Positions 1 to 64,000 of a stretch of DNA of 64,000 bases are shown in pieces. This DNA comes from Candidatus Cloacimonadales bacterium. Its GTDB lineage: Bacteria > Cloacimonadota > Cloacimonadia > Cloacimonadales > JAFGVF01. The position numbers and the translations under genes are program-made. The DNA lies in assembly GCA_963667035.1 (NCBI GenBank), contig OY762964.1:1664001-1728000 (forward strand), read 5' to 3'. The notes under the pieces are model-generated. The model worked only from the letters and a program-made list of their open reading frames with translations, was not told where the DNA came from and ran no database searches. Position 1 is the stretch's first letter. Each line of letters starts with the position of its first letter.

Positions 1-2
1 TT

Positions 3-194
3 ATCAGAATAAAAGATAATGATACTGCATTCTTAGTTACAGAAGCTGAAGCAACTGAAATATCGAATGTGTTAAGCAGACATTCATATCAATGGGAGTC
101 TGACTTCATCTCTGATTTCCCTGAAAGATTTAAAGAGTATGAAGAGCTATTTTTACCTGAACTTTTGTATGGTGAAAAGAAAGAGGAAAGTTAG
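3..194 (+). CDS. 3' end of hypothetical protein (truncated by window start)
   Basis: Open frame from 3 (IRIKDNDTAF...LYGEKKEES) ending at TAG 192-194; translated by hand. Confidence 0.6.
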   Translation: MRIKDNDTAFLVTEAEATEISNVLSRHSYQWESDFISDFPERFKEYEELFLPELLYGEKKEES

Positions 195-205
195 CAGGTA
201 CTAAT

Positions 206-411
206 TAAGGCAATTTCGCCATTTTGGGTGCTAACATTTTCGCCAAACTGCCTGCTAACATTTTCGCCAAACTGCCTGCTAACATTTTCGCCATTTTCCT
301 GCCATAATTTTCCATTATTTTACATTTTCGCCATTTTGCGATTTCGCAATTATTCGCTATAAACCATTATCGCTAAATGTATTTACACGACTAAGGCAAT
401 TTCGCCATTTT
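206..411. repeat. Repeat cluster: 24-bp tandem unit x2.7 plus 20-bp direct repeat
   Basis: TGCTAACATTTTCGCCAAACTGCC at 229-252 and 253-276, partial at 277-292; TAAGGCAATTTCGCCATTTT at 206-225 and 392-411; further TTTCGCCA copies. Confidence 0.9.
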
Positions 412-484
412 CCCTGCCCCCCTATAGCTTACGCTATTTATACCTTCTATAAATCCCCTTGCTGTGTAGATACTACCAACCCGT

Positions 485-571
485 TGTTTTTGCACTGTGA
501 TTCCACTGTGAACGCACTATCCACGCACTGAAACACCGGGTTAACAGTGCCTGCACAGTGCAAAAACAGTG
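485..571. repeat. Palindromic array with 11-bp period
   Basis: CACT at 493, 504, 515, 526; AGTG at 546, 557, 568; perfect 15-bp inverted repeat 485-499/554-568. Confidence 0.85.
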
Positions 572-824
572 GAAAGATTCTGCTTTAGTGAAACATCTAC
601 TCAGAGAGAAAAAATGGAGTTCTATTGTGATGAATCATTTGAAACAACATTCAGGTTTTGGAGCAAATAAATGTCTGCAAAGTTAAAGGCATAGAGATAA
701 TCGTTAAGGATTTGTATGTAAACCGTATTACTATCAGCGAAGGAAAGATAAAGATGTGAATAGTAATCAAACATGCTGTTGACAACTTTCAACGAAAATT
801 AAATATGTTTAACAAGGAGACAAA

Positions 825-1025
825 ATGGATAATATTGTTGGAAGAAGAATTATTGCAGAAGTTAATGGAAAGAAACAGACAGTTAGAGTGAAGTTAATAA
901 ATAATAGATTGGAAGTAACGGACTGGGATACCGGACATGAGATTATCAAGTTCAGAGTGGTGAATGCAAATCCTGTAAATCCAATAGTAGTAATCAGTTC
1001 CATGGAATGTGAAGATGAAAAATAG
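825..1025 (+). CDS. small hypothetical protein
   Basis: 66 aa ORF with AAGGAG RBS; overlaps the next gene start. Confidence 0.6.
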   Translation: MDNIVGRRIIAEVNGKKQTVRVKLINNRLEVTDWDTGHEIIKFRVVNANPVNPIVVISSMECEDEK

Positions 1026-1908
1026 AATTGTAACGGTCTTGTTGTTTTGCGGACTGTCTTTGCTGTCAGCAATAGAGATTTGGTTACCTCCTTCCAATAT
1101 TGCATACCCGTTTGTAAAAACTTGTGAAATGAACGAGAAGCTCGATTATAGGCTTTATAGAGATGTCAATACCGAGCTGTTACCGGTTTTGATAAAACAG
1201 AAGAGCGGTTTGTATCTGTTACCTGCGAATGTTGCATTAAAGCTTTATAATAGTGGTGTTAATATCAATGTTATAGCAGGATTCTCCACCGATATGTTGA
1301 AGATTCTGTCCAATGATGAGGGTGTTGTCTCCATAAAAGATTTAGATAAAAGAGAGTTCATAGCAGGTGGTCAGGGAAGTTCTCCCGATATTATATCTAA
1401 GCACCTTTTTAATTCTTATGAAATAGCACCGAATTACCAATATGGAAGCTCTCCTGAAATTGCCAGATTCTTTGTTGCGGGGAAATACAAAAATGTGATT
1501 CTTCCTCAGCCATTGGCCGAGTTTGCAGTATACAAATCAAAAACTGAGATAAAACAGTTTAACGTAACTGATGAATGGAAGAGAATACACACGGATAGTG
1601 ATGGAATTCCACAGCTGGTTTTGGTTTCTATCAATACGGATGGTTTAGTAAACACCGATGAAGTTTTAGAGTCATTCTCGAAGTTTGAAACGCTTATGAT
1701 CGAAGACAAGAAGAGTTCTGCTAATGATATAAAAGAATTGTTAGGTTATAAGTTCCCCGAAGAAGTCATAATGAGAAGCATTGCTCCGATTAATGTCTTA
1801 AAGGGAGATAAAGCAAAAAAAGAACTTAATGATTATTACAAAGCTATTATGGCTTTAGAGCCAAAGTCGATTGGCAGCAAATTACCCGATGAAGAGTTTT
1901 ATAACTAA
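1015..1908 (+). CDS. ABC transporter substrate-binding protein (NitT/TauT-like)
   Basis: Signal peptide, GQGSSPD motif, followed by permease and ATPase. Confidence 0.75.
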   Translation: MKNRIVTVLLFCGLSLLSAIEIWLPPSNIAYPFVKTCEMNEKLDYRLYRDVNTELLPVLIKQKSGLYLLPANVALKLYNSGVNINVIAGFSTDMLKILSNDEGVVSIKDLDKREFIAGGQGSSPDIISKHLFNSYEIAPNYQYGSSPEIARFFVAGKYKNVILPQPLAEFAVYKSKTEIKQFNVTDEWKRIHTDSDGIPQLVLVSINTDGLVNTDEVLESFSKFETLMIEDKKSSANDIKELLGYKFPEEVIMRSIAPINVLKGDKAKKELNDYYKAIMALEPKSIGSKLPDEEFYN

Positions 1909-2629
1909 CAAACTGCTTCCTTTCCTTGCTTTTATTGTTATCTGGCATGTGGCATCGCTGTTCTTTAGTAAGCTGATATTGCCATCACCAATTGATGTGG
2001 TTGGTGTTATTGTTAATATATTTCAAAGTGAATCCTTTTATACTTCTCTATCCATAACCTTGCTTCGCTCAGTCGGAGGTTTAATTATATCTCTGATTTT
2101 AGGAGTAATAATAGGTTTTGTCATGCATTTCTCAAAGATAGTCAATTCCATTATGCATCCGGTTTTGATAGTTCTTCAATCATTACCGATAATTTCATGG
2201 ATATTATTAGCATTGATATGGTTTGATAGTTCAATAATCCCCGTCTTCATTGTATCCGTTTCTACGCTTCCCATTATTGTTTTGAATGTGTATGAGGGTC
2301 TGAAAGAGATTAGTAATGACTATTTAGAGTTAGTGAAATTCTATAAACTTGGATTTATGAAGTGCCTCAAAGGACTCTATTTCCCAACCGTGATAACTTT
2401 CATAGTCTCAGCTTACAAAATAATAATTGGTTTGTGTGTAAAGACATCTGTAATGGCTGAGGTTATAAGCAGAGTGAAACATGGGATAGGTAATGACTTG
2501 AATCAGGCCTGGATTAACATAGATACTACAGAAGTACTCGCTTATACGGTTATAATAGTTTTATTCACATATATGCTTGAGCGAGTGTTATCTTTGAGCT
2601 TCAATAAAGTCTTAAGGAATTACAGATGA
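1889..2629 (+). CDS. ABC transporter permease (NitT/TauT/SsuC-like)
   Basis: Hydrophobic; ILPSP and AEVI...GIG motifs; ATG 1889 preferred to TTG 1871. Confidence 0.85.
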   Translation: MKSFITNKLLPFLAFIVIWHVASLFFSKLILPSPIDVVGVIVNIFQSESFYTSLSITLLRSVGGLIISLILGVIIGFVMHFSKIVNSIMHPVLIVLQSLPIISWILLALIWFDSSIIPVFIVSVSTLPIIVLNVYEGLKEISNDYLELVKFYKLGFMKCLKGLYFPTVITFIVSAYKIIIGLCVKTSVMAEVISRVKHGIGNDLNQAWINIDTTEVLAYTVIIVLFTYMLERVLSLSFNKVLRNYR

Positions 2630-3318
2630 TTAAGATAACCAATCTGACAAAGAGTTTCGATGATAACATGATATTTGAGAATCTTAATCTTACCATTAAT
2701 TCAGGGAATACCGTGATTTTAGGACCTTCAGGTTCCGGAAAAACAACTCTTCTAAGACTGATGGCAGGACTGGACCATAGTTACAAAGGGCAAATTGTTC
2801 ACGAGCATAGCAGCCTGAGCTATGTATTCCAGGAGGATAGACTCTTGCCTTGGAAAACTCTGAGACAGAATATAGAATTTATCATCCCGAAGCCTAATGT
2901 ATTACAGGCAAGAATCGAGAATGTCTCCCAATCTCTTCATATTGATGATTTGCTTGATAAGAAGCCTTACGAGTTAAGCGGAGGACAAAAGAGAAGATGT
3001 GCAATTGCCAGAGGTTTTATATATCCTTCCGAGACAATTCTTATGGATGAACCTTTCAGTTCTTTGGATCTTTATCTGAAACTCAAAATTATAAGTGATC
3101 TAAGAGCTCTATTGGAAGAAGAAGATAGAAATATGATATTGATTACTCATGATATAAATGAAGCTTTACTTCTGGCAGATGAGATAATTATCTTTAAACA
3201 AACACCGATAACCGATTACAAGAGAATAAACATAGATTTGAAGCATAGAAGAATTGATGATGATGAGTTCAGTAGATTGGGCAGTGAAATCTATCATTAT
3301 TTATTGGAAAGGAGTTAG
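2626..3318 (+). CDS. ABC transporter ATP-binding protein
   Basis: GPSGSGKT, LSGGQ, MDEPF. Confidence 0.92.
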   Translation: MIKITNLTKSFDDNMIFENLNLTINSGNTVILGPSGSGKTTLLRLMAGLDHSYKGQIVHEHSSLSYVFQEDRLLPWKTLRQNIEFIIPKPNVLQARIENVSQSLHIDDLLDKKPYELSGGQKRRCAIARGFIYPSETILMDEPFSSLDLYLKLKIISDLRALLEEEDRNMILITHDINEALLLADEIIIFKQTPITDYKRINIDLKHRRIDDDEFSRLGSEIYHYLLERS

Positions 3319-3320
3319 TT

Positions 3321-3695
3321 ATGATATATGGAATCGGTACTGATATTATTGAAATAGAAAGAATTGAAAAGAGCTTAACTAAGACTCCTACAATGAAAGA
3401 TAGACTGTTTCATCAAGCTGAGCAAGACTACTGTGAGGATAAAACTCGGAAGTATGAACACTATGCAGCTCGCTTTGCTGCAAAAGAAGCGTTTCTTAAA
3501 GCTTTGGGAACAGGACTTAGAGACGGTCTTGCCTTCCATGAAATTGTTGTGATGAATAATAAATTGGGAGCTCCTTCATTCAAGCTAATAGGTAAAAGTA
3601 AAGAGATAGTTGAAAGCCTGAATCTTGTCTCGATAAAGGTTTCTATGTCCCATGTTAAAGAAACTGCTATCGCCTTTGTAGTTATTGAAAGATAA
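3321..3695 (+). CDS. acpS: holo-ACP synthase
   Basis: GIGTDIIE, RFAAKEAFLKALGTG, SMSH. Confidence 0.95.
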   Translation: MIYGIGTDIIEIERIEKSLTKTPTMKDRLFHQAEQDYCEDKTRKYEHYAARFAAKEAFLKALGTGLRDGLAFHEIVVMNNKLGAPSFKLIGKSKEIVESLNLVSIKVSMSHVKETAIAFVVIER

Positions 3696-3774
3696 TCCTA
3701 CAAGTCTTCTACTTGACTTATGTAGTTACAGATTCGATTATGCTAGGAGAACAAGGTTCTTCTTATGTTTTCAA

Positions 3775-4350
3775 TTATCTTTTATCTTCATTCGGAGTGT
3801 AGTGAATATCACCACTATTATTGATAGAAGTATACTTATCAAGTAGTTTTTCCATCTCAATTCTTGGTGTAATATACTTTGGTCCACCCCAAAATCCTTT
3901 ATTAAGTATATCTAAGCGTTTTAAGAAATCCCAATCTTCTAATGAGGATTTACCTGCCTTAAAAAAATTAAGATTGTAAAGCATGTCATTTTGTACTCCG
4001 AGATTTTTTCTGTCTCCATTAGTTCTATAAAGCCTTATTTCTCCTAAAAGAGCTTTAAGGGAAACAGGGGAATACATATGAATCGAATAGCACACTTGTC
4101 TATAGAACGAATCATTTATAATCACATCAATGTCTTTCAATAGTTTATTGGTGACATTGGGAATTATGAAAGAGAAATATGTCTTAGAATTAGTAACAAA
4201 CCAGCATTTCCGCCTACATAAATATATCAGTCTAATATTCCAAGTTCCAAGTGGGTGATCTGTTGCCTCGTCAGAAGCTTTATCCAACTTAAAAGGCAGA
4301 GTCTTTTCTAACTTAGTGCTTAAATGAAATCGAGTAATCATGTTAATCAT
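3775..4350 (-). CDS. hypothetical protein (DUF6933-like)
   Basis: 191 aa; PLGTW...RRKCW...NSKT and TNGDRKNLG...ND pattern. Confidence 0.55.
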   Translation of the reverse strand: MINMITRFHLSTKLEKTLPFKLDKASDEATDHPLGTWNIRLIYLCRRKCWFVTNSKTYFSFIIPNVTNKLLKDIDVIINDSFYRQVCYSIHMYSPVSLKALLGEIRLYRTNGDRKNLGVQNDMLYNLNFFKAGKSSLEDWDFLKRLDILNKGFWGGPKYITPRIEMEKLLDKYTSINNSGDIHYTPNEDKR

Positions 4351-4391
4351 CCTTTAGAAGTAATATGAAATAGTATATACACTTTGTTAAA

Positions 4392-4853
4392 CTAGTGATT
4401 AGAAAATCCCAGTTGTCGCCAAGCTTCATAGAGCATTATTCCAACACTGTTTGCAAGATTAATGGATCTGATGTTATCAGTCATTGGGATCGTAATGTTC
4501 ATCTCTTTATGAGCAAACAGGATACCTTCAGGAATTCCGCGAGATTCGGGTCCGAATATCAAAGCATCCTCTGACTCAAACTTAACATCGGTATATAGTT
4601 TATCAGTTTTTGTTGTACAATAGAATATGTTTATATCAGGATACTTTGAGATGAAATCCTCATAGGAATCATGCATTATAAGAGTGAGTTTATCCCAATA
4701 ATCAAGTCCGGCTCTCTTTAAATGTTTATCACTTAAGATGAACCTCATTGGTTTTATAATATGAAGTTCTGCTCCGGATCCGACGCATAGTCTTCCTATG
4801 TTTCCGGTATTAGCAGGAATCTCAGGTTGATATAATACTATTTTAAATGGCAT
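4392..4853 (-). CDS. trmL: tRNA (cytidine/uridine-34-2'-O)-methyltransferase
   Basis: PEIPANTGNI, RAGLDYW, FGPESRG, RSINLANS. Confidence 0.93.
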   Translation of the reverse strand: MPFKIVLYQPEIPANTGNIGRLCVGSGAELHIIKPMRFILSDKHLKRAGLDYWDKLTLIMHDSYEDFISKYPDINIFYCTTKTDKLYTDVKFESEDALIFGPESRGIPEGILFAHKEMNITIPMTDNIRSINLANSVGIMLYEAWRQLGFSNH

Positions 4854-5597
4854 TTATACTCCGAAAAGGAACCAGGCAACTACAAAGTCGAAGATAAGAA
4901 TTAGTATAGAAGAATAGACAACGGAAGAAGTAGTCATTTTACCGACTCCTTCTGCACCGCCTTCAGTTAAGCTACCGCAGAAACAGGCAACAGATGTTAT
5001 AATAAATCCGAATACTAATGACTTAATCAATCCACTCCATAAGTCGAACGGTTCAAAATAGTTTTGCATATTGCTAAAGAATGTATGAAAGTTTATTTTA
5101 TACTGATATATTGAAAACACATAAGCTGAAACTATACCAAGTAAGTTTGCTATTACAGTTAGGATAGGAACCATTATTAATCCTGCAACTATTCTTGGCA
5201 TATATAGATAGTCGTGAGGTTCCACAGCTAAAGCTTTTAAAGCATCAATCTGCTCCGTAACCTTCATTGTTCCTATTTCAGCAGTAAGAGAAGCTCCTAC
5301 TTTACCTGTTAAAACTAAGGCTGTTAAGACAGGGGCAAGCTCAGTCATTGTTGATTTCCCAACCATAACTCCTATGTAGTCCAAAGGAATAAATCCTTTT
5401 GTCTGATATATAGCTTGAAGAGCTGTAACTAGACCGGTAAAACCTGATGTAATAGCTATTAGGAGTAGTGAGTCTACACCTATTCTTTTCATTTGCTTTA
5501 TAATCTCGAAAAGACGTTTGGGTATATTGGGAAGAAACTTTAAACATTTTCCCGTGAATATCGCATATTGCCCAAGTCTTACTAGAAATGTTAACAT
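4854..5597 (-). CDS. mlaE: MlaE-family ABC permease
   Basis: ELAPVLTALVLTGKVGA...EIGTMKVTEQIDAL, GGAEGVG. Confidence 0.9.
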   Translation of the reverse strand: MLTFLVRLGQYAIFTGKCLKFLPNIPKRLFEIIKQMKRIGVDSLLLIAITSGFTGLVTALQAIYQTKGFIPLDYIGVMVGKSTMTELAPVLTALVLTGKVGASLTAEIGTMKVTEQIDALKALAVEPHDYLYMPRIVAGLIMVPILTVIANLLGIVSAYVFSIYQYKINFHTFFSNMQNYFEPFDLWSGLIKSLVFGFIITSVACFCGSLTEGGAEGVGKMTTSSVVYSSILILIFDFVVAWFLFGV

Positions 5598-6932
5598 CTA
5601 TTGTTGTTCCAATGGCTTAAAGCAAGTGTATTCTCTTTCCCATCTGAGTTTTACCGCATTGGTAGCACCATGACGGTTCTTGCCGACAATAATCTCGGCA
5701 ACATTGGGTTCTTCAGATTCCTTGTTATAATAGTCATCACGATAAATAAACATAACCATATCGGCATCCTGTTCAATTGCTCCTGATTCCCTTAAATCCG
5801 AAAGCATAGGACGTTTGTCTGGTCGGGATTCCAAACCACGGTTTAGCTGTGAAAGTGCAATTACAGGTAACTCCAGCTCTTTTGCTAAAACTTTCATAGC
5901 ACGTGATATTTCTGAAATCTCCTGCTGTCTGTTGTCTCTATTATTGGATGATGACATCAATTGCAGATAGTCAATAACAACTAGATCAAGTCCACCAAGT
6001 TCTGCTTTCAATCTTCTTGTTTTAGCTCTAACATCAAGAGCAGTATTAGTACCCGTATCATCTATATAGATATCCTTAGTTGAGAACTCTTTAGCCACAT
6101 TAGTGATTCTGGTCATTTTCTGCTCGGTTAGCCCATATCCTTTAATCATTGATTCCATCTTGACTTCTGTCATAGAACTGAGCATTCTCATAACAACTTC
6201 ATCCGCTCCCATCTCCATTGTGAAGATTGCAACCTTCTTATTACTAAAGACTGAAGCATTCAAAGCTAGATTTAAAGCAAAAGCTGATTTACCCATAGCA
6301 GGTCTGGCAGCAACAACTATAAATTGACCGGGTCTGAAACCTCCGGTCACTCTATCAAGATCCGGGAATCCTGAAACAATAACATCTGTTTGAGTGTGCG
6401 ATGATTTCACTTCTTCAATATGTGTTAGGGTCGGATCAATAACATCCGCAATCGAAAGAAATATCTTTGAACCGGGTCTTTCTGCAACTTCAAAGATTAA
6501 CTGTTCTGCCTTATCCACTATTTCTTTTGAAGATAAATCAGAGCTTCTGGCTGTCTCAATGATGGTGTTACAGGATTCAATAAGCATCCTTAAAAGGGAT
6601 TGGTCTTCAACTATTTTGGCATGAAACTCAAAGTTGGCACTTGATAAAACAACATCAGATATTTCGTTAATGTATTCGGCACCACCTACTTTATCAAGAA
6701 TCTCTTTTCTCTTGAGACGATTGATTATGGTTATAGGATCGGCTTCAATGTTCTCTTCGTATAACTCAATCATGGTCTTATATATCATTCTATGAGCGGT
6801 ACGATAGAAGTATTCCGGTTTTAGCTCTGTTACACCTTGTGAAAGCGTTGCTTGATCTATCATCATTGCTGAGAGTACAGCTGCTTCTGCATTAATATCA
6901 TAAGGTAATTTTCTTTGTGAAATATCTGACAT
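5598..6932 (-). CDS. dnaB: replicative DNA helicase
   Basis: AARPAMGKS, IDYLQL, LSDLRESGAIEQDAD; ATG 6932 has an AGGAG RBS. Confidence 0.97.
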   Translation of the reverse strand: MSDISQRKLPYDINAEAAVLSAMMIDQATLSQGVTELKPEYFYRTAHRMIYKTMIELYEENIEADPITIINRLKRKEILDKVGGAEYINEISDVVLSSANFEFHAKIVEDQSLLRMLIESCNTIIETARSSDLSSKEIVDKAEQLIFEVAERPGSKIFLSIADVIDPTLTHIEEVKSSHTQTDVIVSGFPDLDRVTGGFRPGQFIVVAARPAMGKSAFALNLALNASVFSNKKVAIFTMEMGADEVVMRMLSSMTEVKMESMIKGYGLTEQKMTRITNVAKEFSTKDIYIDDTGTNTALDVRAKTRRLKAELGGLDLVVIDYLQLMSSSNNRDNRQQEISEISRAMKVLAKELELPVIALSQLNRGLESRPDKRPMLSDLRESGAIEQDADMVMFIYRDDYYNKESEEPNVAEIIVGKNRHGATNAVKLRWEREYTCFKPLEQQ

Positions 6933-7170
6933 ATTTGCTCCTGTATCGTTTAACAATTTCGATTAATTTTCTTTATCACGACTAAGGTCAAGCTTTTTCA
7001 AAAATAGTTTACTAAAGTTGTCCTTGTTTACAGATTATGACAAGAATAGTAATCATTACTAGGCGTTTTCTAATAAAAAGACTTGCTTTATACAAAAGAT
7101 TTAATTAGCATTTTTTTTGGAATATCTTTGGCATAGATATAATTTCGATATTTATTATGAGGAGTAGTAT

Positions 7171-10100
7171 ATGAAGTTGAGAATCTGTTTTATTACTATA
7201 ATGTTAGTGGTAGTGTCATTTGTGTTTGCTGTTAAAGGAGTATCGTTTGAATCAAATAATAATCAGGTCATAATCAACTATAATGCTAACTCCGAAGAAT
7301 CATTTCTTGTTCGTATTCCCAATACAGGTAAGGTAGAAGTTAACTGGAAAGTTGAATTTGAGAATGGTAGTATTGCATCAGGCATGGGAGATAGTCAGTT
7401 GTTTCTAATCAGTACACCAGCTATTTATAGAGATTTACGTGTCGTCTCTGTAAAGATTAACAAGAATGAGACGATAAAACAACTTACAATTGCTCTAAAT
7501 ATAGATAGAGATGTTCCGGGAACAAATGAAAAGATAAACTGTAAAACTGTCTCAAGATCTTTCAACGAGATATATGACAACACTGTTATTAATTACACTC
7601 CCGAGAGAAATCTAAGTAAAGACAGAATCCTGTATTTTTATCCCGAAGAAGTCGAAGAATATGTTACAGAGTTGGGTAACTGGAAGCTACGAACCGGTTT
7701 TGAAGTTGAGTACTATCCACTAACTGCAGAGACAAACACCACTGCTTGGATTTATAATGAGATTCTGCAAGCGTATAACACCTTCAATCCACCTTCATTT
7801 GTTGTGCTGTTTGGAGATGTTAATGGAAATTACCATCTTCCTACTCATTGGTATGATTATCCTACGGGAACAGCTGAAGGAGATCATCCTTATGCAACTC
7901 TAGAAGGTAATGATATAGTTGAAGATATAGCTATCGGTAGAGTCTCATTTAGTACAACAAGTGAGCTCTCTACAATTATTCATAAAATTAAACTCTATGA
8001 AGGAATGCAGAATGTTCCTTTAGGATGGCAAAACAGAGTTTTATTGGTAAGTGATACGGATGAATCGGGTATTTCAACTTACACGACTAATCAATACGTG
8101 AAAGAGATAATGTCTAATTACAATAATGATTTTGCATTTACCGAACTTGTAGGAACCAGTCCGAGCCCAAGTCTTATGACTTCCAATCTCAATGTCGGTG
8201 TATCATTTTTTAACTATAGAGGATTTCTTGGAATGAGTGGTTGGGATGCTTACGAAGCAAATACTTTACTTAATGGTCCCAGATTGCCTATTGTCACGAC
8301 TATAACTTGTGATACCGGAAGTTTTGGAATTGGACTAAGTAGAACAGAAGCTTTCTTAAGAGCCGGAACTCCACAACTTCCTGCAGGTGCCATAGCATCA
8401 ATAGGATGTTCAACAGCAGATACTCATACATGCTACAATAATCTGGTTGATGCGTCAATATACGAAGGCTTGTTTGTTCATGATATTAAGACAATAGGAG
8501 AAGCTCTTCTCTATGCTAAGAATCAGTTGTTTACTGTTTATGGTGCTTCACAACCGGAAGTCTTACCATATAATTACCAGATTTTCAACCTTATGGGTGA
8601 TCCATCTACAGTAGTTGTTAAAGGTAATCCTTCAATTTTTACAGTAGATACTTCTGGCTTTGACGGCACAGGTTCATTACCATGCTCTATAAACGGGTTA
8701 AACGGACAGGAATACTTCTATTCACTTTGGTCGGATACTAATGGGATGATTGCTTCAGGATTTTCTTCTGCAACCGATATCAACTTACCCATTGGTATTG
8801 ATTCTGAAAGCATCAAGCTACTGATTACCTCTGAGGGTTACAAGCCTGTAGAGCAGATTATAAATGTTAATAATGAAGTTGGTTTCGGTAATCCGGTTGT
8901 TAGTATTCAAACTCAAGGTATCAGTACTGAATTCATATATCCGAATACTGCATCTTCTGTAAATGTTACTTGTAACAGTAGAGGAGTTAATCCGGGAGTC
9001 TATCCTGTATCATATTATATCATAAATAGTGATGGAGAGACAATACGAACCAATGAAGCTCAGCTTGATGTAAATGCTGATAATACTTCCGGTTTAAATC
9101 AACCGATTATTATACCGGCAATTAACAAAAGGGATTTAAGTTCAGGATTGAAACTCAGACTTGTTATCAATGCAAATGATAGTACGGCTATTGAGGTTGA
9201 TTTACCTGCTTACTCCAGTGACTTGAAAGTAACTCACGAGTTCAGTTACACAAAAACAGAGGAAATGGTATTGGGTGAAACATCTGAACTTATGGTACGA
9301 CTGGAAAATGAAAGGCCAAACGACTATACGGTTGATTGGAGTAATACTTATATTGAAGGTGCTCCTTTGCTTTCTAACATAGATTTAAATGATGAAAGTG
9401 TGCTACAATACTATACTTTCCATTGTGATGCTGACCTGGATATTAACATACAACACTATATTCCCATTACAGTTAACTTATCAATGAACAATGGGATTAC
9501 TCTTTTTTGGATTGATTATATTGAGTTCAATGTGATATACGGTGGAAGCGATAATCCGTATAGAGATAATACTGGAAGATACTCGATATTCACTAACAGC
9601 ATGAGGAATACTCCCGAGTTAATGAGTAACAACTGGATTGAATTGAATCCTGAGTTAGGTGGTAATGGAGAGCTGACAGAGATAAGTGATGAAATTGAGG
9701 AAGATGATGATGTGATTACAAGAGACTTACCGTTTGAGTTTAACTGGTACAATCAAGCATTCAGTCAAGTCTCTATTTGTTCAAACGGATGGATATCAAT
9801 GGGAAGTACCGATCAGTTCATTGCAAGAAACTGGAGATTCCCGGGACCATTAGGTCCTTCGAATATGATTGCTCCATTTTGGGATGATTTGATTACTACT
9901 AACGGGGGAGTCTATACATATAATGATGTATCAAATGATAGATACATTGTCCAATGGGATTGTTACACGCTCTTTGATAATACCCCTGAGAAGTTTCAAT
10001 TGCATTTGTACGGAAGCGGAGAAATACTATTCATATATAATGATGTTACGGCCGTAGATGATAATTATGAATTCCAGCACGGTTCATACTTTACTACAGG

Positions 10101-11136
10101 ATTTGAAGGGAATGACTCCACATGCGGATTTGAATATGCCTTCGGAAATAACTATAAACCTGAGTATCAGATTATAGAAGACGGTATGAAAATACTAATT
10201 CAAGATTCAGATACTAGTTTTAGTAATGCGTTTCTTCCTATAGTGAATTACTCTTATTCATTGCATCCGAATGAAACTAAAGAGTTTATCTTCCCGATTT
10301 GTTCTCTGGTAGGAACAGTTAATGCTGATTTCGAGATAAGTAGTATTCAGAACTGGCTAACATTTAGCGATGAAACATCATTAGAGGTTAGTGAAGGTAG
10401 TAGAAGTGAGATAGGACTGACAATTAATACTAATGGATTAGCTGAAGGTAGTTACGTATCTTGGTTGTTGATTAGCTCATCTGATAAGAGTCTTAATGGT
10501 AGAGATATTCCTGTGTCTTTAGAAATCCGTGATTCTGCGACTCCTTCCCTTTACAGGATATCTTCATTTCCATATATTGATTACACTAATGATACTCAAA
10601 TTGGTCTGATGAACTACTCAGGCTTTATAAATATAGGTGATTATTTTGAGGGAACGGTAACATCATATTTGATAGAGGCTAATCCAATGCCTATTGTTCC
10701 ATTCTTGTTGATAGAAGAAGGTGTAATCAACTTTACTGAAGAAGTTAAATCGAATTATGAGTTAACTATTACAGCTAATTCCGGTGAAAATAACGTAAAT
10801 GGTATGTTACATATCAGGGCATTCGAGAATGTTGGAGATAGTGAGAATACTCAAACTATAGACAAGCTTAACTTAACTAATTATCCTAATCCGTTTAATC
10901 CTTCAACAACTATCAGCTTTACTTTGGATAAACAAGATAATGTTGAGTTATCCATATACAATCTGAAAGGCCAGAGAATAAGCACTTTAACAGATAGAAT
11001 TCTTACAGAAGGTAACCATACGGTAAACTGGAATGGTATTGATAAACAGAACAGGCAAGTAACATCAGGTGTTTACTTTGTCAGATTAAAAACAAGTAAT
11101 CTGGAAATGACTCGTAAAATAATTCTGATAAAGTAA
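7171..11136 (+). CDS. secreted C25 (gingipain-like) peptidase-family protein with C-terminal FlgD-Ig/T9SS-type sorting domain
   Basis: Signal peptide; VLFGD, DIAIGRVS, NLMGDP; C-terminal NYPNPFNP...IYNLKGQ...SGVYFVRL. Confidence 0.85.
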   Translation: MKLRICFITIMLVVVSFVFAVKGVSFESNNNQVIINYNANSEESFLVRIPNTGKVEVNWKVEFENGSIASGMGDSQLFLISTPAIYRDLRVVSVKINKNETIKQLTIALNIDRDVPGTNEKINCKTVSRSFNEIYDNTVINYTPERNLSKDRILYFYPEEVEEYVTELGNWKLRTGFEVEYYPLTAETNTTAWIYNEILQAYNTFNPPSFVVLFGDVNGNYHLPTHWYDYPTGTAEGDHPYATLEGNDIVEDIAIGRVSFSTTSELSTIIHKIKLYEGMQNVPLGWQNRVLLVSDTDESGISTYTTNQYVKEIMSNYNNDFAFTELVGTSPSPSLMTSNLNVGVSFFNYRGFLGMSGWDAYEANTLLNGPRLPIVTTITCDTGSFGIGLSRTEAFLRAGTPQLPAGAIASIGCSTADTHTCYNNLVDASIYEGLFVHDIKTIGEALLYAKNQLFTVYGASQPEVLPYNYQIFNLMGDPSTVVVKGNPSIFTVDTSGFDGTGSLPCSINGLNGQEYFYSLWSDTNGMIASGFSSATDINLPIGIDSESIKLLITSEGYKPVEQIINVNNEVGFGNPVVSIQTQGISTEFIYPNTASSVNVTCNSRGVNPGVYPVSYYIINSDGETIRTNEAQLDVNADNTSGLNQPIIIPAINKRDLSSGLKLRLVINANDSTAIEVDLPAYSSDLKVTHEFSYTKTEEMVLGETSELMVRLENERPNDYTVDWSNTYIEGAPLLSNIDLNDESVLQYYTFHCDADLDINIQHYIPITVNLSMNNGITLFWIDYIEFNVIYGGSDNPYRDNTGRYSIFTNSMRNTPELMSNNWIELNPELGGNGELTEISDEIEEDDDVITRDLPFEFNWYNQAFSQVSICSNGWISMGSTDQFIARNWRFPGPLGPSNMIAPFWDDLITTNGGVYTYNDVSNDRYIVQWDCYTLFDNTPEKFQLHLYGSGEILFIYNDVTAVDDNYEFQHGSYFTTGFEGNDSTCGFEYAFGNNYKPEYQIIEDGMKILIQDSDTSFSNAFLPIVNYSYSLHPNETKEFIFPICSLVGTVNADFEISSIQNWLTFSDETSLEVSEGSRSEIGLTINTNGLAEGSYVSWLLISSSDKSLNGRDIPVSLEIRDSATPSLYRISSFPYIDYTNDTQIGLMNYSGFINIGDYFEGTVTSYLIEANPMPIVPFLLIEEGVINFTEEVKSNYELTITANSGENNVNGMLHIRAFENVGDSENTQTIDKLNLTNYPNPFNPSTTISFTLDKQDNVELSIYNLKGQRISTLTDRILTEGNHTVNWNGIDKQNRQVTSGVYFVRLKTSNLEMTRKIILIK

Positions 11137-11137
11137 A

Positions 11138-12574
11138 CTAAACTTCGGTTCTTTTCCAACCTCCTGCCAGATATACCGATAAACCAAGCAGTGAGATAAT
11201 GAGATTACTTATTACCATAGCCCAGAAAAGACTATCATAACTGTACGGTTTGACTATATTTGCAAGTGAATCAAACAGTCTTGGGAACAAGTTGTAGATT
11301 GCAGGAAAGTGTTCATATACCTTTCCTGCAAGAATATATGTTAAAGGTATTCTAAAAAGCCATAATCTGGAAACATTCAATATCATAGTAGGTTTTGTAT
11401 ATCCCGCACCATTAAATACTCCATTGAAAACAAAGACAAAGCTAAACAGGAATGTTGCCAATGAAGTTATCTTAAACATCCTTGCTCCATGCTTTATTAC
11501 TTCAGGGTCATTAATGAACATGCTGATTAAGCTTCCGCCAAAGAAGTAAATAATTGAGCATCCGATAGACATGATTATGACAATTGTAGCCAGAGCATGA
11601 GCCACTGTTTTCTCTGCTCTCTTTATCTTTCCAGCTCCCAAATTCTGTCCTACTATTGAGGACAGAGCATTGCTTAGTCCCATTGAAGGCATCATAAAGA
11701 ATCCGGTTAATCTGTTTCCAAGTGAGAAAACGCTTATGACAACAGTACCGTATGTGTTAACAAATCCTTGAAGAAGTAAAAATCCGATACTTGTAATGGA
11801 TTGGGCTATAGAGGCCGGGATACTAATGTTTATAATTGTTTTTAGCAGTCTCTTGTCAGGAATAAGGTCATGAAGTTTTGGTATAAGGATAGCAGCCTTC
11901 CTCTTAAGGAAATATATTGCTAGTAGAGCTCCTATTATCCTAGAGAATACTGTTGCCCAAGCAGCTCCTATTATACCAAAAGCCGGAATAGGTCCAAAAC
12001 CGAAAATAGCCAGTGGATCAAGTAGAATGTTACAACTAACCGATATCAGCGAGATGGTCATTGGTGTTATTGTATCACCTAATCCATGTGAGAAGCTTTG
12101 ATAACTCATGAATATAAACATGAAAGCCATGCCAATCATGACTGTGCTTATATAGCTTATAGCATCCTGCTGTATGTCAGGAGGCACTTTCATAAGTACA
12201 ACAATATCATCAATGAATATGAAAGCAGTTAGGAGGAATAGAACAGAGAAGAAAGACAGAATCAGAATGAACTGACCGGTTACTTTCTTGATTTTATCTA
12301 ACTCTCCTGCACCTTTATACCTTGAGACAAGGGCCGTGCCTGCTACCATGAACCCGAAACCGAATGCCATGATTGTGAAAACTATAGGATATGCTAGACC
12401 TACAACCGCAACTGCTTCCAAAGCCTTTTCTGACATTTTTCCTAACCAGAAAGCATCAGTGAGATTATAGACTGTTTGAATTAAATTAGCTAACATTATA
12501 GGTACAGCCAGTTTTAACAGATTTGATAATATTGGACCTTGAGTAAGGTCTTTTCCATGTTGATTCTTATTCAT
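11138..12574 (-). CDS. MATE family efflux transporter
   Basis: DLTQGPI, YNLTDAFW, GQNLGAG; about 12 TM segments. Confidence 0.92.
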   Translation of the reverse strand: MNKNQHGKDLTQGPILSNLLKLAVPIMLANLIQTVYNLTDAFWLGKMSEKALEAVAVVGLAYPIVFTIMAFGFGFMVAGTALVSRYKGAGELDKIKKVTGQFILILSFFSVLFLLTAFIFIDDIVVLMKVPPDIQQDAISYISTVMIGMAFMFIFMSYQSFSHGLGDTITPMTISLISVSCNILLDPLAIFGFGPIPAFGIIGAAWATVFSRIIGALLAIYFLKRKAAILIPKLHDLIPDKRLLKTIINISIPASIAQSITSIGFLLLQGFVNTYGTVVISVFSLGNRLTGFFMMPSMGLSNALSSIVGQNLGAGKIKRAEKTVAHALATIVIIMSIGCSIIYFFGGSLISMFINDPEVIKHGARMFKITSLATFLFSFVFVFNGVFNGAGYTKPTMILNVSRLWLFRIPLTYILAGKVYEHFPAIYNLFPRLFDSLANIVKPYSYDSLFWAMVISNLIISLLGLSVYLAGGWKRTEV

Positions 12575-12818
12575 CGGTACATACGAAATGATACTTGCTA
12601 TCTTGACTACCTTTTTTTGATAAAAAAGTCGTATAAATAAAATTATGCTACTATCCCGACATCTTTAATATTTAATCTGTAACCTTCAAAGTGGAAATTG
12701 ATTGACTTAAATGAGTCAAAATAAATACTGACATTAAACGAAAGGAAAGGTTGTATAAAATTTAATGGTGATAAATATCAAACTTTTAATACTCAGTTCT
12801 AAAAGGTTTCATAAATAA

Positions 12819-12850
12819 AGAGCATTTGTCTACAGACAGATGCTTTTTTT
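12819..12850 (+). terminator. intrinsic terminator-like hairpin directly upstream of nadC
   Basis: AGAGCATTTGTC-TACA-GACAGATGCTTT followed by a T-run to 12850. Confidence 0.65.
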
Positions 12851-12863
12851 ATTGGAGAGAAAG

Positions 12864-13685
12864 ATGAATGTAAAAGAACTTGTTCAGAAAAGCTTAGATG
12901 AAGACATTTTTACAGGTGATATAAGTACTGATTACCTCGGACTTGGAGACAGCAAAGCTTCTGCTGTTTTTGTAGCAAAAAAGGCCGGTGTTATTGCAGG
13001 TCTTACTGTCGCTGAACTTGCTTTTAAATGTGTAGATAACAATACAGAGTTTACTCCCTCTGTTTCTGATGGAGATTACGTAGAAAAGGGTACAAATATA
13101 GCACGAATAGAAGGTCTTTCATCACCTCTTTTAAAAGCTGAACGAGTAGCATTAAACTTTATTCAAAGAATGAGTGGCATTGCAACTTTAACTTATGAAT
13201 TTGTTTCTGCTTTAAAAGGAACAGGATGTAAGCTGCTAGATACCAGAAAGACAACCCCTTTACTTAGAGAACTTCAAAAGTATTCGGTTAGAATGGGGGG
13301 AGGTTATAACCATCGTTTTGGTCTGTATGATATGATAATGCTTAAAGAGAATCATATCAGAGCTGCAGGTTCAATCACAAATGCAGTGAGACTTGTGAAA
13401 GAAAGAAATACTTCCTATAAGATTGAAGTGGAAGTAACAAATGGCATTGAACTTGAAGAAGCTTTCAATGCCGGTGTAGATAGAGTAATGCTTGATAATA
13501 TGACATTGGATGAGATGAGAAGTGCCGTCGATGAGTATAAGGGTCGGATAGAATTGGAGGCATCAGGAAATGTTACTCTGGAAACTGTTAGAGATATTGC
13601 TATGACAGGAGTCGATTTTATTTCAAGTGGAGCGTTAACTCATTCCTATTCTTCACTTGATATTAGTATGTTATTTAATGAATAA
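12864..13685 (+). CDS. nadC: quinolinate phosphoribosyltransferase
   Basis: DTRKTTP, NHRFGLYD, KENH, MLDN, EASG; ATG 12864 with GGAG RBS. Confidence 0.95.
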   Translation: MNVKELVQKSLDEDIFTGDISTDYLGLGDSKASAVFVAKKAGVIAGLTVAELAFKCVDNNTEFTPSVSDGDYVEKGTNIARIEGLSSPLLKAERVALNFIQRMSGIATLTYEFVSALKGTGCKLLDTRKTTPLLRELQKYSVRMGGGYNHRFGLYDMIMLKENHIRAAGSITNAVRLVKERNTSYKIEVEVTNGIELEEAFNAGVDRVMLDNMTLDEMRSAVDEYKGRIELEASGNVTLETVRDIAMTGVDFISSGALTHSYSSLDISMLFNE

Positions 13686-13701
13686 GATAAAGGGAGCAAT
13701 C

Positions 13702-14415
13702 ATGAAGAAGCAAATGCTTACATTAGCCAGAATGCAGACTTTTGATGACAGAATCGGAGATAAGTTAAAACAGAAAGAGGTTCTTCCGCAACAACTCAAA
13801 GAACTGGAACAACATGTTGAAGATGCTGAGCAAAAAGTTAAACTTGCCAAGGAAGTTCTTGATCAAGCTCAAGTTGAGCAGAAGAATAAAGAGAATGAGA
13901 TTCAAGCAAACAAAGATTTAATTGCAAAATATGCTGTTCAATTGAATTCCATAAAAACAAATAAAGAGTATAAAGCTCTCAATAAAGAGATAGAAGGTCT
14001 TAACTCCAAAAACGCTAAGCTTGAAGAAGAGATTCTTAAGCTTATGGATGACGTGACTGCTAAGAAGAACGAACTTAAAGAAAAGCAGAACGATAAGTCG
14101 GACGCTGAGAAAGAACTTCACTCTCAGGAAGAAGAGCTTAAAAAGCTTATTAAAGCTGTAGATAATGATATTGAAGAGCTTAAGAACGAAAGAAACAAAC
14201 TTGCAAAGACTCTTCCTACACCTTTAACCAGAAGATATATACTTCTTTTAAAGAATAAGAACAGAAAAGCGGTAGTCTATAATCAGAAAAACGCCTGTTC
14301 AGGTTGTGGATACAAGATTCGTCCACAAGTTCTTTTGGAACTTGAAGATGAGAAGAAACTCCACTATTGTGAGAATTGTTCAAGAATTCTCATGAATAAG
14401 CCTTCCGATTTATAG
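13702..14415 (+). CDS. coiled-coil protein with C4 zinc-ribbon (DUF164/CT398-like)
   Basis: Long coiled coil, KEYKAL.KEI, CSGC...CENCSRIL. Confidence 0.88.
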   Translation: MKKQMLTLARMQTFDDRIGDKLKQKEVLPQQLKELEQHVEDAEQKVKLAKEVLDQAQVEQKNKENEIQANKDLIAKYAVQLNSIKTNKEYKALNKEIEGLNSKNAKLEEEILKLMDDVTAKKNELKEKQNDKSDAEKELHSQEEELKKLIKAVDNDIEELKNERNKLAKTLPTPLTRRYILLLKNKNRKAVVYNQKNACSGCGYKIRPQVLLELEDEKKLHYCENCSRILMNKPSDL

Positions 14416-14461
14416 ACAAGAAAATATTATTTTGTCAGCCCGAAGTGTTTCACTTCGGGCT

Positions 14462-16124
14462 CAGACTGTTGACAAAAACATTCTAATTTACATGGATATA
14501 TTGTTGAAAGTCATTTTTCTTCATTTTAACTGAGTCCAAACTCAAACATGCGAGATTTTGCTCTATTTTCGTGTAAATTGGAGTTGAAAATCATGTAATT
14601 GATGATAAATTTTGCTATTAATTTCCCTAATTTACCTTTGAAAAGGTATTTTACGAGTTTCTTGATATTTTGCACAATAGCTGTTAGATAAGCTTGTTCT
14701 CGAACTCGCTCTATTCCTCGATATTTTGCATATCGGTAGCCATGAAGTTGCTTTGCATTGGCAAAGCTTCTCTCAATGGTTTCTTTTCTCCTCTTGTATA
14801 TCTCTTTCCCACATAATGTTAACCTATTCTTGTGGATTATCTCTTTGCTCTCTTCCCAGACATGACGAGTGATTACCTTTTGAGAAGACTTACTTTCTGT
14901 ACATTTACCTAGCATTGGACAATTCTTGCATTCACTAGGATTCGACTTGTATTCTTTATAGCCATCACGGCTCGTTGTTCTATAATTTAACTCTTTATTA
15001 CATGGACATATGTAAACATCCTTCCGGGAATTATATGTAAATTTTTTCTTTTTAAATAGACCTTTCTTACCTCCCTGTCTTTTGTAGCCAAGGACTCCCA
15101 TAATATTCATATCTACCAGTTGCTTACAAATGTTAATTGTATCATATCCTGAATCAAGCCCTACTGCCTGAACATTAAAACCATAAACCTTTTGTTGGAA
15201 CTGTAACCTGTCAATATAGCAGGTGCTATCATTTACATTGCCGGGAGTAATGTGAACATCGGTTATATAGTTCGTTTTATGGTCGACTGTCCTATGATCT
15301 AAGTAGAAGAAGCCTTGAGGCTTTCTATCACGGGTCATAAAGCCACTATCGGGATCTGTTGTGCTAGACTTGATATTTTTTACTTTAGGTGATGCTCCTC
15401 CTTTAAGATTGTTATCCTTAGGAGGTAAAGGTTTCTTACCATGAGCCTTCCGATCTTCATCAACGCTTGTGTTAAGATCTTCCAAGTAACTCTTGGAGGA
15501 TACCTCAACTTCAATATCCTCGAATTTACCTTTATTAGCATTTGCCTTTAGATGGGTTGAGTCGCTATAAAGTATCTTTCCATCAACTAATCCATGTTTA
15601 ATGCCTAACTTCACTATATCTATAAAAATCTCTTCGAATACGCTGCTATCATTAAATCGCCTTCTACGATTTTGACTGAAGACTGAGTGATGAGGTACTT
15701 TATCAGTTAGTCCAAAGCCTAAGAACCAACGATAAGCCACATTGACCTCTATCTCTTTGACCAATTGTCTTTCCGAGCGAATACCGAATAGATAGCCAAT
15801 AAAAAGCATTTTGAAAAGAGTAATAGGATGAATTGGAGGACGACCGGTAGTAGAACAATACAAATGCGCTGTTCTATCTAAAATGAATGAAAAATCTATT
15901 ACGCTATCGATTTTCCTTAGTATGTGATCTACCGGTACTAAATCATCTATTATTACAAATTCCATTTGGGACTGTGTGTCAGAAACTTTTTTAAGCATAA
16001 CCACCTCTAATTATGATGGTTTAAGTATAAACTAAGGGGGTTTTTGTCAATGATTGATGTTCTTATTTTAAGCTAAAAAAAGACAAAGCTATGAAATCTT
16101 ACTCATAGCTTTGTCAACAGTCTG
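14462..16124 (-). mobile_element. IS1182-family insertion sequence, copy 1 (1663 bp)
   Basis: Perfect 15-bp terminal IR CAGACTGTTGACAAA; 25-bp direct repeat AGCCCGAAGTGTTTCACTTCGGGCT at 14437-14461 and 16125-16149. Confidence 0.93.
14526..16004 (-). CDS. IS1182-family transposase
   Basis: GRPP..P, GIRSERQL, YRWFLG, DSTHLKANA, TDPDS, LDSGY, RKETIERSFA. Confidence 0.95.
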   Translation of the reverse strand: MVMLKKVSDTQSQMEFVIIDDLVPVDHILRKIDSVIDFSFILDRTAHLYCSTTGRPPIHPITLFKMLFIGYLFGIRSERQLVKEIEVNVAYRWFLGFGLTDKVPHHSVFSQNRRRRFNDSSVFEEIFIDIVKLGIKHGLVDGKILYSDSTHLKANANKGKFEDIEVEVSSKSYLEDLNTSVDEDRKAHGKKPLPPKDNNLKGGASPKVKNIKSSTTDPDSGFMTRDRKPQGFFYLDHRTVDHKTNYITDVHITPGNVNDSTCYIDRLQFQQKVYGFNVQAVGLDSGYDTINICKQLVDMNIMGVLGYKRQGGKKGLFKKKKFTYNSRKDVYICPCNKELNYRTTSRDGYKEYKSNPSECKNCPMLGKCTESKSSQKVITRHVWEESKEIIHKNRLTLCGKEIYKRRKETIERSFANAKQLHGYRYAKYRGIERVREQAYLTAIVQNIKKLVKYLFKGKLGKLIAKFIINYMIFNSNLHENRAKSRMFEFGLS

Positions 16125-16155
16125 AGCCCGAAGTGTTTCACTTCGGGCTTTTTTT
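16125..16155 (+). terminator. intrinsic terminator of nadC/zinc-ribbon unit (duplicated IS target)
   Basis: AGCCCGAAGTG-TTT-CACTTCGGGCT plus T-run; hairpin also present at 14437-14461 without T-run. Confidence 0.85.
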
Positions 16156-16529
16156 ACTTATGAGACTAAACTAATTAATCAACTTCAGTGAAATCATAGA
16201 TTAGTATAAATATCTTCAACATAGATTTATAATTATTCTATTGTTTAAGTGCGAAAACAATGCTTCATTAAAAGACAAAATCATGAAAAATGCTATGTAT
16301 ACAACATCCTACTGATTATAAAGTCAATACTCAGAAAATGAGAAAATCGTTTTGCAAAAAAGGAGCCAATTAATGCAAAACGTGTAGTTAACAAATTATT
16401 TTCTATTTTATAAATCAGCTTATAATAAGCATCTAAGTGCTTTAACTGACATTAGCATAATCTTTATGTTGATAAAAAAACTGCGTTTGAAAAGTTGGCG
16501 TCCTAAGATAATTAAGATAAGGAGAAAGC

Positions 16530-18602
16530 ATGAGTGAACTTAAGCATATCAGGAATATTGGTATTAGTGCACATATCGATTCCGGTAAGACTACTCTGAC
16601 AGAAAGAATCCTGTTTTATACAGGAAGGATACATAAAATTCATGAAGTACGCGGTAAAGACGGAGTGGGTGCAACAATGGACTCAATGGAGCTGGAGAAA
16701 GAGAGAGGTATTACCATTTCTTCTGCAGCTACAAATGTTAATTGGAAGAAGCATGAAATCAATATCATAGACACTCCCGGACATGTTGACTTCACAATTG
16801 AAGTTGAGAATGCCTTGCGTGTGCTTGATGGTGCGGTTCTTGTTCTTTGCTCAGTTGGCGGAGTCCAATCCCAAACAATAACAGTTGAAAGGCAAATGAA
16901 CAGGTATAAGATTCCTCATCTGTGTTTTATCAATAAAATGGATAGAACAGGTGCAGATCCTTATAAAGTTATGAGTCAATTGCATGACAAACTTGGTAAG
17001 AATGCTGTTTTTACTAATCTTCCAATCGGAACCGGTGAAAACTTTGAAGGTATCATTGATCTTGTGAGAATGCAGGCTATCTATTACCAAGGAGCAAGTA
17101 ACGAAGAAATCGTTATAAAAGAGATTCCCGAAGAGATGATGGATGAAGCCCAGAAGTATCAAGAAATACTTATGGAAACAGCTTCAATGTTCTGCAATAC
17201 GCTCATGGAATCATATCTTGAGGGTAATGTTGATGTAGAAGTTCTTAAAGATGCTATTAGAAAGGCAACTATTGCAAGACAAATGGTTCCCGTATTAGTT
17301 GGATCAGCCTTCAAGAATATCGGCTCAAGAGTTCTTTTAGACTCGGTTATTGATTATCTTCCTTCTCCAAGCGATGTAACAAATACTGCTTATGATGTTG
17401 AACATCATGATCGTGAGATTGAGATTAAGAGTACAAGACAAGGCGATGTTGTTGCCATGGCTTTCAAACTTGAGAACCAACAGTATGGTCAGTTAACATA
17501 TCTCAGAGTATACCAGGGAACAATTAAGAAGGGAATGGATTTAATCAATCTTGCTTCTAGAAAACGCATCAAAGTCGGACGTCTAGTTAAGATGCACGCG
17601 AGTAATATGGAAGATGTAGAAGTCGCTGCAGCGGGAGATATTGCCGGTTTCTTCGGTATTGATTGCTCACTTGGTGACACATTTGTTACCGGCGATGCCC
17701 ATTTCTCTATGAAGCATCTTTATATCCCTGAACCAATTATCTCACTTGCAATTGTCCCAAAGGATAAGAGAGCTCAAGATAACATGGCAAAAGCTTTAAA
17801 TAGATTCAGTAAAGAAGATCCTACTTTCAAGTCATATTATGATGAAGAATCTAATGAGACTATCATTTCCGGTATGGGTGAACTTCATCTGGATGTTTAT
17901 ATAGAAAGAATGAAGAGAGAGTACAAGTGCGAGCTTGATATCGGTCGTCCACAAGTTGCCTATAGAGAGTCAATCAGCCAAGAAGTTAAATTCGACTACA
18001 CTCATAAGAAACAATCCGGTGGACGCGGACAATATGCTAGAGTTGCCGGTACATTCAGACCATTGGATGATGAAGACAGCAAATTCACAGATAGCATAGT
18101 CGGTGGCTCAATACCAGCTACATATATCCCTTCATGTGAAAAAGGCTTTATGTCTTCTCTAACTAAGGGTGGCTTAGCAGGATTCCCTATTGTTCAAGTT
18201 GAAATGGAACTCAGCGACGGTGCTTTCCATGCTGTGGATTCATCTCAGATGACCTTTGAAATAGCTTCAAGAGCTGCTTTCAGAGAGTATTACCATAAAG
18301 CAAAACCTTATCTCATGGAACCTATCATGAAAGTTGAAATTGAGACTCCTAATGAGTTTCGCGGTAATGTTATGGGTAGTGTGAATCAACGTCGTGGTAT
18401 CGTTATTGATACTGATATTGATGAGCAATTCACAAGAGTTATTGCTGATATTCCTTTGGTTGAAATATTCGGATATATTACTCAATTACGTTCTTTGACT
18501 CAAGGTAAAGCCGAACTTGGAGTTCAGTTCCATGCCTACAAACGAGTTCCTAAATCAATAGAAGAAACAGTACTGGAAGAGTTAAGAAAAAATAAGAAAT
18601 AA
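16530..18602 (+). CDS. fusA: elongation factor G (mitochondrial/spirochete EF-G1 type)
   Basis: [46 protein letters not shown]. Confidence 0.95.
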
Positions 18603-18666
18603 CGTACATACAAAATAAAACTCAGAAATGGATGAGTGGAAAGAGTTATAGCTGGCTATAACTCTT

Positions 18667-20328
18667 CAGACTGTTGACAAAGCTATGAGTAAGATTTCAT
18701 AGCTTTGTCTTTTTTTAGCTTAAAATAAGAACATCAATCATTGACAAAAACCCCCTTAGTTTATACTTAAACCATCATAATTAGAGGTGGTTATGCTTAA
18801 AAAAGTTTCTGACACACAGTCCCAAATGGAATTTGTAATAATAGATGATCTTGTCCCGGAAGATCATATTCTACGCAAGATTGACAGGGTAATAGATTTT
18901 AGTTTTATTATGGACCGAACTGCTCATTTGTATTGCCCCGACAACGGTCGTCCCCCAGTGCATCCCATAACTTTCTTCAAAATGCTTTTTATTGGTTATC
19001 TATTTGGTATCCGTTCTGAGCGACAACTAATCAGAGAGATTCAGGTCAATGTAGCATATCGCTGGTTCTTAGGGTATGGGCTTACTGATAAAATACCGAG
19101 TCATTCTCTCTTCAGCCAGAATCGTCGCAGACGCTTTACTGATAGCACTGTTTTTGAAGAGATTTTCATTGATATTGTAAAACTTGGTATCGAGAATGGT
19201 TTGGTAGATGGCAAGGTTCTTTATAGCGATTCAACTCATCTGAAAGCTAATGCTAATAAAGGCAAATATGAATCAATTAAAGTAGAGACCACACCTCAGA
19301 GTTATCTTGAAGATCTAAATAAAACAGTGGATGAAAACCGAAAAGCTCACGGTAAGAAGCCACTCCCACCTAAAGACAATGACTTTAAAGGCGGTTCGTC
19401 ACCCAAAGTTAAAGAGATTAAGTCTAGTAAAACAGATCCTGACAGTGGTTTCATGACGCGAGACAAGAAACCACAAGGTTTCTTCTATCTTGATCATAGA
19501 ACCGTAGATCCTAAAGTAAACTTCATAACAGATGTTCATATTACCGCCGGCAATGTGAATGACAGTTCTTGCTATATTGATAGGCTAAAAGTGCAGCAAG
19601 AGCGTTTTGGTTTTGATGTCCTGGCAGTAGGTCTTGATGCCGGGTATGATACAGCTAATATATGCAAAGAATTAGTAGATATGGGAATCATGGGAGTAAT
19701 AGGTTATCGTCGACTTGGAGGTAAAAAAGGTCTTTTCAAGAAGCGTGATTTTAAGTTCATTTCAGATAGAGACATATACATCTGTCCAGAAGGGAAAGAG
19801 CTTAAATATCGAACAACAAACCGTAACGGTTATGATGAATATGCATCCGAGAGTAGCTATTGTAAAAACTGTCCAATGCTTAACAAATGCACCGAGAGCA
19901 AGAACCATCAAAAAGTTATCATGCGTCATGTATGGGAAGACAGTAGAGAGATTATCCATAAAAACAGGTTAACCTTTTGTGGCAAAGAGATATACAAAAA
20001 ACGAAAAGAAACCATTGAGAGAAGCTTTGCAAATGCAAAGCAACTTCATGGTTATCGGTATGCGAAATATCGAGGTATAGAACGAGTTCGAGAACAAGCA
20101 TATATGACATCAGTAGTTCAAAACATAAAGAAACTGGTTAAATACCTTTTCAATGGCATATCAGGGAAAGTGGCATCAATGTTATTAGCTTTTTATGTTA
20201 ATATATGCTCTGGTTTAGACGAATATAGAGCTAAATCTCATTATCCTGATATTGTACTCAACTAATCAGAAATAAACTTACAATGTAAAAACCCAGTCAT
20301 TTTCATAACTGGGTTTGTAAACGGTCTG
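18667..20328 (+). mobile_element. IS1182-family insertion sequence, copy 2 (1662 bp)
   Basis: Left IR CAGACTGTTGACAAA, right end TTTGTAAACGGTCTG (13/15); 26-bp direct repeat AAGAGTTATAGCTGGCTATAACTCTT at 18641-18666 and 20329-20354. Confidence 0.93.
18787..20265 (+). CDS. IS1182-family transposase
   Basis: Paralogue of 14526-16004 with the same motifs and length (492 aa). Confidence 0.95.
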   Translation: MVMLKKVSDTQSQMEFVIIDDLVPEDHILRKIDRVIDFSFIMDRTAHLYCPDNGRPPVHPITFFKMLFIGYLFGIRSERQLIREIQVNVAYRWFLGYGLTDKIPSHSLFSQNRRRRFTDSTVFEEIFIDIVKLGIENGLVDGKVLYSDSTHLKANANKGKYESIKVETTPQSYLEDLNKTVDENRKAHGKKPLPPKDNDFKGGSSPKVKEIKSSKTDPDSGFMTRDKKPQGFFYLDHRTVDPKVNFITDVHITAGNVNDSSCYIDRLKVQQERFGFDVLAVGLDAGYDTANICKELVDMGIMGVIGYRRLGGKKGLFKKRDFKFISDRDIYICPEGKELKYRTTNRNGYDEYASESSYCKNCPMLNKCTESKNHQKVIMRHVWEDSREIIHKNRLTFCGKEIYKKRKETIERSFANAKQLHGYRYAKYRGIERVREQAYMTSVVQNIKKLVKYLFNGISGKVASMLLAFYVNICSGLDEYRAKSHYPDIVLN

Positions 20329-20359
20329 AAGAGTTATAGCTGGCTATAACTCTTTTTTT
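20329..20359 (+). terminator. fusA terminator (duplicated IS target)
   Basis: AAGAGTTATAGC-TG-GCTATAACTCTT plus T-run. Confidence 0.85.
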
Positions 20360-20735
20360 GTATCGCTTCCTAAAGCATTTTATCGTAAACATCCAAAATT
20401 GTGTTGCAGAGCTACCCTTTTAAGTTTCCGCCCTAAAAGTTTACATGATGTGGCAAGCAAAGACAAAATTTAATTATTCAATTAGCTAAGCATAGATTAG
20501 CACAATTGGTATAGTCGAAGTTTAAATGTGATGTATTAAAATTATCTAAATACTAACATAAATCGAAAGAAAATTTATACAATCACTAGTAATTACTTGA
20601 AGTAAAAAAACCTATAATCCATGAACTAAAGCTTGACAACAAAATAAATATTACCCCAAATTTGATGATAAGTTTATTAGTTGGTAAAGAAATTTGGAAT
20701 ATCAAAGATATAGAGGTATCTAAAACAAGGAAATT

Positions 20736-22748
20736 ATGAAAGAAATTAAGCTTTCCATGCGTATGATTCTTTTAATTGCAATGCTCTCTCAAGTCCTGAT
20801 AGTTGCACTTGTAGTCTCATATCTCTCGTTCAAATCATGTACAGGCTCAATTAAGACTTTAGTCAATCGTTCTTACATTGAAGCCAACAATAAATTGGAA
20901 GAGAAGATAAATCATTACTTCAATCCACCTATTGAAATTAACATTATTAATGAGAGCCTGATTACTGAGAAAGCAATTGATTTCCATAACCAAGAAGATT
21001 TGATTAATCATTTTAAAAGAATCATTGAAATAAGACCAACAGTGAACAGTGTATATTTCGCGAATATGGATGGGGGTTTAGCTAATGCAGGTAGGGATAA
21101 AAAAACAAACGAGAAATATATAATCTTTACGGAAGAATTCAAGAGTGGACCGTTCAAGAAGTACGGACTTAACAGCGACGGTTCACAAGGTGATTTAGTC
21201 GTTGAGTTACCAAAATTCGATGCTAGAACAAGACCATGGTTTGACCTCGCATTAAACAGTGATGATGTTGTCTGGAGTGAAGTATACATGATGGCAACCG
21301 GAGATGATCTAGGAATCACCGCGAGTAAAGCTATTCATGATACCGAAGGTAATATAATAGGAGTTCTCGGAGTAGACCTTTTCCTAACAGATATTAGTAG
21401 CTATCTGTCTCAATTGGGTATTATCGGATCCAGTTTTATTATGGAAGATTCAGGATATTTGATAGCATCATCCAATAACGCAAACCTGTTCTCAGTGGAT
21501 ACTAATAACAAGGTCAAGACTAGAATATATGCAAAAAATTCCGAATCACAAACAATTAAAATGATGGCTAATGAGCTATGTTCTCGTTATGAAAACCTGA
21601 GTAGTTTGCAGAAGGAGAGTGTGATTGAGTTCAAAGCTAATGGTGAGAGATTTCTAATTCATGTAACACCTTTTAAAGTGACCTCAGAGACAGAATGGTT
21701 GATTGTTTCCGGTGCTTCCGAAAAACTCTTCTTGGCTGAAATTAGGGAGAACAACAAAAAGACCAAGCGGTATATAATCATTGCCTTAGTTATCACTATC
21801 CTGTTTGCCTTGATTATATCTAAATTGCTCTCGGATCCGATTCATGATTTAGATGCGAAAATACATAAAATTTCATCAGGGAAATGGCTCTCAAAACCTA
21901 AGTCTTATTTCATTAAAGAGATTGATGCTCTTTCTAAAGAAACTTTTAAAATGAATGAGGCATTAGAGAAACTCTTTGAATCTCTGAATGATGAAATAGC
22001 TATTAGAAAAGAGACAGAGAAATTACTTAATATTGCTAAAGACAATGCTGAAGAAAGTAATAGATTGAAATCAAGTTTTCTTGCCAATATGAGCCATGAG
22101 CTCAGAACCCCATTATCGGGAGTATTGGGATTTTCCGAGATTCTGGGCGAGACAGAGCTTAATGAGGAGCAATTGGAAATGGTAAATGTGATTAACTTCT
22201 CTGGTAAGAGGCTATTAAGTACTCTTAATATGATACTTGATTTATCAAGAATTGAGGCAAACTCTAAGAAAGTAGATGTTAGTAAATTCTCATTAAAACC
22301 CGTGATTGAACAAGCTGTTATGCTATTCCGACCTGTTGCAGAAAAGAAAAATGTAGTCTTGAAGTTTGTAAATCACTTGATTTATGATGAAATGAATTCG
22401 GATATAAAGCTGATAGAACATATTGTTAACGAACTCATTAATAATGCGATTAAATACACTGATTCAGGGACTATTACAGTTACAAGTAGTAGTGAACAAG
22501 ATGATATGATAAAACTCCAAGTCAAAGACAGCGGAATTGGTATCCCTGAAAATAAATACAAGTTGATATTCGAAGCTTTTAGGCAAGTGAGTGAAGGTTG
22601 GGATAGAAATTATGATGGCTCAGGCTTGGGATTAACTCTCTGTAAGAAATACAGCGAGTTTCTGGGTGGTTCTATTTCTGTAGAAAGTTCATTAGGAAAG
22701 GGAACAACCTTTACCGTGATAATTCCGAGAGAAGTTGTTGAAAATTAG
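20736..22748 (+). CDS. Cache-domain sensor histidine kinase
   Basis: TM-Cache (DARTRPWF)-TM; FLANMSHELRTPL, NNAIKYT, DSGIGI, GSGLGL. Confidence 0.92.
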   Translation: MKEIKLSMRMILLIAMLSQVLIVALVVSYLSFKSCTGSIKTLVNRSYIEANNKLEEKINHYFNPPIEINIINESLITEKAIDFHNQEDLINHFKRIIEIRPTVNSVYFANMDGGLANAGRDKKTNEKYIIFTEEFKSGPFKKYGLNSDGSQGDLVVELPKFDARTRPWFDLALNSDDVVWSEVYMMATGDDLGITASKAIHDTEGNIIGVLGVDLFLTDISSYLSQLGIIGSSFIMEDSGYLIASSNNANLFSVDTNNKVKTRIYAKNSESQTIKMMANELCSRYENLSSLQKESVIEFKANGERFLIHVTPFKVTSETEWLIVSGASEKLFLAEIRENNKKTKRYIIIALVITILFALIISKLLSDPIHDLDAKIHKISSGKWLSKPKSYFIKEIDALSKETFKMNEALEKLFESLNDEIAIRKETEKLLNIAKDNAEESNRLKSSFLANMSHELRTPLSGVLGFSEILGETELNEEQLEMVNVINFSGKRLLSTLNMILDLSRIEANSKKVDVSKFSLKPVIEQAVMLFRPVAEKKNVVLKFVNHLIYDEMNSDIKLIEHIVNELINNAIKYTDSGTITVTSSSEQDDMIKLQVKDSGIGIPENKYKLIFEAFRQVSEGWDRNYDGSGLGLTLCKKYSEFLGGSISVESSLGKGTTFTVIIPREVVEN

Positions 22749-22903
22749 GACAAAACATAGTGATGAGGAAAGTGTAAAGACTCTTAGGCTCAAATGTTAT
22801 AAAACTTCTTGTCTAACAGTTAATTTAAGAAAAGCATTGACATTGAAGCTATCAAGAAAAATATGTCCAACAAAGTGAAGATTATACTAATAGGAGACAT
22901 AAA

Positions 22904-23113
22904 ATGAAAAAAGGTATTCATCCTAAATATGAGAAAATCACTGTTAAGTGTGCTTGTGGTAATGAGTTTGAAGTAGCTTCCACAAAAACAAATTTAACTG
23001 TTGATATCTGTGATCAGTGCCATCCTTTCTATACAGGAAAGCAGAAGATACTTGATACAGCGGGTCGTGTTGAGAAATTCAATAAGAAATATAACAGAAA
23101 CCTTAAAAATTAG
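22904..23113 (+). CDS. rpmE: 50S ribosomal protein L31 (zinc-binding type)
   Basis: [23 protein letters not shown]. Confidence 0.97.
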
Positions 23114-23128
23114 CTTTTACTTAAATAT

Positions 23129-23164
23129 AAGCATCACACTGTTTTCAATGTGATGCTTTTTTTT
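23129..23164 (+). terminator. intrinsic terminator after rpmE
   Basis: AAGCATCACA/TGTGATGCTT stem plus T-run. Confidence 0.75.
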
Positions 23165-23219
23165 ATTTATAGAGAGAGCAAGAATCAGATTATTCGTATA
23201 GCAAATTAATGGAGAATCC

Positions 23220-24182
23220 ATGAATAAAGATAAAAAAAGTATAGCCGTTGGAGGTCAAGCCGTCATTGAAGGAGTAATGATGCGTGGACCAGACAAGATA
23301 GCTACTGCTATTCGAAGAGCAAGCGGCAAAATAGAGTTAAAGATTCAATCCTTTGTAAGTATTACCCAGAAGATTAAATTCTTGGGATTACCTTTGATTA
23401 GAGGTTTTGTATCGCTTATTGAAATGATGAAAATTGGTGTGGGAACCCTTACTTTCTCAGCTAATAGATGGGAGCTTGATAATCAAGAAGAGAGCAAGAA
23501 ACAGAAATCTGCAGCCGGAGAGAAAGTTGGAGAATTCTTTAGTTATGTAATCTCAATTGGACTTGCATTTCTATTATTTGGAGTTCTTCCATACAAAATA
23601 GCTGATTGGGTAAATCTTTCCAAGCAGAATGTATACTTTAATCTCGTTGCAGGATTAATCAGAATAACATTCTTCGTTATTTATCTACTAATCATAAGTA
23701 AACTCAAAGACATACATAGAGTGTTTCAATATCATGGAGCTGAGCATAAATGTGTTAATGCCTATGAGAAGGATGTCAAATTGAATGTTACTGAGATTCA
23801 AAAGATGACAACCTTGCATCCACGTTGTGGAACAAGCTTTATGTTCTTTGTTCTATTGATAAGCATCCTGATATTCTCCATTATTGATACTTTGGCTGTA
23901 GCTTGGATTTTCCATGCACCTCCTAAAGTACTTGTAAGATTAGGTTATCACCTATTGTTTTTCCCTTTGATTTCAGGAGTCTCGTACGAAATCTTGAAGT
24001 TATCGGGTAAAAATATAAATCATCCTTTAGTCAAAATGATGACAGGTCCGGGAATGGCTTTACAGAGAATAACAACTCAGCCACCTGAAGACTCAATGAT
24101 TGAATGTGCATTAGTTGCGATGAAAGCAACACTTGATATGGATTATAGCGAATTTGAAGTTACAGAAATTGGAGAAGAATAA
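23220..24182 (+). CDS. DUF1385 membrane protein
   Basis: [26 protein letters not shown]; typical rpmE-DUF1385-prfA context. Confidence 0.92.
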
Positions 24183-25249
24183 TGATTCCTGTGGATAAAT
24201 TAGAGGGTCTTAGAAACGAATATGAAGAGTTAAAAGTTAAGGTGTATGACCCTAAATACATGTCTGATCAACGTAGTTATAGAAAGATATCAAGGAGATT
24301 CAAAGAACTTCAAGAGATACTTGATTGTTACAATGATTGGGAAATCATATCTAACAGTATAAAAGAAAGCAAAGCAATCATAAAGAACGAATCTGATGCA
24401 GAACTGGTTGAACTTGCTGAGATGGAATTAGAAGAGAATCTTGAAATGATTGAAGAGAAAGCAACTCAATTGAAGGATTTGTTAGTACCAAAAGATGAAA
24501 ACGATGAGAAGAACGTTATCATAGAAATAAGAGCCGGAACTGGTGGTGACGAAGCTGCTTTGTTCTCTGCCGACCTGTTTAGAATGTACCAATACTACGC
24601 AGAGAAGAAAGGATGGAAGATTTCTGTTATGAGCTCTAATGCTATCGGTATTGGTGGATATAAAGAGATAATCTTTCAAGTTGCCGGTGATAATGTCTAT
24701 GGTTCTATGCGCTTTGAGAGCGGTGTTCATAGAGTTCAAAGAGTTCCGCAGACAGAAGCAAGCGGTAGAATACATACTTCTGCTGTTTCTGTGGCAGTGC
24801 TCCCTGAAGTTGAAGATATTGATATTGATGTTAAAGAAAATGAACTTAGAATAGATGTTTATCGGGCAAGCGGACACGGAGGGCAGTCGGTGAATACAAC
24901 TGACTCTGCGGTTAGAATAACCCACATAACAACCGGATTGGTTGTTACTTGCCAAGATGAGAAATCACAGCTTAAGAATAAAGACAAGGCTATGAAGGTA
25001 TTACGTGCCAGATTGTTTGATATGGAACTTGCTAAGCAAGAAGCAGAGATTGCATCACAGAGAAGATCACAGGTTGGTACAGGTGATAGAAGTGCCAAAA
25101 TCAGGACTTATAACTTCCCTCAATCCCGTGTTACAGACCATAGAATTAATTTGACATCTTATCAGCTCAACGATATTTTAACCGGAGAAATTGATGAATT
25201 CGTTGAGGCTTTGAAAATAGCATATAGAAACGAGAAAATCGAAAACTAA
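24182..25249 (+). CDS. prfA: peptide chain release factor 1
   Basis: GGQ motif, PxT (PQT) motif, [10 protein letters not shown]. Confidence 0.97.
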
Positions 25250-25268
25250 ATATTTAAATGAGGCTTAA

Positions 25269-26501
25269 ATGGGGCTATTATCAGCCTTGATTATTGTAAT
25301 AATTGCATTGGTTTTATCTTTTTTCTTTGCCGGTTACGAAACCGGTGTTATCTCCGTCGATAGATTAAAACTCGAACAGGATGCAAAGAAAGATAAGAAA
25401 AGCAAAGAATTGCTATCTTTTATAGAGAATCCGGACAAGTTTCTAGGCACGACACTTTTAGGGAATAATATTACTCAAGTTGTTATAGCTTCTGTAACAA
25501 CTTTCCTTCTTAATGATATTAGCGAATTGGCCCATGGGTTTGTATCTCTTGGACTTGGCTTTATTGTTCTTGTGTTTGGTGAGATTGTACCAAAAGCTTT
25601 ATTCAGAGACTATCCCGATAAGCTTGTTCCGATGCTTTTCCCATTAATGAAGTTTTTTGCTAACCTGTTCAGACCATTTGTTTTCTTCGTGTCATTTATC
25701 AATAAGACTTTGGTAAAGATTTTTAAACTACGCTCAAGCTCCTCTTTAGCTTATCTGACAAGAGATGATATTGCCCTTTTCCTAAACTCGACAGAACAAG
25801 ACGATTCTTTTGAAGATCCTCAGAGAGAAATGCTTGAGGATGCTCTTGAATTTGCGAATTTGGAAGCCAAAAATATCATCACCCCGAGAACCGATATTGT
25901 TGCTGTGCCTGAAGACATGCCTGTTGAAGATATAATTGAACTGGCAAGAGAAGAGGGTTATACGCGTTATCCGGTATATAGAGAAAATATTGATAACATT
26001 ATTGGTATCCTCATTGTATATGATATAATCAAATCAAAGAAAAAGAACCTTATAGCTAAAGATATTATTCATGAGCCATATTTTGCACCTGAAACAATGG
26101 ATGCTGATGAGTTGCTTAAAGAGATGCAAAACAAAAAAAAATCTATGGCAATAATTGTTGATTCTTATGGAGGCACTGAAGGCATAGTCACAATAGAAGA
26201 TATTATCGAAGAGATTGTAGGTGATATTGAAGATGAATATGATAGTGATGAAGAAAGAGATGTTGAGAAATTGAGCGAAAACATCTGGTTAGTTAAAGGG
26301 GATGTTGAGGTTGATACTCTGATAGATGAGTATGATATGAATATCCCGGAAGGTGACTATGAGACTGTTGCCGGTTTGATAATAGATAAGATTAAAAGAA
26401 TACCGGTACAAGGTCAATACATAGACTTGGGAGAATTCAGTATACAAGTACTGCAGGTAACAAGAAAGAAAGTAATAAAAGTAAAAATAACCAAAAAATA
26501 G
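25269..26501 (+). CDS. CNNM/CBS/CorC (hemolysin-family) protein
   Basis: FGEIVPK, CBS pair (YTRYPV, EDIIEEIVG), YETVAG. Confidence 0.9.
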   Translation: MGLLSALIIVIIALVLSFFFAGYETGVISVDRLKLEQDAKKDKKSKELLSFIENPDKFLGTTLLGNNITQVVIASVTTFLLNDISELAHGFVSLGLGFIVLVFGEIVPKALFRDYPDKLVPMLFPLMKFFANLFRPFVFFVSFINKTLVKIFKLRSSSSLAYLTRDDIALFLNSTEQDDSFEDPQREMLEDALEFANLEAKNIITPRTDIVAVPEDMPVEDIIELAREEGYTRYPVYRENIDNIIGILIVYDIIKSKKKNLIAKDIIHEPYFAPETMDADELLKEMQNKKKSMAIIVDSYGGTEGIVTIEDIIEEIVGDIEDEYDSDEERDVEKLSENIWLVKGDVEVDTLIDEYDMNIPEGDYETVAGLIIDKIKRIPVQGQYIDLGEFSIQVLQVTRKKVIKVKITKK

Positions 26502-26519
26502 AACTCTCTTGGAGGAGAA

Positions 26520-28184
26520 ATGAAAATCGTTGAATGTGTTCCCAATTTTAGTGAAGGAAGAGATAAGTCTATCCTTGATAAAATCTCAAATTCAATTAGA
26601 GAAGTTGAGGGAGCGGTATTACTTGATGTTGATCCCGGAGCTGATACTAACCGAACTGTTTACACAATAGTGGGAGAACCTAAATCGGTAGTTGAAGCAG
26701 CTTTCCAAGCGATAAAAACAGCCTCAGAGCTAATAGATATGAGTAAACATTCAGGAGCACATCCACGTATGGGTGCTACCGATGTATGTCCTTTCATTCC
26801 TGTGGCAAATATGACAATGGATGAATGCGTAATTCTTTCTAAACAACTTGGTGAAAGAGTGGGAACTGAATTAGGAATTCCTGTTTATTTGTATGAATAT
26901 TCAGCATCGAAACCTCTATGGAAGAATCTAGCAGAAGTTAGAAAAGGTGAATATGAAGGACTTGCTAACAGAGTTGGCAAACCTGAATGGAAACCGGATT
27001 TCGGACCTCATGAATTTAATGTAAAATCAGGAGCAACTGCTGTCTCTGCAAGAGAGTTCTTGATTGCTTATAATATAAACTTGAATACTCGCGATAAGAA
27101 AAAAGCTCATGAATTAGCCTTAACAATCAGAGAAGCAGGAAAGAGAGCTAGAGATGAAAAAGGCAAAGCAGTTAAGGATGAAAATGGTGATTTCGTTATG
27201 ATTCCGGGACTCTTCAAGAATTGCAAAGCTGTTGGTTGGTATATTGATGAGTATAATAGAGCTCAAATTTCCATAAATCTGACTAATTATAAGATTACTC
27301 CTCCTCATATAGTTCTTGAGAAAGTTAGAGAACTAGCTACAGAGATGAATATTCAAGTCACAGGTAGTGAGCTTGTTGGTCTAATCCCTAAAGAAGCTAT
27401 TCTTGAATCAGGCAGGTTTTATCTGAGAAGAATGGGAGAAAGTGCCGGTATCCCTGAGAGAATGATTATTGAAACAGCTATCCAATCTATGGGGTTAGAG
27501 GATTTAGGAGATTTCGATGTAGATTCCAAAGTGATTGAATATGCAATCAAAGAAGAAGGTAAGCTTGTCGACATGACTGTCGAGTCATTCTGTGATGAGT
27601 TATCATCAGATTCTCCTGCACCGGGTGGTGGAAGTGTTGCTGCTTTATGTGCATCATTATCAGGTGCATTAACTGCTATGGTAGCCAATCTTACCATGAA
27701 CAAAAAAGGCTATGAAAAGAATTGGGCTTTAGCTGGTGAATTAGCTGAGGAAGGTCAGAAAGTCAAAGAAGCATCATTAATGGCTATTGATAAAGATACA
27801 AAAGTATTCTATGATATGATGAATGCTTCTAAGCTTCCTAAGAAAACTGAAGCTGAGAAAATTGCTCGTAATACAGCTATTCAAAATGCAACAAAAGATG
27901 CAATCCTTATCCCACTTGAAACTCTAGAGATTTCTCTTGAAGCTGTTAAATTAGCTGAGAGAATTTCTAAGATTGGAAACTCAAATGCCTTATCTGATGC
28001 TGGTGTGGCGGCAATTACAGCTAATGCTGCAGCTAAGTCTGCATACCTCAATGTTAAGATTAACATGGGAGCTGTTGAAGATAAAGCTTGGATTAGCGAT
28101 GTAATGGCAAAAGCTACTCAAATTACTAAAGAAGTTAACGAATTAGCTCTTAAAGTTGAAGCAGAAGTTTCTGCTGCTGTTTAG
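26520..28184 (+). CDS. ftcd: glutamate formimidoyltransferase/formiminotetrahydrofolate cyclodeaminase
   Basis: VECVPNFSEGR, HPRMGATDVCPF, SPAPGGGS. Confidence 0.95.
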   Translation: MKIVECVPNFSEGRDKSILDKISNSIREVEGAVLLDVDPGADTNRTVYTIVGEPKSVVEAAFQAIKTASELIDMSKHSGAHPRMGATDVCPFIPVANMTMDECVILSKQLGERVGTELGIPVYLYEYSASKPLWKNLAEVRKGEYEGLANRVGKPEWKPDFGPHEFNVKSGATAVSAREFLIAYNINLNTRDKKKAHELALTIREAGKRARDEKGKAVKDENGDFVMIPGLFKNCKAVGWYIDEYNRAQISINLTNYKITPPHIVLEKVRELATEMNIQVTGSELVGLIPKEAILESGRFYLRRMGESAGIPERMIIETAIQSMGLEDLGDFDVDSKVIEYAIKEEGKLVDMTVESFCDELSSDSPAPGGGSVAALCASLSGALTAMVANLTMNKKGYEKNWALAGELAEEGQKVKEASLMAIDKDTKVFYDMMNASKLPKKTEAEKIARNTAIQNATKDAILIPLETLEISLEAVKLAERISKIGNSNALSDAGVAAITANAAAKSAYLNVKINMGAVEDKAWISDVMAKATQITKEVNELALKVEAEVSAAV

Positions 28185-28203
28185 ACTTTAAACATATTAG
28201 TTC

Positions 28204-28233
28204 GGGGCAGTATTACTCTGCCCCCTCTTTTTT
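28204..28233 (+). terminator. intrinsic terminator after ftcd
   Basis: GGGGCAG/CTGCCCC stem plus T-rich tail. Confidence 0.7.
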
Positions 28234-28236
28234 CTT

Positions 28237-30381
28237 ATGAGAATTATACTCATTGGTTTCATGGGTGCAGGAAAAAGCACTATTGGTAAAGAACTTTCTG
28301 ATAGAATGGGTATTCCTCTATATGAAACTGACACTATAATAACAGTTAGTTCAGGTAGAACTATCGATTTCTTTTTTGAAACAAATGAAGTTAAACAGTT
28401 TAGACAACTGGAAACAAATGCTTTGTTGAGTACTCCAGATAACAGTATTGTATCCACAGGAGGTGGTATTGTTGAAAGTGAATTCAACAGAGCATTTCTT
28501 AAAAAGAAGGAAAACTTTATAATTTGGCTTGACTCAGAGCCACTAAAACTTCTAAAAAGGATAGTTAAAAGTGATAGACCTCTAGTAAGAAATCTTACAA
28601 GAGAAGAATTACTTGAATTGTATTATAAAAGATATAACCTCTATAAATCTTGTGCGGATTTAGAGATTAGAGAAGATGATGAGCAGATTGTTGCGGCTAT
28701 GATTGAAAAGGAAGTTTGTATGGATAAAGCAATTAAGATTAAGGTATTACCGAATATTGGGAAAGAACTTGAAATAAAGCTCAATGAGCCTAAACGTATA
28801 TACGAGATATTCCAAATGCTTGATATGGATAGTAGTGATTACTTAAGTTTTAAGCTTAACAACTCTGCTTATGTGGATGAGCGTAAAGTTATTTATAAAG
28901 ATACGACAATCGAGTGTATAAGTATATGTCATCCTGAAGGTAGATGGATTTATCAAGATACTGCAATATTTGTTATGTCCAAAGCATTCCATAACCTCTT
29001 CCCTAACTCTTCTTTCTTTGTCGAGCATTCTGTAGGTAATGCGGTATATTGTGAAGTTTTTGAGAAAGAGAATGGCTTTAACTCTGATGATGTTGAAAAC
29101 TTAAAAAGAGAAATGCTTCATATTGTAAGCAGAAGCATGGATATTATTCAAGTACCTGTTTTCTTGAAAGAAGCAGAGAAGATTTTTGAAGAACAAAACA
29201 GAAAAGATTTTCTTAAGAATCTGAACTACTTCTCCCCTAGAGAAGTAAAATTATACAGATGCGGGAGCTATTACGACTATTATCTTAGAACTCTTGCAGA
29301 TAACACCAGAGTACTGACTAAGTTTGATTTGAGACACCAAAAGAATGGCTTCCTGTTAATATTCAATAATTGCTCTGATTCTGAGTTTATCTTACCTGAA
29401 AAGCTATTCAAAACTCATCAGGAACACGATAAATGGCTGAATATACTAAAAGTTCATAATATAAGAGATCTCAACAAACTAATTGATAGTTACGACATAT
29501 CGCATTTCATCCTTGTAGAAGAAGCATTACATGAAAAGAAAATTGCTCTTATTGCCGACCGGATTACTAAAGATGAAAGAATAAAAATTATTCTGATTGC
29601 CGGTCCTTCTTCATCCGGTAAAACAACATTTGCTAAACGGCTTTCAGTACAATTGAGAGTGTGTGGTGTTTCTCCATTTGTTATTAGCATGGATGATTAC
29701 TTCCTAGCTAGAACCCAAACTCCTCGTAAAGAAGATGGTTCTTTTGATTTTGAATGCATAGAATCTTTAGACTTACCATTGTTAAACGACCATCTCCAAA
29801 AATTAATTGATGGAGAAGAGATAGAGCTACCAAAATATAATTTCTCTTCCGGAGTATCAGAGAGAAGTTTTCAAAAGGTCAAACTCGGTCCTAATAATGT
29901 TATAGTAATGGAAGGCATACACGGAATAAATGATAAACTTACTGAATCAATACCGGCTGAAAACAAGGTCAAAATATATATAAGTGCACTTAACCAGCTT
30001 AACATTGATGATCATAATAGAATACCTACCACTGATTGCAGAAAAATCAGACGAATGGTTAGAGATAAACTATATAGAGGATACTCGGCTGAGGATACTC
30101 TTCAAAGATGGCAAGACGTAAGAGATGGCGAAGACAAGAACATATTCCCATTTCAAGAAAATGCTAACTTCATGTTTAATAGTAGTTTGACTTATGAACT
30201 GGCTGTTCTTAAGAAGTATGCAGTTAAAGTGTTAAGAAATGTTCCGACTCAATCTCCTGTATATACAGAAGCCCTACGTCTACTTGATCTTCTTAGTTTT
30301 GTGAAAGATATTCCTGAAGAATTAGTACCTGCTAATTCTCTGTTAAAGGAATTCATTTCAGGAAGTATATTCAGGGAGTAA
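28237..30381 (+). CDS. shikimate kinase fused to ThrRS-N-like/uridine kinase-type nucleoside kinase
   Basis: N-terminal GFMGAGKST, STGGG, RPL; C-terminal AGPSSSGKTT, SMDDYF, EGIHG, RRMVRD. Confidence 0.8.
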   Translation: MRIILIGFMGAGKSTIGKELSDRMGIPLYETDTIITVSSGRTIDFFFETNEVKQFRQLETNALLSTPDNSIVSTGGGIVESEFNRAFLKKKENFIIWLDSEPLKLLKRIVKSDRPLVRNLTREELLELYYKRYNLYKSCADLEIREDDEQIVAAMIEKEVCMDKAIKIKVLPNIGKELEIKLNEPKRIYEIFQMLDMDSSDYLSFKLNNSAYVDERKVIYKDTTIECISICHPEGRWIYQDTAIFVMSKAFHNLFPNSSFFVEHSVGNAVYCEVFEKENGFNSDDVENLKREMLHIVSRSMDIIQVPVFLKEAEKIFEEQNRKDFLKNLNYFSPREVKLYRCGSYYDYYLRTLADNTRVLTKFDLRHQKNGFLLIFNNCSDSEFILPEKLFKTHQEHDKWLNILKVHNIRDLNKLIDSYDISHFILVEEALHEKKIALIADRITKDERIKIILIAGPSSSGKTTFAKRLSVQLRVCGVSPFVISMDDYFLARTQTPRKEDGSFDFECIESLDLPLLNDHLQKLIDGEEIELPKYNFSSGVSERSFQKVKLGPNNVIVMEGIHGINDKLTESIPAENKVKIYISALNQLNIDDHNRIPTTDCRKIRRMVRDKLYRGYSAEDTLQRWQDVRDGEDKNIFPFQENANFMFNSSLTYELAVLKKYAVKVLRNVPTQSPVYTEALRLLDLLSFVKDIPEELVPANSLLKEFISGSIFRE

Positions 30382-30384
30382 ATC

Positions 30385-30738
30385 ATGGCTCATTTAATCT
30401 TCTTAGGCTTGCATTACCAACCAATGGATTTAAAGTGGTCAGTAGTGAATACTACTGACTTTGATAGAGTATACAACTATCTCACACCGGAATCGGTTAT
30501 TTTTATAGATAGCGAAATGCTTAAAGACCATTTAAACTATAAAAGATTACTGATGATAAAACTAAACTCTCCGCAAGTCCAACTTTTTGCTGTTAATAAT
30601 GAAATTGATTATAACTATCTAGTATCGATTAAAGACAATGAGATACCTCAAAAGATTGAGGAAGCAACATCAAGACCTTATCTGTTTACAGATAAAAGAA
30701 ACTTTATCAAGGATATAAGCAGGATTATTCTGGACTAA
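30385..30738 (+). CDS. hypothetical protein
   Basis: 117 aa ORF directly after the kinase, convergent with rnhB. Confidence 0.6.
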   Translation: MAHLIFLGLHYQPMDLKWSVVNTTDFDRVYNYLTPESVIFIDSEMLKDHLNYKRLLMIKLNSPQVQLFAVNNEIDYNYLVSIKDNEIPQKIEEATSRPYLFTDKRNFIKDISRIILD

Positions 30739-31352
30739 TAGAAATCAACCGTTAACTGGGCACATGGACCATAACTCATTCTATGATGCTTGGTAACTCC
30801 GTACTTTTTGATTGCATCCAAATGCTTTTGTGTCGGATATCCCTTGTGCCGTGCAAAGCCATATTCAGGGAACTCTTTGTCCAACTCAATCATTATGCGA
30901 TCCCGAGTAACTTTAGCTAAAATTGAAGCGGCTGCTATTGATGCGTAATGGCTATCACCTTTTACAACTGCTTCCTTAGATATGTTAAGAGTTCTCGGTA
31001 ACTTATTACCATCAATCAAACAGTGTTCAGGTGCTATACTCAATTTTTCTATTGCTCTTTGCATCCCGTTTAATGAAGCATTCAAAATGTTAACTTCATC
31101 TATTTCCTTTGGAGCTACAATCTCAATACTATAAGCTAGTGCCTTATTCATAATCTCTTCAAACAAAGCTTCTCGTTTCTTCTCTGAGATTTTCTTTGAG
31201 TCGTTGACTCCTTCAATTATAATACTTCTGTCTAAAACAACAGCAGCAGCAACAAGAGGACCTGCCAGAGGTCCCCTGCCGGCTTCATCAGCACCTGCTA
31301 CTATTTTATTTAGCCCAAAAGCTTCTGTTTCATTTTGATATAACTTATTCAT
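30735..31352 (-). CDS. rnhB: ribonuclease HII
   Basis: GADEAGRGPLAGP, DSKK, IDGN, IAAASILAKVTRD. Confidence 0.96.
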   Translation of the reverse strand: MNKLYQNETEAFGLNKIVAGADEAGRGPLAGPLVAAAVVLDRSIIIEGVNDSKKISEKKREALFEEIMNKALAYSIEIVAPKEIDEVNILNASLNGMQRAIEKLSIAPEHCLIDGNKLPRTLNISKEAVVKGDSHYASIAAASILAKVTRDRIMIELDKEFPEYGFARHKGYPTQKHLDAIKKYGVTKHHRMSYGPCAQLTVDFY

Positions 31353-33051
31353 TCGTTGTTAAGCAGAAGAAAACCCTTTCGTATCTTTCTTCTATTTCTT
31401 CCGGTTCCATATTAATCAACGATTTAACTGGTGTAGGAGTTTTAATATCTTTTATCACGAATCCCATTTTCTCCACAGTTTCTTTAATCTCAGATATTGA
31501 ATAGACATTCTGGATATGGGATTCCGTATATCTGGTAAACCCAAATGCATTCCTTTTGAACAAGGTTAGGTTTGAGTATTGTTTAAAGTGCTTTGAATCA
31601 AAGTCAGCTTCATGTAACATCAGCAAATCATCTGTAGACTCAATATTCACAAAATCGTCAAAGTTTTCAATGCTGTTGCAAAGAGTTGAAACATCAAAGA
31701 TAAACATTCCATTCTCAGTAAGAGCTCTCTTTACATTAGCTAACATTTGCTCAACATGAGATAGCTTCAACAAATAGTTTACACTATCGAAAAGGCAAAT
31801 GATTAGATCATATTTACCTGATATTTCATCTGTCATATCTGCAAGATAGAGTTCTGGAGCATGTTTTTTCTTTGCAGCAATAGCAAGCATTGCTTCAGAG
31901 TTATCGCTAGCTACAACAGTAAACCTCTTTTTAACTAATTGACAAGAGATATTGGCTGTGCCACATGCAATTTCGAGAATACTTTTGGGTTTTGTATTCA
32001 TGAAGTTATGATACTCTTCCAGTATCAATTCAACCCATCCTTTGTAATCAACGTGTCCCATATACTCATCATAATACTCTGCAAAAATATTGTATGATGA
32101 GCTAATTACTTTATCATTTGATAACCTTTTTTCAAGCCATACTATTGCTGACTTCATACTTTCATAATCCGCTGAATTAGTACCGGCAATATCAAATGCA
32201 GTACCGTGGTCTGCTGATGTTCTATAGTATGGTAATCCCAATGTAACATTGACTCCGCTACCTTTGGAAAGCATCTTAAAGGGAATTAATCCCTGATCAT
32301 GATATGGAGAAATAACAAGATCATACTTTTCTAGATTGTATGCAAAGAACGTATCTGCCGGAAAGGGACCATCAATGTAGATATCTTCATCAGCTAACTT
32401 GATAATCACTTGCTCCATCATTATATCTTCCCTACCAAACATCCCTGACTCTCCCCCATGAGGATTAAGGGCTAGAAGAGCTATGCGAGCTTTAGGTTTT
32501 AGCTTTACGTACTCTCTATGAATAAGTCTTAACTTACTTTCGATCCTTTCAAATGTTAAGTAATCCGATAACTCACATATACCAAGATGAGTGGATAGCA
32601 GAGCAAGATCAAAAACAGGTCCCCAAAAGGTCATTATAACTTCGGCACTAGCTTTACCGCCAAAATACTCAGTATGTCCGATAAAATACTTATCATGAGG
32701 TTTAACATACTCTTTGGACAGAGGAGCTGTAACAATCCCATGCAACTCTCCTCTGTTTAAGTCATAACTAACACGCTCAAGAATCTGCCATGCAACTTTG
32801 CCACTTTGTATAGATGGCTCACCCGGAACAATTTCTTTATCTGCAATCTCTATCAGATAAATCTTACCTGCATCATTAGCATCGGCTATGTCATCAATCT
32901 TAACAGGTTTGTATCCGTTACCTGAATATCTATAGCTTCCGTATATTACATAAATAATATCCTGCTTAAGAGTGTGAAACCTAAGTGCTTTCTCCGTAAT
33001 CTCAGGTCCAATACCCGCAGGATCACCGGTTGTAATTCCGATTCTATTCAT
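31345..33051 (-). CDS. pdxA: PdxA dehydrogenase fused to class I SAM methyltransferase
   Basis: GDPAGIGPE, GHTE, LNPH, YHDQGL, RTSADHGTAFDIAG; then LEIACGTA and FDSVNYL. Confidence 0.85.
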   Translation of the reverse strand: MNRIGITTGDPAGIGPEITEKALRFHTLKQDIIYVIYGSYRYSGNGYKPVKIDDIADANDAGKIYLIEIADKEIVPGEPSIQSGKVAWQILERVSYDLNRGELHGIVTAPLSKEYVKPHDKYFIGHTEYFGGKASAEVIMTFWGPVFDLALLSTHLGICELSDYLTFERIESKLRLIHREYVKLKPKARIALLALNPHGGESGMFGREDIMMEQVIIKLADEDIYIDGPFPADTFFAYNLEKYDLVISPYHDQGLIPFKMLSKGSGVNVTLGLPYYRTSADHGTAFDIAGTNSADYESMKSAIVWLEKRLSNDKVISSSYNIFAEYYDEYMGHVDYKGWVELILEEYHNFMNTKPKSILEIACGTANISCQLVKKRFTVVASDNSEAMLAIAAKKKHAPELYLADMTDEISGKYDLIICLFDSVNYLLKLSHVEQMLANVKRALTENGMFIFDVSTLCNSIENFDDFVNIESTDDLLMLHEADFDSKHFKQYSNLTLFKRNAFGFTRYTESHIQNVYSISEIKETVEKMGFVIKDIKTPTPVKSLINMEPEEIEERYERVFFCLTTNE

Positions 33052-33839
33052 TATTTCTTATCGCTACTTCCCGGTTTAGTTATGTCCATTCCTGCTTTAC
33101 AAAGTGGACAATCTTCCGGTTCCCAAGATTCTATTGATAATGTTAAAAGTGGAAATGTAGGTATACCAAAATCAACCTTACCACCTGAACGATCAACAAT
33201 AAGTCCGACAGCTGCAATGCCAACTCCGCGTTCCTTAAGAGCATCTATCACTTCAAATACACTACCACCGGTTGTAACAATATCTTCTATAATAACAGCC
33301 TTCATTCCGGCTTTTAAATCAAATCCGCTTCTAAAACTCATGACTCCATCCTTTCTCTGGCAGAAAGCAAAACTCTTACCAAGCTGTTTTGCTACTTCAT
33401 ATCCAAGTACAATCGCACCAAAAGCGGGACCAATTACTATGTCACATTCTATATCCTTTAGAGCAAGAGCCATTCTATTACAAATAATCTCAACCTTATC
33501 AGGAGACTGGATTATTTTAATCTTCTCAACATATTTATTACTGTGTCTTCCTGATGTAAGTTTAAAATGTCCCTCGAGCAAGGAACCGCAATCTTTCAAA
33601 ACAGATTCTGTAACATAGGCTGAATTAATATTCGTTAAATGCTCTTTAGCTATTTCCGCATCATCTTCGTTAACCTTTAGTTCCGTTTCATATTTTAAAC
33701 CTGCAAAGGATGGAATAATTGTATTTATCAACTCATTGAAAACTACTGCTTCAATACCACAGTCATCAAGATAAGTTTTTGCTAGTTCAGCTTCAAAGGG
33801 AGTATCATATTTGGCTATTGTTACTAAATTCTGACTCAT
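33051..33839 (-). CDS. pyrE: orotate phosphoribosyltransferase with N-terminal DUF2007-like domain
   Basis: GHFKLTSGRHS, IIEDIVTTGGS, VDRS; N-terminal EAELAKTYLDDCGI. Confidence 0.9.
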   Translation of the reverse strand: MSQNLVTIAKYDTPFEAELAKTYLDDCGIEAVVFNELINTIIPSFAGLKYETELKVNEDDAEIAKEHLTNINSAYVTESVLKDCGSLLEGHFKLTSGRHSNKYVEKIKIIQSPDKVEIICNRMALALKDIECDIVIGPAFGAIVLGYEVAKQLGKSFAFCQRKDGVMSFRSGFDLKAGMKAVIIEDIVTTGGSVFEVIDALKERGVGIAAVGLIVDRSGGKVDFGIPTFPLLTLSIESWEPEDCPLCKAGMDITKPGSSDKK

Positions 33840-33973
33840 GATTTACCTCTTTTATGTTTTATTCTATTATCGTATACTTTAGCTAAATTGTCAAACTCAA
33901 ATTACATGTTCCAAAGCAATAAAAAAAGGTCACACAAATCCGTGCGACCCTTAATATATTGAATTGTGCTAAA

Positions 33974-34438
33974 TTACTCGACGCTTTCTTCTTTCTTTTC
34001 TTCTTCTGGAGTTTCAGGCTCTTCTTTACAATTGCAGTCATCACCGCAATCACAGTCATCTCCACATTCGCATTCTGAGTCTTCGCCACAGTTACATTCA
34101 TCGGTTTTAGCAGTTTTATCATAGATATCAATCTTTATGTTTTTACATAATTCAGGATAGAAATCTTCAATATACTCTAAGATTATAGCTTCGATATCAC
34201 TGTTGTTCTCTAAAATCTCAGTAGAGAATCCGACTTTTATCTGTAATGATCTAAACTGCTGGTTCATGTTTATTGCCGGCTTCTCACCATAAACATTTGT
34301 AAGAAATTCAGGAAGATTCTTTGAAAGCTTCATGACACCATGAATCATCTTATAAATCTTAATTCCTAAATAACCTAAACCTGCAAGTACGGCAAAGTTA
34401 AAAGCTTTTTTAAAAAACTTACTCATTAAATGCTCCAA
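33974..34438 (-). CDS. membrane-anchored hypothetical protein with Cys/acidic tail
   Basis: N-terminal hydrophobic helix; ECNCGEDSECECGDDCDCGDDCNC. Confidence 0.75.
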   Translation of the reverse strand: MEHLMSKFFKKAFNFAVLAGLGYLGIKIYKMIHGVMKLSKNLPEFLTNVYGEKPAINMNQQFRSLQIKVGFSTEILENNSDIEAIILEYIEDFYPELCKNIKIDIYDKTAKTDECNCGEDSECECGDDCDCGDDCNCKEEPETPEEEKKEESVE

Positions 34439-34447
34439 TATTTTGGC

Positions 34448-35143
34448 TTATCTGTAAATAGATTTGATTCTTCCCCATGATTTCTTTGAATTGCTTGTTC
34501 CATATGGAAGTAAATCTGCAGCAGTTCTTGGGAAAACCTTATAATGATCGTAACTATAATGTATGATTCCAAGCATGTCTAATTGCTGACCAACCTGAAC
34601 ACTGTAGTCATCATACATGTCATCATCTACTAAGCATTCGCCTGTACCGTCATTAATACCGAATTGATTGTAACTGTTATCTTCTGTGCTTGATGAAACA
34701 GAAGCTCTTGAAATAGCAGCGTAAACACCTTCATATTGTTCAGCTGTTGCTGCATTGTTCAAAGAACCTGTTGTAACTAAAGTTGGGTTAGGAAGTGGAT
34801 TACCACTGCTTAAAACTTGAGTTGTTACATAAGTTAACTCTGTAACTCCATTGTATTCAGCAACTGTTCCGGTACAAGATACCATATCACCAAGTTGTGG
34901 TAAAGTAGTCCATTCATAAACAAAGAGACCACGCCATGCTCCACCTTGTGGTTCACTGATAAAGAACTTTTCACCCTGCATTAAAACAGCAGTAACAACA
35001 CCTTCAACAGTAACCTGTTGTCCGACCAAATCTGATGGATATGTTCCATTACCGGGGTTAGTGGTATACTGAACATCATAAATCGTTGTGGCAGACAAAG
35101 CACCTAACAGAACTACAAGTAAAATCGACATAATATAACGCAT
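34448..35143 (-). CDS. secreted OB-fold (YhcR-like) protein with WGxIK C-terminus
   Basis: Signal peptide, TIYDVQ...VTVEGVVT...GTVAEY, PRTAADL, ends SWGRIKSIYR. Confidence 0.75.
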   Translation of the reverse strand: MRYIMSILLVVLLGALSATTIYDVQYTTNPGNGTYPSDLVGQQVTVEGVVTAVLMQGEKFFISEPQGGAWRGLFVYEWTTLPQLGDMVSCTGTVAEYNGVTELTYVTTQVLSSGNPLPNPTLVTTGSLNNAATAEQYEGVYAAISRASVSSSTEDNSYNQFGINDGTGECLVDDDMYDDYSVQVGQQLDMLGIIHYSYDHYKVFPRTAADLLPYGTSNSKKSWGRIKSIYR

Positions 35144-35378
35144 GTTATTTCCTCCAAATCTTTATAATCAATTTTAAACTATTTATCCATAGCCTTTCAA
35201 TATACATTTTATTACGATTTAGCACCTTGTCAACTGTTTTTTAGTCATATGAAGGCTTTTCTGTATATTAATCACCCAATTAACACTTTCTTAATTGTTC
35301 AAGCTATACATATCTCTATAATTGATATAGTTATATACTATTTTATTCAGTTAGGGGATCATACTTTCTTTGTCGACC

Positions 35379-35417
35379 AAAAAATATGGGGAAAGCCGGG
35401 AGGTTGGCTTTCCCCAT
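35379..35417 (-). terminator. terminator of the hsp20 pair
   Basis: ATGGGGAAAGCC/GGCTTTCCCCAT stem; A-run at 35379-35384 gives a minus-strand U tail. Confidence 0.75.
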
Positions 35418-35432
35418 TTCTAAGAGAGATTC

Positions 35433-35849
35433 TTATTGTATGATTATTTTTTTAGCAGGTTCAGGTTCAACCTTGGGAATCTCAATCGTGAGTACTCCAT
35501 TCTTCATGGAAGCTGTAATCTTTTCAGAATCGCAATTCTCACCTAATGAGATTGAGCGCTTGTACTCACCAAGGAATCTTTCCTGTCTATGATATTTCTT
35601 ATCTTCTTTTTGTGTCTCTGTTTTTGCCTCAATAGTCAATACGTTATCAGCAACATTAATATTAACATCTTTCTTTTCGAATCCCGGAAGTTCCGCATCA
35701 ATCAAGAACTTGTCATCTTCCTCTCTGATGTCTAAGGCCATCCCTGAGCTATTCTCTGAAAAGAAATCATCTCTAAAGAAGTTCTTAAACAGATCCATCT
35801 TTGGAAAGTCAAGGAATGAGTCGAATAAGCTTACTGGATAATGTCTCAT
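35433..35849 (-). CDS. Hsp20/alpha-crystallin small heat-shock protein
   Basis: AELPGF.K.DV, ERFLGEYKRSI, NGVLTIEIPK. Confidence 0.93.
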   Translation of the reverse strand: MRHYPVSLFDSFLDFPKMDLFKNFFRDDFFSENSSGMALDIREEDDKFLIDAELPGFEKKDVNINVADNVLTIEAKTETQKEDKKYHRQERFLGEYKRSISLGENCDSEKITASMKNGVLTIEIPKVEPEPAKKIIIQ

Positions 35850-35860
35850 GTTTTCCTCCT

Positions 35861-36277
35861 TTAGTTTATTGCTATTTGTTTTGGCTGAAGTTTCGCAGCT
35901 TTTGGTATTTTAACTATCAACACGCCATTTTCCATTTCAGCACCGATTTTTTCAGTATCAAAACTGTTATCCAATCTAAAAGTTCTCTTTAACTCCATAT
36001 TACATCTTTCTCTTCTGATATATTGCTTTTCATCCTCATCAACCGATTTCACCTCTATTGTGAGGACATTGTTCTCGACTGAAATGTTAACATCGTCTTT
36101 ATTGTGTCCTGGCATCTCAGCCTGAATAATATAAGCATCTTCCTCTTCAAGAATATCAACTTTCATCGGAGAAACCCGATGAGTTGGGGTTAAATCAAAA
36201 TCATTGAATGCACCAAGCATTCTTTCCATTTCCCTCATTGGGAAGTATCCGGGTCTGCTCTTTACTAAGTATCTCAT
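35861..36277 (-). CDS. Hsp20/alpha-crystallin small heat-shock protein
   Basis: AEMPG, RRER, NGVLIVKIPK. Confidence 0.93.
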   Translation of the reverse strand: MRYLVKSRPGYFPMREMERMLGAFNDFDLTPTHRVSPMKVDILEEEDAYIIQAEMPGHNKDDVNISVENNVLTIEVKSVDEDEKQYIRRERCNMELKRTFRLDNSFDTEKIGAEMENGVLIVKIPKAAKLQPKQIAIN

Positions 36278-36309
36278 TTTTTCCTCCTGTTGATTTTCGA
36301 TACAGCCAT

Positions 36310-36337
36310 ATAATAATCAAGCAGGTTTTATTGTCAA
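36310..36337 (-). promoter_or_regulatory. sigma70-type promoter for the hsp20 pair
   Basis: Minus strand TTGACA (36337-36332)-N16-TATTAT (36315-36310). Confidence 0.5.
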
Positions 36338-36637
36338 ATTATTTTTAAGCAATCTTACTTAATATCTGCTAATTCTATAACTATTGGCATATTATTGAAA
36401 TATATTACTTGCTGTCATTCAATTGTTTATATATTCTGTTAACTAGAATTATATTTCTTAGCGGTCTTATACTTCTTGTTGTATCATTGCTAATGCTGAA
36501 GCAATAATATTGCTGTTTCTTCCCGTAACATTATTTTTATCAATACTTGCTTTGAACGGGAAACTGATTAGTTATATCTATGACTGCTTAACGCTTATCA
36601 CATTAATAATCATATTAATCATAAATGAGGAATATCG

Positions 36638-37717
36638 ATGAAGAAGTTTTTATACATAATAATGATGCTAACATTTGTTCTGACTTTACTCGCAGAGGAA
36701 AAGCTTGATAAGAACTATAGATTGGTTGGATTCCCCTTTGGCTTTTATAAACCTGAAACTAGTTTTGCCTTAGGTTTCGGAGGAGGTTTATACTTCAGAC
36801 TACCTGATCAAGATGATAGCTATAACACTTCCGAGATAGCTCTGGCAGGTTTCTATTCATTTAAAAACTATTATTCAGTGACCTTAAAACCCGATATCTA
36901 TCTAAACCTATATAATCTTAGAGTATTAACGACTCTAAAGTTTGAGAATAATGATGGAAGTTATTTTGGAATAGGTCCTCTCAATACTAAGGACGATGAG
37001 ATTATATATAGATATCAACAACAGCAGATGACATTTGAAATATCAAATCCATCTTTTTTTATAGATTATCTAGAGAGGGGTCTTATAATAGATTATAGTA
37101 ATTTCAAAATGAAGGATATTAAGGATTCCTCTTTTGTTCAATACCCGTTTATAAATGAGGATTATAAGTATCAGCAATTGGGATTAGGTTTTAGAATGGA
37201 CTACGATAGACGTGATGACATTCATTTCCCAACTGACGGCTACTATGCAGGTATCAGGTATGTATCTTACAGAAAGGATTGGAATAGCGATTATGAGTTC
37301 AACAATCTTATCTTCGATATCAGGAAATATTTTCCTTTAAAGGGAAACCAGACAATAGCTAACCAGTTATACTCGGGTAATATTTCTCACAATGCACCTT
37401 TTATGTTCCTTTCCTCATTAGGAGGCTCAGAGATAATGAGAGGTTACTATGAAGGAAGATTCAGAGACAGAAACTCCCTTGTCTATCAATTGGAATACAG
37501 GAATATGTTTACTGAGAAATGGGGAGCTGTTGCCTTTGCCAACTTTGGAACAGTATATTCAAGATTTGAAGATATTGAAAGAAAGGATATTATCCCATCA
37601 TTTGGTATTGGTGGCAGATATAAGCTTATTCCTGAAGACAATATTAATCTCAGGCTTGATCTAGCTAAGGGAAGAAACTCTTTTGGCTTCTACTTTCTAA
37701 TTGAAGAAGCGTTCTAG
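36638..37717 (+). CDS. BamA/TamA (Omp85)-type outer-membrane barrel protein, no POTRA domains
   Basis: Signal peptide, LGG...MRGY..GRFRD, GIGGRY, C-terminal EAF. Confidence 0.85.
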   Translation: MKKFLYIIMMLTFVLTLLAEEKLDKNYRLVGFPFGFYKPETSFALGFGGGLYFRLPDQDDSYNTSEIALAGFYSFKNYYSVTLKPDIYLNLYNLRVLTTLKFENNDGSYFGIGPLNTKDDEIIYRYQQQQMTFEISNPSFFIDYLERGLIIDYSNFKMKDIKDSSFVQYPFINEDYKYQQLGLGFRMDYDRRDDIHFPTDGYYAGIRYVSYRKDWNSDYEFNNLIFDIRKYFPLKGNQTIANQLYSGNISHNAPFMFLSSLGGSEIMRGYYEGRFRDRNSLVYQLEYRNMFTEKWGAVAFANFGTVYSRFEDIERKDIIPSFGIGGRYKLIPEDNINLRLDLAKGRNSFGFYFLIEEAF

Positions 37718-37785
37718 TTATCATATACAAGAAAGACCTGCCACTTATTGTGACAGGTCATTTTTACATGTATTGGGGGGATTAA

Positions 37786-40227
37786 TTATTCTTCAGTTTG
37801 TATGAAAGGCATGAGATAAAGAACTCTTTCTCCATCAAATTGCTTAAGAGTATCATAAGTCTCTTTAACAGTGTTAAGTCCGCTTGTTAACTTCATTCCA
37901 AAAGGTGAGAATTCAGGAAAGTCAACTTTGATTGAGATGCCTGAACTGTAAGAAGGATATTCTTCAACATCAACATCATCGGTAATTTTAGCTAATTGAG
38001 AAGCATACTCAATTGCATCTTCAAGATTACCAATCTCATCCACCAAGCCATTTTCAACACCCTGTTGACCGGACCAGATTCTACCTTGAGCAATCTTCTT
38101 CACTTCTTCCCTATCCATTCCTCTTCCGTCAGAGACAACATCAATGAATGTATCATAAGTATGTTCAATCATTTCTTTGAATCTTTGCTTTTCACTTTTA
38201 GTCATCTTTCTATGAGTTGCACCTAAATCAGAATTCTCTCCGAATTTGATTGAACTCCAGTTTATATGTAACTTGTCATAAAGTCCTTCGAAGTTAGGAA
38301 GCATACCAATAACGCCTATAGATCCTGTGATAGTTGTAGGTTCGGCAAATATTCTGTCTGCATAAGCAGATATATAGTATCCACCGGACGCAGCAGCACC
38401 ACACATTGATACAACCACAGGTTTCTTATTCTTTCCTTCTTTACAGAGTTTTATCTCATGAGCAATTATATCGGAAGCCTGAGCTGATCCACCGCCACTA
38501 TCCACTCTTAACACGATTGCTTTTACTTCCGGATTGTTTCTTGCTTCTTCAATTGCTTTTGCATAGCTCTCAGCACCAATGTTTGAACCCGGTTTACCTT
38601 TACCCATTATGATATTACCGGTAGCATTGATGACTTTAATTTTAGATGTTGTGTTGTAATTCCAAGCAGTATCCATACGCTCATTACTTTCTCCGGTAAA
38701 GCTTGTGTAATGCAGGTCATTCTTAACTGTATCGAATAGTTCTGATTGATAAATTACATCATCAACTAGTCCCAATTCTTTACATTTTGCTGCATCAAAG
38801 TAAGGACCGTTATCAATAAGTTCTTTTACGTTTCCAGCCAAATTCTCTCTTCCGTTTTCAATACTTCTCACCATTTCTTCATACACTATTCCGAAAACAG
38901 ATTCGTAAGCTTCTCTTTCGGCATCTGTCATATGCTCTTCGGTCAGATTATTACCGGCAGTTTTATATGGATGACTTCTAAGGTTAGTAAACTCAATACC
39001 TAAAGTATCAAGTAATCCTTTGAAATAAGGAGAGCTAAGAGAAATACCTTTAAGTTCGATTCCACCCATTTTATTGAGATAAATCTTATCCATAATAGAA
39101 GCGGCAAAGAAGTATCCGGAGTTTGAGATATTATCAAAGTAGGCTATCAATTGCTTTCCTGTTTCTTCTTTAAACTCTTTTAAGTACTCAATCACTTCCT
39201 GCTTTCTTGCAATAGAAGACGGGAAGTTAGGATTCATAAACAAAACAGCACCTATAGTTTCGTCTTGTGCCAAGAGTTCGAGTTTATCCTTGAACTCTCT
39301 CATTGTCATACCTTTACTATCTATCAGAGAGAAAGGTCCAATCTTCATGGCTGACTGAGAATCAACTAATTCTTTATTGAGAGCCATTTTATATGCTTTA
39401 CTTCTGTTCTTCTCAAATAAAGTAGGAATACTTCTCTCGTGGAAAGAGATAAAATCATATCCGTAATTAGTATCGTCATTCATTTCTGTTCTTGAACCGA
39501 TTGAGAAATCATCAATTCCAAGACTGAACTGAAAGCTTGCAGTCTCATTCTCAACATTATATGCTCCACCTAACTTCAGACCTTCAGCTACTACAAGATT
39601 AGCTCCTATAGTTGGAGAAGACAAAGCTCTGTCTTCATCTGCAAGAGGGTCGTCACGGTTTAAGTCATAAAATCCCATATCAGCATATAATTCTACTTTA
39701 TCATACATTGATGAGTTTATAAATGGTCTGACTCCAATACCGAAACGGAAATCAGGATCCATAAATTCATCTTTCACAGTGTCTTTAGCGAAATCAGCCG
39801 TAGCACCCAAAGAGAACATTCTGCTAGGTCTCAAGATAGTACCTAATTTATATCCGCCATCTTCAAACTTATCTTTGTCCCAATTCCATTCAGCACCTAA
39901 ATAGATATTTCTGAAAAAGGAAACATTCCCCATATTTGTTCCCCATTGAAGAGCATGAGAGTAATAATCTTTATCAATAACATTCATTGAATACCCAAGA
40001 CCTTCCAAATTGAAAATCAATGAGTAATCTTGATCCCAAGTGGCTTCTTTTCTTTGCCACAAGGCACTTATACTTGCACCTTGATTTAATCCTGCAGCAG
40101 CCGGATTCTCGGTAATGCCTATGTATGTATCGGGTATTGCAACTGAGAAGTTTGAAAAGACATTCCCCTGAGCAAATAGCCCGGTAACGAGTAGACATAT
40201 CCAGATTACTGGTAATACTTTTTTCAT
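37786..40227 (-). CDS. sppA: signal peptide peptidase SppA with extra N-terminal domain
   Basis: YKTAG, VLRVDSGGGS, AASGGYYI, TGSIGV, GRIWSG. Confidence 0.88.
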   Translation of the reverse strand: MKKVLPVIWICLLVTGLFAQGNVFSNFSVAIPDTYIGITENPAAAGLNQGASISALWQRKEATWDQDYSLIFNLEGLGYSMNVIDKDYYSHALQWGTNMGNVSFFRNIYLGAEWNWDKDKFEDGGYKLGTILRPSRMFSLGATADFAKDTVKDEFMDPDFRFGIGVRPFINSSMYDKVELYADMGFYDLNRDDPLADEDRALSSPTIGANLVVAEGLKLGGAYNVENETASFQFSLGIDDFSIGSRTEMNDDTNYGYDFISFHERSIPTLFEKNRSKAYKMALNKELVDSQSAMKIGPFSLIDSKGMTMREFKDKLELLAQDETIGAVLFMNPNFPSSIARKQEVIEYLKEFKEETGKQLIAYFDNISNSGYFFAASIMDKIYLNKMGGIELKGISLSSPYFKGLLDTLGIEFTNLRSHPYKTAGNNLTEEHMTDAEREAYESVFGIVYEEMVRSIENGRENLAGNVKELIDNGPYFDAAKCKELGLVDDVIYQSELFDTVKNDLHYTSFTGESNERMDTAWNYNTTSKIKVINATGNIIMGKGKPGSNIGAESYAKAIEEARNNPEVKAIVLRVDSGGGSAQASDIIAHEIKLCKEGKNKKPVVVSMCGAAASGGYYISAYADRIFAEPTTITGSIGVIGMLPNFEGLYDKLHINWSSIKFGENSDLGATHRKMTKSEKQRFKEMIEHTYDTFIDVVSDGRGMDREEVKKIAQGRIWSGQQGVENGLVDEIGNLEDAIEYASQLAKITDDVDVEEYPSYSSGISIKVDFPEFSPFGMKLTSGLNTVKETYDTLKQFDGERVLYLMPFIQTEE

Positions 40228-40237
40228 TTATAACCTC

Positions 40238-41131
40238 CTAAGACTCTATTTTCTTATGTTTAAATATATATGTTGAGACAACAAAGATGGCAGCACTGAG
40301 CAATACTATCCAAAGCTGTTCGGTATAGAAGAAACCACTCAGCGGTATTTCATTAACCGAAGAGATATTCTCAACAGCTTTAGGGATTATGGAGCGTGGT
40401 TGTAATAATTCCATTGCCATTTTCATTAGATAACTGAATATCGATAGGAACTGAATCCCGGCAAGCTTAGATAACAATTCAATAAATCCCAGAGTTAATA
40501 GGACAAAAGCTCCTTTCATCAATGCCATTCTGGTAAAGACTGCAGATACCAGGAAGCCTAGTGAGCCAAACAATAAGGCGGGACCTATCGTTGAAATGCA
40601 ACCTGCAAAGAATCCTTGGAATACTGAACTCCAGACTAACCCTTTATCAGTGAATTGTGTTGCAAATATTATGCTGATTACTACTGTATTTACTAAAGCA
40701 ATAATAGTTGCACTAATAAGAGCTCCTATAATGCTGTTGAGGTACTTAGCTCCTGTACGTGTCCAGATTGAAACCGGTTGTGTACGATAGAATAGCTCAT
40801 ACCCCATCTTCTTTTCATAGTTCAATGAGCTGGAAGCTCTTATCATACCTACAAATACACCGAATATTCCCAACGCGAACACGGTCATAATGTATCCGAC
40901 AATCAATAGTATTACTTTGGAAGCTTCACTATCAATTGCAACACCTTGTTCAAGAAATATTGATTTAATACTCTGAGCAAGATCAGTATCTGTTTTTATG
41001 ATTCTCGCATAGAGAAGAATCATAAATATTAACGAGGTTGCATAATTGAATCCCTGTATTATCAATGGAATCAGAAAAGCAACTTTATTAGCTTTAAATT
41101 CATGCTTTAAATATAAAAAGAATTTATTCAT
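40238..41131 (-). CDS. ABC-2-type permease
   Basis: Multi-TM, F.RTQPVS motif, follows the ATPase. Confidence 0.75.
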   Translation of the reverse strand: MNKFFLYLKHEFKANKVAFLIPLIIQGFNYATSLIFMILLYARIIKTDTDLAQSIKSIFLEQGVAIDSEASKVILLIVGYIMTVFALGIFGVFVGMIRASSSLNYEKKMGYELFYRTQPVSIWTRTGAKYLNSIIGALISATIIALVNTVVISIIFATQFTDKGLVWSSVFQGFFAGCISTIGPALLFGSLGFLVSAVFTRMALMKGAFVLLTLGFIELLSKLAGIQFLSIFSYLMKMAMELLQPRSIIPKAVENISSVNEIPLSGFFYTEQLWIVLLSAAIFVVSTYIFKHKKIES

Positions 41132-41972
41132 TGCTTCCTCCTACTAAAGCCAGGAAGAGGTCAGATATTCGTGGATTACTGTATGAAACTAACAGTTCGT
41201 CATTAATTTCACCTTTTACCAGTGCAGTGACATTCCCCAACCCTTCGAACACAGATAGTGGTTCCATAGCCATAACAATCTCTTTTGATGCTAATGGCAC
41301 TGTGATTTGTTTATAATCCCTGTTAATGTTATCAATAGAATCATACAAAACAATTTTCCCATTATCAATGAAGATTATGTCTTGTAATATATTCTCAACT
41401 TCCTCAACCTGATGGGTAGATATTATAATTGTTCTTTCACTGTTGTAGAATTCACCCAATATTGAGTTAAAGAATTCCTTTCTAAACTGAATATCAAGGC
41501 CTAATGTAGGCTCGTCCAGTAGAAGAATATCAACATCAAGACACAACGTCAAAAGCAGGTATAGTTTGGTCTTCATACCTTTTGATAAGCTAGTTATTTT
41601 ATTATTCAAAGGCAGCTTACTGGTAGAGAACAGCTGATCAAAACGTTCATCATTCCAGGATTGGTTTAATCCTTTAACTAATTCGATAGCGTCTTTAACT
41701 TTGATTCTTCTATCCAATGCAGATACGTCAGGAATAAAAGCTATCTTCTCAAAGAGCTTCGAATCGCTATATTTCACTTTTTTATCATTAAGAATAATCT
41801 CTCCTTCATGATGCAGTAAACCGAGCATACATCTCATCAATGTTGATTTTCCTGCTCCGTTTCGCCCGAAAAGTCCGATAATTCTTCCCTTAGGGATAGA
41901 CAAATTCACATCATCCAAAGCTTTTAATTTCTTATAACATTTCGTTACATTCTTCACTTCCATGATACTCAT
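41124..41972 (-). CDS. ABC transporter ATP-binding protein (YtrB-like)
   Basis: GRNGAGKST, LSKGM, LDEPT. Confidence 0.92.
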   Translation of the reverse strand: MSIMEVKNVTKCYKKLKALDDVNLSIPKGRIIGLFGRNGAGKSTLMRCMLGLLHHEGEIILNDKKVKYSDSKLFEKIAFIPDVSALDRRIKVKDAIELVKGLNQSWNDERFDQLFSTSKLPLNNKITSLSKGMKTKLYLLLTLCLDVDILLLDEPTLGLDIQFRKEFFNSILGEFYNSERTIIISTHQVEEVENILQDIIFIDNGKIVLYDSIDNINRDYKQITVPLASKEIVMAMEPLSVFEGLGNVTALVKGEINDELLVSYSNPRISDLFLALVGGSNE

Positions 41973-42340
41973 AGAGTCACCTCCACTATAATCTTCTTCA
42001 ACATCTCACAAATTTCGCTAACATCTATCCCTAAAAAGGATACGCTTTTAGCGAACTCTCTCACATCTTTTTCGTAGAATTCAGCTCTCCTCATTTTTAG
42101 AAGCTTTTCTTTTGCATCTTCCGAAATATAAAAACCAAGTCCTCGTTTCTTATAGACAACTCCATCGTTTACTAATTCCGAAAAAGCACTAGCTACCGTC
42201 TGAGGATTTAGGCGATATGCCTGAGCTAAACTCCTGATTGATGGTAATGAATCATCCGAACTATATGTATCGGATAGAATTCCTTCTTCAACCAGTTTCT
42301 TTAACTGCAAGTAAATCGGCATGTCTTTGGTAAATTCCAT
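41969..42340 (-). CDS. GntR-family (YtrA subfamily) regulator
   Basis: PIYLQL, LPSIRSLA, NPQTV, RGLG; short C-terminus; ABC operon context. Confidence 0.92.
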   Translation of the reverse strand: MEFTKDMPIYLQLKKLVEEGILSDTYSSDDSLPSIRSLAQAYRLNPQTVASAFSELVNDGVVYKKRGLGFYISEDAKEKLLKMRRAEFYEKDVREFAKSVSFLGIDVSEICEMLKKIIVEVTL

Positions 42341-42356
42341 TTATCGCCTCCTAGTC

Positions 42357-42382
42357 TGGTGTTATGGTTTACCAATACACCA
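42357..42382. promoter_or_regulatory. putative YtrA-type operator overlapping the gntR promoter
   Basis: Palindrome TGGTGT-N14-ACACCA beside minus-strand TTGACA at 42392-42387. Confidence 0.6.
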
Positions 42383-42499
42383 CAGATGTCAAGCACTTTG
42401 TTTTATTTTTGTTTCTCCAACTCTCCTCTACCCCGATAAACAAAGGCATTTAGGTCTAGTATTTTTATTTTTATTCCCTACCACAAATGACCTTTATGA

Positions 42500-42520
42500 A
42501 TACTTTAAGGGTGACTCGCC
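42500..42520 (-). repeat. orphan copy of the IS terminal repeat
   Basis: ATACTTTAAGGGTGACTCGCC matches 44104-44125 except for one T. Confidence 0.8.
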
Positions 42521-42536
42521 AATTAAATGAACATGT

Positions 42537-42720
42537 CATGAACCTATTACGCCCCTTCTGCAACACTGTTAAAGACCTAAGAAATTCTATGGTGAAAGTT
42601 ATCCACACGATGTGGACAACTTTGGCTTTCGCCAAGGAGGGTCCAAGGAGGCTCCTTAGTGGATCCAATCCGGTTCCAATGTTTTTAACAGTCGCCCTTA
42701 AGAGAAGCAGAAGGATCATG
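42537..42720. ncRNA. candidate structured RNA or ssDNA element of unknown class
   Basis: Nested stems 42554-61/42707-14 and 42565-76/42681-92 enclosing three hairpins; strand unresolved. Confidence 0.45.
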
Positions 42721-43806
42721 GATACATAAAAGGGTGGTGGGAGGTAACCCTTTAAAGTATCCAGTTTTGTAATTAGCAAGAAAATTCTTTCTAAAAGAGT
42801 CGCAGAATATGGGGATAAAGCATAAATCAGCAGTTTTAGCCTTAAGTCCATATTCTGCGACTAACTCAACGGGGGCCTTGTTGCCTCTAGTCCTGATTTT
42901 ACGAATATGGTTGTAGTAAGTCTGATATATGAAGACTTTACTAATGAAAGATATAATGTCTCTAAACTCTTCATAATCATATAATTCTTGTTCTATGGTG
43001 TTGTGAAAGCTTTCTACATCACTGTTGAATGTTGGAGATTTTGGAGGTATGCGAACATGAGTTACTCCATGTTTGTTTAAGATTTCTTCAAAGATTGTGA
43101 CTCTACTATGAAGAGGTTCAATAAATTCAGTACCGTTATCTGTTTGGAAAGTAATATCATTAGGAGAGCAATGTAACCCTTTTAGGTATTCAATTACGTA
43201 ATCCGCAAAAATGGCAGTTGAGAGATCATCTTTATAGTTTGTAAAGCCTAGAAATACCATTCCTGTCTTGTAATCTCTGGCAGTAATCTGAAACATAGGT
43301 ATTGCACCTGACTCATATGCTCTACTCTGTTTAGCAATATCATTTAGGTATTTAACATCGAGCTGAAGTTTCTGCATAGGCTTATAGTGTGCTCTTACAG
43401 CTGACATATCTTTCTTTTTCTTGTATCTTGTTTTTCTTTTCAAAACAAGCTTATGTCTCTTTAATACCTTATGAACGGTCTTTGCTGAGTAATGCAATTT
43501 CAGATTATTTACTATAGTGCGAGCTCCTGGATTGCCACGATCTTTACGTTCTTTGATGATAGCATCTTCAATATCTTTTGGCATCTTCAGAGGATGTTTC
43601 TGACCAACCCTGGACTTATTCTCGAGACCTGCCTCTCCAAGCTCAAGATACCTATTTCTCCAGAGACGAACAGTCTTCCTGGTTGTGCCTAACATCCTAG
43701 CTGTTTCAGATATGCCATGCTGCATTGAAAGAGTATACATCTGATACCGTAAAAGAGTTCTTGACTTAAATTCTTTACTGAGTAATCTCATCTCTAAATA
43801 TGTCAT
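42685..43806 (-). CDS. IS481/IS1202-like DDE transposase (HTH + integrase core)
   Basis: ISETARMLG...TVRLWRNRY HTH; QLDVK, QTDNGTEF, NSDVESFH; YYNHIR. Confidence 0.9.
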   Translation of the reverse strand: MTYLEMRLLSKEFKSRTLLRYQMYTLSMQHGISETARMLGTTRKTVRLWRNRYLELGEAGLENKSRVGQKHPLKMPKDIEDAIIKERKDRGNPGARTIVNNLKLHYSAKTVHKVLKRHKLVLKRKTRYKKKKDMSAVRAHYKPMQKLQLDVKYLNDIAKQSRAYESGAIPMFQITARDYKTGMVFLGFTNYKDDLSTAIFADYVIEYLKGLHCSPNDITFQTDNGTEFIEPLHSRVTIFEEILNKHGVTHVRIPPKSPTFNSDVESFHNTIEQELYDYEEFRDIISFISKVFIYQTYYNHIRKIRTRGNKAPVELVAEYGLKAKTADLCFIPIFCDSFRKNFLANYKTGYFKGLPPTTLLCIHDPSASLKGDC

Positions 43807-44125
43807 AAGTGTCAGTATATCTGATTCTTAGATTGCTGGCACTCTTTTTTTGTAGGATATATATAATCCAAGTATTCAAGGCGAATGTTTCATCCCCTCC
43901 ATTCGCTACGCTCATTGCGTGGATGAAACATTTACTCTGCATTTCTCTAGAAATAATCCAATTCATTAAAATATTCCTTTAACTGATTAACTGCATTTTT
44001 ATCAAGTATATAACCCATAAAGACACCGGTCTCTATTGATGATATTATATCATGTAGTTTACGTAGTATTTTTCTTGGTAAAACTTTGACCTCCCTAGGG
44101 TGGATACTTTTAAGGGTGACTCGCC
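42739..44125 (-). mobile_element. insertion sequence, 1387 bp, with 17-bp target duplication
   Basis: Imperfect 25-bp IRs (20/25) at 42739-42763 and 44101-44125; ATACATAAAAGGGTGGT at 42722-42738 and 44126-44142. Confidence 0.9.
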
Positions 44126-44422
44126 ATACATAAAAGGGTGGTCCCTACACTTTAATTTTCTATTAGCCATACAGTTAGTGTTTATACCAAGTTAGTAGTG
44201 GTAAAATTCGTGTAACAAAAGTAGTGTTTAAGTGCATTTAATTGATGTTAGTAGGATTGGATATTCGTTTCGGGGGTAAATATGTAAGAATAGTCCGACT
44301 GAGATCTATCTTTATATATGTAATCCAATTAGCAGGATATAGCAGACTGATTGTGATAAAATATTCTTGACACTACACCTGTTTCAATACAAGTCATTTT
44401 GGATACACGAAATAGGATAAAT

Positions 44423-45232
44423 ATGAGCTTAAAAAAGATAATATCGCAGATAAACAGTTATGGATATGAGCCAATAGACCTTAAAGGGACTATTATCAAA
44501 CCGGATGAGTTTCAAATCATTGCCGGTCCATGCACTATAGAATCCAAAGATGACCTTGAACTGATAGCCCAAGAACTCAATGAAATTGGAATTCGTCTCA
44601 TAAGAGGTGGTGCTTTCAAGTTAAGGACCAATGCCAATTCTTTTAACGGATTGGGAAGTAAAGCTCTTGACTGGCTACAGGAAGTCGGAAGGAAATATAA
44701 TCTGGTAACAGTAAGTGAGTTAACCGACATATCTCATCTGGATGAGATGATTGAAAAGGTTGATATTCTTCTTATCGGCACAAGGAATATGCTTAACTAT
44801 CCACTCTTGACCGAAGTTGGGAAATCCAAGAAACCGGTAATCTTGAAAAGAGGTATGAGTAGTACTGTCGACGAGTGGTTACAGGCTTCGGAATACATTC
44901 TCAAAGAGGGTAATTCAAAACTGATATTCTGTGAACGAGGAATAAGAACATTTGATTCCATTACTCGTAATACTTATGATATTACAGCAATCCCACTTTT
45001 ACGACAGAGTCTGGTATTTCCTGTGATTGGTGATCCTTCTCATGCAACCGGTTTGAGAGAATTGATAAAACCCATAAGTTTAGCTACAGCATCCGTAGGA
45101 GCAAGCGGACTCATTGTGGAAGCCCATGTGAATCCTGAATCCGTGATAGTTGACTCTCGGCAAACAATTTGTTTATCAACTTTAAAAGAAATTTCGGAAC
45201 AATCTCGTAAAATAGTAGAACTTCTTAATTGA
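44423..45232 (+). CDS. aroF: DAHP synthase, class I-beta type
   Basis: IAGPCTIES, RGGAFK.RT, LKRG, CERGIRTF, DPSH. Confidence 0.85.
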   Translation: MSLKKIISQINSYGYEPIDLKGTIIKPDEFQIIAGPCTIESKDDLELIAQELNEIGIRLIRGGAFKLRTNANSFNGLGSKALDWLQEVGRKYNLVTVSELTDISHLDEMIEKVDILLIGTRNMLNYPLLTEVGKSKKPVILKRGMSSTVDEWLQASEYILKEGNSKLIFCERGIRTFDSITRNTYDITAIPLLRQSLVFPVIGDPSHATGLRELIKPISLATASVGASGLIVEAHVNPESVIVDSRQTICLSTLKEISEQSRKIVELLN

Positions 45233-45332
45233 CGCAAATAATTGTAATTAATTATTGCCATCTGATATAAATAACCTTGACTTTATGAAATAATCAGAAA
45301 TATAAGGTAATAAGTAATATATAGAGGAAGTA

Positions 45333-45965
45333 ATGGTAAATATTATTTTAATTGGAAAACAAGGTAGCGGGAAAGGGACTCAGGCAAAACTACTTGCAAA
45401 GCAGTTTAACCTGGAGCACATAAACACCGGTGCATTGTTCCGTAAACACATCGAACAGGAAACAGATTTAGGCTTAATAGCCGATGCCTATATAAAAATG
45501 GGTGCTTTAGTGCCTGATAAATTTGTTTTTCAGTTGATTGAAGAGAGTATCGAGCCTGATATCAAGGGTCTGGTGTTTGACGGATTTCCAAGGACGCTTG
45601 AGCAGGCAGCGTATATTGTCGATAGATACCACATTGATAAAGTTATCTATCTTAGTTTACCTGTTGAAGTAGCTAAAGAGCGCATTACTTCAAGAGTTGA
45701 ATGTATAGATTGCGGGAAAACCTACAATCTACAGACATCTCCACCGGAAGTAGAAAATGTCTGCGATGTATGCGGAGGAGTTGTAGGACCACGAGCTGAC
45801 GATAAACCGGAAGCAATTGATAAAAGAATTTCTGAATTCTTAGAAAAAACTAAACTCCAATTGGATTACTTCTCAACCTTCGGTATTGTCGAGACAATCG
45901 ATGCCAATGACAGTGTTGAGAATGTTAGCAATAAAATAGCGGAGATTGTAGAGAAACTATTTTAA
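45333..45965 (+). CDS. adk: adenylate kinase
   Basis: GKQGSGKGTQ, DGFPRT, Zn lid CIDC...CDVC, RADD. Confidence 0.92.
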   Translation: MVNIILIGKQGSGKGTQAKLLAKQFNLEHINTGALFRKHIEQETDLGLIADAYIKMGALVPDKFVFQLIEESIEPDIKGLVFDGFPRTLEQAAYIVDRYHIDKVIYLSLPVEVAKERITSRVECIDCGKTYNLQTSPPEVENVCDVCGGVVGPRADDKPEAIDKRISEFLEKTKLQLDYFSTFGIVETIDANDSVENVSNKIAEIVEKLF

Positions 45966-45968
45966 AGT

Positions 45969-47708
45969 ATGGAAAATACTTCCCGACAGAGAATAGTTAA
46001 AGTAATTCAGGCTTTACTTGGTATTGCCGGAATCATTAACTTCTTAATCCTGTTCTTTTCACCTGTATTAGAGCATATATTCGGTACAGTTGAGTTTCTA
46101 TTACCATATTCTATAGTACTTATGGTATTTTTCTGCGTATATTATGCAGTGAGATTTGTGGATTGGCTTTCTTCCAAAGAAAGAACCTTCCTTTTAGCAT
46201 CCAATAGTCTCATTCTGTTAATAGCGGGAGTAACTCTATTCATTAAACCAATGCTCTTCCTGTTAGTGATACTTATTCGGGAAATATATATACTAATCAA
46301 AACTATCAGTTCATCGCTACAATCACGAATAGCAAGATCAGGGAATAGGAATAGAGACTCGTATCAAAGCTCGTTTCTAATCAAACTAACTCAGAATCCT
46401 GCTTTAGCATTGATGTTCAGTTTCTTCCTCACAATAATGCTCGGAACATTCCTGCTTATGCATCCGCAAAGCAGTTCAAGCGGAGAAATAACACCATTTG
46501 TCGATGCTTTGTTTACTTCCACATCTGCTACCTGTGTGACAGGACTAATCGTTTATGATACGGGAACTTATTGGTCGCAAGTCGGACAGATTATTATCTT
46601 GATTCTTATCCAGATCGGTGGATTGGGTATTATGACTATATCTACGGCTTTTGCCATTATCCTGGGACAGAAGTTAACAATCTCCACTCAACAGGTTATG
46701 CAAAATGTGGTGGGAGAATCTAATAGAATAGATTTCTATACTCTCTTGAAGTCTATATTGTCATTAACATTTATTTTTGAATTCATTGGAGCGATTTTCT
46801 TACTGTTTCAATTTAGAGACCATTTACCGACATTCGGGGATGCGGTGTATCATTCTGTGTTCCACTCTGTCTCGGCATTCTGCAACGCAGGATTTGCTCT
46901 CTATCCGGATAGCTTTGTCTCCTATCAAAGTAATCCGACTGTGGTAATGACATTAAGTTTATTAATCATATTCGGAGGATTGGGATTCTCTGTTATCAAT
47001 GATATACGATTTAATTTCTTAAAGAAATTTGCCTTTAGCAGATTGACCTTACACACAAAAATAGTTCTCATTACCAGTGGCATTTTACTACTGGGAGGAA
47101 CCGCTTTGTTCTTCCTCTCCGAGTTTAGAAATACTATGGTGGATTTCAAATTTGGTACAAGACTATTAAACTCGTGGTTCCAATCGGTTACATGTAGAAC
47201 TGCAGGTTTTAATACTATCGATCAAGGACATTTGACTAACGGTTCTTCTCTCGTAAGTATATTGTTGATGTTCATCGGAGCTTCTCCGGGTTCAACGGGC
47301 GGTGGTATTAAAACCACGACTATTGCTTTATTTCTAATTGCAATGTTTGCAAATCTGAAGGGTACAACAGATATTAATGCCTTTAAGAGAAAAATTTCTA
47401 CTAAGTCATTCCGTGAAGTGATGACTCTTTTTGCAATAGCTTTACTTGCGTTAGGTACTTTGACTTTCATGCTTATGATGGTAGAAGATCTTGGATTTAA
47501 AGAACTCTGTTTTGAAGCGGTATCAGCATTTGCTACCGTAGGCTTGTCTATGGGTATAACTGCTAAATTGACAGTTTTAGGTAAGCTAATTATTGTACTT
47601 TTAATGTATTTGGGTCGTATAGGTCCAATGACTTTAATATATGCTACTACTCTCCATATAGTAAAAGTGAGAGTACGCTATAATCAGGAAAATGTTTCTA
47701 TAGGTTAA
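45969..47708 (+). CDS. ktrB: TrkH/KtrB potassium uptake membrane subunit
   Basis: SATCVTGL, SAFCNAGF, RTAGF, SAFATVGL pore motifs. Confidence 0.9.
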   Translation: MENTSRQRIVKVIQALLGIAGIINFLILFFSPVLEHIFGTVEFLLPYSIVLMVFFCVYYAVRFVDWLSSKERTFLLASNSLILLIAGVTLFIKPMLFLLVILIREIYILIKTISSSLQSRIARSGNRNRDSYQSSFLIKLTQNPALALMFSFFLTIMLGTFLLMHPQSSSSGEITPFVDALFTSTSATCVTGLIVYDTGTYWSQVGQIIILILIQIGGLGIMTISTAFAIILGQKLTISTQQVMQNVVGESNRIDFYTLLKSILSLTFIFEFIGAIFLLFQFRDHLPTFGDAVYHSVFHSVSAFCNAGFALYPDSFVSYQSNPTVVMTLSLLIIFGGLGFSVINDIRFNFLKKFAFSRLTLHTKIVLITSGILLLGGTALFFLSEFRNTMVDFKFGTRLLNSWFQSVTCRTAGFNTIDQGHLTNGSSLVSILLMFIGASPGSTGGGIKTTTIALFLIAMFANLKGTTDINAFKRKISTKSFREVMTLFAIALLALGTLTFMLMMVEDLGFKELCFEAVSAFATVGLSMGITAKLTVLGKLIIVLLMYLGRIGPMTLIYATTLHIVKVRVRYNQENVSIG

Positions 47709-47720
47709 GAAGAGGTAATT

Positions 47721-48416
47721 ATGGCGAAATTCGCAGTAATAGGGTTAGGAAGATTTGGCTCGACAGTTGCCAAAACTCTTTTTGAAAATGGTAACGAAGT
47801 AATAGCAATAGATAAAGATGCCGATATAGTTGAAGATATAAACAAATTCTCCACTCAACCGCTTGTGCTTGATTCCACTAACGAGAGAGCTCTAAAAACA
47901 GTCGGATTGGAGTATATGGATGCAGTTATATTAGGTATTGGTAGTCACATCGAAGAGAGTATTCTGACTGCCGCTATTCTTAAAAAGCTTGGTGTTAATA
48001 ATATCTATGCTAAAGTTGATAATGAGCTCCATGCCAGAATTCTTAAGCTTATAGGTGTTAAGCAGATATACTTACCCGAGCAAATGGTTGGACTGCAACT
48101 TGCTCGTAGTCTTTCCACTAAGAATATCTTTGAGTTCGTTAATTTATCATCCGGACATGTATTGGTAGAGATGAAATCTCCGAAAGATTTTATTGGAAAA
48201 TCCTTACAAGAGATTGCTTTACCTACAACTTACGGTATTCATGTTGTTGCTATTAAGTACAATGAACTAAAGGTCACAGATTCCGGCGAAAACATAATAG
48301 ACCAAAAGATTAATGACTTACCCGGTGCTACCGACATTATCCATGAAGATGATATACTGGTACTGTTAGGAGCAAGAAACTCAGTAAATGAACTTCTTAA
48401 GAAGTATTCTAAATAG
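47721..48416 (+). CDS. ktrA: TrkA/KtrA RCK subunit
   Basis: VIGLGRFG plus TrkA-C domain. Confidence 0.9.
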   Translation: MAKFAVIGLGRFGSTVAKTLFENGNEVIAIDKDADIVEDINKFSTQPLVLDSTNERALKTVGLEYMDAVILGIGSHIEESILTAAILKKLGVNNIYAKVDNELHARILKLIGVKQIYLPEQMVGLQLARSLSTKNIFEFVNLSSGHVLVEMKSPKDFIGKSLQEIALPTTYGIHVVAIKYNELKVTDSGENIIDQKINDLPGATDIIHEDDILVLLGARNSVNELLKKYSK

Positions 48417-48653
48417 ATGAAACGAAGCGGAAAAGGTAAATTATGGTTATGGTTTGTACCTTTTTTGCTTTTAATAGTTCTTCAGCCGATTATTATTACT
48501 TTATCAGGAAGTATCAAAGGACTAATCATACTATTGGAATTAATACTCTTGACAATAGTTTTTATTTGTGCAGGTATCATCTACAAATATTTTAAAAAGA
48601 AGTTTAGTGAGATAAATGAATTATCAGGACAAATTGAGGTTTTAGATGAATAA
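48417..48653 (+). CDS. small two-TM membrane protein
   Basis: 78 aa, translationally coupled to neighbours. Confidence 0.6.
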   Translation: MKRSGKGKLWLWFVPFLLLIVLQPIIITLSGSIKGLIILLELILLTIVFICAGIIYKYFKKKFSEINELSGQIEVLDE

Positions 48654-49410
48654 AAGATCTTTTACTACAATCCTTAGAGTTTTTCTATTGATTGTATTCT
48701 TATTGTTAACCATACAGAGCGTATTAATGATACGCACCATAGATGCAGGTATTAAATGGGAACAGAAAGCAATAGATTTGCAGAATATTATCTATATCTT
48801 TGTGTTTATCCAGTTTACCTTGCTCCTTATCGTTTTCTTCTATGTTCCTTATAGAATTAAAACAACTCTGCTCTCTCTGGAAAGAGTTATTAAAAACATA
48901 TCCGAATGGGCACCTACTCTTGATTTAATTGAAACTCAGATAGCTTCCGAGAAAGAGATGACTCAAATCGTGGAAGTTATTGATAAGATGTATAATAACA
49001 TTCAGAAGTTTGACCAACAAAAGAAACTGAAAATCTATGAACAGCACAGTAGAATTCTGAACATTCTTAAGCTAACTGAAAAGGAAATTATTGTACTTAC
49101 TATGCAGGGCGTTATTGCTTACTGTTCAGAATCTCTAACAGATAGATACCCCTCAATACATTCTGATGTTAACATTCTAGAGACTAGTTTTTCTCCTGAA
49201 ATAGAGAAAACAATCGTAGCATATTACAAAGAAGTTGTGAACTCAGGTCACTCTATTGATGAGAAAGTTGAATACATAGAGAAACTTCAAAAGAAGATAT
49301 CAATCCAGAATCAGATTGTACGTGATGCAGAATCAATGCCTATCGGAGTTGTTATTGCAATAAAAGAAGAACAGAGAGAAAAGAAACAACAAGCTACCCA
49401 ACAACAATGA
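48646..49410 (+). CDS. membrane protein, two TM plus coiled-coil/PAS-like region
   Basis: Two TM helices; IIVLTMQGVIAYCSE and VRDAESMPIGVVI are PAS-like. Confidence 0.6.
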   Translation: MNKRSFTTILRVFLLIVFLLLTIQSVLMIRTIDAGIKWEQKAIDLQNIIYIFVFIQFTLLLIVFFYVPYRIKTTLLSLERVIKNISEWAPTLDLIETQIASEKEMTQIVEVIDKMYNNIQKFDQQKKLKIYEQHSRILNILKLTEKEIIVLTMQGVIAYCSESLTDRYPSIHSDVNILETSFSPEIEKTIVAYYKEVVNSGHSIDEKVEYIEKLQKKISIQNQIVRDAESMPIGVVIAIKEEQREKKQQATQQQ

Positions 49411-50399
49411 CAAGAAAAGAATTGATTATCAGAGTTACTGAATCAAGTGACTCCAGACTGGATAAATACATTGCAACTCAAGGAATCGATGAACTATACT
49501 CAAGATCACTTATAGAAAAGCTTATTGCTGAAGGTGATGTTCAAGTAAATGGTAGTATTGTAAAAAAAAACTTTAAGCTTTCCGAAGCGGATGAGATAAA
49601 AATTTTACTTCCTGTTCCCGAACCTACAGAAATTGTCCCTCAAGATATACCTATTGAAATAATCTATGAAGATGACTACCTTGCAGTTATTAACAAACCA
49701 GCAGGCTTAGTTGTTCACCCCGGATCAGGGAATAAAGATAATACACTTGTTAACGGGCTTGTTTACCACTTCCAAAATTCTTTATCGGAAGGTTCCGAAA
49801 GGTTCAGACCGGGGATTGTACATCGATTGGATAAGGACACCTCAGGGGTACTTATCGTTGCTAAAGAAGATAGAACTCACTCTCTTTTGCAAACAATGTT
49901 TATGAATAAAGAAATTAAGAAAACATATAGAGCTGTATGCGTTGGAACTCCAAAAGAAGAAGGAGCAACTATTGAGGGATACATTGAGCGGGATCCTGTT
50001 AATCCTATTAAAATGAGAGTCTCGAATTCAGGGAAATGGTGCGTAACTCATTACGAAATACTTAAGTATTATCACTATTTCACATATCTTGACATAGATT
50101 TAGAGACAGGTAGAACTCATCAGATAAGGGTTCATCTTAGTAGTATTAACCTGCCAATCTTGGGTGACAGACTATACAATTCTGCGGACACTACTGCTAC
50201 AAGAATCCCCTCAAACTATCGAAGGAAACTTAAGATGTTGTTAGATAAACACCTTCCTGTGCAAGCCCTTCATGCTTATAAGATTGCTTTCAAGCATCCT
50301 ATAACAGAGCAGGATATGGAGTTTACAGCTCCTTTACCTGAGTACTTTGAATATGCTTTAAATTGGCTCGAAGAAAACTTTGCGATAACAGAAGAATAA
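49407..50399 (+). CDS. rluD: RluA-family pseudouridine synthase
   Basis: S4 domain (RLDKYI), NKPAGLVVHP, HRLDKDTSG, TGRTHQIR. Confidence 0.92.
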   Translation: MTRKELIIRVTESSDSRLDKYIATQGIDELYSRSLIEKLIAEGDVQVNGSIVKKNFKLSEADEIKILLPVPEPTEIVPQDIPIEIIYEDDYLAVINKPAGLVVHPGSGNKDNTLVNGLVYHFQNSLSEGSERFRPGIVHRLDKDTSGVLIVAKEDRTHSLLQTMFMNKEIKKTYRAVCVGTPKEEGATIEGYIERDPVNPIKMRVSNSGKWCVTHYEILKYYHYFTYLDIDLETGRTHQIRVHLSSINLPILGDRLYNSADTTATRIPSNYRRKLKMLLDKHLPVQALHAYKIAFKHPITEQDMEFTAPLPEYFEYALNWLEENFAITEE

Positions 50400-50453
50400 G
50401 TTTATATTGACATACGCTTTAATTATATATTTGGTTGGATAAAGGAATCTAAA

Positions 50454-51188
50454 ATGAATAAAAAGATTATATATATTTTACTTGGCTTACTACTTTTCAC
50501 TTCAATACTCTCATCTGTTGACTTTCCAAAAGCAACAGGATGGGTTAACGATTATGCAAATAAGATTGATCCACAAACAGAAGCCAGGCTATCCAATCTT
50601 ATATCTGAAGTCAGGCAGAAAACTAATGTAGATATTGCCGTTGGCATAGTTAGTGACCTACAGGGTATGGACTATGAGGACTATGCCAATCAGTTATACC
50701 GCTTTTGGGGTGTCGGCAATAGCAAAAATGAGGGTGTATTAATTCTTGTAGCCCTTAAAGAACGTAAAATCAAGATTGAAGTTGGCTATGGCTCAGAAGG
50801 TTACATCACTGATTATAAAGCTTCCTTAATTTATAACAATATGAAGACTTATCTGAACAGAGGTATGGAAGATTATTCCAGAGCTATTGGTTATGCTGTA
50901 AACGCATGTGCTTCTGAAATTGCAAAAGAGCATCTGGTAACACTCAGTGGTCAATATTCCACAAGAAATAAACAGAAGAGACGAGGGATTAATTTATCGG
51001 CAATAATATTTATAATATTGGTAATCCTCACTCGTGGACGAATCCTCATCTGGCTCATGATTTTTGGTGGCGGTGGAAGAGGTTTCGGTGGAATGGGTAG
51101 CGGTCGCTCAGGAGGCGGAGGCTTTGGCGGTTTCGGTGGTTTCGGTGGAGGTAGCTCCGGAGGTGGTGGTGCAGGAGGTAGTTTCTGA
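50454..51188 (+). CDS. TPM-domain protein (YgcG-like)
   Basis: VNDYA, IEVGYG.EG, Gly-rich tail GGSSGGGGAGGSF. Confidence 0.9.
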   Translation: MNKKIIYILLGLLLFTSILSSVDFPKATGWVNDYANKIDPQTEARLSNLISEVRQKTNVDIAVGIVSDLQGMDYEDYANQLYRFWGVGNSKNEGVLILVALKERKIKIEVGYGSEGYITDYKASLIYNNMKTYLNRGMEDYSRAIGYAVNACASEIAKEHLVTLSGQYSTRNKQKRRGINLSAIIFIILVILTRGRILIWLMIFGGGGRGFGGMGSGRSGGGGFGGFGGFGGGSSGGGGAGGSF

Positions 51189-51778
51189 TGGAATTTCTTA
51201 TTGTATTTATTAAAGTCCTCATTATACTTGCCGTAAATATAGGTCTTGGACTTTTTCTTGCTGAAATACTACGCTTTTTCTTAATCAACGAATGGAAACG
51301 TAAGATTGTGATAGCAGGTTATAACCTAACTCCCGGCTTTATTATAAGTAAAAGACAATGGGTATTAGATAAAGCCTATGAACTTCTTAATGACTACCTT
51401 GATCAAGCCGATTTGAAGAAAGAAGGATATCTGGCTAAATGGGAGCAGAAAGTATATGACTTTATCTATGAGAATATGGATTTCGTTGAGAAAGCCAAAC
51501 TGCTACCCGAATCATTTAGAATTAAGATAAGACACCTATCCGGTAGCTGTGCTAAATCAATAGCTGCAAAACTGCTACGCGAATTTGTACCTTTTATAAT
51601 CAAGAAATATAGCATAAAGAACAAAATAGACCTACTTGCCGTTAAGTTCGACATAAACACTATTATAGAATTCTATAACAAATACATCCATGAATATCTA
51701 ACCAAATTCAATCTTGTGTTTTTCGGTTTCATCGGCATAGTAAATGTTATAACTTTCCTTTTATTATTGCTTTTTTAA
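51188..51778 (+). CDS. hypothetical membrane protein
   Basis: N- and C-terminal TM helices; coupled to the TPM gene. Confidence 0.65.
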   Translation: MEFLIVFIKVLIILAVNIGLGLFLAEILRFFLINEWKRKIVIAGYNLTPGFIISKRQWVLDKAYELLNDYLDQADLKKEGYLAKWEQKVYDFIYENMDFVEKAKLLPESFRIKIRHLSGSCAKSIAAKLLREFVPFIIKKYSIKNKIDLLAVKFDINTIIEFYNKYIHEYLTKFNLVFFGFIGIVNVITFLLLLLF

Positions 51779-51935
51779 CTAACGTTGATTAATTGTAGTC
51801 TTAACTATTATTTAACATAGCTGAGACTCATCAATACATAGTTTCCAAATTTAGCTTACCTCTCCCTCATTTTTCCTTGACACAGAACCTCTTGCACCAT
51901 GTTTAGAAGAAAATTAACTATCAGGGAGTAAGTCT

Positions 51936-54005
51936 ATGGAACAACAACGCATCCATGAGCATCCGGTACTTGATGTGCCAGAGAAGAAAGAGATTAAATT
52001 CTATTGGGACAATCAATGTCTAACTGCAAATGAAGGTGAAGTAATCTCCTCAGCATTAATGGCTAACGGCATTAAAACATTCGGACATCATCACAAAGAC
52101 GGCACAGCCCAGGGGATATTCTGTGCTAATGGTCAATGTGCAAAATGTATGGTAATAGCTAACGGTATTCCTGTAAAATCATGTATGACAATTGTTCAGG
52201 AGAACATGATTGTTAAACCTGCTGACGGTTTACCGGAGATGCCTGAGTCGGAAGAAAATCCTAATTTGGAACCTATTGAAGAGTTGAAAACGGATGTTCT
52301 GATTATTGGTGGTGGTCCTGCCGGATTATCTGCAGCAATAGAACTTGGAAGCCGTAACATCAAAGCTCTTATTGTTGATGATAAAAATGTACTTGGTGGC
52401 AAGCTTGTTCTCCAAACACATAAATTCTTTGGCTCGGTTGAAGATTCTCATGCAGGAACAAGAGGAAATGCTATCGGAAGATTATTAGCTGAGAAAGTTA
52501 TGGCAATGGATGCTATTGATGTATGGTTAAATAGTACTGCTCTCTACGTGTTTAGCGATAAAAAGGTTGGAATTGTTAAAGATGGTATTTACAAGATAGT
52601 TGAGCCAAAGCTTATTCTTAATGCAGCGGGAGCAAGAGAGAAGTTCCTTCGTTTTAACGGAAATACTCTCGCAGGTATTTATGGTGCAGGTGCTTTCCAG
52701 ACCTTAGTTAATCGTGATCTTGTAAGACCTACAGAACGCCTCTTTATTATCGGTGGCGGTAATGTAGGACTTATTGCCGGATATCATGCACTTCAAGCAG
52801 GAATTGACGTTGTTGGACTTGTAGAAGCCATGCCAACTTGTGGCGGTTATAAAGTTCATGCTGACAAATTGAAAAGACTTGGTGTTCCAATCTATACTTC
52901 ACACACTATCCTCTCGGCAAATGGAGATGAAGAAGTTAGTTCTATCACGATAGCTGCAATAAATGATAAATTTGAACCTATCAAAGGTACTGAACAGACC
53001 TTTGATTGCGATACCATTCTGATCGCTGTAGGACTTGATAAATTAGATGAATTCACTAATGAAGCTGAAATAGCAGGTATAAATGTATTTGCTGCAGGAG
53101 ATGCTCATGAAATAGCTGAAGCTTCGTCTGCTATGTTTAATGGTAAGATAGCCGGTATAGAAATTTGTAAAGCTATGGGTACCGATATAGGCGAGATTCC
53201 TGAAGATTGGAAACAAAAAGCAGAAGTTCTTAAATCACATCCGGGAGCATTACATTCATATAAAACCTATCCAAATGATGAAGGTGTTTTCCCGGTAATT
53301 CATTGTTTACAAGAAATTCCTTGTAATCCATGTACAACAGTATGCCCGACAAACTCCATCCATACAGAGGATGGTGGTTTAATGGGTGTTCCTATCTATG
53401 ATGGTAGTTGTATCGGTTGTGGAAAGTGTGTTCTTATTTGCCCGGGACTTGCTATCACTTTAGTTGATTTTAGAAAAGATCTGGAAATGCCAATTGTGAC
53501 AATGCCTTATGAAGTCGGTAACTATCCTGTTAAAGAAGGAGCCAAGGTTAAAGTCGTCGATATTAACGGTAATGATCTTGAGGAAGCAGAAGTTACTCAA
53601 GTAATGACAAATAAAGCTAACAGAACTCAGCTTGTAAGAGTTAAAGCTTCCAAGTCAAATGCAAGAAAGATTGCTGCTTTCACAGTTCAAGCAGATGATG
53701 TATCAGCACCTAATACCGAGACAATCATTGATGAGAAACAACCTGATGATGCTATGATCTGTCTCTGTGAAAGGGTAACAGTTGGCGAAGTTAGACAACT
53801 AATAAAGAAAGGTATAACTGACCTTAATCAAATAAAAGCTATTACTCGTTCAGGAATGGGACCATGCGGTGCCAAGACCTGCGATACCCTTATCAAACAA
53901 GTTCTCAGACAGGAAGGTATACCTGTAGAGAATGTTGTTCCAAACACAAAGAGACCTGTGTTTATTGAAGTTCCATTAGAAGTTTTTGCAGACGGTAAGG
54001 AGTAA
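51936..54005 (+). CDS. multidomain 2Fe-2S/FAD/4Fe-4S/BFD oxidoreductase (proline dehydrogenase/sarcosine oxidase alpha-like)
   Basis: FCANGQCAKC, GGGPAG, GGGNVG, CNPCTTVCP, CIGCGKCVLICP, CLCE...GMGPC...C. Confidence 0.88.
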   Translation: MEQQRIHEHPVLDVPEKKEIKFYWDNQCLTANEGEVISSALMANGIKTFGHHHKDGTAQGIFCANGQCAKCMVIANGIPVKSCMTIVQENMIVKPADGLPEMPESEENPNLEPIEELKTDVLIIGGGPAGLSAAIELGSRNIKALIVDDKNVLGGKLVLQTHKFFGSVEDSHAGTRGNAIGRLLAEKVMAMDAIDVWLNSTALYVFSDKKVGIVKDGIYKIVEPKLILNAAGAREKFLRFNGNTLAGIYGAGAFQTLVNRDLVRPTERLFIIGGGNVGLIAGYHALQAGIDVVGLVEAMPTCGGYKVHADKLKRLGVPIYTSHTILSANGDEEVSSITIAAINDKFEPIKGTEQTFDCDTILIAVGLDKLDEFTNEAEIAGINVFAAGDAHEIAEASSAMFNGKIAGIEICKAMGTDIGEIPEDWKQKAEVLKSHPGALHSYKTYPNDEGVFPVIHCLQEIPCNPCTTVCPTNSIHTEDGGLMGVPIYDGSCIGCGKCVLICPGLAITLVDFRKDLEMPIVTMPYEVGNYPVKEGAKVKVVDINGNDLEEAEVTQVMTNKANRTQLVRVKASKSNARKIAAFTVQADDVSAPNTETIIDEKQPDDAMICLCERVTVGEVRQLIKKGITDLNQIKAITRSGMGPCGAKTCDTLIKQVLRQEGIPVENVVPNTKRPVFIEVPLEVFADGKE

Positions 54006-54009
54006 TAAA

Positions 54010-55161
54010 ATGAAGAATTATGATGTAATTGTAATTGGTGCAGGTTCAGTAGGCTTACCAACTGCTGTTGAGATTGCCGAACGTAATTTGAGCGTTTTAT
54101 GCCTGGAAGCTAAACCGGGTCCGGGACAAGGTAACAACAAGAAGGCTATAGGTGGTGTAAGAGCTACTCATTCAGATTTTGGTAAGATTCAAACATGTAA
54201 GAGAAGTATTGAAATTCTTTCAACATGGAAAGAAGTCTATGGTGATGACTTAGGCTGGATGTCCAATGGATACTCATATCCTGCTTATACAGATGATCAT
54301 GAAAAGAAATTTAAGGACTTAATGAAGATACAGCATAAGTTCGGATTAAATATTAGTTGGGTTTCTCCCGAAGAATATAATGAATTGGTTCCTGGCATTG
54401 AAATGGAGGATTTAAGAGGTTCTACTTATTCACCTGAGGATGGTAGTTGTTCTCCTCTTCTTACTGTTTCCGCATACTACTTTAGAGCTTTACGTGCAGG
54501 CGTTGATATGCATTTCAATGAGGCTGTAACTGGTATTGAAATGTCAGGCAATAAGATAACTGCCGTTAAAACTGATAAAGGTGTTTATGGTTGCGGACAA
54601 GTTGTTAATGCTGCAGGAAACTACGCAAGACAGATAGGCAAAATGGTTGGACTTGATGTCAAAGTCTTCCCTGATAATCACGAAGCCGGTATCTCTGATC
54701 CGGTTAAGAGATTCTTTGGTCCTATGGTTATCGATATGCGCAAAGCTCCCGGTTCTGCTAATTTCTACTTCTATCAGAACCATGAAGGTCAGATTGTATT
54801 CTGCTATACTCCTGACCCTCCTATTGTCGGAATTGATAATGAAGCAACTTCCGAGTTTCTACCTACTATTGCCAGAAGAATGTTAAAGATTTATCCTCGT
54901 CTCCGTTTCTATAAAGTACGTAGAACTTGGAGAGGACAGTATCCAATGACCCCTGACGGATTCCCTATAGTTGGTAGAGTAAATGAAATTGAGAACTATA
55001 TCAATTGTGTGGGTATGTGTGGACAAGGCTTCATGCTCGGACCTGGAATGGGTGAATTAGTTGCTCGCATAGTAACAAATGCAGAAACAGAAGATGATAT
55101 TCATACCTTGAAGAGCTACGATTTCTACCGTGACTATTCTGGTATGGAAGCTTTTAAATAG
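54010..55161 (+). CDS. DAO-family FAD oxidoreductase (beta subunit)
   Basis: IGAGSVG, VNAAG, TPDGFPIVG, GQGFMLGP. Confidence 0.88.
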   Translation: MKNYDVIVIGAGSVGLPTAVEIAERNLSVLCLEAKPGPGQGNNKKAIGGVRATHSDFGKIQTCKRSIEILSTWKEVYGDDLGWMSNGYSYPAYTDDHEKKFKDLMKIQHKFGLNISWVSPEEYNELVPGIEMEDLRGSTYSPEDGSCSPLLTVSAYYFRALRAGVDMHFNEAVTGIEMSGNKITAVKTDKGVYGCGQVVNAAGNYARQIGKMVGLDVKVFPDNHEAGISDPVKRFFGPMVIDMRKAPGSANFYFYQNHEGQIVFCYTPDPPIVGIDNEATSEFLPTIARRMLKIYPRLRFYKVRRTWRGQYPMTPDGFPIVGRVNEIENYINCVGMCGQGFMLGPGMGELVARIVTNAETEDDIHTLKSYDFYRDYSGMEAFK

Positions 55162-55180
55162 AATTAAACTTATTTAGAAC

Positions 55181-55216
55181 AAGGGAGTTTGCAACCGTAA
55201 ACTCCCTTTATTCTTT
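55181..55216 (+). terminator. intrinsic terminator between convergent operons
   Basis: AAGGGAGTTTGC/GTAAACTCCCTT stem. Confidence 0.75.
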
Positions 55217-55238
55217 GTAAACTCTATTTAAATTTGAC

Positions 55239-55919
55239 TTATTGTGGTAAGCTGAAAACTCCCACTTTATCAGTAATAATCAAACTAGCTTCAGTTGCTT
55301 TAACAACTTCTTCTACTGTATAACCTTCAGCAACTTCATGAAGAACTAAACCTTCAGGAGTTACATCAATAACTGCCATTTCAGTTACAATCATCGTAAC
55401 AACACCCATTGCTGTAAGAGGAAGATTGCACTCTTTAAGTATTTTTGGATTCCCTTTCTTGTCGGTGTGCTCCATAGTAACAATAACTTTCTTAGCACCA
55501 ACAACAAGATCCATAGCTCCCCCCATACCTGGAACCATCTTTCCGGGAATCATCCAGTTGGCAAGATTACCCTTTTCATCAACTTGTAACCCACCCAGTA
55601 CAGTCATAGCAAGGTGACCACCACGGATAATACCAAAACTGACGCATGAATCGAAGTAACAAGCTCCGGGAGCAGCAGTAATATAACCACCACCGGCATT
55701 AATCATCTCTTCATCTTGCATTCCTTCTGCAGGAGCAGGACCAACACCCATAATTCCGTTTTCACTTTGGAAAACTACACTAACTCCTTCAGGAATATAG
55801 TTTGCAGCCATAGTTGGAATTCCGATACCAAGATTTACATAATCACCATCCTGCATCTCTTGAGCAACACGCCATCCGATAATCTGTCTTTTATAATTTT
55901 TATCTGTTCTATCTATCAT
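55239..55919 (-). CDS. atoA: 3-oxoacid CoA-transferase subunit B
   Basis: VNLGIGIPT, QSENG, GMGGAMDLV. Confidence 0.9.
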   Translation of the reverse strand: MIDRTDKNYKRQIIGWRVAQEMQDGDYVNLGIGIPTMAANYIPEGVSVVFQSENGIMGVGPAPAEGMQDEEMINAGGGYITAAPGACYFDSCVSFGIIRGGHLAMTVLGGLQVDEKGNLANWMIPGKMVPGMGGAMDLVVGAKKVIVTMEHTDKKGNPKILKECNLPLTAMGVVTMIVTEMAVIDVTPEGLVLHEVAEGYTVEEVVKATEASLIITDKVGVFSLPQ

Positions 55920-55928
55920 TATAAGCTC

Positions 55929-56576
55929 CTATTTCTTAACAAGGTAGTTAACAAAGATACCCGAAGTAACAACTTGTTCGGGATCAAGTTCACCAATTTC
56001 AACAATCTCATCAACTTCTGCAATAACAATCTTAGCTGCAGTAGCCATAATAGGATTACTGTTTCGAGCAGTTTTACTATAAATAAGATTACCTTGTTTA
56101 TCAGCTTTATGAGCCTTAATAATAGCAATATCACCGGCTAAAGCTTTTTCTAATAGAAAGTCTTTACCATCAACATTAATAACTTGCTTCCCTTCAGCAG
56201 CTAATGTTCCAAGACCTACAGGCGTAAGAACTCCTCCTAAACCTGCACCTGCAGCGCGTACTCTCTCCATGAGGGATCCTTGAGGTATGAGCTCAACTTC
56301 AATTTCACCTTCATTCATCTGTCTTTGAATCTCTCTATTTGTTCCAAGATGAGAAACTTGAACTTTGCTAGCTTGTTTATTAACTATAAGTTTTCCCATT
56401 CCTCTGTTCTCCCAGTCGGAAGCGATTACAACAAGAGAAAGATCTTTAGTTCCTTGCTCTACAAGAGCATCAATGATGGATTCCGGTGCTCCAACGGCAA
56501 GAAATCCACCGATGAGTACTTTATTGCCTTGCTTAACCAGATTGGCTGCTTCACGGGCAGTAATGATTTTTGGCAT
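55929..56576 (-). CDS. atoD: 3-oxoacid CoA-transferase subunit A
   Basis: IGGFLAVG.P, PQG.L.ER.RA.GAG, GNL...TARN.NP. Confidence 0.9.
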   Translation of the reverse strand: MPKIITAREAANLVKQGNKVLIGGFLAVGAPESIIDALVEQGTKDLSLVVIASDWENRGMGKLIVNKQASKVQVSHLGTNREIQRQMNEGEIEVELIPQGSLMERVRAAGAGLGGVLTPVGLGTLAAEGKQVINVDGKDFLLEKALAGDIAIIKAHKADKQGNLIYSKTARNSNPIMATAAKIVIAEVDEIVEIGELDPEQVVTSGIFVNYLVKK

Positions 56577-56683
56577 AGGCTCTCCTTTTATCAGTTATTT
56601 TTATGCTGGAAGTTTCATAAAATCTTTACATCGGTCAAGCAATTTTTATAAACCAGCGATTGAATTAACTCGAAATGGTAATA

Positions 56684-56772
56684 TTTCCCTTGCTCCGCTC
56701 TTGTCTCACTCTTGGGTCTCCCTTGCAAAGCAAGGGAGACCCAAGGGAAACTTACCAGTTAATCTAGGGAAA
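56684..56772. repeat. Palindromic array with 11-bp period
   Basis: CTTG at 56689, 56700, 56711, 56722; CAAG at 56731, 56742 and CTAG at 56764; perfect 16-bp stem 56711-56726/56730-56745. Confidence 0.85.
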
Positions 56773-56852
56773 AGTTATCATTTTTTCATAATAACATTGA
56801 CTTCTTACAGAACAAATATGTTATCATAGCATATCAAAATCCGGAGAGTAAT

Positions 56853-57551
56853 ATGAGTGTTTCAGAAGTTAAGAAAGCTTTACTACAAAGAGCAAACAAA
56901 CATAGAATAGAAGCATTAGGGAAATTCTACAAAACGTATAAGGGTGGTTATGGTGAGGGCGACGCCTTTATCGGTGTATCACATACTCCTCAGAGAGAGA
57001 TTGCTAAACAGTTCTCAAAGATATCACTAAAGGAAGTGGAAGAATTGTTACAAGAGCCGATTCATGAGTATAGATCAGTAGCCCTTCAGATAATGGTGAA
57101 GAGATACAAACCTAAGCGTTCAACCGAAAAAGAGCAGGTAATCGACATGTATTTAAGGAACATTGACTATGTTAACAATTGGGATTTAGTTGATATGAGT
57201 GCTCCTCATTTACTGGGAGTTCATTTATGGGGAAACGACGACAGTCTACTTGTTGATTTAGCTCATCATGAAAATATATGGCATCAAAGAATTGCAATAG
57301 TAGCTACGCAATATTTCATAAAACAAGGAGATTATGAATCAACATTCAAAATTGCTAAGATTCTATTAAATACACCAGAGGATATAATACAAAAAGCTGT
57401 TGGCTGGATGTTAAAAGAGATTGGTAAGAAAGAGCAAGATGCACTCACTCCATTTTTGGATAAACATTATAAGGACATGCCACGTACAATATTACGATAT
57501 TCGTTGGAAAAAGTAGATTCAGACATGAGAAAATACTACATGAAAAAGTAA
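56853..57551 (+). CDS. DNA alkylation repair protein (AlkD-like)
   Basis: GYGEGD.F.GV, NNWDLVD, KAVGWMLKE.GK, MPRT.LRY. Confidence 0.9.
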   Translation: MSVSEVKKALLQRANKHRIEALGKFYKTYKGGYGEGDAFIGVSHTPQREIAKQFSKISLKEVEELLQEPIHEYRSVALQIMVKRYKPKRSTEKEQVIDMYLRNIDYVNNWDLVDMSAPHLLGVHLWGNDDSLLVDLAHHENIWHQRIAIVATQYFIKQGDYESTFKIAKILLNTPEDIIQKAVGWMLKEIGKKEQDALTPFLDKHYKDMPRTILRYSLEKVDSDMRKYYMKK

Positions 57552-57626
57552 TGTAGAAGGGATAATATAAATTGACTATCCATCAATATTAACATAATCT
57601 TGTTTCAATTACTGGAGGTTTATAAA

Positions 57627-58041
57627 ATGAAAAAACTTATCAAATTAGTTTCGATTCTTATTGTTGTTTCACTTCTAAGTGGTTGTTTTGGAAACTTTGC
57701 TTTAACAAAGAAAGTTTATCAATGGAATGATACAGCTTCCGATAACAAGTTTGTTGAGCAAGTTCTTTTCTGGGGAATGTGCTTTATCCCTGTTTACAGT
57801 GTTGCAGGTTTTATTGATGCATGCTTCCTTAACTTAATTGAATTCTGGACCGACACCAATCCTTTGGCATACAATGAACTTGGATGAAACTAATAACAAT
57901 TCATTTGAATTGGTTTACAATGAAGAAACTTCTAAACTTGAATTGAGTAACGCAGAAGGTACTAAGGTTATCGGTTATTATAGTGACAATGCATTAAACC
58001 TGATAAATCCTGACGGAACAATCAAATCAATAAACATGTAA
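57627..58041 (+). pseudogene. DUF3332-like lipoprotein, apparently frameshifted
   Basis: Lipobox LSGC, GNFALT, N.IEFWT..NPLA; TGA at 57885-57887 while an overlapping frame continues to 58041. Confidence 0.6.
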
Positions 58042-58106
58042 GCTATTTGTTTACGAGATAGAATGTGCTTCTTCTTTACGGGGAAGCACTTATTTTTGGA
58101 GATGAA

Positions 58107-58877
58107 ATGAGTGATTACTATGTAGTGGAAGTTACTAAAGAGAATTTATCGAAGCATAAAGATGTGATTTGTTTTATAAATCCAAAGCATCCTTCCTATC
58201 CCTCTAAGATAGAATGGATTAAACAACAGATGAATAACGGTTTAGTCATTAAACTTTTATATAAAGAGGGTGTAAAAAAGGCTGTCGGATATATTGAGTA
58301 CATCCCCGGGAAATATAACTGGCGTTCTGTGAATGCCGATAACTATATGTTCATTCATTGTATCTTTATCAATGGGAAAAAACATCAGGGAAAAGGGTTG
58401 GGAAAGAGACTTCTTGAAGAATGTGAGAAAGACACTATTGAAAAAGGTTTTAATGGAATCGCTGTTTTGACTTCCGAAGACTCTTTCATGGCTACTAAGC
58501 AGTTATTTCTGAAGACCGGATACGAGATTGTTAGCAATGCTAAACCAAAGTATACATTATTAATTAAGAAATTCTCTGATATGCCTAATCCATCAATTAA
58601 TGACAACTCAGATAAACTTAAAGCTATAAAAGGATTACATTTATTCTACAGTAAACAGTGTCCTTGGGTAGCAAGATTTGCCTTAGAAGTAGGAGAAGTT
58701 ATAAAAGATTGGAATATAGAGTTAGATATTCATGAAATAACCAATCCTATAGATGCACAAAACTCATTTTCTCCATATAGCGTTTTTACATTAGTTAATA
58801 ATGGTAAAATCTTATCAGAGCATTATATATCATTTACAAGACTAAGGAATATACTTAAAAAAGAGAAACTAATATGA
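58107..58877 (+). CDS. GNAT acetyltransferase with YoaP-like C-terminus
   Basis: IEYIPG, QGKGLGKRL, QCPW; ATG 58107 with GGAG RBS. Confidence 0.85.
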   Translation: MSDYYVVEVTKENLSKHKDVICFINPKHPSYPSKIEWIKQQMNNGLVIKLLYKEGVKKAVGYIEYIPGKYNWRSVNADNYMFIHCIFINGKKHQGKGLGKRLLEECEKDTIEKGFNGIAVLTSEDSFMATKQLFLKTGYEIVSNAKPKYTLLIKKFSDMPNPSINDNSDKLKAIKGLHLFYSKQCPWVARFALEVGEVIKDWNIELDIHEITNPIDAQNSFSPYSVFTLVNNGKILSEHYISFTRLRNILKKEKLI

Positions 58878-58880
58878 TTC

Positions 58881-59855
58881 TCATCTCCCCTTTCCCGAAT
58901 CGGTAATTGTAATCATCTCTTCCGGATAAGGAGCAAAAAACCTTTGATTAAGGATATACTGATTATCAAATCTTTTTGCGTAAGAATACAAAAGATATCT
59001 TAATACGGAAAGAGGTATTCGCCCTCTTTTGTATTGATCGATTAAATCTAGAAAGAGTTCTTTTTCAGGTTGACTAAGATGTTTAGAGAAATAACCGAAT
59101 ATGTGCTGAATCGTATTTATTATCTTTCCTGGAGTTGGAGTTACATGAAGTAATTCGAATAACACATCCTCATAATCCTTTACTGCCTGTTCGAAACTCA
59201 ACTTATTGTTTGCAGATACTATATTCCCCAATCTACTCAAATGCTCAGGACTTAAACTCATGAATAGATACTTGTAATCTGATTGAAATTTAACTAATTC
59301 TTTGTATTTGCCTGAATTAACAACCATTCTCCAATGTGCCAGTGTAAAGATACCTGTTAAGAAATTCTCTCGGATATTAAAATTTGTTAATCTACCTTCA
59401 TCTTCAAACAATGAATTTGGAAAGCTCTTCTTCATCTCTTCTGCAAAGAATCCAACTGATCTATCATCTTTAATCATGACTTTACCTTCAGAAGGATACA
59501 CTTTTACATCCTTTATTCCACATGAAGGAGAACGACTCTTAAGTATAAATCCGTCAACATCAAACAATTGTTCAGCAATGTTGTGAGAATACTCTCTCAT
59601 TTCGGTAGTGTAGATATCCCCGCTGTAAGATGTGATTAAAGAATAGTCTTTGTTATCCTTAGGTCTAATGATTCTTAGAGCTTCTCTTGGTGTAGGTAAA
59701 CCTATCTCTGATTCCGGACAAAAAGTGATGATATTGGCGTAATCTTTCAGCAATTCCACAGTACCTGATGAAAGAACTGAACCATCAAATCTACAATTAC
59801 TGAAACCCAGACATTTACTTACAACAATCTTCGGAGAATAATAGTTGAATTCCAT
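58881..59855 (-). CDS. DUF523 (TudS)-DUF1722 fusion, YbgA/RudS-like
   Basis: SKCLG...CRFDG, CPE...GLPTPR, KSRSPSCG, EDEGRL, HIFGYF, PYP. Confidence 0.9.
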   Translation of the reverse strand: MEFNYYSPKIVVSKCLGFSNCRFDGSVLSSGTVELLKDYANIITFCPESEIGLPTPREALRIIRPKDNKDYSLITSYSGDIYTTEMREYSHNIAEQLFDVDGFILKSRSPSCGIKDVKVYPSEGKVMIKDDRSVGFFAEEMKKSFPNSLFEDEGRLTNFNIRENFLTGIFTLAHWRMVVNSGKYKELVKFQSDYKYLFMSLSPEHLSRLGNIVSANNKLSFEQAVKDYEDVLFELLHVTPTPGKIINTIQHIFGYFSKHLSQPEKELFLDLIDQYKRGRIPLSVLRYLLYSYAKRFDNQYILNQRFFAPYPEEMITITDSGKGR

Positions 59856-60006
59856 AAATATAATACCTCTTCTTGAGAAATTAAGCTATTATATATATCA
59901 AGCAAGTAATTTATTGCCTTCTATCTTGACAGATATTGGAATTTGCAAAAATGACTAACAGTGTTAACATATTTTCAATCAGAGAATTAACAACAAAGGA
60001 ATTATA

Positions 60007-60999
60007 ATGAAAAGAAAACATAAAGCCATTTCTCTTTTTTCAGGAGGATTGGATAGTGTTCTTGTAGTATTATTTATGCGTAAATTAGGATATGAAGTAA
60101 TCCCTGTATTCTTCGATACTCCATTCTTCTCATTGAGTAAGGCACAAGAATCAGCAGCTCAAGCAGGTATCGAAATTGAGGTGATGGATATTTCAGGTAT
60201 TCATCTGAATATGGTGAAGAATCCCAAATACGGTTATGGTAAAACAATGAATCCATGTATTGATTGCCATGCCCTAATGTTTAAATGTGCAGGAGAAGCA
60301 TTAACTAAATACGACGCTGATTTTGTAATTTCAGGTGAAGTATTAGGTCAGAGACCTATGTCTCAAAACCGCAACTCTTTGAATGCTGTTGCTAAAACAA
60401 GTGGAATAAAAGATTTGATTGTAAGACCTTTATCTCAGAAACTGCTCGATGATACTAAACCAATCCGTGAAGGTTGGGTTATCAAGGAAGAGATGCTAGA
60501 TATTCAAGGACGCACCAGAAAAAGGCAGATGGAGCTTGCAGTTGAATACGGACTGGAAAACTATCAAACTCCTGCCGGTGGATGTTTACTGACTGACGAG
60601 TCTTTCTCTAGATCATTGAAGGATCTTCTTGTGCATAATCAAATGAATGACTATCAAATAAGATTTATTACACTGGGAAGAAACTTCAGGCTGAGTGAAA
60701 AGACAAAGCTGATTATCGGTAGAACGCAAGAGGAGAATGAAAGACTCTCTAAAATAATTAGTAATGAATTGTTACTAAAAGTCGCAGATGTACCGGGTCC
60801 AATAGCAGTCACTATCAGTGATAACATAAATGTGAATCAAGAAGAGGTTGAGACAGCTGCAAGGATACTACTCTTTTATGTGAAAAAAGCAGGAAATAGA
60901 GCTATCATTAATTTTGGCTACGATAACGCTCTTGACAATGAAATCAAAGTTGATGCATTTAGTGAAAATGATATTGATAAATTTAGAATTAAAGGATAG
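60007..60999 (+). CDS. PP-loop tRNA sulfurtransferase-like protein (ThiI/MnmA-related, no THUMP)
   Basis: SGGLDS, NPCIDCH, GEVLGQRPMSQ, PAGGCLLTD. Confidence 0.82.
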   Translation: MKRKHKAISLFSGGLDSVLVVLFMRKLGYEVIPVFFDTPFFSLSKAQESAAQAGIEIEVMDISGIHLNMVKNPKYGYGKTMNPCIDCHALMFKCAGEALTKYDADFVISGEVLGQRPMSQNRNSLNAVAKTSGIKDLIVRPLSQKLLDDTKPIREGWVIKEEMLDIQGRTRKRQMELAVEYGLENYQTPAGGCLLTDESFSRSLKDLLVHNQMNDYQIRFITLGRNFRLSEKTKLIIGRTQEENERLSKIISNELLLKVADVPGPIAVTISDNINVNQEEVETAARILLFYVKKAGNRAIINFGYDNALDNEIKVDAFSENDIDKFRIKG

Positions 61000-61001
61000 A
61001 A

Positions 61002-61643
61002 ATGCTTAAATACAGTAGACATATTTTAATAGATTCCTTTGGCACTAATAGTTATCTTGTATGGGATGACGATTCAAAAGAAGCAATGCTTATTGATCCC
61101 GCAGCCCCGAATAGGAATCTCCTAGATTTGATAAAAAAGCAAAAATTAAGACTTAGCTACATTGTACTCACTCATGGTCATGCCGACCACTTGGGTGGTG
61201 TAGGTTACTTCTACGAAGAGTTAAAGCCAAAAGTTCTTATCCATGCTTTAGATGCTGCCATGCTACCAGATCCGGACTTAAATCTCAGTGTAATGATGGG
61301 GCAGTATGTAATTGCTCCGGAAGCGGATGTTAAGCTTAAGGATGGAGATACAATAACTCTCGGTAGTAAAGTTATTGAGGTTTTACACACTCCCGGACAT
61401 ACAAAGGGTGGAATTTGTTTAAAGCATGACAAGTTACTTTTCAGTGGAGATACTCTTTTTCAAATGGGAATAGGAAGAACTGACTTACCTGGAGGTTCTA
61501 TGGAAGCCTTAGGTAAATCTATCAAGAATAAGCTATTCTCCCTTGCAGAGGACACTATTGTATTACCCGGACATGGTGGGAAGACCACTATCGGCGATGA
61601 AGAAGTTGCTAACCCTTACTTAGGATTTGGAAAAAATATATAG
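61002..61643 (+). CDS. MBL-fold hydrolase (glyoxalase II-like)
   Basis: THGHADH, HTPGHT, SGDTLF, PGHG. Confidence 0.92.
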   Translation: MLKYSRHILIDSFGTNSYLVWDDDSKEAMLIDPAAPNRNLLDLIKKQKLRLSYIVLTHGHADHLGGVGYFYEELKPKVLIHALDAAMLPDPDLNLSVMMGQYVIAPEADVKLKDGDTITLGSKVIEVLHTPGHTKGGICLKHDKLLFSGDTLFQMGIGRTDLPGGSMEALGKSIKNKLFSLAEDTIVLPGHGGKTTIGDEEVANPYLGFGKNI

Positions 61644-61655
61644 ATAGAGGCAATA

Positions 61656-63194
61656 ATGACAAAACAGATGGTTCTTATTCTGGATTTTGGTTCTCAATAT
61701 ACTCAGCTTATAGCTAAGTCTATTAGAAAGCTTAGCGTTTATTGTGAGATAGTACCTTTTAATGTAAGCTTTGAAGAAGTTTTAGAGAAGTCCCCCAAAG
61801 CTATAGTTTTATCAGGCTCACCTTTTAGTGTTACTGCTGAAAATGCCCCAATCCCTGATAAAAGAATTCTTCAAATGGAACTTCCCATACTTGGAGTTTG
61901 CTATGGGATGCAGCTTTTGGCACATCTGAATGGAGCAAAAGTTACTAAATCTGAAAAGAAAGAGTATGGCTATGCTAAAATCAAAATCGAAGACCATAAT
62001 TCAATATTTAAAGGGCTCTCAGAAGAAGAAGAGATATGGATGAGTCATGGAGACGCATTAGAGCAATTACCAGAAGGATTCCATCGCATAGCTTACACAG
62101 GAAATTCTCCTTATGCGGCAATCGCTCATGAATCCAAACCTATCTTTGCTTTCCAATTCCATCCTGAAGTCGTTCATTCTGTGAATGGACTTGATATGCT
62201 TAGAAATTTCGTACTTAATATTGCTATGATTACTCCGGATTGGACTCCTGACTCATTTATTGACACTACTATCAAAGAGATAAGAGAGAAAGTTGGCTCT
62301 AACCAAGTAATATTAGGACTTAGCGGAGGAGTTGATTCTTCTGTAGCTGCAGCTCTGTTATATAAAGCCATTGGAGAGCAACTTATCCCTATCTTCGTTG
62401 ATACTGGATTACTTAGAAAGAATGAAGTCGAGGATGTCGAACAGATTTTTAGAGATGGTTTCGGATTAGAGCTTAACACGGTTAGAGCTGGAGATATTTT
62501 TCTTGGTAAGTTAAAAGGTGTCACAGATCCTGAACAAAAAAGAAAGATTATTGGCAATACCTTTATAGATATTTTTGATGCTGAAGCCAAAAAACACCCT
62601 AATGCAAAATTTCTGGCTCAGGGAACACTCTATCCTGACATCATAGAAAGTGTTTCTTTTAAAGGACCTTCTGCAACTATTAAATCGCATCATAATGTTG
62701 GTGGTCTACCTGAAAAGATGAATCTCCAACTAGTTGAACCTTTAAGAGAACTTTTTAAAGATGAAGTGAGAGCTGTTGGTAGAACAATAGGGCTGCCGGA
62801 GCATCTTGTAGCTCGCCATCCCTTCCCGGGCCCAGGCTTAGCAGTTAGGATCATTAGTGATATTACACCTGAGAAAGTACAACTTCTTCAGAATATTGAT
62901 CATATCTTCATCTCAGAGCTCTATTCAAACAATTTGTATAATGAAACTTGGCAGGCATTTGCAGTTCTTTTGCCTATTCAATCGGTTGGTGTAATGGGTG
63001 ATGAAAGAACCTATGAAAATGTATGTGCTTTACGTGCTGTAAACAGTTCAGACGGAATGACAGCAGATTGGACTGAGTTACCTTATGAATTCTTAAAAAG
63101 AGTATCAAACAGAATTATTAACGAAGTCGAAGGAGTAAATAGGGTTGTTTATGATATCAGCTCAAAACCGCCTGCAACAATTGAGTGGGAATAG
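61656..63194 (+). CDS. guaA: GMP synthase (glutamine-hydrolysing)
   Basis: LDFGSQY, GVCYGMQ, QFHPE, SGGVDS, KPPATIEWE. Confidence 0.98.
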   Translation: MTKQMVLILDFGSQYTQLIAKSIRKLSVYCEIVPFNVSFEEVLEKSPKAIVLSGSPFSVTAENAPIPDKRILQMELPILGVCYGMQLLAHLNGAKVTKSEKKEYGYAKIKIEDHNSIFKGLSEEEEIWMSHGDALEQLPEGFHRIAYTGNSPYAAIAHESKPIFAFQFHPEVVHSVNGLDMLRNFVLNIAMITPDWTPDSFIDTTIKEIREKVGSNQVILGLSGGVDSSVAAALLYKAIGEQLIPIFVDTGLLRKNEVEDVEQIFRDGFGLELNTVRAGDIFLGKLKGVTDPEQKRKIIGNTFIDIFDAEAKKHPNAKFLAQGTLYPDIIESVSFKGPSATIKSHHNVGGLPEKMNLQLVEPLRELFKDEVRAVGRTIGLPEHLVARHPFPGPGLAVRIISDITPEKVQLLQNIDHIFISELYSNNLYNETWQAFAVLLPIQSVGVMGDERTYENVCALRAVNSSDGMTADWTELPYEFLKRVSNRIINEVEGVNRVVYDISSKPPATIEWE

Positions 63195-63209
63195 TTAATC
63201 ATTAAATAG

Positions 63210-63240
63210 AAAAAGCCCGACAATCTGTCGGGCTTCTTTT
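63210..63240. terminator. bidirectional intrinsic terminator
   Basis: AAGCCCGACA/TGTCGGGCTT stem with A-run before and T-rich run after, between convergent genes. Confidence 0.8.
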
Positions 63241-63255
63241 ATTATTAACTAAACT

Positions 63256-63999
63256 TTAGTTTTTACTTGTTGAAGTAATATAGTTATCTACTTCTTTGAT
63301 ACTCTTCTTAATGCTTTCTTCACGCATAGGATCAGCATTCTTTAAAGCATCCTGATAATAAGATTTTGCTCTGTTAAACAAACCGATGGTTTTTTGTTGA
63401 GCATTATCTTTCTGAGTCTTTAGTTCATCAGCTTTTTTACCAACAGCATCAGCAAATGCTACTTCAATGTCTGTGAATCTATTATACTCATTTGTACCCT
63501 TCTGGAAATATATTTGAGCAAGAATCATGTAAGGAGCTACATTGTCAGGATTCATTTCTATAGCTTTGTTTGCTGCTTCTTCAGCTTTATTCAACTCATT
63601 CATACTGTTATATGTGTGGGCCATAGTAATATAAAGAATATCATTAGATGAATCAAGCTGTTCAAGGCTTTTTAAAATATCAATAGCCTTAGTGTAAAGC
63701 TCTTGAGTTAGCTCTTTGTCTCCATTGTCATCAGCTTCTCTTGCAGCAGAAAGATAAGCAGTATTAAGCTTGTAATAGAGATTGTAGTTATTAGGTTCAT
63801 TCTTCAAAATCTCTTCTTGGTGTTCAATTGATTTTAAAAGATTGCCTGTTTCTTTATATGCTCTGGCAAGATTCTTTCCTAACAGTTCGTTCTCAGGATA
63901 TGCTGATGCTGCAACTTCAAGAAAAGGTAAAGCACTTTCATAGTCGTCTTGGCTAACATAAAGCAGTCCTAATAGGAAGTTTGATTGACTATGATTCTG
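63256..63999 (-). CDS. tetratricopeptide-repeat protein (5' part outside window)
   Basis: Frame stays open from 63807 to the window end (QNHSQSNFLLGLLY...); TPR-like helices. Confidence 0.8.
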   Translation of the reverse strand, partial: QNHSQSNFLLGLLYVSQDDYESALPFLEVAASAYPENELLGKNLARAYKETGNLLKSIEHQEEILKNEPNNYNLYYKLNTAYLSAAREADDNGDKELTQELYTKAIDILKSLEQLDSSNDILYITMAHTYNSMNELNKAEEAANKAIEMNPDNVAPYMILAQIYFQKGTNEYNRFTDIEVAFADAVGKKADELKTQKDNAQQKTIGLFNRAKSYYQDALKNADPMREESIKKSIKEVDNYITSTSKN

Positions 64000-64000
64000 A

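Follow-up and report, generated by a model that had tools for sequence, protein, structure and literature searches.

The stretch at positions 42,537 to 42,720 of the window is probably one copy of a dispersed DNA repeat, non-autonomous and about 190 bp long, that is restricted to one genus, is built as an interrupted palindrome and serves as a landmark for the insertion of an IS481-like element. The window is the whole 64,000-nt piece of Candidatus Cloacimonadales DNA that was analysed. Among the explanations considered, an element that acts at the DNA level was ranked first and a folded single strand second. An earlier note on this DNA had proposed a novel non-coding RNA or folded-DNA element that was the target, the cargo or the RNA partner of the adjacent insertion sequence (IS). 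The role of target was borne out, and those of cargo and RNA partner were not.

The nested pairings that first drew attention to the stretch are present: CATGA/TCATG (42537-41/42716-20), CCTTCTGC/GCAGAAGG (42554-61/42707-14) and ACTGTTAAAGAC/GTTTTTAACAGT (42565-76/42681-92). The three inner hairpins also exist, with the correction that those at 42595-42623 and 42622-42635 overlap by two bases. The stretch is locally enriched in GC as described, with 45.7% against 36.2% and 31.7% in its flanks, and on either strand its 184 nt give a better fold than any of 200 dinucleotide shuffles (z of -4.09 on the plus and -4.29 on the minus strand). It lies between a GntR-ABC operon and a gene for DAHP synthase that are transcribed away from each other. 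The orphan IS end and the 15-bp target site duplication (TSD) reported beside it are real (Table 1). The description of the stretch as non-coding needs amendment, since no stop codon ends the transposase frame within the IS; the frame continues to the stop at 42685-87, so that the last 36 nt of the stretch belong to it. Each IS copy draws a different C-terminal tail for its transposase from the flanking DNA in this way (here window 42685-42737). Two open reading frames that cover the stretch, of 126 and 80 aa, were not accepted as genes, as one of at least 100 aa covers the element in only 1 of 93 copies after overlap filtering. Elsewhere in the window, at 35433-36277, there are two adjacent open reading frames of 138 aa that, from their motifs, resemble small heat-shock (Hsp20) proteins.

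Table 1. Positions of the repeat copy, its parts and the neighbouring insertion sequence in the window.
Feature	Position	Strand	Remark
Orphan left-end stub of IS481-like element, 25 nt	42497..42521	+	outer end faces the repeat
15-bp target duplication of the older, left insertion (putative)	42522..42536	.	from the TSD length of intact IS copies
Left arm of repeat	42537..42578	.	pairing of 42561-42578 conserved across subfamilies
DnaA box 1, perfect TTATCCACA	42599..42607	+	consensus TTATnCACA (PMC5742627)
DnaA box 2, inverted, one mismatch, 3 bp from box 1	42611..42619	-	
Central small hairpin (inverted copy of the subfamily hexamer)	42620..42637	.	the element's axis of mirror symmetry (42628.5) is its loop
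Four imperfect direct units, 11-bp period	42636..42679	+	
Right arm of repeat	42679..42720	.	42679-42696 conserved pairing; holds the stop codon of the read-through transposase frame
15-bp TSD, left copy	42723..42737	+	
IS481-like insertion sequence, 1389 bp, TG...CA ends	42738..44126	-	25-bp imperfect terminal repeats 42738-62 and 44102-26
Transposase (HTH + rve), 373 aa here	42685..43806	-	357 aa common to all complete IS copies
15-bp TSD, right copy	44127..44141	+	

The stretch is one of ten intact copies in the genome that contains the window (the host genome, G000). The copies are intergenic and 87-100% identical, and three decayed relatives were spotted by eye in addition. When the genomes of the phylum were searched with a pattern for the core motif, 10-11 sites were found in the host genome and 64-66, 53-54 and 12-13 sites in three congeners; copy number thus differs about six-fold within the genus. 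Beyond the genus, a single site occurred in 5 of 228 other genomes of the phylum and none in the rest, and the reversed control gave none. A covariance model built from 42 copies matched 33, at least 50, at least 49 and at least 50 places in the four genus genomes (50 candidates were scored per genome), and it matched nothing in 57 other genomes of the order. The anatomy was studied in detail on 93 distinct copies from fetched loci (10, 59, 16 and 8 per genus genome), a set from which eight sites that lacked the array or lay outside the genus were left out. The repeat was absent from viral contigs, searched with the exact pattern, and from plasmids, searched with blastn. In metagenomes the exact pattern was found in 15 stretches from two datasets. 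A full-text search of the literature returned no description of the repeat, and a listing in the supplement of some genome paper is possible. The ends of the copies fray, and neither sharp ends nor a TSD of the repeat's own was found.

The order of parts within the element is constant: an arm, a linker of about 20 nt, a pair of inverted 9-mers separated by 3 bp, a small hairpin, four direct 11-bp units and the complementary arm. Of 42 copies selected across the subfamilies, 41 can be aligned gap-free, and the lone exception is exactly 11 nt shorter. The arms, the small hairpin and the residual pairs between them share a single mirror axis, which falls in the loop of that hairpin. The 11-bp units vary among 13 subfamilies. 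The hexamer of a subfamily occurs five times directly and once inverted, beside box 2, and the inverted hexamer follows the units of its own subfamily (3.8 against 1.8 of 5 nt). The arms pair at 11.5 of 16 positions, the value for controls being 7.7, and 82 of 91 copies share one register; arm sequences are unrelated between subfamilies. Two or three copies in the host genome have the core flipped relative to the arms, and in a congener the arms are mosaic. An inversion in place at the window copy is not borne out: three contig sets of one sample hold one opposite-strand joint (42559/42696), which fits another copy with flipped arms, and no piece in these sets spans the region of the window copy.

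Both 9-mers keep the motif TTATnCACA, and its positions other than the free "n" are near-invariant across the 93 copies. This motif is the DnaA consensus (PMC5742627). In 53 of the 93 copies the free positions of the two boxes make no pair, be it standard or wobble, with G-G and A-G tolerated; in boxes that otherwise keep the motif, this fits recognition by a protein rather than a helix. DnaA is likely to bind the pair. The same boxes cluster around dnaA in the host genome and at its presumed origin. At 2,569,069-2,569,290 of that genome, near the GC-skew minimum and 250 kb from dnaA, five perfect DnaA boxes lie together, which marks the presumed origin. An inverted box pair is common across bacteria, and the period-11 array accompanies it in only 2 of 80 such loci, both titled Cloacimonadales, so that the pair alone does not make the element. 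One genome of a sister genus has the same pair, inverted and with the 3-bp spacer, at the start of dnaA, without array or arms (L014:1501-1524). It is possible that this pair was the source of the core.

The copies hold 11 of the 57 perfect TTATCCACA boxes of the host genome (19%), and in one congener well over 100 box-like sites are carried by the repeat. Tens of mobile-like elements with two DnaA boxes each could thus load the replication initiator. A related but quite unlikely explanation is that the copies are selected by the host as DnaA control sites, similar to DARS or datA, in which a high-affinity inverted pair followed by low-affinity sites at 11-bp period, dispersed along the chromosome, would titrate or recycle DnaA. 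The 11-bp units do match the box in one register (4.28 of 9 positions against 3.01 +/- 0.17 for permuted units), and the distance of the ten intact copies from the presumed origin is always 0.49-0.98 of a replichore (p = 0.03). The paired boxes of E. coli DARS1 and DARS2, as far as the available portions of the sources describe them, are likewise close together, with an inverted pair followed by weaker co-oriented matches (PMC6868365, PMC11317965, PMC5742627). However, DARS are single-copy with a 5-bp spacer, while the repeat has a 3-bp inverted spacer and 10-65 mobile-like copies, and the "double box" of E. coli with 2-3 bp between the boxes is modelled as a tandem pair (PMC11317965, in the portion available) and not as the inverted pair seen here. 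Of the features of DARS and datA, the consensus inverted pair is present in the repeat; the 5-bp spacer and a third good co-oriented box are absent, the units averaging 4.3 of 9. The array also begins 14 bp, not 11, after box 2, and the presumed origin has a decayed copy at a distance of about 100 kb. Against selection by the host there is further the roughly six-fold range in copy number within the genus, and just 5 of 58 testable box-pair sites of the congeners are syntenic with the host genome, none of them with an element there. DnaA-box likeness was seen in none of the other 14 period-11 families described below (all p >= 0.098), and the box-pair family taken alone gave p = 0.16.

The reading as a DNA-level element has also to be weighed against that of a folded single strand. 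In that case the element would be a multi-copy structured RNA, or an ssDNA hairpin similar to attC or REPINs, that is independent of the IS; a rod with a central hairpin would be recognised, and the boxes would be incidental or secondary. This is rather unlikely. In its favour, the window copy folds at a z of about -4, and the whole element has one mirror axis. Homologues were gathered across the genus as the earlier note had suggested, and in counts that ignore relatedness two-sided changes are seen at 17 of the 18 pairs of the arms and at 5 of the 7 of the central hairpin, compared with 1 of the 9 of the box hairpin. The covariation score is 0.424 against 0.156 when shuffled and about 0.10 when slid. 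Among the 14 closest copies, 13 of 14 two-sided pairs are located in the arms. The proposal of an undescribed element with a conserved fold is thus supported in part, by the arms and the central hairpin and not by the hairpin formed by the DnaA boxes. Wobble pairs in the central hairpin favour the plus orientation, by 11 to 0 in 12 subfamily representatives and, for G-T, by 112 to 6 over all members.

Several results speak against a folded strand. The strand bias of the hairpin rests on few independent events, because an invariant T supplies many of the wobbles (24 of 41 cells at one hairpin pair are T-G). In the arms, wobbles are symmetric between strands (110 against 95, p = 0.33). The largest subfamily folds weakly, at z of -2.9 to +1.1 in six copies, and a copy's own arms pair modestly better than swapped ones, beating 55-83% of the others. 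The box hairpin tolerates mismatches in more than half of the copies, as given above. Orientation to genes is free: of 82 copies with both neighbours called, 25 lie between divergent and 12 between convergent genes, and 21 and 24 are co-directional in one and the other orientation. A non-coding RNA is thus not borne out, given copies in every gene context and orientation and arms whose wobbles are symmetric between strands. Nine promoter-like sites were found in 42300-44450, where 7.3 are expected by chance, none of them within 450 nt of the stretch, and no terminator-like site was seen near it. Comparison with the families of Rfam 15 (6S, SRP, group II intron, OMEGA and others) gave no match in the window at the gathering score, and the best hits of a local scan (E of 2.3 and 6.2) were far under threshold, so no known RNA family matched the stretch at either threshold. 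The covariation of arms and hairpin fits a folded single strand as well as it fits inverted binding sites or otherwise symmetric DNA.

The link of the repeat to the IS is a matter of position. Six complete copies of the IS481-like element are present in the host genome, three of them with a 15-bp TSD. The transposase best matches the NCBIfam model NF033577 (IS481) at 144.5 bits, which is under the cut-off of 224, and scores 25 bits with the ISNCY_2 model. TSDs of 2-15 bp are given for the IS481 family (PMC10045372, in the portion available), a range that includes the 15-bp TSD of the adjacent IS. IS ends flank 10 of the 10 intact box-pair copies, compared with 8 of 127 other period-11 sites. 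When all 33 IS ends of the genome are considered, a tract of period 11 follows outward within 250 nt at 19 of them; the figure for random long-intergenic positions is 11%. Of the 5 IS ends found in two congeners, 4 adjoin the element. The distance is also set. For 12 of the 15 junctions tabulated from three genomes, the distance to the axis is 106-110 nt, whichever side the IS is on and whichever of its ends is involved; for the others it is 97, 170 and 170 nt. The two insertions in the window, at 42521 and 42738, are almost mirror images about the axis. No partner copy of the duplication assigned to the left one was found within 2.6 kb. Some seven junctions that involve one arm type are nearly the same in sequence, and three have upstream DNA in common; these were probably inherited together, which leaves about 5-6 independent events for the subfamily and means that p-values overstate the association. 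With that caveat on the p-value, 7 of 8 IS ends beside other period-11 families have a mirror axis 96-108.5 nt away, in a range of 95-110 nt considered, against 15% in a matched null (p = 1.3e-5). Over all IS ends, 17 of 33 have an axis at 95-110 nt compared with 16% in the null, and 16 of 33 lack this geometry. The claim that the stretch is a target of this IS is supported by these counts and by the set distance. That the IS lands at a set distance of about 97 or 107 nt from the axis, in palindromes of unrelated sequence, suggests that it recognises their shape or a protein bound to them.

It is hardly credible that the stretch serves this IS specifically as an RNA partner or as cargo. The direct adjacency in the window and the IS ends beside all ten copies of the host genome would suit such a role. 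However, the stretch lies beyond both IS ends and the TSD, and therefore is not cargo, and 4 of the 6 complete IS copies have no adjoining box-pair element. In three congeners with 12-66 core sites each, one of them 99% complete, no match to the transposase was found; the element is independent of the IS, given that congeners hold it (about 65 copies in one) without such a match. Conversely, transposase relatives of 26-41% identity occur in six other genomes from which the core motif is absent, and eight such loci have no tract nearby. A co-occurrence of element and transposase clade was thus not observed. A search for transposase relatives in a wider collection of genome contigs confirmed none.

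Some further features of the IS were noted. At loci L010, L023 and L111, nested IS-end stubs are offset from one another by about 10-13 nt, which would fit an IS that re-inserted into its own end one helical turn outward. At L002, L005 and L008 (663.7, 1785.6 and 759.4 kb of the host genome), a deletion derivative of about 165 bp joins a right-end stub to 150 bp of the left end, and the upstream DNA is the same at all three. Two hairpins lie inside the IS, at window 42798-42862 and 43884-43932, the first or the second of them within the 3' portion of the transposase gene and the other upstream of that gene.

The repeat belongs to a wider class. The host genome contains 94 tracts of period 11, compared with 0-3 at periods 8, 10, 13, 14, 16 and 17. 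With their homologues they make 137 sites in 15 families, of which 135 sites are intergenic, and the seven families inspected are all long imperfect palindromes. The covariance model of the repeat scores other period-11 sites weakly, with 28 further matches of at most 53.9 bits. Another family, with 36 sites in the genome and no DnaA boxes, has a member at window 473-587. In samples from other genomes, a congener had 39 tracts in 400 kb. Three other genera, sampled at 160 kb each, had 7, 6 and 1, another had 1 in 80 kb, and four genomes had none. Between a congener (G001) and the host genome, both neighbours are kept in 3 of 25 gaps that bear tracts, compared with 16 of 31 long gaps without tracts (p = 0.002), and the three tract gaps that keep synteny are empty in the host genome. 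One such empty site, of a sister family, corresponds to an insertion of about 210 bp with no clear TSD, in flanks of 70-80% identity. Because tract gaps lose synteny and sites are empty in the host genome, period-11 repeats come and go and mark breakpoints. They mark synteny breaks and assembly gaps in an uncultured phylum.

The class is also associated with an orphan gene family. Its proteins of about 150 aa (e.g., L010:1816-2268) have 13 matches in the host genome and 23 in G001, are present in 28 of 41 genomes and reach up to 38 matches per Cloacimonadota genome, with 240 representatives at 50% identity. Six of 11 full-length orphan genes of the host genome start 223-281 nt from a tract and point away from it. 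Across the genus, a tract lies upstream at 14 of 28 orphan loci (8 with the box pair) and downstream at 0 of 24, and outside the genus an upstream tract is found at 2 of 22 loci. The protein matched no Pfam, NCBIfam or PHROG family and gave no Foldseek match. Its structural model is confident (pLDDT of 96), and the nearest chains in a structural comparison are rich in ribbon-helix-helix proteins known to bind arrays of repeats (TraM, Arc, Omega), at Z of 4.0 or less, which is noise level. The orphan protein is a lead, and the best candidate, for the hexamer binder.

For an element that acts as DNA, the following mechanism can be proposed. In the duplex core, binding sites for proteins would be lined up along one face of the helix, the box pair being occupied by DnaA and the hexamers by a second protein. 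This other protein may be a member of the orphan family, which is often encoded 220-330 nt away. The element, covered by protein or prone to form a cruciform, would place the transpososome just outside the arms, where a 15-bp staggered cut would be made about 97 or 107 nt from the axis. IS bodies would be deleted later and their end stubs would remain. Recombination at the arms would flip the core, swap the arms and break synteny. The repeat, itself non-autonomous, would be spread by some enzyme.

These elements can be joined in a broader reading that is doubtful as a whole. Cloacimonadota would hold undescribed selfish modules, palindromes of about 200 bp that are 11-bp-phased arrays for a dedicated, multi-paralogue orphan DNA-binding protein with a new or RHH-like fold, each subfamily having its own hexamer. 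One lineage would have captured a DnaA box pair and reached 10-65 copies per chromosome as a mobile DnaA sink. The IS481-like transposase would read the geometry of the complex and not its sequence, inserting 9 or 10 helical turns from the axis.

Dispersed palindromic repeats and insertion sequences that seek repeats are already known kinds of element, and the repeat lacks defining features of each of REPINs, MITEs, DARS and IS-encoded RNAs. Among the closest described systems are REPINs, or REP doublets, with their RAYT transposases. In the available portions of the sources these are likewise non-autonomous, intergenic and palindromic, occur in tens of copies and show compensatory hairpin changes (PMC3116915, PMC3733652). 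It might then be supposed that the repeat is an ordinary REPIN moved by a resident RAYT or Y1 transposase, and that IS ends gather at it since long intergenic repeats are safe places to insert. The host genome does contain thirteen Y1_Tnp matches, IS200-like and RAYT-like (L392-L396), and several families of REP-like palindromes, which often adjoin copies of the repeat. Nevertheless, this is very unlikely. REPINs, as described there, have conserved ends around a variable spacer, and the repeat has the reverse, a conserved core between variable, mosaic arms; it has no GTAG/CGTC-tagged REP ends and carries DnaA boxes and a phased 11-bp array. No RAYT link was found, as a box-pair copy flanks 0 of 11 Y1 loci in the host genome and any period-11 site lies within 1 kb of 2 of 11. 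A safe-haven effect would also leave the fixed distance to the axis unexplained.

Two repeats of other bacteria resemble the one described here in part. PINSR of Prevotella intermedia is also about 188 bp long, intergenic, lineage-restricted, without a known cognate transposase and located at rearrangement breakpoints (PMC4755523). The likeness is one of description, and the available portion of that source describes PINSR without terminal inverted repeats, DnaA boxes, phased units or IS targeting. The BrickBuilt MITE of Porphyromonas gingivalis is also intergenic and multi-copy, with internal direct repeats and inverted ends (PMC4596501). According to the portion of the source available, its tandem units are of 23 nt and its terminal inverted repeats (TIRs) match the IS5 family; the repeat here has 11-bp units in fixed number. 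Its arms do not match the ends of the adjacent IS, the one IS of the genome with which they were compared for TIRs of the MITE type.

On the side of the IS, the closest system is that of the ISAjo2-type IS1202 elements found beside XerC sites (PMC10132070). These are related to IS481 and insert at a fixed distance from a chromosomal landmark, and a bound host protein has been proposed. As presented in the available portion of that source, they have transposases of 441-457 aa, TGT ends and 5-bp TSDs, and they insert in one orientation, 5 bp from a defined site; no target is reported there for the group with long TSDs. The IS described here differs in having 357 aa, TGG ends and a 15-bp TSD, and in inserting with either end about 100 bp from the axis of palindromes that are diverse in sequence. 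If the broader reading given above were true, it would represent a new mode of target choice and a candidate answer to how long-TSD IS481/IS1202 elements pick their targets.
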